This document shows positions 1-64,000 of a DNA stretch of 64,000 nt, in pieces (positions within the stretch are counted from its first letter, which is position 1; each line of letters starts with the position of its first letter). The position numbers were made by a program, and so were the translations under genes. Source of the DNA: Squalus acanthias (taxonomy: Eukaryota); NCBI GenBank assembly GCA_030390025.1, contig CM059432.1, forward strand, positions 42,534,001 through 42,598,000, given 5' to 3'. The notes beneath the pieces are model-generated. The model had not been told where the DNA came from, searched no databases, and was given only the letters and a program-made list of their open reading frames with translations.

Positions 1-380
1 AAAGATGCTAAACCCCTTAATACTTCCTCTTTCACTATGTTTATTTCATCTAATATTTCACACTCCTCCTCCCTGATTGCAATGTCTGCATCGCCCCTCT
101 CTTTTGTAAAAACAGATGCAAAGTATTCATTAAGAATCATACCCAAGTCTTCCGCCTCCACACACAGGTTAACTTTATGGTCCCTAATAGGCCCTACTCT
201 TACTTTAGTTATCCTCTTGCTCTTAATGTATTTATAAAACATTTTTGGGTTTTCCTTGATTTTACTTGCCAAAATGTTTTCATGCCCTCTCTTTGCTTTC
301 CGAATTTCCTTTTTAATTTCACCCCTGTACTTTCTATACTCCTCTAGGCTTTCTGCAGTATTGAGCCCTCGGTATCTGTC

Positions 381-3300
381 ATAAGAACATAAGAACATAA
401 GAAATAGGAGCAGGAGTAGACCAATCGGCCCCTCGAGCCTGCTCCGCCATTCAATGAGATCATGGCTGATCTGATCCAACCTCAACTCTAAAGAACACAA
501 GAAGTAGGAGCAAGACCAGGCCACTCGGCCCCTGGGCCCGCTCCGCCACCCACAGGGCCTTGACCGATCCGAACTCAAACTCATGTCCAATTTTCAGCCC
601 GCTCCCCGTAATCCCTTGATTCCCTTTACTTCTAGGAAACGGTCTATTTCTGTTTTAAATTTATATAATGAAGTAGCTTCCACAGCTTCCTGGGGCAGCA
701 AATTCTACAGACCTACTACCCTCTGAGTGAAGAAGTTTCTCCTCATCTCAGTTTTGAAAGAGCAGCCCATTATTCTAAGATTATGTCCCCTAGTTCTAGT
801 TTCACCCATCATTGGGAACATCCTCACCGCGTCCACCCGATCAAGCCCCTTCACAATCTTATATGTTTCAATAAGATCGCCTCTCATTCTTCTGAACTCC
901 AATGAGTAGAGTCCCAATCTACTCAACCTCTCCTTGTATGTCCACCCCCTCATCCCCGGAATTAACCGAGTGAACCTTCTTTGTACTGCCTCGAGAGCAA
1001 GTATGTCTTTTCTTAAGTATGGACACCAAAACTGTATGCAGTACTCCAGGTGCGGTCTCACCAATACCCTATACAACTGCAGCAATACCTCCCTGTTTTT
1101 ATATTCTATCCCCCTAGCAATAAAAGCCAACATTCCATTGGCTTCCTTGATCACCTGCTGCACCTGCATACTAACTTTTTGATTTTCTTGCACCAAGACC
1201 CCCAGATCCCTTTGTACTGCAGTACTTTCCAGTTTCTCGCCATTAAGATAATAACTTGCTCTCTGATTTTTCCTGCCAAAGTGCATAACCTCACATTTTC
1301 CAATATTGTATTGCATCTGCCAAATCTCTGCCCACTCACCCAGCCTGTCTATATCCCCTTGTAGGTTTTTTATGTTCTCCTCACTCTCTACTTTCCCTCC
1401 CATCTTTGTATCATCTGCAAACTTTGATATGTTACACTCGGTCCCCTCCTCCAAATCGTTAATATAGATTGTAAAGAGTTGGGGACCCAGCACCGACCCC
1501 TGCGGAACACCACTGGCCACTGGTTGCCAGTCCGAGAATGAACCATTTATCCCAACTCTCTGCTTCCTGTTAGATAACCAATCCTCCACCCATGCCAGAA
1601 TATTACCCCCAATCCAGTGATTTTTTATCTTGAGTAATAATCTTTTATGTGGCACCTTGTTGAATGCCTTCTGGAAGTCTAAATACACTACATCCGTTTG
1701 TTCCCCTTTATCCACCCTGTACGTTATGTCCTCAAAGAACTCGAGCAAATTTGTCAGACATGACTTCCCCTTCATAAAGCCATGCTGACTTTGTCCTATT
1801 AAATTATGTTTATCTAAATGTTCCGTTACTGTCTCCTTAATAATAGACACCAAAATTTTACCCACCACAGATGTTAGGCTAACTGGTTTATAATTTCCAG
1901 CCTTCTGCCTACAACCCTTTTTAAATAAGGGTGTTACATTAGCAGTTTTCCAATCTGCCGGGACCTTTGCTGAGTTCAGGGAGTTTTGGAAAATTATTAC
2001 CAAAGCATCCACAATTCCTACTGCCACTTCCCTCAAGACCCTAGGATGTAAGCCATCAGGTCCAGGGGATTTATCCGCCTTGAGTCCCATTATTTTACTA
2101 AGTACCAATTCCTTAGTGATTTTAATCATATTTAGCTCCTCCCCCACTAGAGTCCCCTGTTTGTCCAGTGTTGAGATATTCTTAGTGTCCTCTACCGTAA
2201 AGACTGAAACAAAATATTTGTTCAGCATTTTTGCCATCTCCATGTTTCCCACCATTAATTTCCCAGTCTCATCCTCTAAGGGACCTACGTTTGCCTTAAC
2301 CACCCTTTTTCTTTTTATATAACTATAGAAACTCTTGCTATCTGTTTTTATATTTTTTGCTAATTTATTTTCATAGTCTATTTTCCCTTTCTTAATCAAT
2401 CCTTTAGTTACTTTTTGTTGTCTTTTGAAGACTTCCCAATCTTCTATCCTCCCACTAACTTTGGCTACCTTATATGTCCTTGTTTTTAGTTGGATACTTT
2501 CTTTAATTTCTTTACTTAGCCATGGATGGCTGTCATTTCTTTTACACCCTTTTTTCCTCAGTGGAATATATTTATTTTGAAAGTTGTAAAATAACTCCTT
2601 GAATGAACACCACTGCTCATGTAGCATCTTACCCTTGAATCTATTTTCCCAGTCCACTTTAATCAATTCTGCTCTCATGCCATCATAGTCTCCTTTATTC
2701 AAGCTCAGTATGCTTGTTTGAGAACCAACCTTCTCACCCTCTAATTGGATATGGAATTCAACCATGTTATGGTCACTCATTCCAAGGGGATCCTTAACTA
2801 GGACATTATTAATTAATCCAGACTCATTACACAGTACCAGGTCCAAGGTTGCTTGCTCCCTTGTAGGATCAGTTACATACTGCTCAAGAAATCCATCCCT
2901 AACACTCAATAAACTCTTCCTCAAGGCTGCCCTGCCCAATTTGATTTGTCCAGTTAATATGATAGTTAAAATCCCCCATAATTATAGCTGTTCCCTTACT
3001 ACATACCCCAACTATTTCCTGATTAATACTTCTTCCAACAGAGTTGCAACTATTAGGAGGCCTATATACTACGCCCACCAGTGTTTTTTTCCCCTTATTA
3101 TTCCTTATCTCTACCCAAACTGTTTCATTATCCTGATCTTTTGAACCAATATCATTTCTCTGTATTACAGTGATTCCTTCCTTTATTAACATAGCCACCC
3201 CCCTCCCCTTCCTTCCTGCCTGTCCTTCCTGATTGTTAAATACCCTGGCATATTTAATTCCCAGACGTTGTCACCCTGCAGCCATGTTTCTGTAATGGCC

Positions 3301-3797
3301 ACAAGATCATACCCATACATAGTTATTTGTGCCGTTAACTCGTCAATTTTGTTACGAATGCTACGTGCATTCAGATAAAGAACTTTCAAATGTGTTTTGC
3401 GACACTTACTTCCTGCTTTTTCCTTATTTAACACTTTACCTTTTACTCCATACCTTCTGTCCCTTCTTGACATGCTTTCCTCTGTCTCCCTGCTCAGGTT
3501 CCCAACCCCCTGCCACATTAGTTTAAATCCTCCCCAACAGCACTAGCAAACACTCCCCCTAGGACAGCGGTCCCGGCCCTGCCCAGGTGCAGACCGTCTG
3601 GTTTGTACTGGTCCCACCTCCCCCAGAACCGGTTCCAATGTCCCAGGAATTTGAATCCCTCCCCCTTGCACCATTCCTCTAGCCACGTATTCATTTGAAA
3701 TATCCTCCTATTTCTACTCTGACTAGCACGTGGCACTGGTAGCAATCCTGAGATTACTACCTTTGAGGTCCTATTTTTTAATTTACCTCCTAACTCC
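381..3797 (-). mobile_element. CR1 LINE, 5'-truncated in ORF1, with a frameshifted near-complete ORF2 (APE + RT) at 705-3518
   Basis: RT motifs QHGF, YLDFQKAF, GVPQGSVLGP and KFADD. ORF1 SGNH motif DGLHL at 3518-3745. (TTCTTATG)n tail at 381-403. Confidence 0.95.
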
Positions 3798-4862
3798 CTT
3801 TTTTTTCTTTATCCTTCCCTGTATGCCCCTTGACATCCAGGGAGCTCTAGATTTGTTAGTCCCACCCTTTTTCTTTAAAGGAACATACTTGCTCTGAACC
3901 CTCACTGTCTCCTCCTTGAATGCCTCCCACTGCTCTGACACTGATTTACCTTCAAGTTTCTATCTCCAGTCCACTTTGGCTAAATCACATCTCAGCTTAG
4001 TAAAATTAGCTTTTTCCCAATTGACAAATTTTATTCCTGGTCTGTTTTGTCCTTTTCCATAACTACACAAACTGAATTATGATCATTACCACCAATATGC
4101 TCTCTCACTGATACCCTTTCTACCTGCCCAGCTTCATTCCCTAAAACTAGGTCCAGAACCGCCCACTTTCTTGTTGGGCTTGCTACGTACTGGCTAAAAA
4201 AGTTCTCCTGAATGCATTTTAAGAATTCTGTTCCCTCTATACCTTTCACACTAATTTTATCCCAGTTAATATTAGGGAAGTTGAAATCCCCTACTATTAC
4301 TGCCCTATTTTTGCACGTCTCAGAAATTTGCCGGCATATTTGCTCTTCTATCTCCCTCTGACTGTTTGGGAGTCTATAGTACACTCCCAGCAGTGTGGTT
4401 ACCCCTTTTTTGCTTTTCAGTTCAACCCATATGGCCTCATTGGATGATCCTTCTAAGATATCATCCCTCCTCACAGCTGCAATTGTCTCTTTAATCAATA
4501 TTGCGACGCCCCCTCCTTTTTTATCCCCCTCTATCTCGTCTGAAAACCCTGTAACCAGGAATGTTGAGCTGCCATTCCTGCCCTTCTTTCAGCCATGTCT
4601 CAGTAATAGCTATAATATCATACTCCCATGTGTCTATCTGTGCCCTCAGCTCATCTGCTTCATTCCCTAGACTCCTTGCGTTGAAGTGTATACCATTTAG
4701 CACTGCCAAACTCCCTTGTTGTCAATTTTCTAGCCTTTATTTCCTCTGCCTTTCAAACTCGCTTACTAATTTTCTGCCTTCCATTTCCACCTTTGCTTCT
4801 CTCCCTTCTGAATCACTTTCAGGTTCCCATCACCCTGCCAAGCTAATTTAAACCCTCCCCAA

Positions 4863-5571
4863 CACGCACTGTGTACTCACCCGTAAGGCCATCTGAAGTG
4901 TCGGTTTCCTGCATGCACTGCGCATGCGCGGGAAACCGGAACTTCCGTTCCCCTGAAGGGAGGGGTTCAGAAGTCGAACGCGTGTGCGGTAGAGGCTGCG
5001 CGCACGCAGCGAACTTCGATTTTTTTTTCAGGTTTCTCTGGGAAGGTAGGTATGAAGAAGCTGCGCTTTTAAAAAGGAGGCGCAAGGCCTGTTTTTAACA
5101 AGGTAAGTGGTTAATTAATTACAATTTAAAAATTTTTCAACAGGTTTGTCTTTTTTAGATACTTTAGCACCGTTACAAAGAATAATTAATTTTTTCAAAA
5201 ATTAAAATTTTTGTTTAAAGTAGTTAATTTATTTAACTTATAGTTATTTTAAAAATGTGATTTAAAAAAAAATTATTTGAAGTTTAAGTGTGGTTTTGGG
5301 GCCGATCTCTATTCATAGATTTGACAGGTCTTCCTGTCAAATCTATGAAGGAAAATGCCCTGCTAGGATTGGCTCTCCATGGCCCACGTGATCCCAGGGG
5401 ACGCTTCGAACTAACTGCGCCCCTGGGATACACAAGCACTGCGCGCCGGCAGCTGGAGGAGGCCCAGGACCCGAAGTCCTCGTGGGCCCAAGGCACAACT
5501 GCAGGCGCGGTAGGCAAGTACGCGCGTGATGCTTGCACCCGCAGGAAGCCTGAAAGCTGAATTTCTGGCCC
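4863..5571. mobile_element. Non-autonomous DNA transposon (MITE, Harbinger-like TIR) with left TIR deleted; same family as 22380-23130
   Basis: Near-identical to 22410-23130. Right end is GAATTTCTGGCCC. Confidence 0.85.
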
Positions 5572-5630
5572 ATTGTTTCTGGTCTTGTTGAGGTGTAACT
5601 CGTCCAGCTTGTACAGGTCCCACCTCCCCC

Positions 5631-6259
5631 AGAAACATAGAAACATAGAAACATAGAAGATAGGGGCAGGAGTAGGCCATTCGGCCCCTCTAGCCTGCGA
5701 TCATTGCTGATCATCCAAATTCAGAACCCTGTCCCTGCTTTCTCCCCATATCCCTTGATCCCTTTAGCCTTAAGAAATATATCCAACTCCTTCTTGAATA
5801 TATTTAATGAATTGGCCTCTACTGCCTTCTGTGGTAGAGAATTCCACAGGTTCACCACTCTCTGGGTGAAGAAATTTCTCCTCATTTCTGTCCTAAATGG
5901 CTTACCCCTTATCCTTAGACTGTGACCCCTGGTTCTAGACTCCCCGACCATCGGGAACATCCTTCCTGCATCTAGTCTGTCCAGTCCTTTCAGAATTTTA
6001 TAAGTTTCAATGAGATCCCCTCTCATTCTTCTAAACTCCAGCGAGTATAAGCCCAATCGACCCAATCTCTCCTCATACGTCATTCCTGCCATCCCCGGTA
6101 TCAGCCTGGTGAATCTTCGCTGAACTCCTTCCATGGCAAGAACCTCCTTCCTCAGATAAGGCAACCAAAACTGCACACAATACTCAAGGTGTGGTCTCAC
6201 CAAGGCCCTGTACAGCTGCAGCAAGACTTCCTTGTTCCTGTACTCAAACCCTCTCGCTA
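5631..6259 (-). mobile_element. CR1 3' fragment
   Basis: ORF2 C-terminus (LYRALVRPHLEYC...NFFTQRVV) and a (TTCTATGT)n tail at 5631-5658. Confidence 0.95.
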
Positions 6260-6374
6260 CGGAACCGAGGACGAGCCCAGCAGTGAGGTCGAGGCCCAGG
6301 AATGGCACAGCATGGACCAGCAGCGGGGTTGGGAGGACCACACTGCAGCCTATGAAACCCAGGCAGAGAGGACC

Positions 6375-8458
6375 TGTTTGGCATAAAAATAAAACAAAAA
6401 AGGTGACTCAACCGTGGCTAACAAGGGAAATTAGGGATAGCATAAGATCCAAGGAGAGGACATATAAATTGGCAGGCAAAAGCAGCAAACCTGAGGATTG
6501 GGAGCAGTTTAGGACTCAGCAAAGGAGGACAAAGGGATTAATTAAGAGGGGGGAAATAGAGTATGAGAGTAAGCTTGCAGGGAACATAAAAACTGATTGT
6601 AAAAGCTTCTATAGATATGTGAAGAGAAAAAGATTGGTGAAGTCAAGCATAGGTCCCTTGCAGTCAGAATCAGGGGAATTTATAATGGGGAACAAAGAAA
6701 TGGCCGACCAATTAAATACATATTTTGGTTCTGTCTTCACAAAGCAGGACACAAATAAACTCCCAGAGATGTCGGGGAACATAGGGTCTAATGAGAGGGA
6801 GGAACTGAATGAAATCAGTATTTGTAGGGAAATGGTGTTAGGGAAATTGACGGGATTGAAGGCCGATAAATCCCCAGGGCCTGATAATCTACATCCTAGG
6901 GTACTTAAGGAAGTGGCCCTAGAAATAGTAGATGCATTGCTGGTCATCTTCCAAAATTCTATAGACTCTGGAACAATTCCCATGGATTGGAGGGTAGTTA
7001 ATGTAACCCCACTATTTAAAAAAGGTGGTAGAGAGAAAATGGGGAATTATAGACCGGTAAGCCTGACATCGGTAGTGGGGAAAATGCTAGAGTCCATTAT
7101 AAAAGATGTAATAGCAGAGCACTTGGAAAACAGTGACAGGATCGGACAAAGTCAACATGGATTTACAAAAGGTAAATCATGCTTGACTAATCTACTGGAA
7201 TTTTTTGAGGATGTAACTGGTAGAATAGATAAGGGAGAACCAGTGGATGTGGTGTATTTGGACTTTCAGAAGACTTTCGATAAGGTCCCGCATAAGAGAT
7301 TAGCGTGCAAAGTTAAAGCACATGGGATTGGGGGTAAGGTACTGACTTGGATAGAAAACTGGTGGGCAGACAGGAAGCAAAGAGTTGGAATAAACGGGTC
7401 TTTTTCCGAGTGGCAGGCAGTGACTAGTGGGGTACCGCACGGATCGGTGCTGGGACCCCAGTTATTCACAATATATATTAATGATCTAGACGAGGGAACT
7501 AGATGTATTATCTCCAAGTTTGCAGACGTCACAAAGCTGGGTGGGCGTGTGTGCTGTGAGGAGGATGCAGAGAAACTCCAGTATGATTTGGACAGGTTGG
7601 GTGATTGGGCAGATGCATGGCAGATGCAGTATAATGTGGATAAATGCAAGGTTAGCCACTTTGGTGGCAAAAACAGGAAGGCAGATTATTATCTGAACGG
7701 CAATAGATTGGGAAAAGAGGAAGTGCAACGACACCTGGGTGTCCTTGTGCACCAGTCGCTGAAGGTAAGCATGCAGGTGCAGCAGGCGGTTAAGAAGGGA
7801 AATGGTATGTTGGCCTTCATAGAGAGAGGATTCAAGTACAGGAGCAAGGATGTCTTGCTGCAGTTGTACAGGGCCTTGGTGAGACCACACCTTGAGTATT
7901 GTGTGCAGTTTTGGTCACCTTATCTGAGGAAGGAGGTTCTTGCCATGGAGGGAGTGCAGCGAAGATTCATCAGACTGATACCTGGGATGGCAGGAATGAC
8001 GTATGAAGAGAGATTGGGTCGATTAGGCGTATATTCGCTAGAGTTTAGAAGAATGAGAGGGGATCTCATTGAAACTTATAAAATTCTAACAGGACTAGAC
8101 AGACTAGATGCAGGAAGGATGTTCCCGATGGCGGGGGAGTCCAGAACCAGGGGCCATAGTCTAAGGATAAGGGGTAAGCCATTTAGGACTGAGATGAGGA
8201 GAAATTTCTTCACCCAGAGAGTGGTGAACCTGTGGAATTCTCTACCACAGAAGGCAGTTGAGGCCAATTCATTAAATATATTCAAGAAGGAGTTAGATAT
8301 ATTTCTTAAGGCTAAGGGGATCAAGGGATATGGGGAGAAAGCAGGGACAGGGTTTTGTATTTGGATGATCAGCCATGATCGCATTGAATGGCAGAGCAGG
8401 CTCGAGGGGCCGAATGGCCTACTCCTGCTCCTATCTTCTATGTTTCTATGTTTCTATG
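6375..8458 (+). mobile_element. CR1 LINE, 5'-truncated, with an open RT-containing ORF2 segment
   Basis: RT motifs in ORF 6232-8514 (KFADV instead of KFADD) and a TTCTATGT-repeat tail at ~8436-8458. Confidence 0.95.
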
Positions 8459-8799
8459 AAGGAGGGAGGAGGACAGTAGGAGTATGTTTGTGCGTGTGTG
8501 CTAGGCCGATGTAGCAGAGCCTGGTCTTCAATCATCTTGGATCCCCTTGCCATTGGACCAAGACCTTGCTCTGTCAAGCCTGTGTGGTAGCTGGTGTGCA
8601 ACGGCCATCCCATGTTAAAAGAATACACGCAAAGGCATCTTCCACTCTTTACTTTATAGACTATTAACTAGAAACACTTACCAGCTACTCACCAATCAGC
8701 TCCTTCTCTTGAGCCGACGTCACTTTTTAATTCTGTCATCATTCTTTCAAATTCTGCCTTTGTTGAGTTGCTCCCGCTCAGGTCCGCTGCCTCAACTTC

Positions 8800-10466
8800 A
8801 CACATGTGTCTTTGCGGGCACCGCGTATCAATCCTGAGATGCACCGCAACTGCAAAGACTATGATGCACTTAATGTGCAGTTGGTGTGTGACCACGCCCA
8901 GCAGATCATGATGGTGAATGCCTGGTATCCTGGCAGCAGTCATGATGTCTTCATCCTTCGCCAGTCTGGTGTGCCAGCAATTCTCCAGCTAATACATTAA
9001 ACCTGAGGATGGCTGCTTGGAGACAAGGCTATTTGCTCTACATCTGACTGATGACTCTCCTCCGCAATCCCACCAATCGTGGCCAGCACTCATATAATGA
9101 GAGCCATGCTGCCACGAGGAACCTCATCGAGCAGCCATCAGTGTGTTGAAGGAACGGTTCCGCTGGCTTGACCGCTCGGGAGGAGCTCTCCAGTACATGC
9201 TGGAGTGGATGTCCCATTTCGTGGTGGTCTGCTGCATCTTCCACAACCTGGCCATCATGAGGGCGCAGTCCTTGCCACCACAGGTTCCGGGACCACTTCA
9301 GGAGGATGAGGAGGAGGCAGAAGAGGAGGATGAAGAGGATGAAGAAGAGGAGGAGAAGGAGGAGAAGTAGGAAGGGAGGAGGCAGGCAGCAGATCTCCGT
9401 TCCGGATGGACTGTCCATGTACTCTTCATCAGACTCCTGTTCCAATAAATGAAATGTAAGAAGAAGGATTAGGTATAAGCATACCATCATCATCAGCAAT
9501 GCTTTCAACTTTGCCGCTTGCCACGGCCTCAGTGATGGCACCTACAATTATCTCCAGCGCAGTCTCCTCCAGCTCCATGAGGTTGTCAAATCGGGCTTCC
9601 CCTCCGCCCATCTGCTGCTGCTCCCGGTGCTTATGTGCCACCTTGGCCTGCAAGAGAAAGGGAAGTGTGTTAGTGAGTCTGGTGCAATGTGTCTGGGTAA
9701 TGTGCCTGCCATGGTTCAATAGGTGGCTGTGTGTGCAAGGTGTGAGATGTGGGCGTGAATCTTGCAGCAGTGCTAAGTGTGTGAGGGTGAGGTGAAGCTA
9801 TGATTCTGAGGTATGAGTATGATTGCTAGAGATTGTTGGTAGGTGAGTGATGGGGGTGTGGTGCACTGAGCAGTGTGTGAGGCTAGTGGTGCAGTTGGAG
9901 GAATATGGCATTTGAAGATGCATTCACTCTCCTTGACCACTCGTGTGAGGTCATTAAACTTCTTGCAGCACTGGATCCAGGTCCTGGGTAGAACACTCGT
10001 GGCACTGACAGCTTGAGCTAATTCCTCCCACAGCCTTCTGGCATGCTGCCTGGAAGGCCTCCTGCCCCCCTGCGGGTAGAGGACTTCACGTCGTCTGTGA
10101 ACCCCCAGGACCAAGGCCTCCAGTGGCGCATCAGAAAACCTCCCTGCCCTCTCTCTTCCCTGTTGGGCCATGACTTCATCCACACTGACAATGAGGTGCT
10201 TCTGCAACAAAGCACCTCCCCTTTCAGTAGTGCAGAGAGCCTAGGACAAATTATATTGGCCAGTAGACTGCACCCAATATTGGCCTCCCTGTTTAGCGCT
10301 AAGCCAACCAGCTGCGCGTTTAGTGCTGAGATCAGCGCTCCAATCCAATTATAACAAGCAGGCAGCACGAATTTTGGGTGCTGCCTGCACCACTTTGAAT
10401 GAGTGCAGGCACATCGGGCTTCACGCTTCCTGTGCCCATTCTCAGGGCTAATCGAATTTCACCCGC
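8800..10466. mobile_element. PIF/Harbinger transposon remnant: transposase fragment (+, ~8800-9420), Myb/SANT gene exons (-, ~9480-10170) and right terminus
   Basis: HARBI1-like motifs NVQLVCD, WYPGSSHD, LGDK and LKERFRWLD..CCIFHN. Myb-like RFSDAPLEALV...W..LA...RTWIQCCKKFNDL. Terminus GAATTTCACCC matches the start of the element at 26903. Confidence 0.9.
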
Positions 10467-10469
10467 AAT

Positions 10470-11940
10470 GTTCCTCCAACTCTAACCTGTTATGCATCCC
10501 CCACTCCATTCGTCCAACCATTGGCAGCCATGCCTTCAGCCGTCTAGGCCCAAAGTCTGGATGACTTCCCTAACCTCTCTGCCTTTTGACATCTCTCTCG
10601 TCCTTTAATACCCTACTTAAAATCCAACCTCCTTGAGCGAGCTTTTATTCATCCCTTCTAATATCTCCTTCTTTGGCTCAGTATCACTTTTTGTCTGATT
10701 ATTATACAGCACAGAAAGAGGCCCTTCGGCCCATCGTGTCTCTGCCGGCCATCAAGCCCTATCTATTCTAATCCCATTTTGCAGCACTTGGTCCGTAGCC
10801 TTGTATGCTATGGCGTTTCAAGTGCTCATCTAAATGCTTCTTGAATGTTGTGAGGGTTCCTGCCTCTACCACCCTTTCAGGCAGTGAGTTCCAGATTCCA
10901 ACCACCCTCTGGGTGAAAAAGTTTTTCCTCAAATCACCTCTAAACCTGCTGCCCCTTACCTTGAAACTATGCCCCCTGGTTATTGACTCCTCTACTAAGG
11001 GGAAAAGTTCCTTGCTATCTATCCTATCAATGCCCCTCATAATTTTGTACACCTCAATCAGGTCCCCCCTCAGCCTTCTCTGCTCTAAGGAAAACAACCC
11101 CAGCCTGTCCAGTCTCTCTTCATAGCTGAAGCGCTCCAGCCCAGGTAACATCCTGGTGAATCTCCTCTGCACCCTCTCCAATGCAATCACATCCCTCCTA
11201 TAGTGTGGCGACCAGAACTGCACACAGTATTCCAGCTGTGGCCTAACTAGCGTTTTGTACAGCTCCAGCATAACCTCCCTGCTCTTATATTCTATGCCTC
11301 GGCTAATGAAGGCAAGTATCCCATATGCCTTTTTAACCACCTTATCTACCTGTCCTGCTGCCTTCAGGGATCTATGTACATGCACACCAAGGTCCCTCTG
11401 ATCCTCTGTCCTTCCTCGGGTCCTACCATTCATTGTGTATTCCCTTGCCTTGTTAGTCCTCCCAAAATGCATCACCTCACACTTTTCAGGGTTAAATTCC
11501 ATTTGCCACTGTTCTGCCCATCTAAGCAGCCCATCTATATCGTCCTGTAGCCTGAGGCTTCCCTCCTCGCTATTTACCACTCCACCAATTTTCGTGTCAT
11601 CTGCGAACTTACTGATCATACCTCCTACATTCATAACTACATCATTAATATACACTACAAATAGCAAAGGACCCAGCACCGATCCCTGCGGTACACCACT
11701 GGACACAGTCTTCCAGTCACAAAAACAACCTTCGACCATCACCCTCTGCCTCCTGCCACTAAACCAATTTTGGATCCAATGTGCCAAATTGCCCTGGATC
11801 CCATGGGCTCTTACCTTCTTGACCAGTCTCCCATGTGGGACTTTGTCAAAAGCCTTACTGAAGTCCTATGCTTCTGTGAAAAGCCTTGGGACTTTTTCCT
11901 GCATAAAGGCATTATATAAATGCAAATTATTTTTGTTGTT
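10470..11940 (+). mobile_element. L2 3' end, interrupted by a CR1
   Basis: Similar to the L2 tail at 26490-26780 (…GTGAAAAGCCTTGGGAC…AAAGGCATTATATAAATGCAA). Confidence 0.7.
10703..11866 (-). mobile_element. CR1 3' fragment (RT C-terminal half)
   Basis: ORF 10768-11787 with GVPQGSVLGP and KFADD. Confidence 0.95.
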
Positions 11941-12005
11941 TTTGATTCAGTTTGTTTTACTCCCTTTGCACGAATATCTGAACAAGATTCAGCACTTACA
12001 TTAAT

Positions 12006-12684
12006 GGACCGTATTTTGCGACCCTTAAGGGTGTGTACGAGGTGCGCACATGCCCGTAGGGGCCGCGCAAGTTCCGGGTTTATGCAAGTGAAGTGAATTC
12101 TCTTGATTGATCCTTCTCACCCCAGGAGATGGGCCTCTGCGGGTGGTGAGTTGCGTGAGTTGCACAACTTCCGCCCGCTGAATGCCTGTCAAATTCTTAC
12201 GCCTGGAGTTTTAAAAAATAGAAAAATAAAATGTTATCACTCATTTATAAATTAAAAATACTCTTCAAAAAGTTAAGTTTATTTTTAACCCCATAAAAAC
12301 ATAATTTTTTTTCAAATTTTTTTTTTTGTTTAAAATATTTAATTAAATGGCATTTTCATTAATTTTAAATATGTAATTAAAAATTTTTTTTTTAATGTGT
12401 TGGTGTATTTTTTAAGTGATCCCCATATATACTTATTGGAGTTCCGTCTACAGAACTCCAATAAATATGAATGGGGATTCCCTTCTTTTATTAGTTGGGC
12501 CGGCCCACGTGATCCCAGGGGCGCCTAGGAACCGCCTGCGTTACTAGGATATGTGGGGCTCTGCCCGCTCAGGCCCGGAGAGGCCCAGGATGGCAAACCT
12601 CCGTATCTCCCGGGCCACCAGGTAGAATTTTTGCAGGTCGGAGGCATCCGCCCGTGGGAAACCTCCGAGTGCAAATGTTGGCCC
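12006..12684. mobile_element. MITE related to the 22380 family
   Basis: Imperfect TIRs GGACCGTATTTTGC / GCAAATGTTGGCCC, an AT-rich core, and the shared GGCCCACGTGATCCCAGGGG motif. Confidence 0.65.
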
Positions 12685-13445
12685 ATCGTCTTTATTTTTG
12701 TAACCTTTTTTCAGAAGTCTTTTCCAGTATATAATGAACCGTTGTGCCAAGATGTAACATTTTATAACTTTTCTGTGAAGCCATACTTAACATGGACTGA
12801 AAGCAAAAAACTGGAGACGTTGGACCTCTGAAATAAAATCCGAAAATGCTGGAAACACTCATCAGGCCTGTCAGCATCTATGAGTACATTTTTCCAGATG
12901 TAGACCCTTCATTATAAGTGGCACATACTCTACACCTGAAACGATATGGACTGAACAGTTGTGTCTCAGCTAATTGTTTAACTGCCATGCGCTTACCTGA
13001 AGTGACAGTTGTGAAACACAGATATATACACATTTATTTTAGATGTTGTTACTGAGAAAAATCAACACTATCACTGTAAGTCCGTGTGACCTGACTGTAG
13101 GCCCCATGAGTACCAGTGACGTAATGGATAAATACATGGCCTAATGTGCTACTGAGCCAAACAGACTAGGAAGCTCCCAGGTTTGAAACCTGATCTGTGC
13201 TGAGTTAAATGATCTTAGCTGATGGGTTACTAAAATTACCTCAGCGATTTCTGCAAAGGAAGGGAACAATTATCCAATGTTCTTGCTGCTGATTTTACCA
13301 TGACTTCTGGGTGAAGATATGATTGGGATTAGTTTCTATGCCCTTGTGTTTGAATAGCTTGTCGACACTCACTATCTAGACTCACACATGGAAAATTACC
13401 ACTTGGGGCAAAATCCCAAAAGGCAGCTGGTGTCCATGAAACCAC

Positions 13446-13619
13446 GGGTAGACTTTCATCGTCACTGTCTGAGTGGTGATCTGGTGAAGTGGATCAGTTG
13501 CTCTTTATAGAACCTGCCTGATTTTCATTCCATTGAAATCACTGGAATGATATCAATAAAGGGGGACAATCTGCTCCACCAGATTACTGCCCAGGTAATG
13601 AAAACAAAAATCTATCCCC
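13446..13619. mobile_element. Short palindromic MITE
   Basis: Imperfect ~170-bp foldback: GGGTAGA…TCTATCCC, ATCTGGTG…CACCAGAT, TCATTCCA…TGGAATGA. Confidence 0.55.
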
Positions 13620-13901
13620 ATATCCCAGCATGAGGTAACACATTCAGGAGAGGAAGGCAGAAAATTGGGGGGAAAATTGCCATTATTTCTTTAAACAAGT
13701 AAAAGTACATTTATAAATATAATTTATCTGGTGTTTAACCTTAATACATTATCTTAGTATTTTAAATGGCGATGGAAGAACAGCTCGAGGAACAGCACCT
13801 CATCTTTCGATTAGGCACTTTACAGCCTTCTGGACTTAACATCGAGTTCAACAATTTCAGACTATAACCTCGGCCCCTATGTTTTTTTTCCCCCTTGTTT
13901 T

Positions 13902-16302
13902 ACATATGAACATATGAATTAGGAGCAGGAGTAGGCCACTCGACCCTTCGAGCCTGCTCCGCCATTCAATAAGATCATGGCTGATCCGATTACTCCACAT
14001 TCCCACCTACCCCTGATAACTTTTCACCCCCTTGCTTACCAAGAATTGATCTACCTCTGCCTTAAAAATATTCGAAGTCGCACAACACCAGGTTATAGTC
14101 CAACAGTTTTATTTAAAATTACGAGCTTTCGGAGCTCCGCTCCTTCTTCAGGTACAGGTACAGTGAGGGAATACAAATCGATTACACAGTATATATATAC
14201 AGAGAGCAATGAAAGCTCGTAATTTTAAATAAAACTGTTGGACTATAACCTGGTGTTGTGCGACTTCTCATTTTTGTCCACCTCAGTCCAACACCGGCAT
14301 CTCCACATTAAAAATATTCAAAGACTCTGCTTCCACCGCCCTCTGAGGAAGAGAATTCCAAAGACTCACAATCCTCTGTGAGAAAAAATTTCTCCTCATC
14401 TCTGTCTTAAATGGGCGACCCCTTATTTTTAAACAGTGACCCCTAGTTCTAGATTCTCCCACAAGAGGAAACATCCTCTCCACATCCACCCTGTCCAGAC
14501 CCCTCAGGATCTTATATGTTTCAATCAAGTCACCTCTTACTCTTCTAAACTCCAGCGGATACAAGCCTAGCCTGTCCAACCTTTCCTCATAAGACAACCC
14601 GCCCATTCCAGGTATTAGTCTAGTAAACCTTCTCTGAACTGCTTCCAACACATTTACATCCTTCCTTAAATAAGGAGACCAATATTGTACACAGTACTCC
14701 AGATGTGGTCTCACCAATGCCCTGTATAACTGAAGCATAACCTCCCTACTTTTGTATTCAATTCCCCTTGCAATAAACAATAACATTCTATTAGCTTTCC
14801 TAATTACTTGCTGTACCTGCATAGTAACCTTTTGCGATTCATGCACTAGCACACCCAGATCCCTCTGCATCTCCGAGCTCTGCAATCTCTCACCATTTAG
14901 ATAATATGCTTCTTTTTTATTCTTCCTGCCAAAATGGACAACTTCACATTTTCCCACATTATACTCCATTTGCCAGATATTTGCCCACTCACTTAACCTA
15001 TCTATATCCCTTTGTAGCCTCCTTATGTCCTCTTCACAATTTACTTTCCTACCTATCTTTGTGTCATCAGCAAATTTAGCAACCATACCTTCGGTCCCTT
15101 CATCCAAGTCATTTATATAAATTGTAAAAAGTTGAGGCCCCAGCACTGATCCCTGTGGCACACCACTCATTACATCTTGCCAATCAGAAAATGACCCATT
15201 TATGCCTACTCTCTGTTTCCTGTTAGCTAGCCAATCTTCTATCCATGCCAATATGTTACCCCCTACACCATGAGCTTTTATTTTCCGCAATAACCTTTGA
15301 TGTGGCACCTTATCAAATGCCTTCTGGAAATCTAAGTACAGTCCATCCACCAGTTCCTTTTTATCCACAGCACATGTTACTTCCTCAAAGAACTCCAATA
15401 AATTGGTTAAACATGATTTCCCTTGCACAAAACCATGTTGACTCTGCCTGATTACTTTGAACTTTTCTAAGTGCCCTGCTATAACGTCTTTAGTAATAGC
15501 TTCTAACATCTTCCCTATGACAGATGTTAAGCTAACTGGCCTGTAGTTTTCTGCTTTCTGTCTCCCTCCCTTTTTGAATAAAGGAGTTACATTCGCTATT
15601 TTCCAATCTAATGGAACCTTCCCCGAATCTAGGGAATTTTGGAAAATTAAAACCAACGCATCAACTATCTCACTAGCCACTTCTTTTAAGACCCTAGGAT
15701 GAAGTCCATCAGGACCCAGGGACTTGTCAGCCCGCAGCTCCAACAATTTGCTCAGTACCACTTCCCTGGTGATTATAATTTTCTTGAGTTCCTCCCTCCC
15801 TTCCATTTCCTGATTTACAGCTATTTCTGGGATGTTACTTGTCTCCTCTATAGTGAAGACCGATGCAAAATACCTGTTCAATTCAACTGCCATCTCCTTG
15901 TTTTCCATTATTAATTCCCCAGACTCACTTTTTATAGGACCAACGCTCACTTTGTTAACTCTTTTCTTTTTTAAATATCTATAGAAACTCTTACTATCTG
16001 TTTTTATATTTCTAGCTAGCTTTCTCTCGTACTCTAATTTTTCTCTCCTTATTAATCTTTTAGTCATTCTTTGCTGTTTTTTATATTCTATCCAATCTTC
16101 TGACCTGCCACCCATCTTTGCGCAATTATATGCTTTTTCTTTAAGTTTAATACTATCTTTAACTTTTTTAGTTAATCACGGATGGTGGGTCCTCCCCTTG
16201 AAATTTTTCTTTCTTGTTGGAACGTATATATTCTGTGTATTTTGAAATAGCCCCTTAAATGTCTGCCACTGCAACTCTACTGACCTATCCCTTAACCTAA
16301 TT
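13902..16302 (-). mobile_element. CR1 LINE, 5'-truncated; ORF2 RT at 14283-16115
   Basis: Full set of RT motifs and a (TTCATATG)n tail at ~13902-13919. Confidence 0.95.
14074..14307. mobile_element. Mini Penelope-derived insertion (inverted pLTR ends)
   Basis: 12-bp TSD TTAAAAATATTC at 14062-14073 and 14308-14319. Inverted arms match 37374-37460 and 39645-39743. Confidence 0.85.
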
Positions 16303-18260
16303 TACTCACATGGCAGCTGTTGATGAGTCTGCCATCGCCATTCACACCTCATCTTTTGTTTCTTAACTTGTCCCATTACCTCTCTTTTTGCCTTGCACCA
16401 TCATCCCTTTTTCAGTCAATCTCTCCTGCCTTCCAGCCTATCACAGACCTTCCCTTTGTTCTTTCCTCCCCTCTCCCTGCCCCTGCTTAAAAATCTCTCT
16501 TCCCTAACCTTTTCCAGTTCTGACGAAGGGTCCTCGACCCGAAACAGTAACTCTGTTTCTCTCTCCACGATGCTGCCTGACCTGCTGAATGTTTCCAGCA
16601 TTTTCTGTTGTTATTCCTATGTGGACTATTATTGTTTTAATCTGAAGTCAGCACAATATTAGGTCTTTGCTTTTCATGGTATTCTTTAAGTAGCACCCGT
16701 GAAGGACAGACTGATTACTCATTGTGTTCGGAACGCATGCTTCTACTCTTCCACTCCATTGTTGTACTTGGCAAATCTCACACGGCCACATCTCACGCAA
16801 CACTTAAAAACAGGATTGGAGGCAGCTGCCTGTTCTACATGAATACCATTTGCAATATTCCATGTTCTGTATTTTTCACCTCCACATTGCAGATGTAATG
16901 TGAAACTGTGGTATCAGACAAACAACTCAATTTCTTTGCCAACAGCAATAAAACATTTGCCTTTTGGGTTTCAGGAGTGATCCCTTGTGTGCATTAGGGC
17001 TGAAAACCTTCAGCTGTGGCCAATGTTACATACTATCAGTCATTACGTAAGTGGTCGGCATTATTGAATGTCTACTGTAAATTAAAATATTTCACATCTT
17101 ACACATTTCACATTCCAGACATTTTGCTTTGCTTTATATCTAAAAATATCCATGCTTCAAAGCAGTGCAGTGTTGCTGGAGTATTGCTGGCACATTTTAA
17201 GTCATTATGCGATTGTGGCAGATGTGTCACTTAATAATAGCGTTATTTTATTTTTACCATTAAATATTTAGCTTGAGGGTATCATCTTAAGCGGTGATTA
17301 TAGTGAACACAACTGCATAGTACACAACGATTATTAATTAAGTACTGACTTTAAATCTTCGTACTGGATTTAAGCTTCAGTTGAGAAAGGAGAAATTTAA
17401 ATAATAATTGCAAACGCTCAAAATCCAAACCAAAAATGTAAAATGCTAGAAACACACAATAGCAGTGGTAGAGAGAAAAAGATAGATCAACATTTTGGAC
17501 AGTGTTATTCTTCAGAATTGAAAACTGAGAGATAAACTAGCACTTTAGCAGAATCAGAAAAAAAGGCAAAGGAAATCACAAGCAAATGACAGATACTGCA
17601 ATCACAAACGGGAAATTAACAAAAGCAGGAGATTAAGAAGAGAGGTCTGCTAGTACAGGGTGGAAAATGTTGCTTTAATCCCTGAAATCAAATCAAGCCC
17701 ACATATGTGACAGGTCTGAAGAAGGCCTCACTCTAATGCTTGTGAAGTGCCCTAAATCACACAAGGTTAATTAGTTTCAATTAAGCATTCCAAGTCGGGT
17801 AATGGAAGCAAAAACCCTGGAATCATTTAAGAAACAGCTAGCTATTGTAAACCTTTTCTGGATTGTGAGCTAGAATGGCCAATTGGTTTTGCTCATCCCT
17901 ATCTATCTTATGAGACCTCAATGAATGGAAAATTAAACCTGGAAAATTGTACTGGATTACCAATGAGCAAAACATTAATTTCTACAGAATGCATGTTCCA
18001 ACAAGTGATGGTTAACTCTATGGTTAAACTTCTGTATACAATGGATAACAGGCCACTGATGACATTATCTGGCAGAGAATACTATAAGGAGGAGAAGTGA
18101 TATGCAAAGCTTTTCCACTGGCATTCTGTAGATATTTTCCAATGATAAAAAATATTGAGGTGCAGCTGGAATAGTTCCTGTATTCTTAGTAAAAGGAATG
18201 AGGTCTGAGTTAAGTGCTATTTAGTCTTGTAGTGGTAATCCAATCATTATCTTATAGAAG

Positions 18261-18456
18261 CCATGATGCGGAGATGCCGGTGTTGGACTGGGGTGGACAA
18301 AAGTGAGAAGTCGCACAACACCAGGTTATAGTCCAACAGTTTTATTTGAAATCACAAGCTTTCGGAGCGGCTGCTTCACTTCACCTGATGAAGGAGCAGC
18401 CGCTCCGAAAGCTTGTGATTTCAAATAAAACTGTTGTGTTGTGCGACTTCTCACTT
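18261..18456. mobile_element. Mini Penelope-derived insertion (inverted pLTR ends)
   Basis: 14-bp TSD TTATCTTATAGAAG at 18247-18260 and 18457-18470, with palindromic arms. Confidence 0.88.
18381..18418 (+). ncRNA. Minimal type I hammerhead ribozyme motif (PLE-associated)
   Basis: TCAC-CTGATGA-A-GGAGC-AGCC-GCTCC-GAAA-GCTT-GTGA: intact core, stem I, stem II and a palindromic stem III. Confidence 0.75.
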
Positions 18457-18658
18457 TTATCTTATAGAAGACTGAGACCCCAACTTTATCTCTCTGGAGT
18501 AAGATTCTAACATGAATAAGTAGTCTCACCCAGTGGGTGAACTACTTCCTGTCAGAAGGGTCTGTAGTCTACCAAACAGGTCTACATAGTTCCATCATTG
18601 GGTCAAGACTGACTTTTATGAAAAATGAATTTGTTAATAATGACACATTAGAGATGGA

Positions 18659-20648
18659 GGCCGTGAAATTCGGCCTGTTAGCGGCGGCTGATAAGGCCAG
18701 TTTCAGTGAAAAAATGGCGGCGGCCTCATTTCCGGTGCGGAACGTGGCAGCCGCCATTTTGGGCATGTCGGCAGTGCTGCCGCTGCCTGAGGTCACTGCA
18801 AATATGGTAGTTAGATTGTTATGCTAATCAGCGTGCAACGCTGAATTGACGCACGCCCTCTCCAATGCATGCAGCAGCTGTACGACGGACCCCCTACCAA
18901 CGCTTCTTAAAGGGACACATACAACATTCAGGTAAGTTTAGATTTTTGCTTTTGTTCTGGTTTCTTTACATTTTATTTGAGTAGTGGCTTGGTACAAGAC
19001 ATTTAAAAAGTTGTTAAGTGTGAAGGGAGTGCAGGTAGTGCTGCTGGACATTTGCAAGGCTTTGGCTCTTAAAGGAATGCCTCTGAGAACACCACTTGCT
19101 TCCAGTCCTGGGGGCTCTATTTGCAGTCCCTCTTGGGTTGCAGCATGACATGGAGATGGAGCAGAAACAGCAAAGGGGACAAGCTGCTTGCATAGGGAGG
19201 AGGAAGAGGAGGAAGACGAGGAGGTGGAAGAGGAAGAAGCAGAAGAAGAGGAAGCAGAAGAGGAGGAAGCAAAAGAGGAAGAAGCAGAAGAGGAGGAAGT
19301 GGAAGGAAGGAGGCAACCCACACAGCCTTTTTCTGGTCGGGATATCCGGGATTGAATCATCCGTCTGCAGTACCAGTGAACCCTACCCCAATTCCCCTTT
19401 CAACATTTGTCCCATACTCTACCTTCCCTCTGTTACTTCTTGGCCACAATGCTGAAATAAAAGCCACCACAAAGAAAACTTTCCAATCCAACTTTATCCA
19501 TATATGCATCCAATATTACATCAAAAAATCAACTAATCACCCTTGTGCATTCCCTTAGTGAGTGTCTTGTGTGTGTCAGTGCCTATCCTAAAGCTCTTAT
19601 GCAGTGCTACCCCAGTGGCTGCAGCATGGCTGGTGGAAGGCTGCTGACTTTCAATGGGGGAGACGGCTGCTGGCCTTGCAGGATGACCTCGAGGAGCTGG
19701 TGGCTAGGAGTGTGAAATCAAACGACAGTGTTTCTTCTTCTCTTCTTCACTCTCTTCTCCCTCTTCTTGGTCAACCACTGGATTGCCAGGCTGGATTTCC
19801 TGGGTGCCTGAAATGAGGAAGGCATAGGGTAGGGTTGTAGTGAGGGGAGGGTGGTAAAGCAAGAGGTGCATGTATACACTGTTTACAGCTTGTAAATCAG
19901 AAGAGATTGTGGGATGAGGGGGAAGTGGGATGTGAGAAAGAGGATAATGTATGAGGATACCGGCATCTTGTATTCTTTCAGCCCCGCCGCTAGCCATGCC
20001 CCTGCCAAGAATGGCCAGCACCGTCTCCTCCAAGGGGGTGAGGTGAAGCTAGGAATGTGAGGTGTGCCTTGTGTTTAGTAGAGATTGTTGCTAGGTAAGT
20101 GATGGGGGGGAGTCGTGCATTGAGTAGTGTGTGAGGCTAGTGGTGCAGTTGGTAGGAGGCGACTATTGAAGATGCATTCACTGACCTTGACCACTCGTCT
20201 GAAGGCACTGGAGCCAGGTCCTGGGGCAAACACTGCTGGCAGTGACCGCCTCGGCGATCTGGTCCCACATCCTTCTTCTGGAGGGTTGTGGGTAGAGGAT
20301 CTCTTTTCATTGTTCACCCCCTGTACAAAGCTGGAGTGCTGCGTCCGAGACCCTGGGTGCCTTTTCCCTGGCCTGTTGCGCCATTTGTGTTAGTGCTGAA
20401 GAACTTTTAACATTGTTGATCAGCAGAAGGCAGCTCAGCTTTAAGAGGTGCAGACTGCTTTTAAGAGGCGCAGGCTTGCTTTAAGTAAAGCTAGCCTTGT
20501 GCGAATGTCGAGAACCTGGGCCCCCTGCTGAGCACATGGTGCGCTGCAATCATTATAATTAGCCGGCAGCACGAATTTGAACGGGCGCAGGCATATCGCT
20601 CATCGTGGTGCCTGCGCCCGTTTTTCAGTGCTATGGAATTTTACCCCC
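18659..20648. mobile_element. Internally deleted Harbinger element
   Basis: Imperfect TIRs GGCCGTGAAATTC / GAATTTTACCCCC. Transposase N- and C-terminal remnants (+) and Myb exon remnants (-) are homologous to 26903-30835. Confidence 0.8.
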
Positions 20649-22280
20649 AGACTTGCTTAAGGATTTCCATTCCGTTAGCATCATTGGTGTTATTCAAAAT
20701 CAGTTATATGCTATGATAAAAAGTTAGAATATTAGAGTAATGAGCTCCAATGGCCTCTTTATCTCTGAGTTTCTTTGTGTTCTTCTGCTACCCCAGTCAA
20801 TATTGCACAAAGTCCTGTGCTACGTGTGTGGTTCACTTCTCCTGTAATGTGCACTTAAACCTACTTAGGAGTGTGTCTACTAATCTGTGTGGTAGGGGGA
20901 GAAGAGCCTTACTGGAGGTCGAGCAGCTAAATTCTGTCTCCATCCTATTATTTTGTATCAGAGTTAAACCACTACAGAGATACATTTTACTTTATAATCC
21001 TAATACAACAGTAGTATTGGATCTCTTCTCATGGATAGGTCTAGTGGTTGTTAGTTTCCACTCATGTTGGACAACTGGATAACACCAGTTAAAACAGATA
21101 TAACCTAAGGGAGCAACTAGTTTCTTAGATAGGGCTTTGAAACCCCAAATATTTACGTCACATTTTCCAGGATCATAATTATGAAGGAGATATTTACCTT
21201 TCTTGAGCCCAATCTTGATTCAACTGATTGGGTTACTTTGCTGAAGCTGTTAGTTCCTGACTATGGATTTCAGTTAAAAAAAGTATCTGTGAATAGTGGA
21301 GATTTGAAACAACAGCTTCATTGTATCAACAGTACGTTTGTCCTCTTTCACCTATGGTCTTCCTTTCTTTGTTTTGTTCAGCCTTATAAAGGGAGTGCCT
21401 CGGTTTCCTTACCGGCACTGACAAAGGTTGTCAACCTGACATGTTAATCAAACTATCTCTTTTCAGATGTTGAAGGACCTATGGTATATTTCCTGCACTT
21501 CCTGTTTTTATTATGGTTTTTAAATGACTTTCCAGCATGAAGTTGAGCAATTCAGTGGAGGGTGTGACATGTGACTTTAGCCTTCTCAAGAGGGAGGATG
21601 ATGGAGTTGGGCCCAACACTGGAGACAGATATTTGTTCTGTGCAGATATAAACTTTATATGGTAAAATGAACAAATGTTTTATTTTTAATCAAGTTACAT
21701 TATACAGTTAAACACTTAATCCTGGGGACCTTTAATTTCAAGTCTAGCTCAATCAACTTTATTAATCATCTTATGTTTATGTAAATGTAATAAATGAACA
21801 TGCCAAAGTCCTTACAAAAATGCCATTTGTTTCAATATATAAATAGAGCTGCAGCCGTTGCTTATTCGCCATCTGGCTTATAGTAAGAAATGACATTAGT
21901 AACATGTCAGTTTTGAAAAAGCATAATCCTGATCTTTAGCACGAGGAGTATTAAATGAAACATCTGTCTGACTGAAATGAACGGTTGGGCTTGAAGATAT
22001 CTGGCTGTTGGGATTTTTCAAGAGTATGTCTGGCTTGCTGATATTGACACTTCTGAATAGTGGAGGATTTCTGACAAGAAATGCATTTAGAAATCCCATT
22101 TAGTTAATTCAGTTTAAAAAGTGACTGTCTGCTTTTTACAATTGAGGAAGATTCAAGAGATACAGCTATTTTGGAAAAACTAACTGAAGCTGCTTTAAGC
22201 AGTGCAAGCTTCGGGTATCTAGCAAGCAGGGTGAAAGGCTTGGAGTTAACCTGCCCCTTTAAATTTTTTTTCAGAGCTGA

Positions 22281-23205
22281 ACAAAAAGCAAAATACTGCG
22301 GATGCTGGAAATCTGAAACAAAAACAGAAAATGCTGGAAACGCACAGCAGGTCAGGCAGTGTTCTGAGGAAGCGCCTACGGGCCAGAAATTCGGCTCTTG
22401 TCGGGTGAGTACGCGCTGTGTACTCACCCGTAAGGCCACCTGAAGTGCCGGTTTTCTGCATGCACTGCACATGTGCGGGAAACCGGAACTTCCGTTCCCC
22501 TGAAGGGAGGGGTTCAGAAGTCGAACGCGTGCGCAGGAGAGGCTGCGCGTACGCAGCGAACTTCGTTTTTTTTCAGGTTTCTCCGGGAAGGTAAGTATGG
22601 AGAAGCTGCACTTTTAAAAAGGAGGCGCAAGGCCTGTTTTTAACAAGGTAAGTGGTTAATTAATTACAATTTAAACATTTTTTCAACAGGTTTATCTTTT
22701 TTAGATACTTTAAAGAAAGGTAAGTTTATTTTTAGCACTGTTAAAAAGTATAATTAATTTTTTCAAAAATTTAAATTTTTGTTTAAAGTAGTTAATTTAT
22801 GTAACTTATAGTTATTTTAAAAATGTGATGTTTTAAAAAAAATTATTTGAAGTTTAAGTGTGGTTTTGGGGCCGATCTCTATTCATAGATTTGACAGGTC
22901 TTCCTGTCAAATCTATGAATGAAAATGCCCTGTTCCGATTGGCTCTCCATGGCCCACATGATCCCAGGGGACGCTTCGAACTAACTGCGCCCCTGGGATA
23001 CGCAAGCACTGCTGGAGGAGGCCCAGGAGCCGAAGTCCTCTTGGGCCCAAAGCACAACAGCCGGCGCGGTAGGTAAGCACGCGCGCGATGCTTGCACCCG
23101 CAGGAAGCCGGAAAGCCGAATTTCTGGCCCATTGACTTTTGTTCTCTCCACAGATGCTGCCTGACCTGCTGAGTGTTTCCAGTGTTTTACGTTTTATTTT
23201 TATTG
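22281..23205. repeat. Palindromic Penelope-tail-derived repeat, interrupted by a MITE
   Basis: GCTGGAAACGCACAGCAGGTCAGGCAG (~22333-22360) is inverted relative to CTGCCTGACCTGCTGAGTGTTTCCAG (~23157-23182). The same tail occurs at 16560-16610 and 39775-39876. Confidence 0.65.
22380..23130. mobile_element. MITE with perfect 17-bp TIRs
   Basis: GGGCCAGAAATTCGGCT … AGCCGAATTTCTGGCCC. Confidence 0.9.
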
Positions 23206-23770
23206 TTCAGAATTATTTATTTCTTTACAGATAAGAGATTTGGGGCTGAGTTTCCTCAGGGGTTCCTCTGTTCATCCACTCTGTTTATGTCATGTTTCTG
23301 TGGTTCTCACGGCTCTTCCGCTGAAGTTACAATGGATGAGCAGGAGAACCTCCTCAGATATTCATTTCATATTTTCATGAGAGGCCTGTTGATTGGGAAG
23401 AATTAAATTATCTTTATTGTGAGTGAACTAAACCTAGATAAAATGCACCTATGATAGTTTGTCCTCTTCACCTCTCTTTTTATTAACCATTGCTTTGAAA
23501 GCATCCCTACACTAATAGACTAAGCTCAAGCACGAAAAATGGTCGCTTGCATAGAGGTACTGGAGGGCACGCTATGCCTACAGAACTGTAACTTGGCAAA
23601 AGTCAGGGCCTTCAGGTGTTGTGTCCGAATAAACACTCATATGCTTACTCCCATCAGGGGGCTATCTAGTGTTCAGTTAACAATATGCAAGTACCATAGG
23701 CATATCACTTTCCTCCCTCAGAATTACAAGAAAATCCTCATCTCCAAGAATGAGGCTAGTTAACACATAA

Positions 23771-24616
23771 ATTTTTTTAATTTTAACCCCCTGGCTGGAA
23801 GGCTAAAAAGCTAAACATCTGAAACAGGAACCAAACCCACCTCGAACCCGCCCACTTCTGGTTTTAATGGAGGTGGGACGAAGGGCAGGCAACCAATCCG
23901 TTCTCAGGAAGCGGGTTGGTCATTTAAATATTTTAATGAGGCTGCGTGCCTTCATTTTAACAGTGATTCTATTTTTAACCACAGTCAGCTGTGTTTCCCT
24001 GGCCTTGGGAAACCCGGCAGGTAAAAGGAGGCGAGAAGGGCTGAATCCATAAGGTAAGTGCTTTTACTGCACTGCTTGTGGGCCAGGAGGAGCAGGAGTA
24101 TTTCCTCCTGGCCCAACAAGCCTACCTCTGTACCCATCACGCAAGATCTGTCTGCTTCCCCCCCACCCCGCAATCAGACCACCTCCCAATCACTATCTCC
24201 CCTCCGCAAACGGATCCCCTTAGCCACCATCTCCCACCACCCACCACGATCGGACCTCCAGACTACCATCTCCCCAGCCCCCATGATTGGACCCGCCAAC
24301 CAACATCTCTCCCCCTCCACGGTCGACCCCCCCCCCCTCCCCTGCCGTCCATCACCCTCCCCATGATCTCTCCCACCCTCCCCCACTAGACCTGCCTGCT
24401 CTCAGATTGGCCTTGTGCTGCAGGCTTTCCCGCCCAACAGGCCTGTCAATCAGGCCGGCTGTCAGGTGGGAAACCTACAGAAAAAATTAAGAGATGTCCT
24501 GCAGTTTTAACTGCAGGACGTTCAGGAAACGCATACTTCCAGATTTCCCATCCATAACTCCACCTCCCTACACCCGCCACCCGCACCGAATGTGCCCCGA
24601 AGATAAGATCGGGGCC
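23771..24616. mobile_element. MITE, same family as 40057-40657
   Basis: Shared blocks CCCACTTC.GGTTT.A..GGAGGTGGGACG and CTTGTGGGC..GGAGGAGCAGGAGT. Confidence 0.65.
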
Positions 24617-25262
24617 TACATCTTAAATAACGTGGTTAAAAAAATAACCATTGCATTTTCCCAGTAGTACACAGGTGTTGGGTTATGCCAACACTGAAAC
24701 CATAATGAAAACCAGTATACTCAATACTATCTACAAGTCCAAACAATGTGGAGCTTTCCTTGACAATTAGAGCATAAGGTATAACTCTGGGCCTAAAAGA
24801 TTTTGGCTTTGCCCCTTTCTTCACATTAAGGTGTTCCTTAATACCCTTTGCTGTACCAAGTTTTGGACTGAATAAGAACTTGTACTCTTCCATGAGTAAG
24901 TCTGTGGGTCTTTGAGTTGTGAACTTCTTAATATTGGCCTAGTTTAACTTCAGGCTACAAAACCAGTCTTGGTCCATCAATGAGGGAACTTGGCCCTTAA
25001 CTACAATTACAGACAATTGTTTTGTCTGATTTTCATATTTTACTTGGATGTCTATGTTCTCAAGGACTAGCAATGGATGTCCAGAATAACCTTCATGCAA
25101 AATGCCATTTTCTTTTGTAGGGCAATTTTCAGAAATATTTCCTCATATACTTTTGATGGCATAATAGTTGCCATAGCCCCAGTGTCCAACTCAAATCCAC
25201 ATGTAATACCTTCTATCCAGACAGGAACCACAATTTCACATTGCCCCTTTCCTGTTATATTT

Positions 25263-26782
25263 TGACATCCTTTGTGACTGTGACAAAGGTAAACTATCCC
25301 TCCTCGTCCTTCTTGACATGTCTGCAGCCTTTGACATGGTTGACCACTCCATCCTCCTCCAATGCCTCTCCACCATTGTCCAGCTGGGTGGGACTGCACT
25401 TGCCTTGTTCCAATCTTATCTATCTAATCGTAGCCAGAAAATCACCTGCAATGGCTTCTCTTCCCACTCCCGCATCGTTACCTCTGGGGTCCCCCAAGGA
25501 TCTATCCTTGGCCCCCTCCTATTTCTCATCTATATGCTGCCCCTTGGTGACATCATCAGAAAACATGGCGTCATTTTCCACATGTACGCTGATGACACCC
25601 AGCTCTACCTCACCACCACTTCTCTTGACCCCTCCACGGTCTCTAAATTGACACACTGCTTATCCGACATCCAGTACTGGATGAGCAGAAATTTTCTCCA
25701 ATTAAATATTGGGAAGACTGAAACCATTGTCTTCGGACCCCGCCACAAACTCAGTTCCCTAGCCACCAACTCTATCCCTCTCCCTAGCATCTGTCTGAGG
25801 CTGAACCAGACTGTTCACAACCTTGGTGTCCGTAACACCGCCCGTCTCCGCCCCTGCCTCAGCTCATCCGCTGCTGAAACCCTCATCCATGCCTTTGTTA
25901 CCTCTAGACTTGACTATTCCAACGCACTCCTGGCTGGCCTCCCACATTCCACCCTACGTAAACTTGAGGTCATCCAAAACTCGGCTGCCCGTGTCCTAAC
26001 TCTCACCAAGTCCCGTTCATCCATCACCCTTGTACTCGTTGAACCACATTGGCTCCCGGTTAAGCAACGCCTCGATTTTAAAATTCTTATCTTTGTTTTA
26101 AATCCCTCCATGGCCTTGCCTCTCCCTATCTCCATAATCTCTTACAGCCCTACAACTATCCAAGATATCTGCGCTCCTCCAATTCTGGCCTTTTAAGCAT
26201 CCCCGATTTTAATTGCTCCACCAATGATACCATTCCTTCAGCTACCAAGACCCTAAGGCCTGGAATTCCCTCCCGAGAACTTTCCACCTCTCTACCTCTC
26301 TTTCCTGCTTTAAAATGCTCCTGTTCGCCCATCACCCCTGTGCTCGCTGACCTACATTGGCTGCAGGTTAAGCAATGCCTCGATTTCAAATTTCTCATCC
26401 TTGTTTTCAAATCCCTCCATGGCCTTGCCCCTCCCTATCTCTGTAATCTCCTTCAGCCCCACAACCCCCCGAGATATCTGCGCTCCTCTAATTCTGCCCT
26501 CTTGAGCATCCCTGATTATAATCGCTCAACCATCGGCGGCCGTGCCTTCTGTTGCCGAGTCCCTAAGCTCTGGAATTCCCTGCCTAAACCTCTCTGCCTC
26601 GCTAACTCTCTTTCCTCCTTTAAGACGCTCCTTAAAACCTACCTCTTTGACCAAGCTTTTGGACATCTGCCCTAATTTTTCCTTATGTGGCTGGTGTCAA
26701 TCTTTTGTCTTATAACACTCCTGTGAAGCGCCTTGGGACATTTAATACGTAAAGGTGCTATATAAATACAAGTTGTTGTTGT
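25263..26782 (+). mobile_element. L2 LINE RT/3' region, two tandem pieces joined at ~26320
   Basis: ORF 25318-26196 with DMSAAFD, GVPQGSILGP, YADD and TSRLDYSN. The second copy has LHWL…FKTLLKTYLF and a (GTT)n tail. Confidence 0.92.
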
Positions 26783-26902
26783 TAATTCCTCATGGTGCTA
26801 TGATATGACTTGGGGCTTTCTTTTCTTCTCCAATCTAGCAGCACCTACTGGCTTCTATCAACACTTAGTTAAATGACCCAATTCTGTGCAGTTATGCCAT
26901 TT

Positions 26903-29900
26903 AGGGGGTGAAATTGGATAAAGACTAAAAACGGGCATGGGAAGCCCGAAGCGTGATGTGCCCACACCTGTTCAAAGTGGTGTAGGCAGCACGCAAGATT
27001 CGTGCTGCCTGCTTGTTATAATCATTGGAGCGCTGATCTCAGTGTTAAACCCACTGCTGGTTGGCTTAGCGCTGAACAGGGAGGCCAATATCGGGTGCAG
27101 TCTACTGGCCAATATAATTTGTCCTAGGCTCTCTGTACTACTTAAAGGGGAGGTGCTTTGTTGCAGAAGCACCTCATTGTCAGTCTGGATGAAGTCATGA
27201 CCCAACAGGGAAGAGAGAGAGCGAGGAGGTTTTCTGATGCGACACTGGAGGCCTTGGTCCTGGGGGTTCACAGATGACGTGAGGTCCTCTACCCGAAGGG
27301 TGGCAGGAGGCTTTCTAAGCAGCATACCAGAAGGCTGTGGGAGGAAATAGTCCAAGTTGTCAGTGCCACAAGTGTTGTCCCCAGGACCTGGATCCAGTGC
27401 CGCAAGAGGTTTAATGACCTCACGAGTGGTCAAGGTGGGTGAATGCATCTTCAATTGCCATATCCCACCAACTGCACCGCTAGCCTCACACACTGCTCAA
27501 TGCACCACACCCCCATCACTCACCTACCAACAATCTCTAGCAATCACCACTCATACCTCACAACCAGAGCTTCATGTCACCCTCACACACTTAGCACTGC
27601 TGCTAGACTCACACCCACATCTCACACCTTGCACACACTGCCAGCTATTGAACCATGGGAGGCACATCACTGAAACACATTGCACCAGACTCACTGACAC
27701 ATTGCCCTTTCTCTTGCCAGAAAAGGTGGCTCATAACTGCCGGGAGCAGCAGCAGACGGCTGGAGGGGAAGTCCGACTTCACAACCTCACGGAGCTGGAG
27801 GACACAGTGCTGGAGATCATTGGAGGGGCCGTCACTGAGGCCATGGCGATTGGCAAAGTTGAAAGCATTGCTCCTGATGACAGTATGCTCATACCTAATC
27901 CTTCTTCTCACATCCCACTTCCGCCTCATCCCACAATCTCTTACAAAAAATTACATAGGATTATATAGGATATACGGCACATAAACAGGCCATTCGGCCC
28001 AACCAGTCCATGCCGACGTTTATGCTCCACTCGAGCCTCCTCTCGTCTTTCCTCATCTAAATCTATCAGCATACCCCTCTATTCCCTTCTCCCTCATATG
28101 CTTATCTAGCCTCCCCTTAAATCCATCTATACTATTCGCTTCAACCACTCCCTGTGGTAGCGAGTTCCACATTCTCACCACTCTCTGGGTAAAGAAGTTT
28201 CTTCTGAATTCCCTATTTGATTTCTTGGTGACTATCTTATATTGATGGCCTCTAGTTTTGCTCTTCCCCACAAGCGGAAAGACTCTCTCTGTGTCTACTC
28301 TATCAAAACCTTTCATAATTTTAAAGACCTCTATTCGGTCACCCCTCAGCCTTCTCTTCTCACTTACAAGCTGCTGATGGTGTAAGCATGCACTTCTAGC
28401 TTCACCCCCCTCCCCTCACCACAACCGGATCCTTGTGCCTTTCTCCTTTCAGATACCCAAGAAGTCTCACCAGCCCAGCCTGTCCCCGAAATTATGGAGG
28501 AGGAGAGTGAAGGAGAAGAAGTGACATCGTCACTCAATCTGACATTCCCAGGCACCAAAATAGCACTGCGTGGACTTTAGAGGGTAGTATAGAGCTGGGA
28601 TCTGCACGTGGTGAGTCACCGGGCAGGAGTGGGCCACAGCCAGGCCAGGGGGAAATATTAGCTCGGGTACCAGCTCCCCGGAGGGCGAGTTCTGCTGCAC
28701 AGGGCTCAGATGATGACCTCGATGGGGCAGCCTTCAGACGAAGGGTGATGGGCATGCTTGGTGCAATGGCAAGTCTGCTAGAGAGCCTCTTGTCAGTGTC
28801 AAGGATCATGTACGAGTCTGGCTCCAACATTGCACGGGGTTTTGCAAGGAGCTTGGAGCCCATGATTTCCAAGCTTGTGGACCCAACCATGATGCAGGGT
28901 GTGATGGGCAATCTTGCAGCTTCCATTGCAGCACAGTCGGAAGCGACCTAATGTCTCAGTGCTGCAACGGAAGCTCAGACTGCTGTCCTGCAGTCTCAGC
29001 TTGCTGCATGCAAGATCAGACTGCTCTCATGCAGTCTCAGCTTGTTGCCACGCAAGCTCAGACTGCTGCCATCGTGGCTGGGTTTACGAGTGTGCAAAGG
29101 GGATTGCAGGGTCTCATAGCAGTCCAGCAATCTGTCCTCCAATAGATGGCTAGGAATGCTGAGGCACCACCCCAGGGGAGTGGCAGTGACTCCGTGGAAC
29201 AAGAACCTGCTGTCCTCTCTCAGGATGACAGCATTCCTACTCCCACCAATGCCACTCTGCAATTGCCCTAGCTGCTGCCTGTCATCCAGCCAGCCCAGAA
29301 TGCTGCTGCCCATGCCGAGGTGGTGCAGTCTACAACCGGGCCTTCTAGGCCCAGAGCTGCTCGAGGTCTTCCTGCAAGGCCATCTGCAGTTTCACCCACG
29401 CAAAATCAGCAGCCTTCCACTAGCCATGCTGCAGCCATGGGGGTAGCACTTCGTATGAGCACTAGAGTAGGCAAAAGAACACGAAAGGCAGACACTAAGG
29501 GAGTGCACAAGGGTGATTAGTTAACTTTGTTTTGTAGTGTTGGAATTGATAAATTTTATATTATGTTTGGAATGTTTGTTTTGTGGTTCCTCTCATTTCA
29601 GTTTTGTGCCCAGGAGAACGCTGTGATGTTCAGTGACAGAGGGATGGTAAGGTGGGAACGTGGTGAGCAATGGGGATCTGGGATTTCATTCATTGGTCTG
29701 ATGAGGCACTCACGGACAGCCTGCCACCTCCTCCTTTCCTCCTCCTCCTCCTCTTCCTCTGCCTCCGGCTCCTCCTCCTCCTGAGATAGTCCCAGAACCC
29801 GTGGTGACAAGGGCTGCACCCTCATGATGGCCAACTTATGGAGGATGCAGCAGACCACCACGAAATTCGACACCCGCTCCAGCATGTAATGGAGGGTTCA

Positions 29901-30835
29901 TCCCGACCAGTCAAGGCAGCGGACCCGTTGCTTTAACACCCCCGATGGTCTGCTCGATGAGGTTCCTCATGGCAGCATGGCTCTCATTGTGTGAGTGCTG
30001 GTCACAAGTGCTGGGGTTGCAGAGAGGAGTCATCAGCCTGGTGTAGAGCGGATAGCCTTGTCTCCGAGCAGCCACCCTCAGGTTTGATTTGGTGGCTGGA
30101 AGATTGCTGGCACACCGGACTAATGCAGGATGAAGGCATCATGACTGCTGCCTGGATACCGGGCATTCACTATCATGATGTGCAGGGCGTGGTCGCACAT
30201 CAACTGTACATTAAGTGAGTCTTAGCCTTTGCAGCTGCGATATAACTCAGGATTGATATGTGGTGCCCGCAAAGCCACATGTGTGCAGTCGATGGCGCCC
30301 TGCACCATGGGGTAGCCTGATATCCCGGCAAAGCCACATGCGCGCTCCTCCTGCTTCTCTCGGTTCAAAGAGAGGACAATGAAGTCCCTTCTCCTGGAGT
30401 GCAGAGCCTCTGTGACCTCCTGGATGCAGCGATGGACGGCAAACTGGGAGATGTTAGCTATGTCTCCTGCTCCAGATTGGAAGCATCCGGTGGCAAATAA
30501 ATTGAGGGCCACGGTGACCTTGAGGGCCACTGGCATCGCCATCATTGCCCTGCTCTGAGACTGCAGGTCTGGTTGCAGGGCAGAGTTCGGTGACTACCTC
30601 CTTGGTGAAGCAGAGCCTCCTAATACACTGCTCCTGGCTTAAGTGCAGGTAGGAGAATTGCTCCCTGAAGACCCTAGGTGGGTAAGGCCTCCTGCCGATA
30701 GCCCTCCGGCCCCTCCTCCTCCTCCCTCTGAGAGCATCTTGTCCTCTTCTTTGCTGCCTTTGCTCCATCTCCCTGTCATGCCCGAGCGCGAGGGTGACTA
30801 CAAGTAAAGCGCCCATGACTAGGAGCAAGTGGTGT
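26903..30835. mobile_element. PIF/Harbinger element: spliced Myb/SANT gene (+, ~27198-29520) convergent with transposase pseudogene (-, ~29680-30816); right end lost
   Basis: Left TIR GGGGGTGAAATT. Transposase motifs GAIDCTHV, NVQL, HDAFI, LGD and CCILH. GT/AG-bounded Myb exons at ~27435, 27721-27881 and 28453. Confidence 0.9.
27943..28360 (-). mobile_element. CR1 3' fragment inside the Harbinger intron
   Basis: ORF 28053-28316 (RRNFFTQRVV..WNSLP). Confidence 0.9.
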
Positions 30836-30882
30836 GCCTGGCAGCAGTCTCCATCCCAAGTGCTATTTTGAGAGCTTTAGCA

Positions 30883-32187
30883 CAGTGGTTCTCAAACATT
30901 TTTGGTTGTAGAACCCCTTTTCAAATGGATTAGTAATCATGGAACCCCCCCCCCCCCCCATCTAATTTATTATTGCCCCCTTGTATTGGTACTGTACCAG
31001 GATCTTCTGACAATGAATTGCAATATAGCTATGGTGACATTTACAAAACAGGAATCCCTTACAGTATCTATAAAATTATAGTCATTTTAAAGCAGTGATT
31101 TTTTTAAATTACAAATGCATTGGCTAATCAGTGTATTCCAGTACTGCCCAGATTATTATGTCAGACTTGCTCCTTGGCCAGCCCTTGACCCTGGATAGAC
31201 AGAACTAATGTATGTCCGACTTACGGGGCCTGTTCTTTTTGGTCATATTCTGGCGCTGCTGCAGCTGGCTGTTGTCGGGATGGGATCTTTGTTTACAGAC
31301 GGTCGGTTCCTCTCCGAACAGCTGCCCCTGCATTTTTCCACCTCCGACTCCTGTTGCTGGCGGTGGCATTACGGCCGCTGCTGGCCCAGTCTTAATCCCT
31401 CCCTCCTTCTCCTCTTCTTGTAGCGCACAGCTGCTGCTGCCGCCACCATGGTAACCATTCACCGCCCTGCTTTTTTTTACATCTTAATTTCCCCTTTATT
31501 AAATCAAAAACACCTATAACGTATTTGCGTGTTACATTTTAAGTTAACATAGTGTGACTTGTTCCGGCCCCTTTGTCTGAGTCAGTGGCCCTGGAAAGAG
31601 CCATTCTCTCGATCTGCCAAGTCTTTCGACTGCACGCCGGATGATGGAGTCTTTGTCATTTTTGTTACAGTTGGGCATCTGGCCACTCTCCTCATTCGCG
31701 CAGCTTTTCACTTGGCTGCCTTTCAGAACATGGTCGGGTTTCTTCCACGCCTGTCTGTCGAAGGTCTCTTCGGCTTCTTAGCAGATCTCTTGATCATGGC
31801 CGATCTCCTGGTGGCTTCCTGTCCCGACGCCGTCTCCTCCGCCGTGATCTCCAGGTTTTCGCTGAGCTTGACCGAACCCGAGGCGCTGGTGCCCGCCGTC
31901 TGCACCAGTGAGCCCTTGCTCACCAGGCTCTTGACCGCCCGGTTGACCTGTGAGTTGTTCCTCTCCAGGTTGTAGCCGCTGGTCGACAGCATCTTCTTCA
32001 CGGCGGCCACCAACAAGCCACGTGCTCCTTGGTGGCCACCACCGCCTTCATGATCTGCTCGGCCACCGTGCAGCTGAACTTCTCAGTAGCTCCCGACCAT
32101 TCCGCACCGGCTTGCTCTCCATCACCGATGGGAGTTTTCTTCGCGGACCCCCTGGAAAGTCTACGGACCCCAGTTTGAGAACCACTG
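30883..32187. mobile_element. Non-autonomous hAT (Charlie-like) element carrying captured host sequence
   Basis: Perfect 15-bp TIRs CAGTGGTTCTCAAAC / GTTTGAGAACCACTG and an 8-bp TSD CTTTAGCA (30875-30882) / CTCTAGCA (32188-32195). Confidence 0.92.
31560..32095 (-). pseudogene. Histone H1 (linker histone) pseudogene fragment
   Basis: TVAEQIMKAVVATKE/RGLLVAAVKKMLSTSGYNLERNNSQVNRAVKSLVSKGSLVQTAGTSASGSVKLS matches the H1 globular domain. It has a frameshift at ~32022, in-frame TGA stops, a basic tail and a stem-loop at 31587-31602. Confidence 0.88.
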
Positions 32188-33871
32188 CTCTAGCAGACAT
32201 GAATCTGTCTTCTACCAACAGTCTCCTCTGTGTCAACGTTTCCTTCAAACCACAGACAAAGCAGTCTCTTATTGCATCTTAAAACCCACCAAAGTCACAT
32301 GTTTTGGAGAGTTTCCTCAGTTCTTCCATAAACCGATAAATTGCCTCATCTGTTTAAACTTCAAGCACTCTGCAATAACGAATGGCTTCAGGCTCAAATG
32401 TTCTTTGACCACTTGGACTAACTCCTCATACATTTTGTCTTTAGGCCAAGCAATTTATATATTGCAGGCCTGCAGATAGTAAGCAAAATTGTTTTCTATT
32501 TGGTATCTATTGCAAGTTCATTTGCCACAAAATAAAAATTAAGTCTTTTTCCATACTCACTCCAGCCCGACCCCATTCGATAATCTCTGATTTTTCCAAC
32601 TAATGCTGACATGATTAAAAAAACGTTGTGGCAAGATAGACCACTACCTAAGTAACAAAGATATTCAATCTTTTTAACACTGTGCTTTCCGTTATCCTTG
32701 TCACCATTGTTATATCCAAATAAACACTCAATGATCGTGGTAATAACTAACTGCTTTTACTTCCAGCCATTCTAGAATATTCCTGTCAAAGAATAACAAA
32801 AGCAACACAAGTGTAGTTGCGACTATGTGCTTACTCCCATCAGGGGGCTACCTCGCGTCCAGTTAACAATACCCAAGTACCATACATATCACAGGAAAGA
32901 TGGGAAGGTAAACATTGAGGGGAAGAACCATTTCCTTGTCCCAGACCAGCTCTACATCTTTGTGGGGCTAATACTTGCAAAGGATGACAATTTCTTTGCT
33001 AAAACATGCAGTATAGCAGTGAGAGAGTGGGGGTATTTCTCGTAATATAAACTGAGCAAATTAACAAAATTACATTGTTGTAACTTTCACATTTCAAAGT
33101 CACATGTTACCACAATCTTGTTAGTTGTTCTTAATTATGGAAATAAACGGGCCTTCTCCTGTTTTCAGTTAAAAGACAAATTTCAGGCCAAGTGCTCTTT
33201 ATCTGGTTGTCAGTTCCTTTTTTCCTTCTGTGCGTCTCTGTAACTCAAATAATTGCATACTCTCCGGAGCCCACCGAGGTCCACCTGATGTGCTCTGAGG
33301 ACCTTCTTCTGTTCTTTCCAAGTGCTGAGTTGTACAGGTAGTACAGAAAACTTTTGTTTTTACGATCCAGCGAAACCCTGCTGTCTGGAACATCCCCAGA
33401 ATATGCCTGCAGCATGTTGGTTATGTTATCATATTGGCAGCCGTAGTTCCTGCATAAGGTTCCACTTCACATTTCTTTCAATGCGTACTAGTGTTATTCA
33501 CAATGCAGCTGCTGCAAGTCATTAATAACAAAAATCAGAAGCTCCCAAATGTGCTACTGTACTTTATACTTTGCAAGGCAGCTTAATTCATATTGAAAGA
33601 GCTGAGTAGTAAAAATGTTTCGTCTCTTGTGATGTGATTTAAGTTTTTATCAATTTCAATAAAATGTGCCTAGTTTCTTGGGTTACAATACATTACAACA
33701 GGATGTCAAAACGAAGGCTCATGGGCTACATCCAGCCCAAGAAGTCCTGGCAACTCAATACTATTTGTGCTCATATTTCTTACTTGATTTTTCTATTTGA
33801 ATTTCGTGGGAGATTTGGTAAATGTAAGTTTATTTGTTCTTACCATTATTGCCTCAAATGAACGAACAAAA

Positions 33872-34332
33872 CAAACTTGCATTTATATGGTGCCTTTCAC
33901 AACCTCAGGACACCCCAAAGTGCTTTACAGCCAATTAAGTACTTTTAAATTGTAGTCACTGTTGTAATGTAGGAAACACAGCAGACAATTTGCACTCAGC
34001 AAGGTCCCACGAACAGCAATGTGATAATGACCAGATAATCTGTTTTAGTGATGTTGCTTGAGAGATAAATGTTGACCAGGAGACCGGGGAGAACTCTCCT
34101 GCTCTTCTTCGAGATCGTGCCAATGGGATCTTTTACGTCCACCTGAGAGGGCAGACAGGGCCTCATTTTAACATCTCATCCGAAAGACGGCACCTCCGAC
34201 AGTGCAGCACTCCCTCAGTAATAAACCGGGGTGTCAGCCTAAATTTCATGCTCTAGTCTCTGGATTGGGGCTTGAAGCCACAAACTTCTGACTCAGAGGT
34301 GAAAGCGCTACCAACTGAGCCACGGTTGACAC
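33872..34332 (-). mobile_element. tRNA-derived DeuSINE (SacSINE1-like)
   Basis: A box GTGGCTCAGTTGG, B box (G/C)TTCAAGCCC, Deu domain GGAGGTGCCGTCTTTCGGATGAG, and an L2-like tail. Confidence 0.85.
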
Positions 34333-35794
34333 CTCAGAACATCAAGACCTGTTGTTAATTGCAGCATAAGATACATGTAAATTATTGGGAACATTGATTT
34401 AAACTTTGTACATGGTTCTCAAGCCTTCATGGTAGGAACCCAAGCAGCCCACAAAGATAAAAAGCTTAGACACTCGTGCATCACAGGGTACATTCATGGG
34501 GCATACATTGTGGGTCGCAGAGTTCTGCATTTTGGTAGTGCTCAATATTGAGAGCTGAGGGTCAGGATTTTTCCTTGGTCAAGGGTGGGGAGGAGTTCTT
34601 AGGCCAAGCAGGGAGAATGGATCACGGGGCTTGTTGGCCATTGGGACCGAATAAAGTTTGCACAGTGAAAATATTCTGGGACCTTTGGGGAGCTTTTTAA
34701 TATTAAAATACTGCAGGTATGCTTAAGTTTAGCTCAAAATTTAGACCAGTTGCCTTTCTTCTCGTCAGGAGAGACTTTCTATGAACACTCAGATCTTTGA
34801 ATTGACCTCATCATACTCAGGATATTTGACTGGAGACTATCTACGTTAATGAAGCACGGCTGGATCCAAACCGCTACCAAGTTTGGCATTAAAATTAATT
34901 TCACAGCAATGTTGGATCTAGTCACATTTAAGGTTTATTTCCAAAGAATTTCCCTGTGATTGCTCTCTTCTTATTACTTCAGTGATTGAACTATGACTTT
35001 GATTAATGTTAATGTTGCATGGGTTAGGTATTTGTATTATCAATCCAGCTCCCATCGGTGTTACCCACTGAGAAAGGAGAGAGGTGTTGGGAGATTGACT
35101 GGCATGAAGAGGAGCTTATCTCGACAGAATTTAAAGCATTAATGGACAAGAAGAAATGTAGTAGGTTCCAACTGAGGATAGACAGCTTGATTGAAAGGCA
35201 AGACTGCAAGTTCAGTTAAGTTGATATTCACTATTCTACATCATTATTAATATTAATGGTAGTCAGATGCACATTGAACATGTTTAAACATGAGTTTAAG
35301 CTTTATTTACAAATCTAAATTCATCAGACTTGGACCAATTGGATCTCTGCAATTTGTTCAGTTTTGATCAACTTGGACTTTGGCCGTCTCTGTCTGATTC
35401 TAGTTATTTTATTAGTTTGGAGCCAACTTCATTTTTCCTGTAGTTGATGAATCTTGCCAAAATGCTTTTATAGTTAGCTCACCTCAGTAATGAAACTGCA
35501 TAAAGATCTGTTCTCATTTTATGGGAAAACTGACATGAAATCTTAAATTCACTTTAGTGTTTTAAACACATATGTTCAGCATTTTCATGATTTCTTTCTA
35601 AAATATACACACACTCTTGTTATAAGGCTCACAGTTATAGTGCTATTGCATTGTTATAAAGCTGTTAATCCTCAGCTCCTAAATTTGTATATCATACCAG
35701 CAGATTTCTAGGTGTTGCTCATTGTGAATCAAAGGTTACACTGCTGTGAGGGAGGGAATTGCTGGAGTGTGGAAATGGGGAAGAGGTACACATA

Positions 35795-36259
35795 AAAAAA
35801 AGACTTGCATTTATATAGCGCCTTTCACAACCTCCGGACGTCCCAAAGTGCTTTACAGCCAATTAAGTACATTTGAAGTATCGTTACTATTGTAATATAG
35901 GAAACTCAGCAGCCAATTTGCACACAGCAAGCTCCCACAAACAGCAATGTGATAATGGCCAGATAATCTATTTTTTTTAGTGATGTTGATTAAGGAATAA
36001 ATATTGGCCAAAACACTGGAGATAACTCCCCTGTTCTTCTTCGAAATAGTGGCATGGCATCTTTTACGTCCACCTGAGAGAGCAGACATTGGTTTAATGT
36101 CTCATCTGAAAGTCGGCATCTCCGACAGTGCAGCACTCCCTCAGTACTGCACCAGGGTGTCAGCCTATATTTTTGTGTTCAAGTCTCTGGAGTGGGGCTT
36201 GAATCCACAACCTTCTGACTCAGAGGTGAGAGTGCTACCAACTCAGCCATGGCAGACAC
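35795..36259 (-). mobile_element. tRNA-derived DeuSINE (SacSINE1-like)
   Basis: Homologous over its full length to 33872-34332. Confidence 0.85.
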
Positions 36260-36680
36260 TGTTGCTACTTATATCCCAATGAAGTAGAAGCAAGGATGTG
36301 GTACAGGTCAGCCTCATAATCCTGGTTCTGACATGCGGGCCTAGGTTTTCTGACTCCCTCCTCCCAGCCCCACCTTGGTTGAGGTGCATCTCAAGTGAGA
36401 TGGGACTTTTGCCCGTCCCGAAGATGCCCTACTGACTCTGGCTATATTTTTGGACTGGGGGAGGGGGTGGGGGAGAGGGGTAATTTACATGTGGCCGATG
36501 GGCTGGAGGTCAGAGACTTGCTGCAGTACGCATTAGGGGGCCTAACAAAGCAGATGCAAAGCTGCCTGCTAATTTCCTCTCCCACCCCCAGGAAAAATAA
36601 TGTTATTGATAGGGCCCCGTGTACATTTTCACTCCGATCTCAGGTACTGGTGGAATCAAGATTTTATTGCGAAGATTAAC

Positions 36681-36968
36681 ATTAGTGATGTTGATTAAGG
36701 AATAAATATTGGCCAGGACACCGGAGATAACTCCCCTGCTCTTCTTCGAAATAGTGCCATAGGAACTATTATGTTCACCTGAGAGAGCAGATGGGTCTCA
36801 GTTTAAAGTCTCATCCAAAGGATGGCACCTCCGACAGTGCAGCACTCCCTCAGTACTGCACTGGGGTGTCAGCCTAGATTTTGTGCTCAAGTCTCTAGAG
36901 TGGGACGTGAACCCACAACCTTCTGACTCAAAGACAAGAGTGCTACTAACTGAGGCACGGCAGACACT
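36681..36968 (-). mobile_element. DeuSINE, 3' part missing
   Basis: Homologous to 35978-36259. Confidence 0.8.
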
Positions 36969-36971
36969 TGT

Positions 36972-37369
36972 TTTTTTTAATTCATTCACGGGATGTGGAC
37001 GTGGCTGGCAAGGCCAGCAGTAATTGCCCATCCCTAATTGACCTCGAGAAGCCGCTTTCTTGAATACAACTGAGTGGCTTGCTAGGCCATCTCATAGGGC
37101 AGTTAAGAGTCAACCACATGTGGGTCTGGAGTCACATATAGACCAAACCGGGTAAGGATGACAGATTTCCTTCCCTAAAGGACATTAGTGAGCCAGATGG
37201 ATTTTTTACGACAATCTGGTAGTTTCATGGTCGCCATTACCAATACTAGCTTTTTATTCCAGATTTATTTAATTATTTTGAATTTAAATTCCCAAGCTGC
37301 CGTGGTGGGATTTGAACTCATGTCTCTGGATTACTAGTCCAGTAATATAACCACTATGCTATCGTACCC
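36972..37369 (-). mobile_element. tRNA-headed SINE sharing both ends with the LINE at 49452-52566
   Basis: Head TAGCATAGTGG…GAGTTCAAATCCC. Body matches 52295-52562 and tail matches 49452-49545. Confidence 0.8.
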
Positions 37370-37373
37370 ATGT

Positions 37374-39743
37374 GAGAAGTCGCACAACACCAGGTTATAG
37401 TCCAACAGCTTTATTTGAAATCACAAGCTTTCGGAGCGCTGCTCCTTTGTCAGGTGAAGTGAAAAGATGCATATAGGCACAGCATATATAGTCAGAGAAC
37501 ACTGCCAGATGATTACAGTTAATCTTTCCAACTGCCCTTTATCACACCTCGGCAGAGAGATAATCACGGCAATCAAAGGTGTGGATGGTGTCCAAACAGG
37601 TCAGTCAGGAAAACATTACATCAAAGACAATGTGGCAGATGCTGGGGTCTGTATGGAAAACAAAAAACTTTTTTTGCTGGAAATCACAGCAGGTCCGGCC
37701 GCATCTGTGTAGAGAGAACAAGCCAACAACGACTCGAGTCTGGATGACTCTACGTCAGGTGGGATTACATGTAGCGTGACATGAACCCAAGATCCCGGTT
37801 GAGGCTGTCCTCATGGGTGCGGAACTTGGCTATCAGTTTCTGCTCGACGATTTTGCGTTGTCGTGTGTCTTGAGAACGCTTACCCGAAGATCGGAGGCTG
37901 AATGTCCTTGACTGCTGAAGTGTTCCCCGACTGGGAGGGAACACTCCTGCCTAGTGATTGTTGCGCAGTGTCCGTTCATACGTTGTCGCAGTGTCTGCAT
38001 GGTCTCGCCGATGTACCATGCTCTGGGGCATCCTTTCCTGCAACGTATGAGGTAGACAACGTTGGCCAAGTCACATGAGTATGTACCATGTACCTGGTGG
38101 GTGGTGTCCTCACGTGTGATGATGGTATCTGTGTTGATGATCTGGCATGTCTTGCAGAGGTTGCCGTGGCAGGGTTGTGTGGTGTCGTGGTCGCTGTTCT
38201 CCTGAAAGCTGGGTAACGCTATACACCAGATACATCGACGACATTTTCTTCCTATGGACCCACAGCGAAGGATCACTGAAAAGACTACACGATAACATCA
38301 ACAAGTTCCATCCCACCATCAAACTCACCATGGACTACTCCTCAGAATCGGTTTCATTCTTGGATACACGAATCTCCATCAAAGACGGACACCTCAGCAC
38401 TTCACTCTACCGCAAGCCCACGGACAACCTCATGATGCTCCACTTCTCCAGCTTCCACCCTAACCACGTTAAAGAAGCCATCCCCTATGGACAAGCCCTG
38501 CGAATACACAGGATCTGCTCAGACGAGGAGGAACGCGATGGACACCTATAGACGCTGAAAGACGCCCTCATAAGAACGGGATATGACGCTCGACTCGTCG
38601 ATCGACAGTTCCGACGGGCCACAGCGAAAAATCGCATAGACCTCCTCAGAAGACAAACACGGGACACAATCAACAGAGTACCCTACGTCGTCCAGTACTT
38701 CCCCGGAGCGGAGAAACTACGGCATGTTCTTCGCAGCCTTCAACATGTCATCGATGATAACGAACACCTCGCTAAGGCCATCCCCACGCCTCCACTACTC
38801 GCCTTCAAACAGCCACCTAACCTCAAACAGACCATCGTTCGCAGCAAATTACCCAGCTTTCAGGAGAACAGCGACCACGACACCACACAACCCTGCCACG
38901 GCAACCTCTGCAAGACATGCCAGATCATCAACACAGATACCATCATCACACGTGAGGACACCACCCACCAGGTACATGGTACATACTCATGTGACTCGGC
39001 CAACGTTGTCTACCTCATACGTTGCTGGAAAGGATGCCCCGGAGCATGGTACATCGGCGAGACCATGCAGACACTGCGACAACGTATGAACGGACACCGC
39101 GCAACAATCACCAGGCAGGAGTGTTCCCTCCCAGTCGGGGAACACTTCAGCAGTCAAGGACATTCAGCCTCCGATCTTCGGGTAAGCGTTCTCCAAGGCG
39201 GCCTTCGAGACACACGACAACGCAAAATCGTTGAGCAGAAACTGATAGCCAAGTTCCGCACCCATGAGGACAGCCTCAACCGGGATCTTGGGTTCATGTC
39301 ACGCTACATGTAAGCCCACCTGACGTAGAGTCATCCAGACTCGAGTCGTCGTTGGCTTGTTCTCTCTATACAGATGCGGCCGGACCTGCTGTGATTTTCA
39401 GCAAAAACAGTTTTTTGTTTTCCATACAGACCCCAGCATCTGCCACATTGTCTTTGATGTAATGTTTTCCTGACTGACCTGTTTGGACACCATCCACACC
39501 TTTGATTGCCGTGATTATCTCTCTGCCGAGGTGTGATAAAGGGCAGTTGGAAAGATTAACTGTAATCATCTGGCAGTGTTCTCTGACTATATATGCTGTG
39601 CCTATATGCATCTCTTCACTTCACCTGACGAAGGAGCAGCGCTCTGAAAGCTTGTGATTTCAAATAAAGCTGTTGGACTATAACCTGGTGTTGTGCGACT
39701 TCTCACATTTGTCCACCCCAGTCCAACACCGGCATCTCCACAT
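37374..39743 (+). mobile_element. Penelope-like retroelement: RT C-terminus plus GIY-YIG endonuclease (38217-39313) with an ~840-bp inverted pLTR
   Basis: RYIDD, FLD, YRKPT, VVYLIRC and WYIGET..LRQRMNGH motifs. 37374-38216 is the inverse of 38849-39706. 14-bp TSD TATCGTACCCATGT at 37360-37373 and 39744-39757. Confidence 0.95.
39621..39657 (+). ncRNA. Minimal hammerhead motif in the pLTR (mirror copy at 37421-37457, - strand, core mutated)
   Basis: TCAC-CTGACGA-A-GGAGC-AGC-GCTCT-GAAA-GCTT-GTGA. Confidence 0.7.
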
Positions 39744-40056
39744 TATCGTACCCATGTAATTGTTATCAATTATAAAATAAAAACAGAAAATGCTGGAAAT
39801 ACTCAGCAGGTCAGGCAGCATCTGTGTCGAGAGAAACAGAGTTAACATTTCAGGTTGATGACCTTTTGTCAGAACTTGTTATCAACTGTTTTGGGAAAAC
39901 AAATAAATAGAGTTTTTCTTATCCCTGAAGGCAGGTAAATAAATACATTTTGTCATGTAAACTAGGGGGAGGGTAGCTAGTTACCTTTACTGTTCATCTC
40001 TTTGGGATTTTATAGGAAACACCAAGAAATTCTTTCCTTCTTTATCAACTATCTCT

Positions 40057-40657
40057 GGGGGGAATTTTAACCTAAAAAAACAGGTGGGTTGGGGGCGTGG
40101 GGGAAGTTAAAGTATTAAAAATCTGAATCCCAACCCCAACCCACCTCCAACCCCCCCACTTCCGGGTTTAACGGAGGTGGGACGGGGGGTATGCAGCCAA
40201 CCCGCTGCCAGGAGGTGGGTTGGCACTTTCAATATGATAATGAGGCCCGGAAGCCTGGGATTTAACCTGCTATGCAGGTTTAACTGTGGCCGGCTGGGGA
40301 TCCCGGGCCTCAGGATTCCATATAGCTGCAGCGAGGCAAGGACAGCTTCGGGGAGCAATCCTTGTGGGCAGGAGGAGCAGGAGTTCTTCCTCCAGGCCCC
40401 CCCTAAGCTCACCCACCATCAGCCCGCCCCATACAAACACCAACCTCCACCCCCCCCAGGGTCAGTGATCGGACGTCCCTGGGATCAGTGATCGGACCCC
40501 CCCTACCCCCCGGGATCAGAACGCCCCCCTCCGGGCTTGGGGCTCACACCTACCTGTGGTTGCGGCCTCCTGTCCAGTGTTTCCAGGACCTCCGAGTATC
40601 CTGTGGTCTCCCGGGTCCCCCCGCTCCAGGCAGGTCAGAAACTTAAAAATTCCAGCC
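40057..40657. mobile_element. MITE (Harbinger-like)
   Basis: Imperfect TIRs GGGGGGAATTTTAA / TTAAAAATTCCAGCC and a 3-bp TSD TCT. Confidence 0.7.
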
Positions 40658-43600
40658 TCTGTAACAGTACCAATTGTTACTAAAATATTCAAGTTAAATT
40701 TGAATCCGAAATTTTATTTAGAACTTCCCTACCAACTTGAATAATGTTACAATCCTTCATAAACGTGCTACTTCTTTATTTGAACAATGATTTGTTTTTG
40801 AGTTCTTAATGCAAACATAAATAAAAGGCAGCCACTATAACTATCTAAAATACATGACATATAAAGACATGCTTCTTCACCACATGCCATTTTCTCTCCT
40901 TCTGTATCTGTGTTTGGCTCTCTTACTGCATTTGCCAACTGTATGTATGGGAGATTAGCGAGTATAAAGATTGCTCCCATTTTTGCTTTCAAAGTTTCCT
41001 CATAAAAAATGGATTCATACTCTACCAAGCATTGATATTTTATTCAAAAACAAATTTAAGTGACCTTAACTGCTTCTAATGGCTTATTGTCCATCAATAC
41101 AAATGGAGCAGGGGCCAGGCTTAGCAATCGCAAGTCCGAGTATGCTCTTTGTAAGGTCAATGTTGCTGGGATTTTGACTTTGTGTGATTGTGTAAATGGG
41201 CAATATTGGTTTAGCCGCCCATTAGACATCACTCCTGATTTTCATTTTCTTAGACAGGCAGTTGAATTGATGTCGCCCATTTTAAACTATCACACAAAGT
41301 CAAAATTATCCCCCAAACGTATAGAGATTTGAGGATTTTGTCATGGAATGTTACACGATGCCAAATCACTTTCACCAGCTATGATAGCAGTTATAGCAAC
41401 AAAACACAGAAGGGACAATTTTAATGTCCCAAAAACTCCATCTGCTCCAGTTTTCGGATGCAGAGCATATCGGACAGCAAAATTTGGAGCCAGTTTAGCC
41501 TAATTTTGGCCTTGCTTAACTTTCCGTTTGGACCTGGGGTAGGCGTTACAATATTCAAAAGGCAGAAAGCTCTTCACCATTTTGTGGACAGCTGACTACT
41601 GGATGCTAAGTCCTCAGCATACCTTGCAAAACGTAGAGGGAAGGATGCCTTAGCGTGGACTTCTCAGGTGGAGAGCCATTAAAAAGGTGATTTAGATGAT
41701 CAATTTTGGACCATTTAGGGGCCTTTCTTGTTAGTATTTTCTTTATTTCCTCCATAACTCTTTGTGCCAGTTGGTAATGAATTACCTTTTTGACCCAGCT
41801 CTCTTTTTGGACAATTGTGGGTATGGCTCCATGTCCTTCGGAACATGCTGCAATGTTGTTCTATGGGGATGATGCCATGGAGTGGCACAGTGGGCAACCC
41901 TCCTTGAAAGCACTTCATTCAACATCACTTTGACTTCAGCAGCCATCAAATGGGGTTGGGTGCTGGGCTGCCAAACCTGTCTGCAGACTAGGGTTCCCTT
42001 CCCCTTCATTTTTACCTGCCACTACTTAATACCTGGCTCCTTCTGTCGAGATATCTTTTAAAGCTCTCCAAAAGCTTTCAGAATTTTTCTCCTGCTATTG
42101 TGGCACTTTACTTCAATTGTCCCATCCCTTCAAATTCCGTTACCCACAATTTTCCTTTCTCATCACAAGTGTCTTCCCTAGCCAGCTGCGTCGTAAAGTG
42201 GCCAAGCGTTTAAGGTGTTGGGCTCCTTAGCCATTGGGCAGTACAGGCAGAGGCTCAAGCCCTGGCCTTGCCACTGCGGCAGTATTGGTTGTTAAACTTG
42301 CAGCATTGTATCCAGTTGGACAGCCAATTTGATATGCTCTGGGTTCTCATCATAACATATAAATCTTTTGCCTTTTACTAAAGATTTCTAGGAAAAGATT
42401 CCCGAGGCCTTTCTGGCGCACCTGGAGTTACGAATAATTATCCAAACTAGCTTAGACCAAAGAATTGAGCATGATTTGCACTTCAAAACCATTTGGAACC
42501 AACTTAGACATGAACATGAAAATCAGCCAGAAAAGGTTGTGCGATATAGCTCAAAGTAATATTTTGCTAAAATTCTAAATACTCAGCTCAGCTGTCTAAT
42601 TCAGGTGGATTTATTTCATTCTTTTTTTTGCAGTGGACCTCTATGCTCATGACATTGAAGCTTGTCAATACTGGAAAACAGAACATATTTTTTCAAGTTA
42701 TTGGCATCCTGAACTTTCAGGTCAGATATTGTATGGACCAGCTGCAGGGCAAGGCTTCCTCCACTGTATCCCCAAAATGCATCTTAGCCACCAAAACCTC
42801 CAAGGAGTGTTGTCAACCAGAGTAAGATTTTCCATTTTCTACACCAGTCTTACTTATGATCTCTCTGATATAGACTGGTAATTTAGTGTCAAATTACAAC
42901 TAAGTGTATACTGTGGACGTATGTGTCCTCTAAGAACGGCATTGAAACTGCCCAAACTCATTTGATTTGAGATCTTTCCATCCACCACAGAGAGGGAAGA
43001 CTTTCATCTTGTTTATCGGGACTGATGGACTGGATTTGAGCACAGATTCTAGAGGTGAGGGGATAGAGCACAAAATAGATCCTATGACCTTTGTTTCTAA
43101 CTGAAACGTATGATTAAAATGCGATCCTTTCCCTATTTGGAACAAGAGCAGTGGAAGAAGCATTCCATGCTTTGTTGATAATACACCATACTGTGAGGTT
43201 TCATCAATATCAAAATTACAGCTGTCTACAAAAGGTACTAGCAACCTAAAAATATATATTCATAAGTATCACAAAAATTAAAATGATAAAAATAAAAATA
43301 GCTGTGTTCTGTATAATAGCTCATTAAAAAGATGGTCTAGAAATTCTGCTACAGATTGTACAGGAATTACATTGTCAACATTGTACATGTGATCAATTGC
43401 TCTGCACGTTGCAATATTTTACTAAACACTTCGTAGGTAAGCGCTAAATAAGTTAATTTAAAATTGGTTCTGGGACAAGAGCCCTGGTGCACATTCCAGT
43501 GGGACTGACTGGAATTTTCATTTCTATATCTGGAAATACTGTATGATCAATCTCTTCCTTGTGAGAGGAGTCATCCTGGCTGTGTGCATAAATACAGCTT

Positions 43601-45858
43601 ACATAGATGTAACTAGAGCTCATTTTTTTTGTGGTATAAAGCAAGCTTGCCAACATAAACGTAGCACAGATGTGTTTAGTGAACATGAGCTTTTCCTTGA
43701 AAATGCCTGCACCTGTGTAAACAAAAAATGGATTTCCAAGCAGTACAACTGCAGCTGCAATGGCAGGCTCACAGAGCACGGAGGAGAGACATTCTTTAAG
43801 CCAAGCTATTAGGAGTCAGTGTGCTTCTCTCTTAAACTCTAGAAGACGATGAAAATAAATCACAAAACATAGTCTGAGGCATTCACTGGGCTAGCTGATA
43901 TGAGTGCACGTGGTTTTAAAATTAAACAGCCTCTACTAAAGCAGTACATTTGTGAACATTTTATTGACACATTTTCATCTGCATGTCTCGTCACAGGTGT
44001 CAGTGCCATTTAGCTACAGTGCCCTGGAGGCTTCATTGCACAGAATCTTATTAGACTTCAATTAAAGAACACATATCTGCCAGAGAGATAGGAGAGCATT
44101 TATTTCTTGATGACTATTAAGTTATGCCACAGGCCTCTCATCAACAGATTTTTTTTCTCTGTTGGTTGTTAAGATTCTCCGAACATTTTATGGAATATCA
44201 AGAAATTAAAAAATATAATTTTGTTATTTGTTTCTATGGTCATTTTTATCTCCTTCGAAGAATACTTTGAAGACAACAAATCTGAACACGTGTGTTCTGT
44301 ACCCATAAAAATATATTAAAGCTGCTGTATTATCGATCAATATGCCAACTGTATCCTCGACTGTAATTATAACAGCTTGACGGTACGAGGAAAGTCCCTG
44401 AAGATTATCCTACACATGCAAACAATAATAATGAACTATCTGCGGTTCTTTGGTGTAAAGCTTGCTCTCTATTTTAATAAAAAATTCATGTATCTGTTTC
44501 TACTATCGTTTTCTCCCTATGGTTTTCAAATCACTTGACTTTCACTCGTCTTGTCATCGTTCTACCTGAGAGAGAAATGCTCCCGTGCAATAAAATGGTG
44601 TAACAGAGCTATGCCTTTGGAAGGGAATGTCAGAATCTCAGTGTCTGGGATCCCACAGGAATCGGTGGTACTGAAGACTGCATGCCACAGAGATACAGGG
44701 TTCATTCTATTGCTACATACTACACTGGTTATTATTTTACAAGCAAAATAGATATCTACGTAATAATGGGCAACCTCCTCTACTATATCAAGAATAAGGA
44801 TACAACATTAGATTTCATACTTTAATCAACCTACAATTACATTTCCTGGTACAAGCATTGTCCATCATTACTATTTGATTACATTTTCTGCTACTCTTTG
44901 ATCTTCTACTTTTGTTTTTTTCTGCACCTTTGCAGCTTTGAGAAAGCCCCAGGCTCAAACAGTAGCAGAGAACTCACTGTTAATGCTGGTACAATGAGAA
45001 GGTGATGGGCTGAAACCCATCACTTGCTGAAGCATCTCATGAGGGTACTGCCAATCCCCTCAACTGAGTTGGAGCAGAAAGTGCTCAGGAGATCAGAAGG
45101 CTCTGCATTTAAATATGCACATATATTATCATGTCAAAAGCAGAATAGGCAGGTGAGTGAAGGATGCAACCTAGAGGATCCCTCACTCTTTTAACAGATC
45201 CTCACTTTGGCAAGAAAGCACAAATATGGCTGTTCAATCATAATTTTTAACATTGATATGCATTTATAATTTGGACCACTTAATTTGGAATCAGTTTTGC
45301 AATATGATCCATGCCAAATTCATAACTAACTGAAGATCTTTCCTGAATTTGTGGACAGTCTTTACAAGTCAACAATGGGAAAATCACAAATGTAGTTAGG
45401 GAGTATCATTGGGCTGATTAAAAGCTTTAATCTGCTGTTGCATTATTATTTTTAATTCTTTAATATAATAGAGGAGGTTGTCTGTTATTGTTCAGTTATC
45501 TATTTTGCTTGTAAAATAATAGCCAGTATATTAGATAACAATAAAAAGATTCCTGTATTTCTGTGGCATGGAGTCTTCAGTAGCAGTGATTCCTGAGGGA
45601 TCATCGACATTCCCTGCCAAACACATAGCTCTGCTACACCATTTTACTACAAGTGAGCGTTTGTCTTTCAGGTAATACGATGTCAAGACAAGCGAAAGTC
45701 AAATGATTTGAAAACAATAGGGAGTAAAGGTTAGTGGTTAGCCATTTAACAACTTAGCAAAAGGAAAGACATTTCACAACTTCCTTCAGCTGGGTGTACT
45801 GTGTGACTGCGGGTGTGGGCCTGTCTATGATAGAGAGTCATACTACCTGAAAGACAAA

Positions 45859-47230
45859 GGGGGAAATTTTTCGGGGGTCAGTTCGGTGGTGGGAATGTTT
45901 TTTTTGGCAACGGCTCAGGACCCCACTGTCAACCCACCGCCATGTGACTTTCCCAGATGTCGGGTCTGTCAGGGCTGAACAGATCCGCCATGCAGCGGGG
46001 GAGGCAATTCAGGTCATTATGACCTTGTTAACAACCCATTAAAAAGTATTCTGAGCTCACCTTACCATTTTACGAGGTTGCTCATGGGGTCCATGCTGCT
46101 CGGGGATCACGTCAGGTGAGGAGGTCGGGAGGTGTATGACCATGGAATCATCTCATTACTTGACAGTTGCAAATGTGCTATAAAAGCTCCCATCTCACAG
46201 CTGTTCACTTTCCAAGCTCAGAAGCTGTTGCTTACTGCATTTGGAAGACAGACTGAACTTATGCAGGTTGCAAGTATTTGGAGCAAACTCTCTATCCAGT
46301 GTCACCTCATTGGAACAACCTCTCTCACCATTGACAGATCGCTTCTGTCATCTCAAGTTAACCTGTCATCTATTACATCAGCATCGGTGCCCTTGAAACT
46401 ATCTCACCTTGGTCCTCAGAATCCCACCACGATCAGCCCCAACACCAGCAGCACCAGGCACGCCAGCAGCACCAACAACAACACCAAACTTCTCCACAGT
46501 CAACTGATCAACAAGTGGCTACTCTTGTGTATTGTTAGTTGGTATGATTGGACTAGGATGATGGTGAGTGTGATGGATGGCTAGTGAGATGGGGAAGTGA
46601 TAAAGTAGATAGAGAGGGATGGGTGGAGGTGCAAGATAAGTTGGTGTGAGTAAAGATGTGCAGGAGTAGGGTAGGGAAGGCAGAGTGATGGGGACGTGAT
46701 GAGTGGCACAGCAGGATGAGGTTGAGTGTGGCTTTGCAGTAACGTTTCGTGATCTACTGAGATCATTGAAAGGTTTGCGCCACTGCAGCCTGGTCCTCCT
46801 GATCTCTGCTTATGTCCTCCTGTGCAATGTGCAACCAGGCTGCGTTGATCTCCTGGGGAGGTCTCTTCCACCCTTTGGAAGGGAAGAGAACCTCCCTGCG
46901 TGCTGTGACTCTCTCCATAAGCATAAGGAGAGCCTGGGTGCAGCCGTGCACCTCTGTGCAGTGCTTGCCAGTGTTGCAAAGCCTCAATGCTGTAGAACAC
47001 TGATAGCACAACTGTCAAAATAAATGTGCGCATAGTCCCTTTAAAGAAACCGGCTGATGATGCATCATCAAATGACGTCATCAGACCCACTTCCATCAAT
47101 TGGCCGTAAAACACGCTGGGTGGGCTTAACAAGCCCAATCAATGTAAAATAATTCTACACAGCAGCGGGGTCAGGACCCGCAACCAACATCGCCCGCAAC
47201 GGACCCGCCGAGGTAGGGGAAATCGCGGCC
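45859..47230. mobile_element. Non-autonomous Harbinger derivative with a Myb exon remnant (-)
   Basis: Homologous to 47297-48881; contains RREVLFP…AWLHIA. Confidence 0.75.
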
Positions 47231-47296
47231 TAAGGCTCACTTGTACTAAAATGGTGTAACAGAGCTATGTCTCTATAAGGGAATTTCAGAATCTCA

Positions 47297-48881
47297 GGCC
47301 GAGATTTTCCGGGGTGTCAGCGGGCGGATCGTTGATGGGTCAAGTAGGAAACTGGTTTTTTTTGACGGCAGGTCGGGAACCCGCTGTCAACCCGCCGCAA
47401 CACACCTTTCCCAATGTTGGGTCTGTCAGCACTGAGCAGACCCGACAGGCAGTGGCGGGCGAGCCAATTAAACTCATTAGTATCTAGTTGACAGATAATT
47501 AACAGGCTTTTTTAACTTTCCTTTTGACTTTAACTTCATGGCCACGGGAACCACACTGTTCGGGGACCATGGCTGTCAACCTGAGGTGGGAGTTCAGTGG
47601 CCATTGCTCCAGCTGATTACTTGACAGCTTCAAATGTACAGTAAAAGCTCCCACCTGACAGATTATCACTTTCCTTAGCCACAAGCTTTTTCTCAGCCCA
47701 TTTCCAGCACAGATTCAGCAGGCTTTCCACTCTCCATCCACTCTTACCTCATTGGAAGAACTCTCTCACCATTGACAAAATGCTTCTGTCATCTCTAATT
47801 TACCTGCCATCTATTCCATCAGCATGGGTTCCCTTTATACTGCCTCACCTTCGTCCTCAGAATCCGACCACGATCAGCCCCAACAGCAGCAGCACCAGGC
47901 ACACCAGCAGCACTAACAACACCAACCCTCTCCATAATCACCTAATGCTGCACAGGACAGAGGGCATCAGCTCCCCACAACATTGCTGCCCGGGACGCCA
48001 GGGATGGCCTCACCATGGCCAGATTTACTTCACTTGACGCTGTACACCCTGGCTGCCACATGATGCGCCACGTTGGCACCACCCCACACCAACACCATAA
48101 AACATCCCTACAATGTCCAAGCCACTCCTTTCACACTCACCATCATTGTGGGGGTTACCGTTATGTCTCACTATTCACTGCAACTCACTAAGCCGCTTCC
48201 AAAGGTGCACACAAATCTGTCCAAGAATGGAAAGTGTTGAAAATAAAGGTTTCAATGTTTTTCAGCATATTAACATGAACATTCGATAAAACACACAAGT
48301 GGCTACCTTTGTGTGTTGTTAGTTGGTATGAGAGGCACAGCAGGATGAAGATGAGTGTGGCTTTGTACTAATGTTTTGTGATCTAATGAGATCATTGAAA
48401 GGTTTGCGTCACTGCACCCAGGTCCTCCTGCCGACATCCCTGCTTGTGTCTCCTCTGCAATCTGCAACCAGGCTGTCTTGGTCTCCTGGGGAGGTCTGTT
48501 CTGCCCATCGGAAGGGAAGAGGACCTCCCTGCTTGCTCTGACTCCCTCCATATTCTTACAGTCAGAGTATGGGAGAACCTGGGTGCAGCCCTGCACCTCT
48601 GTGGAGTGATTGTCAGTGTTTGCAGCACTTCACTGCTGTAGAACACTTACAGCACAAATGTCAAAAGAAAATTGGCAATGGTCCCTTTAAGGAAACCGGT
48701 TGATGATGCGTCATGAATGACGTTACCAGACGCGGCTCCCCTAATTGGACCGGGAAACGCGCTTAACAAGCCCTATCAATGGAAATTCATTTTCCAGAGC
48801 GGGATGGAGCTAGCAGCGGGGTCGGGACCTGCCACCAACCTTGGCCGCACCGGACCCGCCGAGGCAAGGAAAATCTCGGCC
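47297..48881. mobile_element. Non-autonomous Harbinger derivative
   Basis: Perfect 14-bp TIRs GGCCGAGATTTTCC, 3-bp TSD TCA, and a Myb remnant REVLFP…AWLQIAE. Confidence 0.88.
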
Positions 48882-49019
48882 TCAGTCTTCAGTTCAATTC
48901 CAGTTCATCATACAGGAAATGTACATGCTGTAAATTCAGATGAATCAGTTCAAAGCACTTGTGCAGCATAGGGGAAGCGCACCTGATTAGAATGAGAAGC
49001 AGAAATAGGATTTGAACCA

Positions 49020-49425
49020 CAACAACTTGCATTTATATATCACCTTTAACGTAGCAAAATGTCCCAAAGCTCTTCACAGGCGTGTAATCAGACAAAAATT
49101 GACACAGAGCCAAAGGAACAGACATGAGGACAGTAAACCAAACACTTAGTCAAAGAGGTGGGTTTTAAGCAGCATCTTAAAGGAGGAAAGAGAGATGGAG
49201 AGGTGAAAAGGTTTGGGGAGGGAATTCCAGAGATTAGAGCCTAGATAGCTGAAGGCACGGCTGCCAATGGTGGGGTGAAGGAAGTGGATATGTGCAAGAG
49301 ACCAGAGTTCTCGGAGGTTTGTAAGGCTGGAGGACTTTACAGAGATAGGTAGGGGTGAGGCTATGGAGGGATTTGAACACAAGGATGAGAATTTTAAGTC
49401 TGAGGTGTTGCTGGACACCTGGAGT
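49020..49425 (-). mobile_element. L2 3' fragment
   Basis: GSRAFSY..LWNSLP…FKMLLKTHLFD and a (GTT)n tail. Confidence 0.85.
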
Positions 49426-49451
49426 GGAAAGTAATACATTTCCATCTTCCT

Positions 49452-52400
49452 TTTAAAAAATCATTCATGGGATGTGGGCGTCGCTGGCAAGACCAGCATT
49501 TATTGTGCATCCCTAGTTGTCCTTGATAAGGTGATGGTGAGCCGCCTTCTAGAACCACTGCAGTCTGTGTGGTGAAGGTATTCCCACAGTGCTGTTAGGT
49601 AGGGAGTTCCAGGATTTTGACCCAGCGACGATGAAGGATCAGCGATATACTTCCAAGTTAGGATGATGTGTGGTTTGGAGGGAAACTTGGAGGTGGTGGT
49701 GTTCCCACGTGCCTGCTGCCCTTGTCCTTCTAGGTGGTAGATGTCGCGGGTTTGAGAGATGCTGTCGAAGAAGCCTTGGGAAGTTGCTGTAGTGCATCTT
49801 GCAGATGGTACACACTGCAGCCATGGCGCGATGGAGGGAGTGAATGGTTAAGGTGGAGGATGGGTGCTGATCAAGTGGACTGCTATGTCCTGGATGGTGT
49901 CGAGCTTCTTGAGTGTTGTTGGAGCTGCACTCATTCAGGCAAGTGGAGAGTATTCCATCACACTCCTGACTTGTGCTTTGTAGATGGTGGTAAGGCTTTA
50001 GGGAGTCAGGCAGTAAGAAACTTACCGCAGAATAGCCAGCCTCTGACCTGCTCTTGTTGCCACAGTATTTATGTGGCTGGTTCAGTTAAGCTTCTGGTCA
50101 ATGGTGACTCTAGGATGTTGATGGTGGGGGATCCGGCGATGGTAATGCCACTGAATGTCAAGGGGAGATTATTAGACTCTCACTTGTTGGAGATAGTCAT
50201 TGCCTGGCACTTGTGTGGCGCAAATGTTACCTGCCACTTATCAGCCCAAGCCTGAACGTCGTCCAGGTCTTGTTGCATGCGGGCATGGACTGCTTCATTA
50301 TCTGAGAGTTGTGAGTGGCACTGAACACTGTGCAGTCATCAGCGAACATCCCCATTTCTGACCTTATGTTGGAGGAAAGGTCATTGATGAAGCAGCTGAA
50401 AATGGTTGGGCCTAGGACACTGCCCTGAGAAACTCCTGCAGTGATGTCCTGGGGCTGTGATGATTGACCTTCAACCACCAGAACCATCTTCCTTTGTGCT
50501 AGGTATGACTCCAGCCAGTGGAGAGATTTTCCCCTGATCCCCATTGACTTCAGTTTTACTCGGGCTCCTTGGTGCCACACTCGGTCAAATACAGCTCTTT
50601 TGTCCATGTTTGGATCATGGCTGTAATGAGGTCTGGAGCCGTTTGGTCCAGGCGGAAACCAAACTGAGCATCGGGAAGCAGGTTATTGGTGAGTAAGTGC
50701 CGTCAACAACACCTTCCATCACTTTGCTGATGATTGAGAATAGGCTGATGGGGCGGTAATTGGCCGAATTAGATTTGTCCTACTTTTTGTGGACAAGACA
50801 TACCTGGGCAGTTTTCCACTTTGTCGGATAGATGCCAGTGTTGTAGCTGTACTGGAACAGCTGGCTAATTCTTGAGCACAAGTCTTCAGCATTGTTGGGA
50901 TGTTGTTGGGGCCCATAGCCTTTGCTTTATCCAGTCCGCTCAGCCGTTTCTTAATATCACATGGAGTAAATCGAATTCATTGAAGACTGGCATCTATGAT
51001 GGTGGGGACCTCAGGAGGAGGACGAGGTGGATTGTCCATTCAGCAATTCTGGCTGAAGGTGGCTGTAAACGCTTCAGCCTTGTCTTTTGTACTCATGTGC
51101 TGGGCTCTGTTATCTTTGAGGATGGGGATGTTCATGGAACCTCCTCTGTGTGTTAGTTCTTTAATTGTCCACCAGCATTCACAACTGGATGTGGCAGGAC
51201 TCCAGAGCTTTGATCTGTTGCGTTGGTTGTGGGATCGCTTAATACTGTGTATAGCATGCTGCTTCCGCTTTTTAGCATGTATGTAGTCTTGTGTTGTAGC
51301 TTCACCAGGTTGGCACATCATTTTCAGGTACGCCTTGTGCTGTTCCTGCCATGCTCTTCTACACTCCTCATTGAACCAGAGTTGGTCCCCTGGCTTGATG
51401 GTAATGGTAGAGTGAGGGTTATTCCGGGCCATGAGGTTACAAGTTGTGGTGGAATCCAATTCTGCTGTTGCTGATTGCCCTCAGCGTCTCACGGATGCCC
51501 AGTTTTGAGCTAGATCTGTTCTTAATCTATCGCATTGGTGGTCCACACAACACAATGGAGGGTCTTCCTCAGTGCGAAGGTGGGACTTCGTCTCCACAAG
51601 CACTGTGTGGGGGTCACACCTACCAATACTGTCATGGACAGATGCATCTGCGACAGGTAGATTGGTGAGGACGAGGTCAAGTAGGTTTTTCTCTTGTGGT
51701 TCTCTCACCACCTGCCGTAAGCCCAGTCTGGCAGCTGTGTCCTTCAGGATTCAGACAATTCGGTCAGTGGTGGTACTACCGAGCCACTCTTGGTGATGGA
51801 CATTAAAGTCCCCCACCCAGAGTACATTCTGTGCCCTTGTTACCCTCAATGCTTCTTCCAAGTGGTGTTCAGCTGAGGGAGGGTGGTAGGTGGTAATCAG
51901 CAGGAGGCTTTCTCGCCCATGTTTGACCTGATGTCATGAAACTTCATGGGGTCCGGAGTCAATGTTGAGGACTCCCAGGGCCACTCCCTCCTGACTGTAT
52001 ACCACTGTGCCTCTAGTGGGTCTGTCCTGCCGGTACGACTAGACAAACCCAGGGATGGTGATGGAGAAGTCATTGGCTGATAAGTCCGATTCTGTGTCTA
52101 TGACTATATCAGGCTGTTACTTGATTAGTTTGTGGAACAACTCTACCAACTTTGGCATAAGTCCCCAAATGTTAGTGAGGAGGACTTTGCAGGGTCGACT
52201 GGGCTGTGTGTGCCTTTGTCGTATCCGAATTTGATGCTTAGGTTGAAGCCGAGCGGTTCGGCCGATTTTCTTATATTTCTTTGTAGCGGTTTGATACAAC
52301 TGAGTGGCTTGCTAGGCCATTTCAGAGGACAGATAAGAATCAACCACATTGCTGTGGGTCTGGAGTCACACATTGGCCAGACTGCGTAAGGACAACAGGT

Positions 52401-52566
52401 TTCCTTCCCTAAAGGACATTAGTGAACCATTTGGGTTTTTACGACAATCCAGTAGTTTCATGGTCACCATTACTGATAATCGCTTTTTATTCCAGATTTA
52501 TTTAATTGTTTTGTTTTAACTGAATTCAAATTCACAAACTGCCATGGTGGGGTTTGAACTCACGTC
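49452..52566 (-). mobile_element. Degraded CR1-group LINE (APE + RT) with no recognisable ORF1
   Basis: GDFN, LDLVLTN, PWFN-like, AVFDRVWH, GVSQGSVLGP and FADD motifs in frameshifted pieces. Confidence 0.88.
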
Positions 52567-54834
52567 ACCGCAGTAGTATCCTTGTAGTATCAGCCGGTGA
52601 TTACTCTGAAGGAGTGTATTGTGGAGTTGGTGGGGGAGGGAACTTTCATAAAAGGGATCCAGATTGCTTTGTACTTTTCCAGTTTTAAATCGAGGCAATT
52701 CATCTCTTTTTATTTACTTTCATCATGTTGCAGAGCATCAATAAAATCACTTGATTTCTGATATTTAAAAGTCTTCTGTAACTGTTGAACAAAAACAAAC
52801 ATCTGCAAAATATGCAGTGCCTTGCCATCCCTATTAAAATGAAAATAAGTAAATGTCTCCAATTTCTTGGCAGTGTGTTTGCATGAGCAGTATACCTTAG
52901 GGATATTGTAGTCTGCAAGAGTCTCTTCCTGTAGTATCAAAACAGCCTTAACAGTAGAGGAGTCTGCGATTCACATTAATAATTTGAAGAAGCAAAGTGT
53001 GGTCCCTGTCAATAACAGCCTTTATTTAATAATAAAAATAATTATCATGTGACTGCACTTAAGTCATATGAATGTCTTTTAGACATTCACTGCTGAGATC
53101 AAGCCCATATTTATAATAGTCCATATGAATAAGTTCAGTTAAACATATTACTTGCTAATAGTTTAAAAGTCTTGCGAAGAATAAATTCATTAAGTGATTT
53201 GAAAACTGCAATATATTTCTTGACAGCACAATATCTCATGCTGAATTATAAGTGCCTTGGAATTAGATGACCATTTTAAATTTTATCAATTTATTCCAAT
53301 TGCTTGTTAATATGACCCTAGTGTTTGGGATGCAATTGAATGTAATTTGATTTTGTCTTTTGAATTTACTGACATTAATGCCTGCCTCATTAATCACGGC
53401 ATTCTCATTGAGCTTTCATAGCCTGCGCGAAGTTCATTTCTACCAAAATGAAGTCTGTCAAGAAAAACAATGTACACTTCACAAATGGAACATCTGGCTC
53501 CAGCTGGAAATCCCAGCCCTGGTTTGGAGTGCAAAGTGAAAACTGCTCATTACATTTATAATTGTCCCATAAGGTCAACTGTGTCACAACCGACATAAAG
53601 CAACAAAATCCCTCTAACATGATGCATGTGCTTGCAGGCATATAAATTCTTTATCTGCACTGGAATGTAGCATATGAGGATTTTCCAATATTAAATAACA
53701 TCTGGAAACTGGGCAGTGTGTACTTTTTAGAGGAAAGATTGAGGTTAGATTCAGATTACTGATATTTCATGTTATGCCTAGCAAAGGCAGCATTCTGCCG
53801 AGGGTTCAAGTGTTACTGCCAAGCAAAGAACTACAGTTGGCCAGCCTAATGGCCATGTGGTTATGGAGCGGCTCCATTTCTCACTCCGTTCCTGCCGATT
53901 CCCCATTTTAATGTTACTAGTTTTGGCGGCAGATGAGGCTTCCCTCAGATTCCAGCGGAGCTTCATTAGTAAATGCAAATTGTAGCCCCATGATGTACAT
54001 GGGACTCCAATGGTATTTTAACGTGTCTCTGAGCAGCATGCCCGCCATAGCTGCCTCAATCAAATAAAGCTGTCGGGGAACCAGCGAGGCCCACTATCAT
54101 AAGCTCAAAAACTATCCTTAGTGAGGCCAGCATGAGGAGATCTGCTCCTCTAGGCCCCACAAGGAAAGTCTAGGCCCCTGCTGCCCCATGCTCCCCTCTC
54201 ACTCCCCAGCCACAAGACCCGTGCTGTACCGTCCTCCCCCATCCCAGACTTACTTTGCTGCCGGCAGCCTCCTCCAGATGCTGCCGGTTGGCCTCCGAGC
54301 CACCGGATCTTTGTTCTCCCACTGGCCAGCTGCCACTTTCTGCCCGAAAGTGATGAGCAGCTGACCGGCGGCATTCAAATCAGCCCTTAACTCTCTGTGC
54401 CATCAAAAAAGATACATTCTGTGATCTGAACTTGTAACAGCACTGGCAGAGTGCGCAAAATCTGAAGATATAAAAAGAAAATCACAATGCCAGAAATTTG
54501 AAATTAAATACATGGCTAGCTGATCGGTGTCAGAAAGAAAATGTTCACATGTAAAACATTGACTGACCTTTTGCTTTCAGATCCTGATCGATTTGCTGTG
54601 CAATTCCAGCATTTTCTGATTTTATGATGTAGAAGATTGCCCCTCTGCCTCCTCCAGCTAAAATAATTTCATCCTAGACTTCTATCGATGCTGTTCGGGA
54701 ACTGGTTGCTGGGGGGATTGTGCAAGGGTGGATTGGAATTGACTCAGTCTCCAAAATTTTTCTCCCTCCTTCTGGGAAAGCCATTTCCACTCCACTTTCT
54801 ACCTCCCCTCAAATAGCATAGCTAAGATTTTAGA

Positions 54835-56392
54835 TTCTCTATATGGCAAATTGCATGAGGTAAGGGAAACTTACTGGTGCTGTTTTTCACACGAAGGGTA
54901 GTAGAAATCTAGGATTCTCTCCCCCAAAGGCTGTGGATGCTGGGCAATTGGAGCTTTCAAGACTGAGAGCAATAGATTTTTGTTAGGTAAGGGTATCCAG
55001 GGATAATGTGGGTAAATTAAATTTAGGTACAGCTGTAAGATTCTCAAAATTCACAGATCCCCCAAAACGCGAAGACATACCCTAAGGAAAAAGACTTTGG
55101 ACTCTTTTTCTAACTATTACAGGTGATGAAATGCATTGGGCTTAACCGAAGGACATTTTAGTGCAAAAACCGAGATTTGGTATTTTAAAAGACATGTCTG
55201 GACTTGTAAGGGAGAAAAGGCTGTAAAGGAAGGTGGGTTCAACCTCTGTAAAGACAGTTTGGATATTGGAGTTAATGGGAACTGTCTGGGGAACTGCATG
55301 ACCTCGCTTGGAGTTAAATCAGCCCCTAGCAGACATTAACATCCTAACAATACCTGAGGAAAAACAGTCTCCACCCAAATTTACAGAGCCCATTAAAGAC
55401 ATGCATAAAACAGATTACTTCGGCCTACTCTATAGAAATCCTAGGCCCAGTCAAGAAACCCAAAACATGAGGACAATTCAACTACAATTAAACAAGCAGA
55501 TCAACAGGATGGAGCTATCCCGAAACCACTTCACACATTTACAAACCAGTTACTGTTAACGAGCCCTCCAAAATCTTACAATGACCGGGATCTGATTTGG
55601 CATGCAAATAAGGAAGCTTCAATGGGTATAATTAAAGGCCCGTTCTCAACAGTTCAAGTTCAAGTTCTACAGTACAGTTACACAGTTCAACAGTTACAGT
55701 TCATCAGCAAGCAGTCCGGCAGAAGGCAGTTCCACAGCTCTGAAGAAGACAGTTCAACAAGGCGAGGGGGCAACAGAAAGAAGTTCAACAAAGAAGGCCA
55801 GCAGCTCCAGAAGTAGGCCGACACGCAAGGAGAGACCAGAGCGACCGCCTCAGTGACCATCGGACACCTCGCGGCAACAAGGGCCTTACGAAACTTTTTA
55901 CTTAAAAAGACTCTAAACCCTACCTCTAACCAAGGAAAAGTGGGTACTCACCCGATCCAATCCAGCGAACCCCGAAACCGCGAACCAGCTCAACTGTCAA
56001 GGATTCGTTTGGTGAGCATTATCCCTGGTTCTCTAGAGCCCAACTTAGCTAGTGAAGTGGGATTGGGAGGGGTGAGGTATTCTTCTAATGTTATTTCCCT
56101 CGCTTGTACCGAAGTGTTCCCCACTTTTAGAGTGTTAAGAGTGTTTGTGTTGTGTTTTACTTTCTTGAATAAAGATCAAAGTTCTTGCATCAAAACCAGC
56201 TGTCTGCTGCACTTTTTGTCACAACCCCCAAATAAGTCCAAGGTCTAGAACCAAGGGAGTGGGAGCGATTCGAACCGCTCAGAAGTCAGAGGTGAAGCTG
56301 ACACAAACCACCACCCCCTACACAGTGCAGCTATGATCTAATTGATGGCGGAGCAGGCTTGAGGGTCTGAATGGTCTACTCCTGTTCCTATG
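54835..56392 (+). mobile_element. Old CR1 3' end, split by a solo LTR
   Basis: TTTTCACACGAAGGGTAGTAG…GGCTGTGGATGCTG, resuming at 56327 with GATCTAATTGATGGCGGAGCAGGCTTGAGGG. Confidence 0.7.
55034..56322 (+). mobile_element. Solo LTR (~1.29 kb)
   Basis: TGTA…TACA termini, flanks CAGC/CAGT, TATA-like at ~55626 and AATAAA at ~56168. It precisely interrupts a CR1. Confidence 0.7.
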
Positions 56393-57746
56393 GTAATGTT
56401 ATCACTCCACAGGGCTGTGCATTATTATACTGATATATTGTTCCATTGGGGTATTTTACACTGTCCCATTAATGTTAAAAATACTTCTTTCTGGTGTGGT
56501 TGTCTGTTGTTCCTTGTTTGTAGATTTGGTTTCCTGCAAAAGACCTGCTGAAAGTAAAAAAATCTGTTGTACTTTATCATCACTCCAAAAGTGAATCAGT
56601 GGAACTCTAGGATAGGGCATGTTTCTATTAGTGATGCATCAACCCATCACAAGTAATTTACAGTTTGTTTATATGTTAAAAGCTGACTAAAACGCTCTAC
56701 ATCTATTTTCCAGCAAGCCAGTAGCATATTACTTCAATGCATTATAACCAGATTACATCTATTAGTTACCGCTGTGCACCATGTATGCTGTGCATTAAAA
56801 ATAAATCTGCAGAAAATCTATGTGAAAATTGAAAATCATTTTAAACTTCAATAAGCTTAAATCAGAAGCAACTTACCCTTTATAATCCACATATTGCCCC
56901 AAGGCACCAGTCTAATAGGACCTGATTACATAAACTGAATACTATAGACTACTGTACATTTATTCATCATTTCTAAATTGTGTAATTGCATTTTATTTTA
57001 TTTCAATCCATATATGCACTATACATTTCGGATTATTTCTGATAAAAGCAATTTAGAAGAAAAAGTCTTTCAAATTTTGAGAAAAAACTTCCAAAATTGA
57101 TGCAATCCACTAATATTTCAACTTGCTTATTTCAAAAATGGACTCTTGTTAAACAGTGGTCTCCTGGCTATACACTTTGTCAAAACCCCTGTTTCAAGTA
57201 ACTGCATTTCCACCTGAAGTCCTTGAAAAACAAAATGAATACTGTAGTTTCATAAAACTCTCTTACAATAACTCTGAATAATTCATTGATGAAAGGTTTC
57301 ATGTTCTTCCTTCTTTGCTTGTCTAAAGTTCTGACTAACAGGTAAAATGGTTCATGCACTATGTGCGTTTACAAGTTCACTAAACCTGTGTGATAAATAT
57401 GGACACATTTCCTATCCTGTTCTTTAACAAATATTTACTTTCTTTTCTATTTGAAACAGAAGATTCATATACAGTGCCATGCAAACTGGGATTAAAAATA
57501 CAGTATGCACAAATACAGGGCATCTTACCAACACAACACATACAGTCACTGAATAGAGCACAATGCCCATTTTCATGGAATTCACTACTCCTTTTACACA
57601 TATTGATTAGGGAATTCTTATAGATCAACAGTTAATCAATTTATCTTATAATTGCTAGTCTCTATGCCTGTACAGGGCTGCATTCCGCCCACCCCGTCCC
57701 ACACATACACATGTACACACAAATACTGTTTGTTTGTGGAATTAAA

Positions 57747-57847
57747 GAAAGACTTGCATTTATATAGCGCCTTTCATAACCTCATGACGTCCCAAAGCGC
57801 TTTACGGGCAATGAAGTACTTTTGAAGTGCAGTCACTCTTGTAATGT
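57747..57847 (-). mobile_element. DeuSINE/L2-type 3' tail fragment
   Basis: Matches 35795-35895. Confidence 0.7.
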
Positions 57848-57991
57848 GATTGAATTAAACTCTTTATTTTAGTTATTATTTTTGGTGAATTATTGTGCCT
57901 ATCAAGATGCGGGATGCCAGCAATGAGGAATGGAACACTTTTCCAGTTGTTGGCACCCAGTGCTGGAATCAAATGCTGCTCGGCATAAATA

Positions 57992-58045
57992 GGGAATGGC
58001 CAGATGCAAAACCATGGGAATGACCAGATGCAAAACCATGGGAAT
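57992..58045. repeat. 24-bp tandem duplication
   Basis: GGGAATG(G/A)CCAGATGCAAAACCAT repeated 2.2 times. Confidence 0.9.
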
Positions 58046-58682
58046 TAAATCCTTACTGTTGATAATTTTAGCAAAAAGAAACAGTATGAGTACGAAACAA
58101 CAAATTGATTTTGTCACAACGGCTATATTTTGGTAGAATTATTGATAGGAGGAACTTAAGCCCCAATGTATCAATTTCAGGGCAATGCCCCTACTGCACC
58201 AGTCTGACATTTCCATTTATTACAACAGCCATCTCTATGAGATTAGCGACAGTTACTGTTGATTTATATTCATTCCTACTTTAAAATTATATACATGTCC
58301 TTACAGCCAGCATAGACAGGCAATTTTTATCCTTTCAGGTTGCTCTGCATTTGAAAGACGAAGAGGAAGGTCTATCTTGCGGTTCTGTTGCAGCTAGAAA
58401 GCGCACGGCTTGCACTTTCATTCCAAGGAGTAGACCCTGCTGTCGGCCCATTATAATAATAGTTATGTGTTCCCTGCATGAATTAGGTACCGTGCAGAGA
58501 ATGTGTTTACTGCAGGGTGGGTTATCCAGTGGAGCAGCAAATCTAAAGAGCTGCAGCTCTGCCTTAAAGGAGAACTAACTATTTTTTTAACTGATTGAAA
58601 ATCTTGGTACCAAATAACATCACTTCAAAGTTAGAGATGGCTGAAGGAAGTGGCAATGGCCAAGGCAGAAGGAAGAGTCATA

Positions 58683-59575
58683 GGGGGAGAAATTCAGTAT
58701 CGCCCCATTTGGGGCGCAATTATCGGCCGGGCGCAAAGATTAGCGCCTGGCGCTAATTATCGCCACCGACTGCAAACTTGACTTTTATCGCCCCTGGAGG
58801 TGATTGCAGCGCTATATCAGGCGCTTCACACCTGTCTTAAGGCGCAAAGGCCGAGGAGCGAGGCGCTACCTCAGAGCGCTGGCGAAGCTCATATGATGTC
58901 AGTCAGCAATGGAACACACACACAATGGCACGGGCCAGTTCTTAAAGGGGATGGTTAATCTTGCTTTCCATCCACATCCTGCTCATTGCAGCCTTGAATC
59001 TCGGCCTGGAGAGACCTGCACATCAAATGTGCTGGAAAGAACAATGGAGAGTACCAGGCCAAGAGCTCAGAATGCAGCCCCCACAGTCTCTGCTAAATCG
59101 ATACAAGGAATGGCAAATCAAAATGAACCTGCAAAGTGCTGCTCAGTACCCAAAACTCCTTCACACAACGTTGAATCTCTCCAGAAGTCTCTCCCTCTCT
59201 CTCTCAGAATGCGTAGTTCAAAAATGGCACCAACAATAAAAGGCAGGAAGCGGTCACCTTTAAATAGCGCTCCCCCTTTCCCTTCATGACTGCAGAACGC
59301 TCCCCTCAACCTGTCGTTGCTAGCGTCAGGTGGTAAGGCAGGGGGCGCCACTCAATATCCGCTCCGGGGCGATACTGGGGCGTTGCGCACTCGAGTGACG
59401 TCATGATCTGCCGGCGCAGGAGATCGTGGCGGTAGTGTTTAGCGCCGCTGCAAAATGTCTAGTTAATTTCGCGAGCGGCGCAAACTTCGCCGCGCCTGGG
59501 CGCTAGATGCTTTGCGCCCCATTAGTGCCCTCTTAAGGCGCTAACGGGAGGCGCAACCAACTGAATTTTTCCCCC
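58683..59575. mobile_element. MITE (Harbinger-like), GCGC-rich
   Basis: TIRs GGGGGAGAAATTCAG / CTGAATTTTTCCCCC, TSD ATA, inserted in a CR1 tail repeat (AGAGTCAT). Confidence 0.85.
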
Positions 59576-60025
59576 ATAGAGTCATAACGGCACAGAAGGA
59601 GGCCATCCGGCCCATCGAGTCCATGCCAGCTCTCTGTAGAGCAATCCAGTCAGTCCCATTCCCCCGCTCTATCCCCGTAGCCCTGGAAGTTTATTTCCCT
59701 CAAGTGCCGATCCAGTCTCCCCCTTGAAAACATTGAGTGTCTCCGCTTCCACCACTTCCGTCGCAACGAATTCCAGGTCATCACCACTCGCTGCGTAAAA
59801 AAGTTTTTCCTCATGTCCCCCCTGTATCTCTTGCCCAAAACCTTAAATCTGTGTCCCCTAGTCCTTGTACCATCATCTAGTGGGAACAGCCTTTCCCCGT
59901 CTAGCCTATCCAAACCCGTCATAATCTTGGACACCTCTATCAAATCATCCCTCAACCTCCTTTGCTCTAATGGAAACAAATCCAGCTTCTCCAACCTGTC
60001 CTTGTAGTTAAGATCCCCCATCCCC
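59576..60025 (-). mobile_element. CR1 3' fragment
   Basis: ORF 59650-60078 contains C-terminal CR1 motifs. Confidence 0.9.
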
Positions 60026-60117
60026 AGACTGCTCCCTTTAGTCAGAGTAATCTGGAGGTGATGCTGAAGGAGATGCAAAAAAGAGGGTTACCATGTCTGG
60101 ATTTCATGGGCACCCTC

Positions 60118-60286
60118 CTAGAATCATAGAATCATTACAGTTCAGTAGGAGGCCATTCAGCCCGTTGAGCCCGTGCCGGCTCTCTGCAAGAGCACTTCAG
60201 CTAGTCACAATCTCCTGCCCTTTCCCCGTAGCCCTGCAATTTTTTTTTCCTTCAGGTCCTTATCTAATTCCCTTTTGAAAGCCATG
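60118..60286 (-). mobile_element. Short CR1 3' tail
   Basis: (TAGAATCA)n tail and the CR1 3' UTR. Confidence 0.7.
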
Positions 60287-63200
60287 GCGGTCTGCACAGA
60301 GCAGGATTAAACGGAGTGGACTTGAACAGAGTGCTTTATTTGAGAATTTGGAAAGAGTGGGAATTTGGAGAAGAGGGGGGAGGAGTTGTTGCTTTTTGCC
60401 TACACTACTTGTAGTGCTTTGTGTTACAGGTAGATATTTAACTTCAGTACCCTTAACTTAAGCTAGATCAAGTAAGTAGTCAAGAAACTACACTGTAAAC
60501 TAAGCTAACTAAATACAAATTTAATTAAATAAAACAAGGCCATATAGGGATGGCAGTGCAGGTGGTGTGCCGCAACTGCAGCATGTGGGAGTTTGTGGAG
60601 AGCATTGTGATCCCGGACAACCACGTTTGCAGTAAGTGCCTGCATCTTGAGGAACTTCAGCTTCGAGTTTTTGAGCTGGAGTCTGAGGTGCAGACATTGC
60701 GGGGCATCAGGTATGGGGAGTGTTACCTGAACACTTTGATCCAGGAGGCAGTCACACCCCTTACGTTAGGTAGTGGTACAGGTCTGGTTAGTGCTCAGGA
60801 CAGGAGGGTGTGACTGCAATTCAGGTAGGCAAGGGGACCCCAGGTGCAGTGCTGGAGGAGCCTCAGCCTTTACCCTTGTCCAACAGGTATGAAGTTCTTA
60901 CTGCCTGTGTGGATGAGGGAAAAGCCTGCAGAATGGATGAACAAGCTGACCATGGCACCATGGTGCAGGAGGCCATTCAAGTGGGGGGAGTGAAAGGGAA
61001 TGTAGTTGTGGTAGGGGACAGTATAGTCAGGGGGATAGATACTGTTCCCTGCAGCCATGACCGAGAATTCCGAAGGTTGTGTTGCCTGCCCAGTGCCAGG
61101 GTTAAAGACATCTCCTCGCGGTTGGAGAAGAACTTAAAGTGGGAGGGGGAGGATTCAGTTGTCATGGTCCATGTAGGAACCAACGACACAGGTAGAACTA
61201 TGAATGAGGTTCTACTGAGGGGGTTTGAGGAGCTAGGATCCAAATTAAAAAGCAGAACCTCAAAGGTAATAATCTCTGGATTGTTACCTGAGCCACGTGC
61301 AAATTGGCATAGGGCCAAACAGATTAGAGGTTTAAATGCGTGGCTCAAAGAGTGTTGTGGGAGGAAGGGGTTTCAGTTCATGGGGCACTGGCACCAGAAC
61401 TGGGGAAAAAGGGAGCTATTTTGTTGGGACGGGCTCCACTTAAACTGGGCTGGGACCAGTGTCCTGGCGAACCGAATAACTAGGGCAGACAGGGCCTTAA
61501 ACTAATGAAGGGGGTGGTGGGAGGATTCAGGAAAGAGTAAATTTAAAAGCAGTGAGAGAACTGTCAAGGCTCTAGAGCATAGTAGAGTTTTGGGTAAAAA
61601 TAAGCAGAGTGGGTCGGGAAGGGACAGAGAAAGTAACAAAGGTAATAAGGCATCAGTGACTAAGGTGACATCAGGGAAAAATAGAAATAAGTCAAAGTTA
61701 AAGGCACTATATCTGAATGTGCGAAGCATTCGCAACCAAATAGATGAATTAATAACGCAGATAGAAATTAATAGGTTTGATCAAATAGCCATAACGGAGA
61801 CGTGGTTGCAATGTGGCCAAGGTTGGGATCTAAATATTCCAGGATACTTAAATTTTAGAAGAGATAGGCAAAATGGAAAAGGAGGAGGGGTAGCCCTGAT
61901 AATAAAGGATGGGATAAAGACAGTAGAGAGAAAGGATCTTAGTTCCGAAAATCAAGAAGTAGAATCAGTTTGGGTGGAGCTAAGAAAACATTGGTGGGAG
62001 TTGTCTATAGGCCCTCAAACAGTAGTTGTAATGTAGGGCAAAATATTAATCAGGAAATTAGAGGCGCTGGTAACAAGGGTAATATAGTGATCATGGGGGA
62101 CTTTAATCTACATATAGACTGGGCAAACCAAATTTGCAGTAATAGTGTGGAGGACGTCACCTTAGACACTGATGCCTTATTACCTTTGTTACTCTCTCTG
62201 TCTCTTCCTGACCCACTCTGCTTATTTTTACCCAAAACTCTACTCTGCTCCAGAGCCTTGACATTTCTCCCGCTGCTTTTAAATTTACTCTTTCTTGAAT
62301 CCTTCCACCCCCTTCATTAGTTTAAAGCCCTGTCTACTGCCCTAGTTATTCGGATTGCCAGGACACTGGAATGTATGCAAGATAATTTTCTAGATCAGTA
62401 TGTTGAGGAACCAACTAGGGAACAGGCTATTTTAGATCTAGTATTGTGCAATGAGAAAGGGTTAATTAATAACCTTGTAGTAAAGGGGCCTTTAGGGAGG
62501 AGTGACCATAATATGATAGAATTTTATATTCAGTTTGAAAGTGATTTAGTTAAATCTGAAACTAGGGTCTTAAATCTAAACAAAGCAAACTACGTAGGTA
62601 TGAGGGGAGAGTTGGCTATGGTAGATTGGGAAACTAAATTAAAAGGTATGATGGTAGACAAGCAATGGCTAGCATTTAAAGAATTAATACATAATTTAAA
62701 ACAAATATACATTCCTTTAAGGCACAAAAACCCCACAGGAAAGTAAATGTGGGTCCCTTACAGGCTGAGACAGGAGATGTTATAATGGGGAATAAGGAAA
62801 TGGCTGAGAAATTAAACAAATACTTTGGCCGCGATTTTTCCTATCAAGGCGACTTGGAGGCGGGACAGCTGCCTTCCAGGTTCCAGTCCCGCGCCCAATG
62901 ACACCAGACGCACAGATGTGATTTGGCGTCAATTGGCCTTGTAAAGCCTGTCCTGCGGGCTTGCCGGCCAATTAGGAGAAAGCCGGTGTCAGATGACATC
63001 AGTTGATGACGCGTCATCTGCCGGTTTTCTTAAAGAGGCCACGCACAATTTTTTTGACAGCTGATTTTTCAGTGTTTGACAGCATTGAGGTGCTGCAAAC
63101 ACTGACAATCACTGTACAAAGGTGAGCCCTTGCGCCCAGGCTCTCCAGTGACCCCCTCCTTAGGCTAGAACAGATGGCAGCTGCAGGTGAGGTTACAGAA

Positions 63201-64000
63201 GCGGTGAGAGAGGTTCTCCCAATGAGGTGGGACTACACACACAATCCAAAACTTGTCACCTACAGAAAAGTGTAAATGCATTAAAAATGATTTTCCCAAC
63301 ATTTTCTTACCTCTGAAACTCACCAGTGTACCATTGGATCCTTCACACCACTTCTGCAGCTGTCATCAATGCAGAAACATTACAGTAGACCCACAGCACG
63401 CCACAATTACCTAGCGTGGTGTCCGGACATCGGGAAGCCCGCAGTAGACCTGTCAAAATTGCAAAAAGCCTTTTAACTGCCTGTTAACAACCTATTAACA
63501 AGCAGTTAAGTGCCTATAATCCTCTTCCAGCCACTAGGTGTTGGGTCCATGCGCAAATCGGGGACCCAACACCTGGGAAGATTGTTTTGAGGCGGCTTGA
63601 CAGCGGGTTTCTGACCCGCTGTCAATCTTTGCGATTTTGCCGGATGTCCCGTCTCCAAACCCACCCACTGAGCGCTGGCAAAATTCCGGCCTTTGTGTCT
63701 GCCTTCACGGAAGAAGACACAAAAACTTCCCAGAAATAGTGGAGTACCAAGGCTCTAGCGAGAATGAGGAACTGAAAGAAATTAGTAATAGTAAAAAAAA
63801 GTACTGGAGAAATTAATCGGACTGAAACCCGATAAATCCCCTGGACCTGATGGCCAAATCCTAGGGTTTTGAAAGAGGTGGCTATAGAGATAGTGGATGC
63901 ATTAGTTGTCATTTTCCAAAATTCCATCGATTCTGTAACGGTTCCTGCAGATTGGAAGGTAGCAAATTTAACCCCACTAATTAAGAAAGGAGTGAGAGAG
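60287..64000 (+). mobile_element. CR1 LINE 5' part: 5' UTR, ORF1 (zinc finger/leucine zipper + SGNH esterase, 60550-61505, frameshifted) and a disrupted ORF2
   Basis: C..C…C..C plus heptad leucines; GDSIVR, HVGTND and DGLHLN; APE motifs downstream. Confidence 0.92.
62827..63691. mobile_element. Harbinger-like MITE inserted in CR1 ORF2
   Basis: TIRs GGCCGCGATTTT / AAAATTCCGGCC and TSD TTT. The CR1 reads AAATACTTT|GTGTCT when it is removed. Confidence 0.85.

Follow-up and report, generated by a model that had tools for sequence, protein, structure and literature searches.

The element that occupies positions 30883-32187 of the window (the whole stretch of DNA that was analysed, 64,000 nucleotides at C8:42534001-42598000 within the 3.7-Gb Squalus acanthias genome) is, judged from its sequence, one copy of an ordinary non-autonomous hAT-type MITE of ∼690 bp, with a host-gene cargo. 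This cargo is very probably a 5′-truncated, poly(A)-ended antisense pseudogene, present in single copy, that arose from an H1-like mRNA rather than by Pack capture at the DNA level. On its own, the H1 piece is a dead singleton of little consequence, and the greater interest lies in the family to which the element belongs. What is surprising is the repeated uptake of mRNAs at one internal zone of this transposon, with most of the cargos now being multicopy.

The ends of the element, its target site and the flanking sequence comprise the following features.

30883..30897, plus strand: 5′ TIR, also common to the family copies
30875..30882, no strand: left TSD copy, CTTTAGCA, seen as an 8-bp overlap of the flanks at paralogous empty sites
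32188..32195, no strand: right TSD copy, CTCTAGCA, with one mismatch to the left copy
32188..32700, minus strand: old, putatively gag-like LTR-retroelement fragment, with a continuation beyond the element that is limited to 30835-30882

The TIR CAGTGGTTCTCAAAC at 30883-30897 is the exact reverse complement of the sequence at 32173-32187 (15/15), in agreement with the perfect 15-bp TIRs of the original prediction. The two TSD copies, CTTTAGCA and CTCTAGCA, are identical at 7/8 bases, and the 8-bp TSD that had been proposed is not a perfect one. Each flank of the element in the window was compared separately by BLAST with nine paralogs of the flanking retroelement, with no restored sequence being built. 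In the three paralogs where both alignments reached the junction (L049, L050 and L051), the two alignments overlapped by exactly 8 bp, indicating that these paralogs are uninterrupted at the site and that the 8-bp duplication in the window is genuine. The ORF pieces to the left and right of the element were also in register with the uninterrupted retroelement paralogs. These results demonstrate the exact insertion of a hAT-type element into a gag-like retroelement, as had been predicted.

A genome search with the right flank gave 161 first-look candidates; the best 40, which were scored, were 68–82% identical to the window, suggesting that the host fragment is simply old. Homology of the left flank to the retroelement paralogs is just 34–48 bp long. 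The gag-like nature of the retroelement is weakly indicated. A feature search gave hits to Retrotrans_gag clusters with scores of up to 0.96, and one paralog (L047) matched the Pfam Retrotrans_gag domain with an E value of 0.014, under the cut-off, with no Pfam match to a gag domain among the flanking ORFs of the window itself. A search for LTRs that would allow dating of the flanking retroelement found no flanking long direct repeats within 20000-45000.

We then consider the transposon itself. A genome search with the whole element yielded 1118 first-look candidates, the best 40 of which were scored (39 non-self). All 39 non-self places matched solely element positions 1-587 and/or 1197-1305, at 70–91% identity, and positions 588-1196 were covered by none of them. 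In six empty copies aligned with the window, position ∼585 joins straight to ∼1201, and these copies have the same TIRs along with 8-bp TSDs of their own. Empty copies, the cargo-less members that the original prediction suggested looking for, are common in the family, and define a family unit of ∼690 bp. The parts of this unit in the window copy are as follows.

30883..31469, plus strand: left arm (family positions 1-587) of the hAT element, 80–91% identical to 39 other scored places and aligned with six empty copies
31387..31422, plus strand: pyrimidine-rich internal tract, intact in the window copy, where seven sister cargos sit in sister copies
32083..32187, plus strand: right arm (family positions 1201-1305), with the 3′ TIR occupying 32173-32187, from the family alignment

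Perfect 8/8 TSDs were observed at L075, L076, L054 and L055, as well as in L018, L012 and L007. The TSDs have a central TA, in the form nnnTAnnn (for example AGTTAAGG, GGTTAGAG, CACTAGCC and AACTAGAG), and a target preference of this form is typical of hAT transposons. The recurrence of identical termini and 8-bp nnnTAnnn TSDs in dozens of other copies is more than chance would produce. Pfam recognised no coding capacity in the family unit and, among the ORFs of the element region in the window, no transposase, its sole match being to Linker_histone (PF00538); the absence of a transposase from the interior had been correctly predicted. A full-length hAT at C8:91.04 Mb (L107), the sole candidate checked, was rejected as an autonomous partner because its ends differ from those of the family. 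Six-frame translations of 34 left arms yielded none of four N-terminal motifs of TPP2, a weak test by which the family is probably distinct from a TPP2-carrying hAT family.

A tree of the left arm was built from the window and 33 copies, leaving out L056 and L065 (<350 nt matched), and no support values were computed. This tree is star-like, with the cargo groups scattered, and is informative just for the pairing of the window copy with L002, which are sisters with terminal branches of 0.036 each.

The copy number of the H1 cargo was determined by a genome search with the cargo alone. This gave 13 candidates, all of which were scored, and they consisted of the window itself and histone genes on C26, at 12.00–12.31 Mb. 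Transposon arms were absent at all 11 other loci from this search (L032–L042). The H1 cargo is present in a single copy, and no H1 sequence has been dispersed. The original prediction had envisaged a mobilised hAT family that disperses linker-histone sequence, to be recognised by copies with both TIRs, the same cargo and different TSDs. No such copy was found: the 39 non-self places are without the cargo, and the histone loci on C26 are without the arms.

Only one locus from the cargo search, L032 on C26, matched the whole insert. It holds an uninterrupted ORF of 221 aa with a Linker_histone domain, and the protein is related to ‘histone H1-like’ proteins from sharks and rays, with the best match in Heptranchias perlo (66% identity). 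Comparison with L032 allowed us to delineate the parts of the cargo.

31470..32083, minus strand: cargo, a probable 5′-truncated, polyadenylated H1-like retrocopy (pseudogene), with borders uncertain by 1-2 nt
31471..31478, minus strand: A8 tail (T8 on the plus strand), where L032 has unrelated, non-A sequence
31479..31719, minus strand: 3′ UTR of the retrocopy, 81% identical to that of L032 (118/145 aligned bases)
31495..31500, minus strand: AATAAA polyadenylation signal, 16 nt before A8 and conserved in L032
31720..32083, minus strand: coding remnant, with the Linker_histone match at ∼31861-32010

The cargo is 614 bp long and is extra relative to other family copies. An H1 globular domain had been predicted on the minus strand, and the ORF at 31723-32082(-) indeed matched Linker_histone PF00538 with an E value of 2.5e-10 (40.9 bits against a cut-off of 22.4), with the match spanning positions 23-74 of the 74 in the profile. 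The initial third of the globular domain sits in another frame, and a 1-nt gap relative to L032 near 32023 constitutes a frameshift. A premature stop, TGA at 31720-31722 in place of CGA in L032, cuts off the tail, and two deletions (6 nt and 33 nt) and one 3-nt insertion are further changes relative to L032. The cargo starts at about codon 54 of the L032 ORF and is then colinear with it through the stop, the 3′ UTR and AATAAA, ending in A8 where L032 continues with unrelated sequence. Judged against L032, which is 78% identical and not the direct parent, the A8 would therefore be untemplated. Loss of introns cannot be used as evidence here, since an L032-type gene reads as one uninterrupted ORF.

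Across the whole cargo, identity to L032 is 78% (474/607 aligned bases, with 133 mismatches and 63 gap columns), and in the coding part it is 77%. The peptide encoded by the cargo is 63% identical to the Heptranchias protein (69/110) as against 58% to L032 (66/113). CpG decay is also evident in the cargo: 21 CG sites of L032 read TG or CA in the cargo, against seven in the opposite direction, and the observed/expected ratio of CpG is lower in the cargo (0.81) than in L032 (1.01). Taken together, the greater closeness of the cargo peptide to Heptranchias and the decay of CpG in the cargo can explain the divergence between the cargo and L032. L002, the sister of the window copy, is uninterrupted at the H1 site, suggesting that the H1 capture is younger than the split of these two copies, and this in turn implies that L032 was not the direct source. 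The search for a parent locus thus led to homologous histone genes on C26, including one that matches the cargo over its whole length, and no direct source gene was found among the 13 candidates, the best relative in the genome being just 78% identical. Either the L032 lineage may have changed fast, or the source may have been a paralog now missing from the assembly. The shark H1-like gene evolves fast, and the cargo retains an earlier form of it.

The junctions of the H1 insert are blunt, with ≤1 nt of microhomology, and the transposon resumes with at most 1-3 nt changed. Alignments of the window with family copies revealed no TSD of the insert’s own, and the transposon has no T-run at the insertion point. 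These two observations, along with the shortness of the A tail (8 nt), are counter-points to the reading of the cargo as a retrocopy, and without a TSD or a T-run a canonical, endonuclease-dependent LINE insertion is not established for H1. A CCCTG variant at the H1 insertion point is common to the window and to the family copy L028.

Internal segments were also sought in other members of the family, using the best 29 family copies. An extra internal segment was found in 15 of the 29, at family positions ∼505-537. Every such segment starts with a run of 7–10 T in the orientation of the transposon, and is thus a poly(A)-ended, antisense insert. The extra segments of the sister copies form seven sequence groups (A–G).

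Cargo A, 659 bp: four exon pieces on C6:27.08-27.10 Mb, with two piece ends then followed by GT; both arms at 4 loci
Cargo B, 713 bp: ATP synthase subunit c (Pfam E 3.2e-12); 46 candidates, with arms at 8/8 loci checked
Cargo C: C23:28.747-28.749 Mb, across a 1.4-kb GT/AG intron, the parent being without an A-run; transposon arms at 11 loci
Cargo D: NDUFS5 (E 2.8e-22); gene on C2339, across a 1.76-kb GT/AG intron; single copy, in L002
Cargo E: no name assigned; at least 6 loci with the left arm
Cargo F: histone H2A (E 9.7e-7); likely parent in the same C26 cluster; 4 composite loci
Cargo G: no name assigned; 4 loci, 3 of them with the left arm

The parent of cargo B has two exons 11.7 kb apart on C3, with identities of 96% and 91%, and four of the sister cargos (A–D) are spliced, the introns of their parents being absent. 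Copies of polyadenylated host mRNAs, with introns removed wherever the parental gene has any, have been written into this transposon. Composites carrying A, B, C, D or F keep both TIRs intact and differ in their TSDs, of which six were counted for C and three each for A and B. Of the eight cargos, six occur in multiple copies; for four of the six (A, B, C and F), composites at several loci have both TIRs intact, each with an 8-bp TSD of its own. The broader idea that cargo is dispersed by this family, which fails for H1, therefore holds for its sister cargos. The family thus acts as a trap and amplifier for retrocopies, the H1 cargo being a product that was not multiplied. The right junctions of cargo C, where readable, are one common odd junction in which family positions ∼537-556 are missing, and this points to one capture, followed by transposition.

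The presence of an RVT_1 ORF in L013 raised cargo C as a candidate LINE 3′ end, which was rejected in view of its low copy number (18 candidates). In L013, a gap of ∼2.6 kb that contains the reverse transcriptase ORF separates the two halves of cargo C, and we read this arrangement as a nested insertion. An insert at family position 449 in L104 was likewise rejected as a retrocopy, since it has an 8-bp TSD and no T-run, indicating a nested DNA transposon. In the right arm of L028, a short insert of 45 bp that follows a T-run was left out of the cargo count.

The frequency of cargos was estimated from a sample unselected for cargo, namely all 38 exact genomic matches of a left-arm 25-mer, 12 of which were newly fetched. 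Sixteen copies in this sample have a poly(A)-ended cargo, one has a nested DNA transposon, and 18 are empty, deleted or rearranged. Three more have pieces of cargo B 3–5 kb away and probably also carry cargo B. About half of the sampled family copies have a cargo.

The results described so far bear on the possibility of classical Pack capture, in which gap filling or template switching would have brought a stretch of the genomic H1 gene into the element as DNA, and the composite would then have dispersed H1. The TIRs, the TSD and the host-gene cargo are all there, and the blunt junctions, with ≤1 nt of microhomology and no TSD of the insert’s own, are of the kind left by repair-type joining; moreover, gap-filled Pack-TIRs are described in animals in the searchable text of PMC8277862. 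However, the H1 cargo is single-copy, its A8 end, exactly 16 nt beyond AATAAA, is absent from the sole paralog sharing its 3′ UTR, and the seven sister cargos are all poly(A)-first and antisense, with four of them spliced. We consider it highly improbable that H1 was captured in this way, and the dispersal part of the reading is largely refuted. As regards the Pack-type hAT of the original prediction, a host gene does lie between intact TIRs with a TSD, but the A8 after AATAAA argues against its capture at the DNA level. The window corresponds instead to the one-off event that had been set against that prediction, a single retrocopy landed in an ordinary MITE, except that the retrocopy is without a TSD of its own.

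We therefore favour reverse-transcriptase copying at a break as the origin of the H1 insert. A LINE-type reverse transcriptase would have copied the H1 mRNA into the transposon at a nick or break, in this case probably with no staggered cut of the usual kind, after the window lineage had split from its closest relative, L002. The composite gained no copies, a later single move being possible.

Such a move is the substance of a variant in timing, according to which the copy of the H1 mRNA entered the transposon elsewhere, and the composite moved once, by cut-and-paste, into the gag-like retroelement. Composites of this size are evidently mobile, given that six of eight cargo lineages are multicopy and four have intact TIRs and TSDs of their own. 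In addition, the TIRs of the window copy are intact, and H1 shares its internal zone with the cargos that moved. If this variant were true, the window would show a real mobilisation of cargo. On the other hand, neither a second copy nor an empty donor was found among the best 40 of 1118 candidates from the whole-element search or the 13 cargo candidates, and insertion directly at the present locus accounts for the same observations. L002, the sister copy, likewise has a single-copy cargo (NDUFS5), in keeping with late landings in copies that were already immobile. A move after capture is a serious possibility, towards which we are mildly sceptical.

The position and orientation of the cargos provide further insight into how reverse-transcribed copies entered the family. 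At least eight independent cargos, including H1, lie within ∼80 bp (family positions ∼505-587) of the ∼690-bp element, and 8/8 are antisense. The two-sided probability of eight cargos sharing one orientation is ∼0.008, and under uniform placement the chance of all eight falling in this zone is ∼3e-8, a figure that ignores survivorship. The T-rich strand is the plus strand of the transposon, which would explain the single orientation of the cargos.

The junctions of the cargos vary, with a gain of 10 bp in A and B, a loss of about 20 bp in C, and blunt ends in D and H1. The gain in A and B is a 10-bp duplication, CAGTCTTTTT, which adjoins the T-run and is a signature of target-primed reverse transcription. 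The deletion or blunt junctions of C, D and H1, and the lack of any LINE or SINE among the eight cargos, fit a target-primed LINE picture less well. The target consensus of L1 is given as TTTT/AA in the searchable text of PMC1950540. A T7A3 run at family position ∼210 is closer to this consensus, yet it showed no break in any copy with tabulated break points, and this also fits the LINE-endonuclease picture less well. We note separately that a lack of LINE and SINE cargos is unexpected if a LINE enzyme with a preference for its own RNA did the copying.

These features could alternatively reflect a repair process. The nascent plus strand would stall in the pyrimidine tract, its T-run would pair with the poly(A) of an abundant mRNA that is then reverse transcribed, and the ends would be rejoined with small duplications or deletions. 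The confinement of all eight antisense cargos to ∼80 bp, the range of junctions (+10, about −20 and blunt), the absence of LINEs and SINEs from the eight cargos and the intactness of T7A3, a textbook L1 site, in the tabulated copies would all agree with such a process. Nevertheless, the repair step has left no direct sign in the data, and the CAGTCTTTTT duplication, poly(A) and 5′ truncation are classical marks of LINE insertion, as also seen in bat Helitrons in the searchable text of PMC4224331. Survivorship, too, may cluster the cargos that were amplified, as just internal inserts leave the ends of the transposon usable. We consider RNA-templated repair of this kind a real rival, though less likely than not, and return to reverse-transcriptase copying at a break as the favoured origin of the H1 insert.

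For the family as a whole, we propose, tentatively and short of calling it probable, that it is a dedicated trap and amplifier of mRNAs. The pyrimidine tract would repeatedly take up abundant germline mRNAs, poly(A)-first and in antisense each time, either through RNA-templated repair or through a site-preferring reverse transcriptase, and the hAT transposase would multiply the composites after uptake. H1 would then be a retrocopy that was trapped and failed to amplify. If true, this would represent a two-enzyme route to gene duplication in a vertebrate. Should the clustering be the result of a mechanism and not of survivorship, the family would offer a natural system in which reverse transcription and DNA transposition cooperate in gene duplication, and in which to ask whether RNA templates repair at transposon breaks.

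Processed pseudogenes generated by LINE-1 are characterised by a poly(A) end after the polyadenylation signal, 5′ truncation, decay and loss of introns. The H1 cargo resembles them in being poly(A)-ended, 5′-truncated and decayed, and the sister cargos A–D in having lost introns. Unlike LINE-1 processed pseudogenes, the H1 insert has neither a TSD nor a T-rich target, and its tail is just 8 A. A looser analogue, from the searchable text of PMC1950540, is the Tx1L LINE of Xenopus laevis, which is inserted site-specifically in the Tx1D DNA transposon, and is thus also a reverse-transcribed insert at a preferred place inside a DNA transposon. There the insert is a LINE at a single, sequence-specific site, whereas in the shark family host mRNAs are inserted at several nearby sites, with no LINE seen at the tract.

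The closest precedent is provided by bat Helitrons, for which the searchable literature documents retrogenes being spread by a DNA transposon, with four cases of nested retrogenes, amounting to 118 copies, that were called the first for ‘any DNA transposon’ (PMC4224331, Thomas et al. 2014); the searchable text of the same paper also describes one insertion of a retrogene into a captured promoter region. The bat Helitrons described there are like the shark family in having reverse-transcribed mRNAs with terminal adenines and 5′ truncation, empty exemplars, and composites that were propagated. They differ in the carrier, which is a rolling-circle Helitron in bats and a cut-and-paste hAT-type MITE in a cartilaginous fish, and our search of open-access papers and preprints found no hAT counterpart of this Helitron-borne spread of retrogenes. 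The shark family differs further in the concentration of its cargos, of which a single small family has at least eight, each of them antisense and confined to ∼80 bp, and the H1 cargo differs in having neither a TSD nor a second copy.

The Pack-TIRs of animals provide the remaining comparison. Tan et al. 2021 report 370 of these, with multicopy cases being rare at four (1.4%), in the searchable text of PMC8277862, where Pack-hAT-N8_XT carries the 5′ UTR of CAPSL, and an ARF6 retrogene in MER20 could reflect retroposition. Like the H1 element, animal Pack-TIRs in that text are TIR transposons with a host-derived interior, and most are single-copy. Their origin is ascribed there (PMC8277862) to gap filling, or to fork stalling with template switching, at the DNA level, as opposed to the RNA-derived cargo of the shark. 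Multicopy cargos number six in the shark family alone, compared to four in the whole of that survey of animal Pack-TIRs, as given in the same searchable text (PMC8277862).

The H1-like retrocopy in the window is not the only host sequence carried by this ~690-bp non-autonomous hAT-type MITE. Counting family positions from window nucleotide 30883, we found seven further antisense, poly(A)-ended copies of host mRNAs at family positions ~505-537 of sister copies of the same element (loci L002-L030, L053-L068, L073-L085 and L095-L125), and six of these seven cargos are multicopy.

Cargos of sister copies of the hAT MITE family (C numbers are contigs of the S. acanthias genome)
Cargo A: unnamed 4-exon gene, C6
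Cargo B: ATP synthase subunit c
Cargo C: unnamed gene, C23
Cargo D: NDUFS5
Cargo E: unnamed
Cargo F: histone H2A
Cargo G: unnamed

A single histone gene cluster at C26:12.00-12.31 Mb (L032-L042, L126-L128) houses both the likely parent of cargo F and L032, the H1-like gene that is the best genomic relative of the window cargo. L032 carries an AATAAA signal and is fast-evolving among sharks, being 58-66% identical to its two closest shark proteins over most of its length.

Two other cargos lead to contig C6, where the most divergent match to cargo E (C6:27054318-27054738) lies on the same strand as the exons matching cargo A (C6:27079757-27104449) and ~25 kb upstream of them. The former locus is a possible parent of cargo E, and the two loci could either represent adjacent genes or belong to a single gene that has two sites of polyadenylation. 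Adjoining cargo E in locus L008 is a ~100-bp segment (2492-2600; C1:57928010-57928118) that many loci match at 93-99% identity, and which is probably a young SINE-like repeat.

Outside the MITE, homology to the gag-like retroelement reaches leftward to ~30835 in the window, and several further ORFs or domain matches were seen.

Other ORFs and domain matches in the window
Leftward of ~30835, within 30454-30834, minus strand: ORF that reads like the N-terminus of a Harbinger/HARBI1-type protein
30222-30593, minus strand: ORF with a borderline Pfam match to Complement C4 MG1 (E 1.4e-4)
25207-26196, plus strand: reverse-transcriptase ORF (RVT_1, E 9.7e-20)
37833-38297, minus strand: weak GIY-YIG match, under the cut-off (E 3.4e-4)

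The last two are probably parts of other retroelements.

The left arm of the MITE contains a conserved exon-like module (window 31405-31456, plus strand), in which a pyrimidine tract and CAG are followed by ~27 nt, the last of which form a Kozak-like GCCGCCACCATG, and then by GTAACC. The module could be a 5' exon that the MITE acquired from a host gene, or else a remnant of the autonomous element.

At least three family copies (L104, C15:61635483-61635817 and C4:116750967-116751478) are interrupted at family position 444-449. The ~325-bp insert in L104 (858-1184) is, to judge by its own 8-bp TSD (GGCCCTGC) and the lack of a T-run, a nested DNA transposon.

Nearly all inserts in the MITE lie within the pyrimidine tract (window 31387-31422), 300 bp beyond a T7A3 run at 31100-31112 (family position ~210), which is unbroken in every family copy with tabulated break points and which resembles the classical L1 target.
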